Assembly (NCBI RefSeq): GCF_947568905.1
Contig: NC_079166.1
Coordinates: 19,282,001-19,346,000, forward strand
Direction of reading: 5' to 3'
Source: Ostrea edulis
Lineage: Eukaryota
Length of the DNA: 64,000 bases
The notes under the pieces are model-generated. The model was not told the origin of the DNA. It did no database searches and worked only from the letters and a program-made list of their open reading frames with translations. A program made the position numbers and the translations under genes. Every line of letters begins with the position of its first letter. Position 1 is the stretch's first letter. This document shows positions 1-64,000 of this stretch, piece after piece.

Positions 1-24429: not shown

Positions 24430-25793
24430 CAATAAACTTTCACCGCAGCAGCAGAATTGATAATTAAGGCATAACAATGACTTCTGGATTAGAGTTAAAT
24501 GTAGCTATTTTAAAAATTTAAAATATTATTTTTTGGCCCAGAAGCTTATTTGAATGAGGTAAGCTTTGACCAAATCAAAAGTCAAAAGGAGCCCAATTAT
24601 ACCTTAAAACACGCTGAATTGGGTTTTTCCCTAGTTCTTTAAACAGGATGAGGGTTAAACACTGTTAAAAGCGTCTAAAATTAGGCCTACGTAGACGACG
24701 AGTAAATTCGGACTATGGAGGGTCGATTTCCACTATTATATGCGTGAACAATAAATGTTTTTGGTATCAATCGAGAGTAAAATAATAAGGCTTTCCATTT
24801 ATATCCTGCGTTGTGACTATGATAAGAAATGCATTTTTCATAAGTGATATTAAATAAATATAAACAAGTAAACATAGTTTGATGTTCAGTTTTTATATTG
24901 TACATAATATATATCATCAATTTACATATATGTAATTTGGGTTAAATCCAAAAGATCTACAGGGCCCAGTCACCTGAGTTTGACACATGTTGGTAGGAAT
25001 TTGTGATCGGGGCAGAAGAATTACCAACAACATCCATTATATAAACTTCCTGCAGTTTCTGTAGGAGCCAAACTGATCACTTCCTGCATCAATTCAAAGG
25101 CTTAATCTGAAATACACATTCATATGTCTGATTATTTTTATTAAAATGATAACAAAACGTTACAATTCAATAAACATATACTTATTGTCTAGTACTATGA
25201 ATATCCACTCACATTCATACTAATTATGTGGGTCAATTTAAAAAATGTAGATATTTGAGGTGAAGAAAAACAAAATGGCCAATGTCGCAGAAAATTAATT
25301 TTCATATTAATGAAGCACAGTAAAATAAATGTCTATACTATTTAATACCAATGTTCTTTAATATTTTCTTCATTGAAATTGCTATTTCATTCAAGTATTT
25401 CAAATAATTTAATGCAATTAGTACATAGAAATGAAAATAAGTATGCCAATGGTCAAAATTGACCTACATGTAAAATTTGTACATATATTCCGTTTCTTTT
25501 TCCAACAACTGAATTTACTTAATGATAGTGAAGTTGAATTTTTCATCTCATAATTATAAGAATATTATAAAAATATGATTGTAGGAAACATTCATTTATT
25601 AATTTCACAATTTATCTATTTAGTAAATTGTAAAATTGCTCTTTTTTTGGGGGGGGGTTGTTCTGTAACTTGGGAAATTTGCACAGTATCCATATATATA
25701 TATATCATGTGTGTAATCATGCTTAGCAACTATCCAGTATGTTTCTGTGTAACATGTACTCAGTCATGTAGGTGTTTTTCATTATGTGTCATT

Positions 25794-25848
25794 TTTCTCC
25801 TGACGAGTGAGGGGTAATTATACCCTTACGAAACAGCCTGTAGAGAAA
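25794..25848 (+). ncRNA. Type I minimal hammerhead ribozyme (PLE pseudo-LTR remnant)
   Basis: TTTCTC-CTGACGA-GTGAGGG-loop-CCCTTAC-GAAA-CAGCCTG-TA-GAGAAA: 6-bp stem I, 7-bp stem II, canonical core, predicted cleavage after GUA 25842. Confidence 0.85.
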
Positions 25849-25955
25849 TAAATGTTATGTGATTGAAATCCAACTGATCATCAATTTATGTAGCTCCGTG
25901 AGGCCACGTCGAGCACTCTAGAAGATTATATCAGAGATCTATCCATATATATATA

Positions 25956-26647
25956 CAGGTAACTCTCGAATTATCGCCACTCAATTCATCGCCATTTTCG
26001 TTATAACGCCGCATTTTTCTAGGAACATTTTTCCTGTTACTTAAAACTCTCGTTAAAACGCCAAATTCGCTATCGCCATTTGCCATAGTGTTTTCATTAC
26101 AAAAGTCTATTTCAACGTGTTAATTATCTCGATAAACCGCCATGGGTGCACGTGGTCAGTGAAGCAGTAAATTGGTCATTATCAATCTCCAGCGTACACC
26201 TGGACAGAAGGATCCCAGTAATTGTTGTATTGAATAAACAAGAACAATACTCGAGATGAACTGTAGTCAAGTTGTTTATACATCAAAGAAACACATTTCA
26301 ATTTAGCTATGGCTTCGCCACGAAAGAGGGTCCTGTTAAATTTCGATGAGAAAAAGCAAATCATTACGTACCAAGAACATCATCAAAAATGTACCCATCA
26401 GGATATTGCAAATCATTTTTCTGTTTTATGGGAAAAGTCTATATAAAAAGAAGGACAGTGGGCGACATCTTTGCAGCAAAGGATCGCTCACTTACATAAG
26501 TATTGTAAATAGAGGAAAGATAACTTACATATAAAAGAACAGTAACTCTATTTCTTCAAGATGGCAGTGATTCAATTCATCGCCAAATTCGTTATAATGC
26601 CATAATTTCATAAGAACAAAAGGTGGCGGTTTATCGAGAGTTGACTG
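25956..26647 (+). mobile_element. pogo/Tigger (Tc1-mariner) deletion derivative
   Basis: TA TSDs; CAG(G/T)(T/C)AACTCTCGA TIRs; ATG at 26309 encodes CENP-B-like HTH MASPRKRVLLNFDEKKQII..HQDIANHF..(K)RRTVGDI with a frameshift. Confidence 0.85.
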
Positions 26648-27154
26648 TATGCAGAAAAAGTCCATGGTGTAGGTATTTTAAAAATAGAAAAAATATATCC
26701 AATGACAACTAAGTATATATGCTTCACATTTAATTAATCAAATGTGGATCATGTGTACTTAATCAAGTTGTATGCATAATTAGCGGATATAAGAACCACA
26801 GGTACTGCAGGTCTGAGTTATAGAATATTCCGCTAATCTTTGTTTATATTGTATTGTATTTTTTATTGGTTTTTAGCCTTGCGGCTCATCAGCATAACAT
26901 ATATACATTTAATTACAGAGTAAAAACAAAAAAGTTGTGTACAGTATGAAAAGTGGAGTGAATATTAGAGGATGGACATAAATACACGGACATACATGAA
27001 GAGAGTTATAAGTCAAGTTTACATTTAAAAAAAAAAAACCAGCATAATACATTAGACGATAGTTTGGCTAGATTGTAAAAGTAAAACACTTTTTAAAAAT
27101 GTACCCAGGTTACTAAGTTGTTTTCTATTTTGAATTGACATCAGTTGTACCAGT

Positions 27155-27830
27155 TTAAACATAGAAGCATGGGACCAATGATACTTTTTTTATAAACGAG
27201 TAAGCAGATCTGAGGTTTTTGAACAATGGACATATTAAAATAAAATGATATTCGTCCTCAATTTCGTTCAAATTACAAAATTCACACAATCGATCTTGTC
27301 TTGTTGTTCCATTATATCTACCTTGTTCAATTCTAAGCTGGTGAGCAGACAATCTAAATTTTGCTAAAAGATTAATAAGATTTTCCGGAATAGATTTTGT
27401 CAAGTAAGACTGAATAGTAACATTATCAATAAAGTATTTATACAGAATACATTTGGGTGAATTATTAAAAAAAAAAAATTCATCACGTGACTGCATCAGA
27501 TTTTACGAATAACTCCATTTACCTGATTGGGATATATGGCTTGCCTTAAAGTAAGACCAAGATAATTAAAGCTGTTAACAACTTCTAAATCACTATCATT
27601 GTAAAACCATTTGTAGGTGGCGTTTAATTTTTTTCCATTACGGAAGATAAGAACTTTTGGTGGTTTTTTTTTAATGTTAACTTTTAGGTCCCATTCGTTA
27701 CAATACACTGATACAATATTTAGCATGTTTTGTAAACCTGTAGCTGATTCAGGAAAAAGTACAGTATCATCAGCGCACATTAGCAAGAACAAAGCTACAA
27801 CCTTAATGTCAATTACATCACTAAATCTCA
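27155..27830 (-). mobile_element. CR1/L2-group LINE 3' fragment
   Basis: LLMCADDTVL..GLQNML..YC..W.LKVN..K..FNYLG and FRLSAHQLRIEQGRY..RLC.FC..EIEDEYHFILIC. Confidence 0.8.
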
Positions 27831-27894
27831 TATAATAATTTATGATTCTCAAAATCATTCACATAGAGAGAGAGAACAAAAGGGGGACAACCCC

Positions 27895-28080
27895 TATAGT
27901 TATGCGGTACTGAGTTTATAGAATTTACACCGCTAATTTCCCTTTCGTTGATTATCCGTCACTAAGTTATATAACATACCGCTAATCTTTGTTTAGTTCA
28001 TTATCCGTTACTGAGATATATACAATGCATATCGCTCATCTTTACATATTTATTTAATTATCCGTTATGGAGATATATTG
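27895..28080. repeat. Degenerate ~50-bp tandem units (ATTATCCGTYACTRAG..TACCGCTAATCTTT); related unit at 26800-26850
   Basis: Direct reading; the LINE fragment lies between the two parts. Confidence 0.5.
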
Positions 28081-28181
28081 GGAGTAAATAGAATCCTTTT
28101 TACTCTTTCAGCGGAAGAAAAACTTGTCAGAATTTTGTGAATGTATGCATGACATGAAGATCTGCAGAGTGTCTCAAAGCT

Positions 28182-28267
28182 CATCTTCGTTAGCCAAGGG
28201 TTTGTGATCCGCTCCGCTTTCTTGTAGAGAAGCGGAGCAGATTGTAAACCCTTGGCTAGCGAAGCTA
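28182..28267. mobile_element. Short hairpin element, CATCTTCG(C/T)TAGCCAAGGG family
   Basis: Same terminal arms as 62261-62338, different internal stem; no clean TSD. Confidence 0.7.
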
Positions 28268-28663
28268 AGAACTTCCCGAATTGTAAAAAGTATAAGAAAA
28301 CAGAAAATATATGTAACTGAATATTCCCCATAATTTTCAGATTTTGTTTTATAGTTCAAACCTTGGAGAATAAGATTAATTTCCAGTATCAGAATTTTAC
28401 TCAATATGCCAGGTTTAGATAATATTTCTCTTTTATCAAGGTTTCGTAGGTCTACTGCAAAATTCGTATAGGCCTACAGCTAATGTATTTATCAGACAAT
28501 GCGCGACACAGGAAGGTTAGCCCCATAACGGGAGTGTGGGAGTTACTTCTCATAATTATTAATTATTATAGGTCCAATGCATGGGCGAGGTAATTAAAAT
28601 TGGTCTTCACTTCTTCCTGAAAGTGTTTTGGAATGTATACTTTAAATGTAACCTTGTATATTA

Positions 28664-28947
28664 CATAGGTGCTTGAGGACAGGACCCCCCCCCCCCCCCC
28701 CCCCATATATAGACCCTCGGGCCTTTTCGACTTTTTTTTCTTTCATAAATCATCTTTTTATAATCTAACCTATACCATCGATCCGAAAAATTACCTAAAA
28801 TAAACGTTTTATAAAAATTCGTAACCCACTCTATATATAAAAACTTTATATATAGAGTGGGTTACGAAAAGATGATTTATTAAAAAAAAAAGTCGAAAAG
28901 GCCCGGGGGTCTATATGGGAGGGGGTTCCTGTCCTCAAGCACCTGTG
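28664..28947. mobile_element. hAT-like MITE
   Basis: CA(T/C)AGGTGCTTGAGGACAGG long TIRs; 8-bp TSD GTATATTA/GTATATTT; internal hairpin TCGTAACCCACTCTATATATAAA. Confidence 0.75.
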
Positions 28948-29685
28948 GTATATTTCATATATATTCCAGGATCATATTTACGTAGTGTTTTGTTGTACAG
29001 AATATTTTAAAATAGCCGTTTTGTAACTTCCATTTGTGTTTTTAATTACCCTACTGAAGTAGGGTTGCAAAAATAAGTCTATAGACTCATTTATGTTCCT
29101 CTCCACGGAAATCTTTAGTAAAAGGCGAAAGATTTAATCGTGGATTGAAGAGAAACCAGAGTAAATTAAATTTAGGTAAGTTTAATACTTATACCATTTT
29201 CAAATGACGCTCAATGCGTTTAAATTATTATGCATTTTTACGACTTTATTTATCAAAATTTTATATAAGCAATTCTTTGTCTATAAATTAACTCAAATAA
29301 TAGTTATTGTACTTTAATATCATTTTTCTTGTTTATTTTATTTGGTACAAAAACACATCAAAAATCAATAACATTGTTTAAAGTGATTCATTTTCAAAAT
29401 ATGGGATATTCATTGTCAAAGGGACATAACCTGTATAGTATTTACAACAATAATAAAATTAACAAAAAAAAAAAAAAAAAAAAAAAAAGCCTTGGAGAAG
29501 GCTTATATAGGCTGCAAGACTGCTGCCTAATCCATTTATGTTTCATACATAATAAAATATTGTTTAAATAACAACAACAAAATAATTAAAAAAAAAATTA
29601 AACAAACTAAAAAGAAAGAAATAAAAGAGAAAGAAAAATAACGCTACTGTGCTTCCCTTCGATTCTACGTTTTTAAAGTACTATA

Positions 29686-30100
29686 AGCTCTAAATCAGAA
29701 AATTTTATTTTTGTTGTAAAACTGCTGTTTAGCCTAGCCTATAATACGAATAGTTTTGTATGTACATAACTTCAACCATAGTCATTGATACATTTTAAAC
29801 TAAGTTTAAGATTTTATTCAAAATAAGGATTTCGGTTTTAGATATTGAATATATAGCATTATATAAAATCAAAATTGGTACTGTATAAGTTTTACATAGA
29901 AATCAATTTTTGCACGGGAAAACAATAATGTAATTCTACATTATTCAGAGCCTCTGGATAGGTTTTCTAATACTCATACATGTATTAATAACAAAAGTTT
30001 ATAAACCTTATTTTTGCTGTCATTGAAATAGTAAATCACAATTTTGGAACAAAAATTTTCAGACATCAAAATGAGAGCTAGTATTGCTTTGTAAAACTAC
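29686..30100. repeat. Dispersed ~400-bp repeat family, second copy 51700-52060
   Basis: Collinear motifs GCTCTAAATC, TATAGCATTATAT, TTTTGCACGGGAA.ACAATAATGTAATT, CAGAGCCTCT, AGTTTATAAACCTT. Confidence 0.75.
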
Positions 30101-30140
30101 ATCGATATATTTATATGCATACAGATAGCTTAACAAAACT

Positions 30141-30340
30141 CTGGTGAAGAGATATTATTTGTCGAAATGCGCATCTGGTGCATCAAAATTGGTACCGTAT
30201 AAGTTTTACATTATGACCCCTGGGTCGAGGCCTCTGCTGGTGGACTGTTAGTCCCCGAGGGTCTCTACAGCCCAGTAGCTAAGTACTTCGTTATTACTAG
30301 CTTTAAAATATGGATGTATATTTAATTGCTGTGATAAAAT
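30141..30340 (+). ncRNA. PLE terminal repeat with a variant minimal hammerhead
   Basis: CTGGTGA-A-GAGATATTATTTGTC-GAAA-TGCGCA-TC: palindromic stem III ATGCGCAT, A6G core variant, weak stem II; followed by a structured tail. Confidence 0.5.
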
Positions 30341-32829
30341 TTAGAAATGCATGCATAACTCTGGTCCTTATACGAGTTTGAATTCAGCCTTTGGCACTCT
30401 GTTTTTCTTCTTAGTGCTTACAAGTTTATCGTTACATGTATTTTGGACGGTCTGTTGCATCCCCCTCCTGCTACATGAAGTTTTTAATGTCCGATTCCCA
30501 ATCCTCGTGCCTTCCAAACCACTCCCCTCCGGCGGGGGGATCTTTAAATCCACAGTTGTATAAGAAATGACCACAGTATAAAATTAAACAAATTTTGAAT
30601 GGAAAACTTACGTCTAAGTGAAATAACTCATTCATGTCGTAGTTGCTCTGAATTTTGAGCTGTTTTCTCGTGTTGTAGAGATTTTAGTTTGTCTAAATAA
30701 AACATAACACGTACAGTGTTTTGCTTTTTTCCCAAAATTGATTCCAATTCTACATGTATACAGTGGATGTAAGGACATTCAGAGACTTCAATAATAGTGT
30801 ATATGATAGCAAATCTTAAACCTCAGAATGGTTACAATTTAATATCAATAACATTATTTTACTTTGCATTAAATATTACCGCCGTGTGAACGCTATTTAA
30901 TTCGAATTAATTTAATGCGCATTATTTTACTTCGCATCAAATTTAATGCGAAGTAAAATTTAATGCGCATCCGTGTAAACGAGGCATTAAGAAGATGTTT
31001 TTATAAATGTTTTACACATAGATACCATATACTACCAGCTTTACATTGTGTAATTATCTTACAAAGCTAGCTTTACATTCCGTATGATTATCACTAAATT
31101 ACAAAATATTTTACAACCGGCATAGTCTGAATTATTATGAAAGACAACTCTTAAATATTTTGTGACATTGTAACGTGCATACACCATATGAGTTATATTT
31201 CTTGATATAATGAAACTTGTTCAGTGCGCGGATCGGGGGGGGGGGGGGGGGGGGGGGCAACCAGGTGTTTGAAGACGATACAATTATAGTACACTGTAAT
31301 ACGAAATACACACAATGCAATTTAGGCCTACAGTAAAAATAAGCAAGCAAGCAAATTTCCATTCAGTAACCTGAAAATTTTAAAAGATATTACATGTAAT
31401 TATAATTAGTTACATTTTTCTTATCAAATTTATGGAATTGAAAAAATGAAAAAAGAAAAACAAAAGGATATGCTAACGTAAGGTCAAGGTCGCTATAAGG
31501 TATTGTAGTAATTTTCTTACAAACGAGATTTCTTATGCACGTACGGTAGTATTTGTAGTATGTATTCGATTTCAATGACATTTGCAACAATGCATTTTCT
31601 TACTTCAATATCTTGGTTCAGACTAATTTCAAGGTCATATATTTTAGGTCAAGGGTATTGGATTGAGATTACAATAATTCAATACTCAGGATTGCTATTT
31701 TACAATATTCCATGGTGCGAGCCTGCAGAACTTAATTAATGTTTGTGTGTTTGTTCTTACAATGCTGTTCATAATGTGTATTTTAAATTGACGAATCCGA
31801 TAAAAAAAATAATGAAAACAAACAGTTTTAGCAGTTTGACATCTAGAATTATCCCAATGGCATCGGGTCATAAGATAAAAAGTGGCGTAGATTGATTTTG
31901 GCATGGGGCGTCATCATTTTCTGACATTCAAACAAATGTAATAGATCTATGCACGTGGCATACCAGATGTATTCTGAAATAATCAAGTCCATATAAACCA
32001 ATGGAGTTTAAATGGAACGCAAAGTTACTCCACGAAAAGACGAATTTATTTTACGTTTCCTCCTTCAGGTGCTGGACCAGCGCAGCGTGTGGTTTTGTGG
32101 TTTTTGAAATGATAATTATAATTAACCTTTTTAGACTCCAAAGAGTAAGAAAGCCGCTGGGGATGTAGAGCGTGGCGTAGTCACGTGATTAGAGATGCAG
32201 GTGTCACCAGGGTATTCATATTCATAGTTTGTTCTACAACATTTAAAAAAAAATCATAATTGTTGATTACATTTTAAAAGACAAGGCGTAAAGGTTAGAG
32301 GTCAGGCCAATGTTTCAATTACATACGTTGATGAATTGATTTATAAATAATCTTCAGGTCATAGGCCGTGTTATATATGTGGCTAGTGATTTTCAATGAA
32401 GTTCGCAAATAGAATTACATGCCCTTTGTTGATGGTGTGAAATGGGAGCAGAAGATCTATTCTGGGACGTTTCAAAGTTCAACTAAAAGGGGGTTTTCAA
32501 CCTTTATTAAATAAATGAACACAATTTTAACAAACATTAATTTTGTATGACATTGTGCTGTACTTTATGACATACATGCATAGTAGTGAGGTATTAGAAA
32601 TAACTCCATTTTCCCAAACTCCAAACTCTTCGAGGTTAAATATATTTATATAAAACCCGATCTAATTTTGTTAATGTTATATTTTTAGATAAACTCTTAT
32701 CTCTTTTGTCGATATTGCATGTATATATTTAGATAAACTGCGATCTCTTTTTAAAGGTTATATATTTAGACAAACTCTGATTTATTTTTATTTTTGTGGT
32801 TATATATATTTAGATAAATCCCGATCTTT

Positions 32830-32864
<35 letters not shown>

Positions 32865-33081
32865 ACAAGAACGTCTGAATATACAATACACACCGAATGT
32901 AAATTGATTGTAAGTTGTTTGATTAATACCCCCCCCCTCCCCCCCGTAATGTGCACGTGGTCCTCCGTGTATTCGACGTTGTTTCCCAGCCTTCTGTACA
33001 GAACGTTAGTCATCTTCCGTGTGGAAAAAAGCATGGAGTAAAAAAGGCAAAAGAAAGTAAACAAAGAATTAGCAGCCTGTG

Positions 33082-33488
33082 AAGTCAAATAATCATCAGG
33101 CATATCCACACTGATCATGTCTTGACAGTCTATAAAGTCAAATAATCACTAGGTATATCCACACTGATCATGTCTTGACAGTCTATAAAGTCAAATAATC
33201 ACTAGGCATATCCACACTGATCATGTCTTGACAGTCTATAAAGTCAAATAATCACTAGGTATATCCACACTGATCATGTCTTGACAGTCTATAAAATCAA
33301 ATAATCACTAGGCATATCCACACTGATCCTGTCTTGACAGTCTATAAAGTCAAATAATCACTAGGTATATCCACACTGATCATGTTTTGACAGTCTAGAA
33401 TGTCAAATAATCACTAGGCATATCCACACTGATCATGTCTCGACAGTCTATAAAGTCAAATAATCACAAGGCATATCCACACTGATCA
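33082..33488. repeat. 53-bp minisatellite, ~7.7 units
   Basis: AAGTCAAATAATCACTAGG(C/T)ATATCCACACTGATCATGTCTTGACAGTCTATA at 33082, 33135, 33188, 33241 and onward. Confidence 0.95.
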
Positions 33489-34503
33489 CGCAGGAAGATA
33501 TAGAATCACAAAAACTTGACAGCTCAAAGAGTTTGGGTTGTTGTCTGACTATGGCCTAAGTAAGTTGATCTGATTAGTTTATTGGGCAAGAGTGCATTTT
33601 TGCACCATCATTAATTAACACGTCCTCCGTTTAGAATACTATCAATTCGCAATTTGCGGATTGGCCCATTTGAGAAATAGTTCGCCCCTAACCCCATTTT
33701 GATTAGCAAGCAAAAAACAACAAGCAAAAAACAATAAACACATTATTAGTTGTGCTGGATTATTTGTTTGTAAATTTAATGCTAGCCTTATTTAAAAACA
33801 ACAACACATTCTTACTCGTGTAAAACTTTTTATATACACAATCAAAACATAATCAGCCCTAGTTCAAAATATTAGAAGTCATTTTGAGAAACCTTACCAT
33901 GGATGTTCCCCAAGTCATTTAGTTTGTCATGCAACTCGGCCTCCAAACATTAGATCTAGTGATTATATCACTATGCATTCACTCAATTGTCAGAAAGATG
34001 TATAAAATCTAACAATGCTCTTATCATAATACGTATAATCAGGCAAGATTTTTAAAAAGAAGAGAAAATGCATAAAAAGTAAGTGAACATATTCATGATA
34101 CAGGGAAAAAAAATCTCAATCCTGGACTCGAAACTAGGAAAACATACTTCACATTTTTGTCTGCCTGGCCAAAGCAGAAAAAATAACCAAAAAAAAAAAA
34201 AATGAATAAAGATTGTTCCCGTGGGGATTGCTTATATAGCTTTGTTAACTATTGACATTCAAGAGAATTTCACTGACGTCTGAATTACAGAAAGACTCCC
34301 AAACCACAAAGATCACAACCTTTTATGAAACCACAAAATGAACTACATTATCTGACAAAGTCTGAACATAGAGAAAAAATCAATACAATAATTAATTTTT
34401 GATCGTCTGTAATTACGATGATGTTGATACATTATACAAAGTAGCGATTGAGCTTGAATGAGAAAGAAATAAACTCCAGCTAATGTATAGTAAGTCCGTA
34501 ACT

Positions 34504-34863
34504 CTTCAGTAAATATAGCGCGAAGATGTCGCTACACTTCAGTAAACATAGCACGTAGATGTCGCTACACTTCAGTAAACATAGCACGTAGATTTGTCCT
34601 ACATTTCAGTAAACATAGCACGTAGATGTCGCTAATAGCACGTAGATGTCGCTACACTTCAGTAAACATAGCACGTATATATCGCTATACTTCAGTAAAC
34701 ATAGCACGTAGATATCGCTATACTTCAGTAAACATAGCACGTATATATCGCTATACTTCAGTAAACATAGCACGTAGATATCGCTATACCTCAGTAAACA
34801 TAGCACGTAGATATCGCTACATTTCAGTAAACATAGCACGTAGATATCGCTACTCTTCAGTAA
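34504..34863. repeat. 33-bp minisatellite, ~11 units
   Basis: CTTCAGTAAACATAGCACGTAGATATCGCTATA variants. Confidence 0.95.
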
Positions 34864-35196
34864 TCGTGGCAAATACACTACACATCTCATCCTCTAAAAT
34901 GATTAGGTAAAGCAATCTCATAAAGTACACAAATTTCTTTTCAATGCCGAAATATTTTGGTGAATCTTTGACAACTTGATTGACACAGTAGGAAATATAG
35001 ATCAAATAATCAATCATAGTTCAGTCTGGTGAATAACCTGAAAAGGAAACCAACCAGAAAAGGAAACCATGTGGAGGATCTGACGGGCGTGCCACCTTAA
35101 CGCTGCAAAATTTGCTGTCAGAAACATTGTCGCAAAATGTTTCTTATTCAAAGAAACGTGAAGAAAATTCTAGTATGTGCACATGTTTTACATTAT

Positions 35197-36087
35197 TGTC
35201 TGACGTGTTTCATGCCGATTGTTAGGCCGTTCTTGGTACACTGATTTTGACTACGGATTACTCCATTTACCTGATTAAGACAGGGCTCACGGCGGGTGTG
35301 ACCGGTCGACAGGGGATGTTTACTCCTCCTAGGCACCTGATCCCACCTCTGGCATATCCAGGGGTCCGTGTTTGCCCAACTCTCTATTTCTATTGCTTAT
35401 AGGAGCTATGAGATTGATCACTGTTCGTTATCTTCACCTTTCATTCATATGTCGATTTGATATATCCCTGTGAGCTCGAAATAAAGGACACCACAGAGTC
35501 GTCCACTTCTGCTTCATACTTAGATATTTTATTGAAAGTAGACATTAACGGCAAACTGACAACTCAACTGTATGATAAACGGGATGATTTCAGCTTCTCC
35601 ATCGTCAACTTCCCATATTTATGTAGCAATATTCCATTATCACCTGCATATGGTGTTTATATATCTCAACTCATTCGATATCCAAGAGCTTGTTCTGCGT
35701 ATAATCAGTTTTTAAATCGAGGTAAGCTACTGACAAAAAAGTTGATGGTACATGGGTTTCAACAGTCTCGATTGAAGTCAGCATTTTGCAAATTCTATGG
35801 TCGTTATAACGATCTAGATCGTCAATACAATCTATCATTGGGTCAAATGCTGTCTGACGTGTTCCATACCGATTGTTAAGCCGTTTTTGGCACACTAATT
35901 TTGACTGCGGATAACTCCGTTTACCTGAACATGGTGGGTGTGACCGGTCGACAGGGGATGTTTACTCCCCCTAGGCACCTGATCCCACCTCTGATATGTC
36001 CAGGGGTTCGTGTTTGCCCAACTATCTATTTTGTATTGCTTGTAGGAGTTATGAGATTGATCACTGTTCGTTATCTTCACTTTTCAT
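35197..36087 (+). mobile_element. Naiad-like Penelope element: pseudo-LTR (35197-35444) plus 5'-truncated body (35445-36087)
   Basis: RT thumb IYPCELEIKDTTES..SASYLDI..LYDKRDDFSFSIVNFPYLCSNIP..AYGVYISQLIRY; ORF stops at 35879 with no C-terminal GIY-YIG; a direct duplicate of the 3' end sits upstream. Confidence 0.85.
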
Positions 36088-36096
36088 AAGAATGTC

Positions 36097-48581: not shown

Positions 48582-49335
48582 AGAAAACTAGAGCTTAGAG
48601 AAATGACTTTATCTGGGGAAGAAGGTGTACTTTTGTCGGAGTATAGAAACACCGACATCGTTGGAGAAAAATGTGAACCAACTGAATGAAAACTGTATTG
48701 TAGTGATGTATACTACGACTTATCCGAGCTTCTGTTTTATTGTGTAAGAAGTAACCATAAGACGTATGTTTCATCTGTCAGACATTTGTCAATGCTTATG
48801 TTTCAATCTGTGTTTTGAAAGGTGTAAAGCAGGAGAGATTTCTGTAGAAAGTTTGATGTTGTAGATCGGGGTTGTGCTTGGTCTGAACTATCAAATCACT
48901 AATTTATTTATTGCATGTTGATAAAACATTAGTAGGATTCCTTTTTAGTCCTTAGATTTATGTTCCTGTTATTTGTTATATATTAATGAAATGTTAATAA
49001 TATGGAGAAAAAAATCAGTTTTCGTGTCATTCTTTTCGACAGGTTCGTTAAAAGGTGAACATATTATATAGCAAAGAATTGATTCATTTTTATAATTCAA
49101 ACGTTGACATAATGGATTTATCCACCATCAGTTATCTTTCCATTCATTTTTGCGGAAGGTATTTTTACGACAACCTTAACTAGGTCTGTGAATACATAGA
49201 CTGGATTTTCTTTTTGTCGCTAAGCTTAATTTACCACGATCTGGTGCGTAAAACAAAATACAGTAGTTGATAAACAAATCTAATTCCTATTTCAGAGATG
49301 GGAATTTGCTATATTTTATCAAGAGTACGGAATAT

Positions 49336-49522
49336 TCCGTTTACCTGATCAAGCTGTATAGGGCGCACGGCGGGTGTGACCGGTCCATAGGGGATGCTTA
49401 CTCCTCCTAGGCACCTGATCCAACCTCTGGTATGTCCAGGGGTCCGTGTTTGTCCTATTCTTAATTTTGTATTCTATGGGATGCATGAGCTTGACCACTG
49501 TTTATTATCTTTCCTTTTTCAT
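49336..49522 (+). mobile_element. Naiad-like PLE 3'-end fragment
   Basis: Same family. Confidence 0.8.
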
Positions 49523-50257
49523 TAAATATGATTTAAATTTAATGGAATACCAATAGCGTTACGTAATAAGTGCTTTTTAAAGATAAACATTTAAAACATG
49601 TTTTAAATGAAAAGGCTATCGCTATCAACGACAGAATACGAAAATTTACTGAATATATGACGAGACTTCAATGGCCTATGATTTTCTCTAGAGGTGAATG
49701 GCTAAATTTAGCTTTTAAAAACGATCCTTCTTTCATAATTAATGAATTCTAAACTTATCTAAAATGTCAGTGCTGGACCTGACATTCATAATAAAGAGGC
49801 ATGTCTTCTTTTGACAGACAGATAGGTCAGGTTTAGAAGATAAATCATTCAAAAGGGACGATATTTTTTCAAACACAATATAAGTTTAATTATGAAAGTA
49901 ACTAATTTATTTGTGGCTGTGTTATATCGCCAATTATTACGTAACATTATCTAGCACAATTGAGACAATGGAATTGTAATTAAATCATATAATTGTATTC
50001 ATGGAAATTAATTACTGATAATATTTATACATCATACGCCGTGTTCTGGTACATGAAAAATAGATATTCTTCGCAGTGGTACAAACTGGTGTTAAAAGAC
50101 ATTCCGAAATTCCAAACCGTCGTTTTAAGGCACCCCGGTCCTCAGAAAGGTTCGGTAACTCGCAATGCAACAAAAAAGTAGTTTCAATCGAGGCAAGCTA
50201 CTGATAAATAAGTTGTTACAAGGATTTCAACAGTTTCTTTTAAAGTCAGAATTTCAC

Positions 50258-50548
50258 AAATTCTACGGTTGCTATAATGATCTAGTTTGCCAATACAACC
50301 TACGTTGTGTTCCATACTGATTCTTAGTCCGTTCTTTATGTTATGATTTTGACTGCGGATGACTCTATTACCTGATCAAAACATAGGACCCAAGGTGTGT
50401 GTGGCTGGTCGACAGGCGATGTTTACTGTTCTTAGGCACCTGATCCCACTCTGGTGTGTCCAGGGGTCCATGTCTGTCCAACTCTCTATTCTGTATTCTT
50501 TATGGAATATATAACATTGATTACTGCTCGTTATCTTCACATGTTCAT
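50258..50548 (+). mobile_element. Naiad-like PLE 3'-end fragment, old
   Basis: Degenerate; tail-to-tail with the next copy. Confidence 0.75.
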
Positions 50549-50574
50549 ATCAAGATGAATAAATAATATTCTAG

Positions 50575-50788
50575 ATGAAAAGGTGAGGAAAATGAACAGC
50601 GATCAATCCCACAACCCCCATAAGGAAAGTAAAATTGAGAGTAGGGCAAATACAGACCCCTGGTTACATCAGAGGTAGGACCCGGCCCCCAGGAGGAGCA
50701 AGCATTCCCCGCTGACCGACCATACCTGCCGTGAGTCCTAGATCCCGACCTTGTAAATGAAGCAATCCGCAGCCAAAATCAGCGTGTA
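50575..50788 (-). mobile_element. Naiad-like PLE 3'-end fragment, old
   Basis: Degenerate. Confidence 0.7.
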
Positions 50789-53177
50789 AAACACTGTATT
50801 AAACCAAATGCAAAATGTGAATATATAAATAAAACTATGCACGCTCTTATGCAATTACTTGACAGTATTGTAATCCGAAAGTATTTGTAAAAGGATATCA
50901 TCTTCAGGCTTAGAACTCTGTTTTAAACACCAACAGCTGGTGGTATCTAGGACTTGTCATCGCAGGTCAAGGGTTACATGTAAGGGGCGAGCATCTATGA
51001 TTAAAGCTGCCGCCAATTCTCGGAAGAAAGATAACTCTTGATCTTGAAGTGTAGATAGAATGTTTTTCGTACACTCTATATATGATATATTACTGGATGT
51101 AAAGCAATTTTTAACATTTTTCACAAACGTTAAATCAATCAATAAACATTTCAACCATATCAATATTTCGTTACACGGCAAACAAACCTGCAGAATTTAT
51201 TTATTGAATATAAACTGATGAAACTTGGATTCTATTATTCACTGTTTAGGTATTAAATGATCAATGCACTTATAAGATCACCTGGATAAAATGGTTCATG
51301 CAGATAATGTTCAATTCTTTCATATATTAATATTTACCATGTATAACTACAAAAATTAAAAACAAAACAATTGCATAATAAAAGGGAAAATATACAGTTC
51401 CATTTGTTACCACCTTAGAGTTGGCTGTTTATGTTTGTTTTGCGTTTTAAGAAATTTTATTTTTTGAATAATCGAAATTCAGCAGAGATCGATGTCGTTT
51501 TATGTTATATTTCAAGATTAAGAGATCAGTTTAATCATTTAGGTCTCAAGATTTTTTTATTTGAGTCAATTTTCAATGTGTACCTGATTGATTAATACTT
51601 GTAGATTGAATATAGTGAAATATACATGTTCACGCTGTACTATAGTGTATCGCAATCTGTATTGATCTGTATTTCTAAAGCAATGTCCTGGGCCAAATTA
51701 TTAGCTCTAAATCTTAAAAAAAAATTCATTTTGTATTCAAAATGTGATATTATGATAGTTTTGTATGTTACTTAAACCATAATCATTCATCAATTTAAGA
51801 TTTTATCAAAATAAAGATTTCGGTTCTATTGAATATACATTTATATAGCATTATATGTATATAAAAGTAAAGTTTTGCACGGGAAGACAATAATGTAATT
51901 TTGCTTCATTCAGAGCCTCTAGATAAATTTTCTAACACATATGTATATCAATAAGAAAAGTTTATAAACCTTTTTTTTCCTGTCATTAAAATAGTAAATC
52001 ACGTTTTTACAACAACAAAATTTCCGACACCAAAATGACAGGTAAAATTGTTTTAACTTTTGACAATTACGTAAAAATTTTATTACTGTATAATTTTTCA
52101 GCAAAACAATTTTTGAATTTTCTTTCGGAAGTACCAGAAATAAAACTTTAAATTTGTTTAGTGTGCGACTACATCGCATTTTTCGTCACGTATGCATTGC
52201 AGTACCGAATTTATATGTATGTGTGTATTTTAGTACCGAAATGCTGGAGAATCGATATATCATTCAAAGGAAAGTCACACGGTCTCCAAAAATAAATTCC
52301 CTTTGAATAATGTATCGAATATCTAGCAAAGTCGGTTCTACATTGCTATACATCCGATCGAAGCGGAAGGATAAATATTTAGAACACCTGGGTTGACGAT
52401 TCTGTTGTAGTCCTATCAAAACCTGCCATTTGTTTCTAAGTTCGCAAATCATAAGCTTTGGACAAACAATTAGCACAGGAACACACCCGTCACTTCGGTA
52501 CATCGGAACATGTGATTGATTTTTTTGTACTTACAAATACTGGTAACTTTAAAATTAAAGCATCCAGGATTTTTAAAACTTCAACAGGTACCAGCATGTC
52601 TCTACCTGCGGTATGTAGATATAGTAAATATTTAATCTTCTCTTGCATATCCGTACTAGCCATTTAAACGTGGATTTATTTTCTGTCAATGGGCCTTGTC
52701 ACGGCTTTATTCTTAAGAATTGAACTTCGCCAAGTTAATGTAAGCATAATGCCTGACGGTATGAGACGAGACTTTTCACAGAGTTCATCGACTAGGGCTG
52801 GTCTGCTATTGATTGCCAAGTTATTTCTTTCAACTTAAGAGTGTGTAAGAGGGAAAAACGAATTCCTCTGGGGTTCTATAACCACGTGTGTTAATTTTAC
52901 CTGATGAATATGTTATTAGATTGATTGATTTCGTGCTTTTGTTTTACCAACGTTGGACCATGAAGTCTCGAACGGGACAACCTTTATCAAAAGTTTTTCG
53001 GAAGTTTAAATAACCACGATAAAAACCCCTATTGTGTGTATTGATCAGACGAAAGGAATCGTGTTACGTGAAGGGGGTCAATTAGATATATATCACCCAG
53101 CATTCAGCATTAATTATGGATTGAAAGTTGATTAATTTTGCCGGGTATGGTGATTTTGGAAATGCTGCACAGGAGAA

Positions 53178-54014
53178 ATGTCTTTAGACGTGGATGTTTT
53201 TGATGGCGACTTCGCAAAATCCCGACTGTTTATCGCCATCACTGAGAGGAATCACCGGCGTGTATTGTCATTCATCAAGAAAGGTGATAATGTAAATACC
53301 AGGTGTAAGAAATCCGGAATGACTTACCTTCATGTGGTGATCAAATGTGCCTCTCCGATCTCCGAAACCAAATTTGTGCCAATTATTTACCTTCTTTCTA
53401 ATGCGGATATTGACTTAGACACATATGATCACTCAGGAATGAAACCACTTGTATTGGCAATCAAAAATAATTTGTTAGAAATGATGGAAGCTCTTATAAA
53501 ATGTGGTGCAGAATATATTGTTGATCCGGACGAACTCTTATTTTCCGGAATACGTGGCCCTTGCGTCTACGAGCTGATCAACAAGTATAAATTTTACAGT
53601 CCTGGGTATTGGAATGCAGTGAAAGAGGATAAAGCATTCCGGGTGAACATACTCGTCAGATCTTGGTGTCGAATCAATATTTCCCAAAAGGGAACCACTC
53701 TTATTGAATATGCCAAAAAATCTTTTGCCTGTGATAAAATTGTTCAACAGTTATCGAACAGCGAAGCTTCCATAGAATTCGCGCATGCGACAATGGCGGG
53801 GGATAAGTTCCGGATGAAATACCTCATGGACCACTACGAAATTGACATGAACGTGGCGGATTGTTCTCATAGAGATAGTTATTTTCAGCCCTACAGCCCC
53901 CTTTCGTTGTATGGAGCGGCCCTCAAATACGGTCATAAGGATATTCTAGGACTTTTGAGAACTGATAACGGTAACGAAACCAGCGTCCAATCAAGTATTT
54001 GTTCTGTTTCTTAG
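53178..54014 (+). CDS. Ankyrin-repeat protein, 278 aa, single coding exon, C-terminal CaaX
   Basis: LFIAI..GDNVN..SGMTYLH..DHSGMKPLVLAIKNNLLEMMEALIKCGA..AALKYGHKDILGLL; ends SSICSVS; AATAAA at 54053. Confidence 0.85.
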   Translation: MSLDVDVFDGDFAKSRLFIAITERNHRRVLSFIKKGDNVNTRCKKSGMTYLHVVIKCASPISETKFVPIIYLLSNADIDLDTYDHSGMKPLVLAIKNNLLEMMEALIKCGAEYIVDPDELLFSGIRGPCVYELINKYKFYSPGYWNAVKEDKAFRVNILVRSWCRINISQKGTTLIEYAKKSFACDKIVQQLSNSEASIEFAHATMAGDKFRMKYLMDHYEIDMNVADCSHRDSYFQPYSPLSLYGAALKYGHKDILGLLRTDNGNETSVQSSICSVS

Positions 54015-54499
54015 TCATGCACTTGTTTTACAATACTATTTGTTTCCCATGCAATAAATTGCCTCATCGAAACATCGATTTGTTGTCAAGAAAATTTAAA
54101 GCACATATTCTATTACAGGGCGTATTGAATGAAAGAATTAAATCTTGCACGGTAGTCAATTGTTTACTTTGAAATATCAATAGCCGATAAAACTTTCGCA
54201 GACGTCACTTTCGAAAAACACGCAGAGATAGGACATTTAAATGTATCAGAGTGAATGTTTAAATGGAATTATTTTGAAAAAAAAAAACCCTGAGATAATT
54301 CGAAATGCTACCAAATATCCTATGTACAAAATGTCATCTCACTTAACTTTCCTTTTCTAAACATGCATTTTGTTACATTGATCGTCTTAACTGTAGTGCA
54401 ATCTGTCTAATTTCAATATGTTTACATCATATTGTACATATTACTAGATGTCTAATACATTATACGAGACGACCGTGGTACGATGTCCAATTTCATTTA

Positions 54500-55330
54500 T
54501 GTATAGGTGGCAGAAGACAGTTTTTTGTTTTGGTTCTGAAATATGTGGGTAGAAGGTATACATTAAAGTCAGATTATGACAGACTAACAAATGAAAATCA
54601 TATTTCCCTTTTTATGTCAATACTTGTATTTCATATTGGTGTAGTTGATAAATTATTACCCTATATTAGATGCAATCTATACATACTAGTGCTGATGCAC
54701 AAAACATGCTCTGAGCAGATGCCCCTTTCTCGCTTTGATTTTCTCTCATTTGGGCTAATCCGCACCACCCCCACACCATCACAGTACCAAATATGGGGAT
54801 TTAGACACTGTGCACAATCAAGAACCCTGTCTGCCCTTCTTAAAAATCTACCTTTCATATGGGACCATCCACCTTCCCTCTTAGCTACAGACCTTTTGCT
54901 GGACCATGCATGTTTTCACCGGAATTTCTTCAGCAGCTGACCAAGTGTCTTAGTTTCGTATTTGCACCCATCTATATGCTAGGGATCATGGTGACACCTA
55001 CATGTTGTATATCAACATTTGACATGCATTCTTAAATTATTGTATACATTATTGGGGGGGGGGGGGGGGGGTGCGGATTAACCCAAATGAGAGAAAATCA
55101 AAGCAAAAACGGGACACCTGCTCAGAGTATGTGTTTTGCACCATCACCAGTATTTATAGATTACATGTAATTTGGGGTCATAATTTATTAACTACAACAA
55201 TATGAAATACAAGTATTGACATAAAAGGGAAATATGATTTTTTATTAGTCTGTCATAATCTGACTTTGATGTATACCCCCTATCCACATGTTTCAAAACC
55301 AAAGAAACTGTCCCCTGCCACCATACATGT
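54500..55330. mobile_element. MITE with ~270-bp diverged TIRs
   Basis: 54505-54770 is the inverted counterpart of 55060-55325 (GGTGGCAG..AAAGTCAGATTATGACAGACTAA..TTTGATTTTCTCTCATTTGGG). Confidence 0.75.
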
Positions 55331-55804
55331 ACGTTAAACGAGACAGTTTTAGTACGATATGTATGATTTCATAAATATGTATGCATTATACGAGACGATT
55401 GTTGTACGATATGTCTAATTTCATATAATAATTTTCGTATATATTATACGAGACGTAATTGACCGGTACAACAAGACACCACCAAAGCATGAAGTGTTAT
55501 ATGGGGGGTCATGAAATGTCAACATTTAATTATCTGCATATCTTATTCAACTCCACAAAATGTCTTGTAAAACCACAAGGTGTGAGGCTTATGACGCCCC
55601 CGTCAGAAGGAATTGAATGTATTAATACAACTGCAACTTTTTAAGCAAAAAATATTTAAATGGCACCCATCAACAGCTGTTTGAAATTCAAATGCAATAA
55701 GAATAAGGAAAGAAAGGTTCTATAAACTGTATGTTATAGAAACGAATATCATGTCTTCTTTTGACGTCCACGAAACAAAGATGTTGTCCTATTGTATTAC
55801 AACA

Positions 55805-56410
55805 CCAAAATAATGCCCTATCGTAACACAGCATCAAAATAAGTGTCCCATAGTAACACCAAACTAGTGTCCTATCGTGATACAGCATCAAAATAGTGTC
55901 CTATCGTAACCCAGCATCAAAATAAGTGTCCTATAGTAACACCAAACTAGTGTCCTATCGTAACACAGCATCAAAATAAGTGTCCCATAGTAACACCAAA
56001 CTAGTGTCCTATCGTGATACAGCATCAAAATAGTATCCTATCGTGACACAGCATCAAAATAAGTGTCCTATAGTAACACCAAAATAGTGTCCTATCGTGA
56101 TACAGCACCAAAATAGTGTCCTATCGTGATACAGCCTCAAAATAGTGTCCTATCGTAACACAGCATCAAAATAGTATCTTATCGTAACACAGCATCAAAA
56201 TAGTGTCCTATAGTAACACCAAAATAGTGTCCTATCGTGATACAGCACCAAAATAGTGTCCTATCGTGATACAGCCTCAAAATAGTGTCCTATCGTGATA
56301 CAGCATCAAAATAGTGTCCTATCGTGACACAGCATCAAAATAGTGTCCTATCGTAACATTATCATCAAAATTGTGTCTTATCGTATTACAATACCAAAAT
56401 ATTGTCCTAT
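55805..56410. repeat. Minisatellite A: 29-bp CAAAATAGTGTCCTATCGTGATACAGCAT with 24-bp variants
   Basis: Direct reading. Confidence 0.95.
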
Positions 56411-56489
56411 TGATTAAAGTAACTTATATGTATATGTTTTCCTGACTTACAAGTGTCATAACTTGAATATGTGTCCCATCCTAAGTTAC

Positions 56490-57365
56490 ATGTGTCCTAC
56501 CGTAATATCGTAACTTACATGTGTTCTATCGTAATATCGTAAATTACATGTCTCCTATCGTAATATCGTAACATACATGTGTCCTATCGTAAATTACATG
56601 TCTCCTATCGTAATATCCTAACTTACATGTGTCCTATCGTAATATCGTAACTTACACATGTCCTATAGTAATATCGTAACTTACATGTGTCCTATCGTAA
56701 TATCCTAACTTACATGTGTCCTATCGTAACTTACATGTGTCCTATCATAATATCGTAACTTACATGTGTCCTATCGTAATATCGTAACTTACACATGTCG
56801 TATAGTAATATCGTAACTTATATGTATCCTATCGTAATATCGTAACTTACATGCGTCCTATCGTAATATCGTAACTTACATGCGTCCTATCGTAATATCG
56901 TAACTTACATGTGTCCTATCGTAACTTACATGTGTCCTATCGTAATATCGTAACTTAAACGTGTCCTATCGTAACTTACATGTATCATATCGTTATATCG
57001 TAACTTACATGTGTCCTATCGTAACTTACACATGTGTCCTATCGTAATATCGTAACTTACACGTGTCATATCGTAACTTACATGTGTCTTATCGTTATAT
57101 CGTAACTTACATGTGTCATATCGTAACTTACACATGTGTCCTATCGTAATATCGTAACTTACATGTGTCATATCGTAACTTACATGTATCCTATCGTTAT
57201 ATCGTAACTTACATGTATCCTATCGTTATATCGTAACTTACATGTGTCCTATCGTAACTTACATGTATCCTATCGTAATATCGTAACTTACATGCGTCCT
57301 ATCGTAATATCGTAACTTACATGTGTCCTATCGTAACTATCGTGTATCCCATCGTAACGTACATG
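56490..57365. repeat. Minisatellite B: 29-bp CGTAATATCGTAACTTACATGTGTCCTAT with 21-bp variants
   Basis: Direct reading. Confidence 0.95.
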
Positions 57366-57384
57366 TGTCCTTTTCAAATCCTTC

Positions 57385-57450
57385 ATGGTGACGTCTCCAA
57401 ATGAGTGAAAAATTCTCAAATGTGACTCTAAACAATATACAACCAACATA
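57385..57450 (+). mobile_element. SINE 3' tail fragment
   Basis: GGTGACGTCTCCAAATGAGTGAAAAATTCTC..TAAACAATATACAACC. Confidence 0.65.
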
Positions 57451-57834
57451 CCTTCTTTCATTACATCACTTATCGGTAAGATTTTATTTTCGTGGAGTTA
57501 AATTTTCATGGTTTTAGTAAGCTACATGTAAGCCTCATTGTGGGACTTTGATTTCGCGGCTGAGGAGTTGCTACTCATTATCATGGACCATTTTCTTTTG
57601 TTTGTAGATAATTTGAATTCAAGATTCATTTGGTCATTCTAAGAAAACCACAGAAATTAATTCCTCTAAAGTTAATAGATTGATATTTCGCGATACTTTA
57701 TTTAGAGACAAGCTCATTTTGCTTTGATAGATTTATTCGCTAGAATTCGTTTTATTCATCATTTTGGATGCAATACAATTTCCTCGGTAGCTAAACAGTC
57801 TGTATGTATTGATACAATGATTCAAGTACGAGAT

Positions 57835-58085
57835 CCCCGTGGGGATCCGGGTTAGAAGAGGTCCTCATTACCGCTTGCTTGTCGTAAGAGATTAAAATAT
57901 AAATGGGGTTGTCCTTCGGATGAGACCGCAAAAATCGAGGCCCCGTGCCACAGCAAGTGTGGTACGATAAAAATCCCTCCCTGCTCAAAAGCCGTAAGCG
58001 CTGAACATAGGCCTAAATTTTGCAGCCATTCACCGGCAATGGATACGTCTTCATATGAGTGAAAAATTCTCGAGAGGGACGTTAG
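57835..58085 (+). mobile_element. SINE (CCCCGTGGGGATCC-start subfamily)
   Basis: Collinear with 36097-36369. Confidence 0.85.
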
Positions 58086-59156
58086 ACTTTATTTTTCACG
58101 CCATTTCAACCTTGGGACTCTTCATAAAAATAAAATATATTGAATACAAAAAGTTGAGTTTTTTTTATGAAAGCATACCTTCTATGTACAAATAAGAAAC
58201 TTGTGGATTGATATTCCTATGATTTACGTCTTCATTTAGAGCATCCTAAATGTGATATAACATCAAATATGTGTTTTGTGTTTCTAAATAAGACACCAGT
58301 TCTTATTTATAGCAGTTATAATGATTTACAGGCATGTACCGTCTTAAGGAGGTGTGCATCATGAATTCGTCATATTGTCCTCGTAATGCATGTAAAATTT
58401 GAAATACAGCATATTTCAAATACTAGTATTCCTATGCATATGGAGATTTCTAATGAACTCAATAAATTACCTCGTTATGGACCCTGTGACTACACAATGA
58501 TACGCTAGACAGTGTCACTCAAATAATTTACATGTTTTTCAACGCCATTTTTCATGGACTGTAGACTTCTACTGGGAGATGAAGTCACTTCAAACTTAAA
58601 GGAAGACAAACACTCGTTTATGACATGTCTGACGAGAATTAGCATAAAAAAGGGCTCGCAGCTTTCCATCTACTCTCTTAGATTTCCTTAATTAGATTCA
58701 TTAAATTAAAGCATTTCTGAAATTATATAAGGGTATGACATTGTTTTTGAGATTGTCCAGTCAGATTACTCCGCGTTGTGAGACGGTCGTGACCCCCGCC
58801 GACTGTTTGTAATGTCTGTGTAGGCTTTCATAGGTAGTGATGTTTACACTTGAATGAACTGTTTTCTGCACGAGCTTTCATTTAGAAAAGTGGGGAGTTT
58901 GTTATTACTTTTGAAATATGTGTGGACTTTAATAAGATGAATCAGTGTCTGAGTCAAATTAGAATTAAATGTAGAACACAAAAGAATTAATCAAATTAAA
59001 GAACAGTATATGTGTATACAAACAAATAAAATCTTTTGCGGTTTTCAAACGTCAACAACCACACTTATTGCATGCAACTACGGGCGTTTTGAAAAGATGT
59101 CAAACATTTTGTTTTTATGTTTGTTAGTTGTGTTTGTCTTATTGTTTATCTGTTGT

Positions 59157-59162
<6 letters not shown>

Positions 59163-59231
<69 letters not shown>
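59163..59231. repeat. (CA)n(TA)n microsatellite
   Basis: Direct reading. Confidence 0.95.
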
Positions 59232-59881
59232 GATTTTACGATACAAAATTCATAAATTCCCATTGTTTCATTGATTGGTTTATTTAAGTAATGTTGTAAC
59301 CTAAAATGATCAAAATACGGTATGGCATATTTTGTTTTTAGATACATATGTACCAGACATTCTGTGGTGATATATTAACATCTTTACCAACAACAGGAGA
59401 AGTTGCTGCTGATTTGATTAATTTTCCTATCTTTTCCCTTTGTAAAGCAACTTCTTCAAATGTAAAGTACATGTACATTTTACTTCAGAAAATAATGGCC
59501 GAGTTAGTTGTTTTGTCGTGATTAAATATTTACATTCTTCGATATCTTTACCATAGTCATTTCCTCATGAATGTGAGGAATGTGCATGTGAATCTTGGTA
59601 AACATAGTACGACTATTTTAATGGTTGGTAATATTCCTACAGAAATGAAAGTAAAATGTAAACGTAAATTTCATTTTTTAATAAATGCATGAGAGTATGA
59701 ATTGCAACGCTTCACGCCGCATACTTTTTACGACGTGTTAACGCCGGCGTAATTAAAGCGTTGCAGTTCATGCCCTCATTCAATTCATTTCTTAAATATC
59801 TTACATCAACTGGATATGCACGAAGTTTCAAAGCTCTGATTTCCAAATAAAAGAATACTGAAAGACCTAAATGTGATAAAG

Positions 59882-60182
59882 ATGAAAAAGTGAAAACAAC
59901 GAACAGTGATCAATCTCATAATTCCTTCAAAGAATACAGAATTAATCTTGAGTAAGGCAAACACGGATCCCTGGAGATACAAGAGGAGCATCCACTGCCG
60001 ACCGGTCACACCCGCCCTAGCCCTATATCTCGATCGGGTAAATGGAGTTATCTGTAGTCAAAATCAGTGTGTAAAAATTGGCCTCCATTGGTATGAAACA
60101 TGTCAGAGAGCATTTGACGTAAGGGCGGGTTGTATTGGTAAATTAGATCGTTATAACGACCAATCAAATGAGACTGTTGAAA
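59882..60182 (-). mobile_element. Naiad-like PLE 3'-end fragment, degenerate
   Basis: Same family with deletions. Confidence 0.75.
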
Positions 60183-61774
60183 GATCTAATATGAACCCTC
60201 ACAGTCGTAAACATCAATCTCAACTTTTTAAACTTTTATCTCACAATAAGCATTGCAAGATATTTACAAGCAAGTGTGCTTTCCTGTCATCTGATGTAAC
60301 ATTTTACTCCCAGTCGTCGTTATGGTGAACCAATGATATCTGCCAGACAATTTGAACTTTTGGTTGTAGGGTTTTCCTTACACACCTGAATGTGTGAACA
60401 CGCGTCGGAGATATGAAACCCCAGCTATTCTCATAATTTATAATACAGCGTCAAAGAGCATATGTTATCTTACATTGAAATGGGCGTGCTCAGATAAAAA
60501 AAAAAATACCATTCATCCATTTTATTCTATATGTGAATTAGGACGAGAAAAATATCTATGATGAACACAAAACTGCGCATTCGATTTCCATTTCCCGAAA
60601 TCTTTATAACATTGAATTTACATACGGCCACAAAGAGCGAACAGCATCGTAACTGTTTTGTTTTATTTGATTTGTCGCAACTTCAGCTGTTGATGAACAT
60701 AAAAATCAAGATTCTACTTTTTCAAATTACATTTATTTTCTGACAGCCAAAATAGACAGTGTTACACGCACCGAAGGCTAAATTAGGAAACATGCTTGGA
60801 GAAATTAAAATAAAAAAAAAACTTGCTTAAACAGTAAACAGGTTTTGACACTATAAGTCCATTATTAATGTTTCGATTTATCAAAAACAAGAATAAGTGA
60901 AACTTTGACTTTAATTAATATGGTTGAATGGATATTGTAATAATCATATTTTAAACCAAACAATATTTAGAAAATATGGGGAAAACAAAAACCAACAATA
61001 ACAAATTTTAAAAACCAACAACAACAACAACAACAAAAAAAAAAGATCAATAGATAGAAATGGCAACTACACAAAACACAATTTAATCTGTTCTTTTATT
61101 TTTTATTTATTTATTTATACTTTGCATTAAATACACGTGCCTTAATCGTAAAAGTGCAATTTGCTTAATTGGATGAATGTTTTAATCAGATCCCTGATGT
61201 TTCAATTATCTTAATAATTATAATTAACCTATACCGCAATTATCCACACTAAACGTCAGTCCTGACGCTTCAGTTTGTGGCTCAAGGCAAGGTATACATA
61301 TATAACAACATGTATCTATATTGGTCCAAGACAAAGAAGACTGCTCCCCAAAACCAAAGCTCTAAATATCATCGTCGTGAATCAGTTCTCTGTATATCGC
61401 ATCCAAAACCTATATACAAGGATAAAATAACGAGAAAGCTCTACACAACTGCACTGCCTTGTATTGTACAACTTATTGGAGCTTGTCTTTATCGTTTAAT
61501 TTTCCATTTTATGTCAGGAAATATCCATTTTTGATATTCCTAGACTTCTTGCAGATTCATCAGGATCCATACGTGTATTGTTCACAACTGCATTGCATTC
61601 ATGAGGAAATGGCTATCGTTACAAATGTTAACGATATCAAAGACAAAAATAATTGGGAAAGAAAAATATTATATATAGTTTTGTACTGCAGTGATATTTG
61701 CATTTTTAAACACACACACATTGCATATAATCATGATATTGAATCAATACCTTATTATCATGCTACAAGTTGAT

Positions 61775-62130
61775 CGGTCGTGGTGGCGCGCTCGCGGTGT
61801 CAAACCTCAGACGCATCCTGCGCCGCGTCAAACCTAAGAAGTGACTTATTCGTCGCGTCAAACCTAAGAAGTGACTTATTCCTTAGTGACTTATTCGTCG
61901 CGTCAAACCTAAGAAGTGACTTATTCGTCGCGTCAAACCAAGAAGTGACTTATTTGTCGCGTCAAACCTAAGATGTGACTTATTCGTCGCCGCGTCAAAC
62001 CGGAGACGTACAAAATCGACCATGTCTGTTTCTTCGCCAATTTCCCGGCTGAAGAAATGAAATCCACGGTTCTTTTGGATATTGCCCAAATAAAATGGAT
62101 ATCCCCTGTCGCGGTAAGTATTGGAACGGT
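61775..62130 (+). mobile_element. Degenerate SINE containing a 30-bp minisatellite (61821-62000)
   Basis: Unit CGTCGCGTCAAACCTAAGAAGTGACTTATT; downstream CTTCGCCAA..TTCTTTTGGATAT..TGTCGCGG matches the SINE body. Confidence 0.7.
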
Positions 62131-62260
62131 ATTCGCAATACTCATTACAAACCCCAACGTATTTACAGCAGTAAATGTATTGCTATACTAGTATATGATA
62201 TTTTGTGCAAGGTAGATAGTTGATGAATTTTAACTCGAACACAACGTTCTTGATGAAAAA

Positions 62261-62338
62261 CATCTTCGCTAGCTAAGGGTGATGATCCACGGTGTTTAGA
62301 GAAACACCGTGGATCGTCACCCTTGGCTAGCGAAGATG
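62261..62338. mobile_element. 78-bp hairpin element with a perfect 9-bp TSD
   Basis: CA..TG ends, 37-bp arms, 4-nt loop; GATGAAAAA at 62252-62260 and 62339-62347. Confidence 0.85.
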
Positions 62339-62339
62339 G

Positions 62340-62470
62340 ATGAAAAAGTGAAGATAACGAACAGTGATCAATCTCATAACTCCTATAAAAACACAAAATT
62401 CAGAACAGGACAAACATGGACCCCTGGTCACACCAGAAGTGGGATCAGGTGCACAGGGGGAATAAGCATA
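62340..62470 (-). mobile_element. Naiad-like PLE 3'-end fragment, short
   Basis: Same family; truncated inside the structured domain. Confidence 0.75.
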
Positions 62471-63169
62471 TTTCTTGTTAATATACTGATTTTATTCTCG
62501 GGAATGTTCTATTTAATATGACACCATCTAGCCGTGCGAATGTTAAAAATAGTAAATTATCGGTACCAAAAATGAAGTAATAGGCTTTCCAGTTCAACCA
62601 ATCTATAGAGTACATACCACAAATCATCAAAATGTAAAGATAGAAAATATGAAACCTGTCATACAAGTGTGGTGACTTGATAATAACTGCAGTTACAGGT
62701 AAAGACATGTCTGTAATGCAGAAAGCGCGGTAACTTGTCACATGTTATAGGTGGATCATATCGACATGCCATGTTACGTTTATAGATAAGCACAGAAAAA
62801 TTCAGTTTCTTCCTCGATATACTTTCCAACATGCCAGACAGGGAGAAGATGTCCGGTAGCATTCTAAATTTAGGAAGGCAAGACTTAGCTTGAAGATTTT
62901 CTTTCATGAAATATTGTAAAACCATTCGTTTTCCGAGGAGAGGTAATATTTCATTGGTTAGTGATGAAGATGTTAGTGATGATGATACTGATTGATGTAC
63001 TCTACGGAAACCAGAAAAGGAAATAAGAAATTAAAAGTTTTCATTTATGAACTTTAATTTTCTTCCCACGAACACAAAATGAATCCACAGAAACAGAGAG
63101 TATTTCCTCAACAACAGAAAGAAAATCTTTACGAACAGAAAGTCCTCACAAAAAGAAAGAAAATATCCA

Positions 63170-63420
63170 CAGGGAGACCGTAAGTCTCCCTGAACAGAAA
63201 GTAAGTCTCCCTGAACAGAAAGTAAGTCTCCCTGAACAGAAAGTAAGTCCCTACGAACAAAAATCAACCAACATCCTCACGGACAACAGAAAGTAAGTCC
63301 CCAGGAACAGAAAATACGTGCATACGAACAGAAGGTATATCCCACGAACAGAAAGTAGACTAACAGTACTTAAGTTTCCACAGACAGTAAGTCCCCCACG
63401 AACAGAAAGTAAAAACTAAG
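63170..63420. repeat. 21-bp minisatellite CCCTGAACAGAAAGTAAGTCT with degenerate flanking units
   Basis: Direct reading. Confidence 0.85.
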
Positions 63421-64000
63421 TCCTCACAAACAGAAAGAAAGAACCATTAACATCGGGGTTTTGGGGTACGAAAATTCTACCCCACGAAAAACTGATCCTA
63501 TATTCATGAAATATTTGCGACTGAAAATTTGTTTCAATAGTATGACAAAAATTGAAGCATTGCAAAATAATAATTGTACATGAGAAACTTACAGTTGATG
63601 AATGATAACTCACAATGAATGTGTAAAATATTGATACATAATTACTATGCATAAATTACTAACAATGAGTCTGTAACACAATATACAATGCATTACAAAC
63701 ATTTGTATATCGCCCTAGTCAATTTAAGATCTATAAAGCGCTTCACATTACAAGTTTACAATTACAAGTTTTAAAAAAGGTTTTATTATGAAAAGATGAT
63801 AATTGTGAATGAGAAATTCACAATGAATGTGTTAAACAATGTTGAATTAAATGTATACAAGTAATTTACAATGAATGTGCAGCAGAAACAGTCTGACAGA
63901 AACTGCTGCGTTGGTAGCAGTGAAATAGAAGAGGGTGGCTTTAGTTAAACTGCAGACAAAATGCAAAATATTCTTATAATAACCAAAACATTCGAAGAAA

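Follow-up and report, generated by a model that had tools for sequence, protein, structure and literature searches.

A Naiad-type element with a folded 3'UTR module

The 64,000-nt stretch analyzed here (henceforth the window; Ostrea edulis, NC_079166.1, positions 19282001-19346000) belongs to an 895-Mb assembly with ten large contigs and holds many copies of a repeat that share a sharp 3' end but differ in how far they reach upstream. The two copies that extend farthest, on the loci L031 (reverse strand, 3543-6668) and L032 (3732-6843), define an element of about 3.1 kb, and we used the 3112-nt copy L032:3732-6843 as reference (positions along it are henceforth called ref). Its last ORF piece (L032:5769-6617) hits the reverse transcriptase (RT) domain RVT_1 (PF00078), albeit below the Pfam cut-off, and finds thousands of RT relatives, the best named one being from Ostrea edulis. 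An upstream piece (L031:2934-3512, reverse strand) carries a GIY-YIG domain (PF01541, E 2.3e-5) above the curated cut-off. The ORF stops 226 nt before the end of the element. An N-terminal endonuclease followed by a C-terminal RT is the Naiad/Chlamys arrangement of Penelope-like elements (PLEs; Craig et al., 2021, PMC8557442). The lack of a canonical hammerhead, the severe 5' truncation, and the tandem and head-to-head pairs (the latter on loci L008, L034, and L035) also conform to the Naiad clade. The full-length copies are frameshifted. The family is very abundant, with 7267 first-look candidates genome-wide and about one copy per 3.5 kb in the DNA examined.

The copy of interest (35197-35444, plus strand) is 5'-truncated and begins with the last ORF codons (stop codon TAG at 35223-35225) and the unstructured 5' part of the 3'UTR (up to 35282), which align to ref 2861-2948. 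The 95-nt segment at 35283-35377 lies in the ~210-nt 3'UTR, 58 nt after the stop codon and 67 nt before the 3' end, and is followed by the 3' tail of the element (35378-35444). Homology among 30 copies ends within a few bases of 35444, and a GGUAYCUUC-like motif near the end recurs in other families. A second, longer 5'-truncated copy follows in tandem (35450-36087), comprising the RT C-terminus, a TAA stop codon at 35877-35879, and the domain at 35916-36030 with the outer 5' strand deleted, and has its 3' end at 36087.

An earlier note, made from the sequence alone, had proposed that the 95-nt segment can form a compact, pseudoknot-capable RNA domain without a hammerhead core, and indeed every helix drawn there is present. 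The outer helix has two parts, GGGC/GCCC (35283-35286 with 35374-35377) and CACGG/CCGUG (35288-35292 with 35366-35370), separated by a bulged U on the 5' strand and UUU on the 3' strand. It encloses P1, CGGGUGU/GCACCUG (35293-35299 with 35333-35339), a self-complementary element GACCGGUC (35300-35307) that extends to the 10-nt UGACCGGUCA in the full-length copy on L032, and P2, GGGAU/AUCCC (35313-35317 with 35340-35344), whose 3' strand directly abuts P1 and which crosses P1 as in an H-type pseudoknot. Between the P2 5' strand and the P1 3' strand lies a conserved unpaired loop (35318-35332), G(C/U)UUAC followed by a pyrimidine tract (UCCUCCUAG), of which UUAC is invariant in one alignment (A1). 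A 3' hairpin, ACCUCUGG/CCAGGGGU (35345-35352 with 35358-35365) with the loop CAUAU, completes the domain. Searching the window revealed 12 and 17 pattern matches against 0 expected, 19 BLAST tails, and 18 covariance-model hits, while no CUGANGA occurs on the sense strand of the terminus.

Covariation supports the fold across Naiad families

A single sequence says little about the reality of such a fold, since the minimum-free-energy (MFE) structure is not exceptional (z = -0.89 on the plus strand and -1.89 on the minus strand) and copies within one genome decay neutrally. We therefore fetched other Naiad families through their proteins. A word search with the last 283 residues of the ORF gave 6759 relatives, and for twelve proteins with different C-termini (57-78% identity) we retrieved the encoding contigs from more than 10 unrelated ENA and JGI assemblies of other samples. 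In all twelve families a recognisably homologous module follows the RT stop codon by 33-104 nt. A covariance model (R1), built from a MAFFT alignment using only the nested helices (outer, P1, and hairpin), finds these modules at 54-103 bits (E 1e-14 to 1e-29). Host taxa of these assemblies are unknown, so that phylogenetic breadth is measured only by RT divergence.

We next probed for covariation. On an alignment of 20 sequences (A5) the full structure, with P2 and the palindrome added as extra brackets, pairs in 87.2% of cells, against 68.5% with shuffled partners and 35-45% when partners are slid by 1-3 columns. In this alignment the outer helix pairs in 79% of cells with changes on both sides at 13 of 13 pairs, P1 in 90% (2 of 7 pairs), the palindrome in 95% (4 of 4), P2 in 95% (5 of 5), and the 3' hairpin, whose loop varies from 2 to about 40 nt, in 91% (6 of 6). 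Importantly, P2 and the palindrome were not part of the model's structure, so the alignment was not fitted to them. Tested alone on an 18-sequence alignment (A3), P2 gives 94% against 31-63% slid and the palindrome 91% against 25-48% slid, and RNAalifold on the structure-blind MAFFT alignment chose P2, the inner part of the outer helix (CACGG/CCGUG), the hairpin, and the palindrome flanks. By contrast, the MFE hairpin, which pairs the P2 5' strand with the pyrimidine tract of the loop, scores only 79% paired against 72% shuffled and 70% at slide +1, and is at best an alternative conformer. A parallel (Hoogsteen) triple between the tract and P2 was inconsistent across families by eye. Since an all-against-all column scan showed that with few clades many unrelated two-state columns also covary, single-pair statistics are inflated and we rest the case on contiguous helices and the slide control.

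As a prospective test, we scanned a metagenome collection for the invariant letters only (CGGGTG, CAG, CTTAC, and CACCYG, with their spacings), leaving P2 and the palindrome unspecified. Of 80 distinct hits, 43 have all five P2 pairs, for which chance gives 0.7%, and 23 have four, while a few hits with neither feature look like chance matches to the pattern. About 20 more variants of the module were found in this way, with new P2 variants including GAGAC/GUCUC, GAUCU/AGAUC, GGAAU/AUUCC, ACCAU/GUGGU, GACAU/AUGUC, AUGAC/GUCAU, GCGAU/AUCGC, and GUAGU/ACUGC. New palindromes, sitting at the same offset, include UUGCAUGCAA, GCCGUACGGC, UCUAUAUAGA, CCGUCGACGG, CCUUUAAAGG, UCGCAUGCGA, UCUCAUGAGA, and ACCAAUUGGU. 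Fifteen hits have an RT C-terminus 54-354 nt upstream, at 31-62% identity to the oyster RT. The most distant (locus L106, 31% identity) has an ORF that ends Naiad-fashion and keeps P1, palindrome, P2, and loop, but not the peripheral helices.

With these sequences added (A6, 35 sequences) the figures hold: 88.1% of cells pair against 33-43% slid, 0 of 500 shuffles reach the observed value, P2 pairs in 94.8% with double-sided changes at all 5 pairs, and the palindrome is retained in 96.4%; the hairpin is paired in 90% of cells. P1 is nearly invariant (92% of cells paired), with G-U/G-C alternation and one double change (U-A to C-G in the family from locus L064), so that its evidence is weaker and its pairing, and hence the pseudoknot, rests mainly on conservation and complementarity; the metagenome scan required the P1 letters and cannot test it. 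G-U pairs are frequent, for example 26 of 35 at one P1 pair, which places the structure on the sense strand. We conclude that the segment is an evolutionarily conserved, folded RNA module in the 3'UTR of Naiad-type PLEs.

The palindrome changes sequence but stays self-complementary

The stretch following the P1 5' strand is a perfect palindrome of 8-10 nt in nearly every family, yet its letters differ between families and more than 20 distinct palindromes were seen. All four pairs show double-sided changes. Notably, the two central adjacent bases are self-complementary in 34 of 35 sequences, with all four possible types (AU, UA, CG, and GC), and the sequences from loci L069 and L071 differ only by a central UA to AU swap. 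Adjacent bases cannot pair within a hairpin, and the folding energies agree, being 0 to -1.2 kcal/mol for the hairpin but -10 to -19 kcal/mol for the self-duplex. Three variants weaken the rule: a 6-nt palindrome shifted by 2 (L064), a 3-bp stem with an ACGG loop (locus L108), and an odd-centred one (locus L134). The simplest reading is pairing between two copies of the RNA domain, residing either on two RNAs or, because PLE transcripts are thought to start in the upstream terminal repeat (PMC8557442), at the two ends of one RNA.

5' ends do not support a SINE-like unit

The earlier note had also inferred that the domain defines a ~160-nt SINE-like mobile unit, and listed several copies that begin at or near its 5' edge. 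These truncation points are correct: the copies at 393, 4681, and 14418 start at ref 2951, 2949, and 2950, where the domain starts at ref 2949, the copies at 11893, 2765, and 49328 start 15-31 nt upstream of it, and those at 19149 and 62469 start inside it. All have unrelated flanks and are therefore independent insertions. To determine if this pattern holds on a wider sample, we took 70 copies chosen without regard to length (the window copies, 28 loci found with the last 68 nt only, and bystander copies in flanks). Their 5' ends run from ref 2093 to 3076 and 26 of the 70 start inside the domain. The six copies starting at ref 2941-2952 form a cluster no larger than those at ref 2893-2903, 3003-3011, and 3018-3025, and outside the window only 1 of 51 copies starts at ref 2949-2952. 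Moreover, 86 of 92 domain hits in this genome are followed by the Naiad tail, 81 of them at a near-constant distance, and the short copies are 97.5% identical to the tail of the full-length element, with no separate tail. One odd case that also starts at the domain edge, L002:567-795, is a one-off chimera of the domain's 5' three-quarters with the last 133 nt of another repeat family. A SINE-like unit is thus not supported, and we consider it very unlikely.

Possible functions of the module

The data show selection on an RNA structure, but in the absence of experimental or read-level evidence they do not show what it does. We favour, as more likely than not, a cis-acting signal for retrotransposition. 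In this view the invariant P1 and the G(C/U)UUAC loop would form a sequence-specific surface recognised by the telomerase-like RT of the element, so that it copies its own RNA by target-primed reverse transcription from the 3' end about 70-125 nt downstream. The palindrome would base-pair with the same stretch in a second copy of the domain, on another RNA or in the upstream terminal repeat of the same transcript, keeping a second template end at hand for the template jump that produces the partial-tandem (pseudo-LTR) insertions typical of these elements, one of which is this very locus. The GGUAYCUUC-like motif near the priming end fits this reading. A more far-reaching possibility, which remains tentative, is that such pairing is what feeds a second template 3' end to the RT and so explains the long-puzzling partial-tandem structure of PLE insertions, with the adjacent pseudoknot as the binding site of a telomerase-related RT and a functional counterpart of the telomerase RNA pseudoknot. 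The latter comparison is an analogy without homology: both would be H-type pseudoknots in an RNA copied by an RT of the TERT/PLE lineage, but we found no U-A-U triple-helix pattern on inspecting the purine and pyrimidine tracts, which was inconsistent across families, and there is no template-adjacent position.

Among other readings, an mRNA-level role in stability, nuclear export, localisation, or translation is possible though less likely. The 3'UTR location, the conserved sense-strand structure, and the end of element copies without an A-tract are compatible with it, and the palindrome could mediate mRNA dimerisation for co-transport as in Drosophila oskar. The present data cannot separate this from RT recognition, but conservation of a sequence-specific core across RTs down to 31% identity and a conserved terminal motif close to the priming end fit a replication signal somewhat better. 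A new class of self-cleaving ribozyme, perhaps cleaving tandem transcripts at the 5' edge of the domain to release a ~160-nt RNA, appears unlikely. The module sits where other PLE clades carry hammerheads, which Naiads are already known to lack (PMC8557442), it has a pseudoknotted core with invariant unpaired nucleotides, and 6 of 70 copies start at its edge. However, the edge cluster is not replicated outside the window, a ribozyme does not explain a palindrome that covaries as a palindrome, and the strand order (outer, P1, P2, P1', P2', hairpin, outer') does not fit the nested double pseudoknot of HDV-like ribozymes (P1, P2, P3, P1', P4, P2'). A gathering-score Rfam search of the whole window found only a U5 snRNA, and searches at E up to 10 for the window copy and up to 1 for nine other loci returned only noise (mir-134, mir-3136, and bacterial sRNAs), with no hammerhead, HDV, CPEB3, drz, or SECIS model hit. 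A 673-nt contig from an RNA library runs uninterrupted from the ORF through the whole domain, but this is weak evidence because assembled contigs, the form of all 24 runs examined, show only that RNA libraries hold the tail and cannot show RNA ends.

A DNA-level signal is also very unlikely. In Penelope and Chlamys the pseudo-LTR holds the transcription start site and promoter (PMC8557442), and palindromes are typical of sites bound by dimeric factors, yet no single factor would tolerate more than 20 palindrome variants, helices keep pairing through G-U intermediates on one strand only, and compensatory changes occur in four separate helices. A SECIS element, as found in the 3'UTR of some clam and spider Naiads, is effectively refuted: besides the lack of a model hit, there is no in-frame UGA in the last 283 codons, published Naiad SECIS elements lie 1-21 bp after the stop codon whereas this domain lies 33-104 nt after it, and the conserved fold is not a SECIS hairpin.

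PLEs are the closest mobile relatives of telomerase and Naiads fill bivalve genomes with tens of thousands of copies, yet no cis-acting RNA signal is known for Naiads. Craig et al. (2021) report that Naiads lack hammerheads and describe SECIS elements in four families without mention of a conserved 3'UTR fold, and full-text searches found no paper on it. The module provides a defined RNA handle, with a predicted pseudoknot supported by more than 20 compensatory variants, and is a candidate new RNA family for Rfam whose covariance model can annotate the many short Naiad tails that carry no ORF. Canonical PLEs also carry a conserved small structured RNA in their terminal repeat region, the hammerhead, but the module has no CUGANGA/GAAA core and no three-way junction. 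Structured 3'UTR handles, by which the RT picks its own RNA, are known for R2 (Rfam R2_retro_el, with a pseudoknot) and the 3' stem-loops of stringent LINEs, where structure is likewise conserved while sequence drifts. There is no sequence or model similarity to these, the RT here is of the PLE/telomerase-like lineage, and the module lies 70-125 nt from the 3' end and carries a self-complementary element that R2 lacks. With the retroviral dimerisation initiation site (HIV-1 SL1/DIS) and the palindromic loops in the oskar and bicoid 3'UTRs it shares a short, perfectly self-complementary stretch that stays so while its letters change, centre included, which is the signature of loop-loop or duplex pairing between two RNA copies. 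Dimerisation has not been shown here; the stretch is 8-10 nt rather than 6 and sits next to a pseudoknot stem rather than in a simple hairpin loop, in the 3'UTR of an element with no Gag or particle.

Insertion structures and 5' truncation points

Inspection of the Naiad insertions revealed one tandem pair with a 5-nt spacer in the window (35197-36087) and one with a 23-nt spacer in locus L045, while three head-to-head pairs (loci L008, L034, and L035) have 1-74-nt gaps. These are the insertion shapes published for PLEs. A second repeat family (henceforth family B) abuts the 3' end of the tandem Naiad copy (window 36099-36359) and is also found at window positions 44082-44267 and 57836-58087. 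Notably, in L002:567-795 the last 133 nt of family B (L002:663-795) are fused to the 5' three-quarters of the Naiad domain, which looks like a template-switch chimera that again begins at the domain's 5' edge. We also found that the 5' truncation points are clustered overall: in the numbering of the reference full-length copy (L032:3732-6843), four 4-5-nt windows (reference positions 2902-2903, 2949-2952, 3003-3006, and 3021-3025) hold 4-5 starts each, where about 0.7 is expected. Two clusters fall at the P2/P1 boundary and in the hairpin loop, and could be RT pause sites at the folded domain.

Variation in the 3' tail and in the module core

A GGUAYCUUC-like motif lies 10-25 nt before the 3' end of the element (window 35420-35444) and recurs in four otherwise dissimilar tails, those of loci L063, L068, L069, and L071. 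This motif is possibly part of the priming signal. The length of the tail after the domain varies from 67 to about 125 nt. A distant Naiad-like RT (L106:139-1660; 31% identity, with the ORF ending after the thumb) carries only the core of the module (P1, palindrome UUCAUGAA, and P2 GCGAU/AUCGC), about 340 nt after its stop codon, and in this copy CACCUG can instead pair with a downstream CAGGUG.

When contigs from RNA libraries (runs X1, X3, X7, and X9) were compared with the genomic copy at L032:6200-6900, A>G was among the commonest classes of difference (5-9 places per run); ADAR-type editing scars have been reported in copies of an abundant oyster PLE, and subfamily differences could give the same picture. 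Finally, the window also contains a U5 spliceosomal snRNA gene on the minus strand (29048-29164), identified by a full-length Rfam match (95.4 bits, E 1.5e-15).
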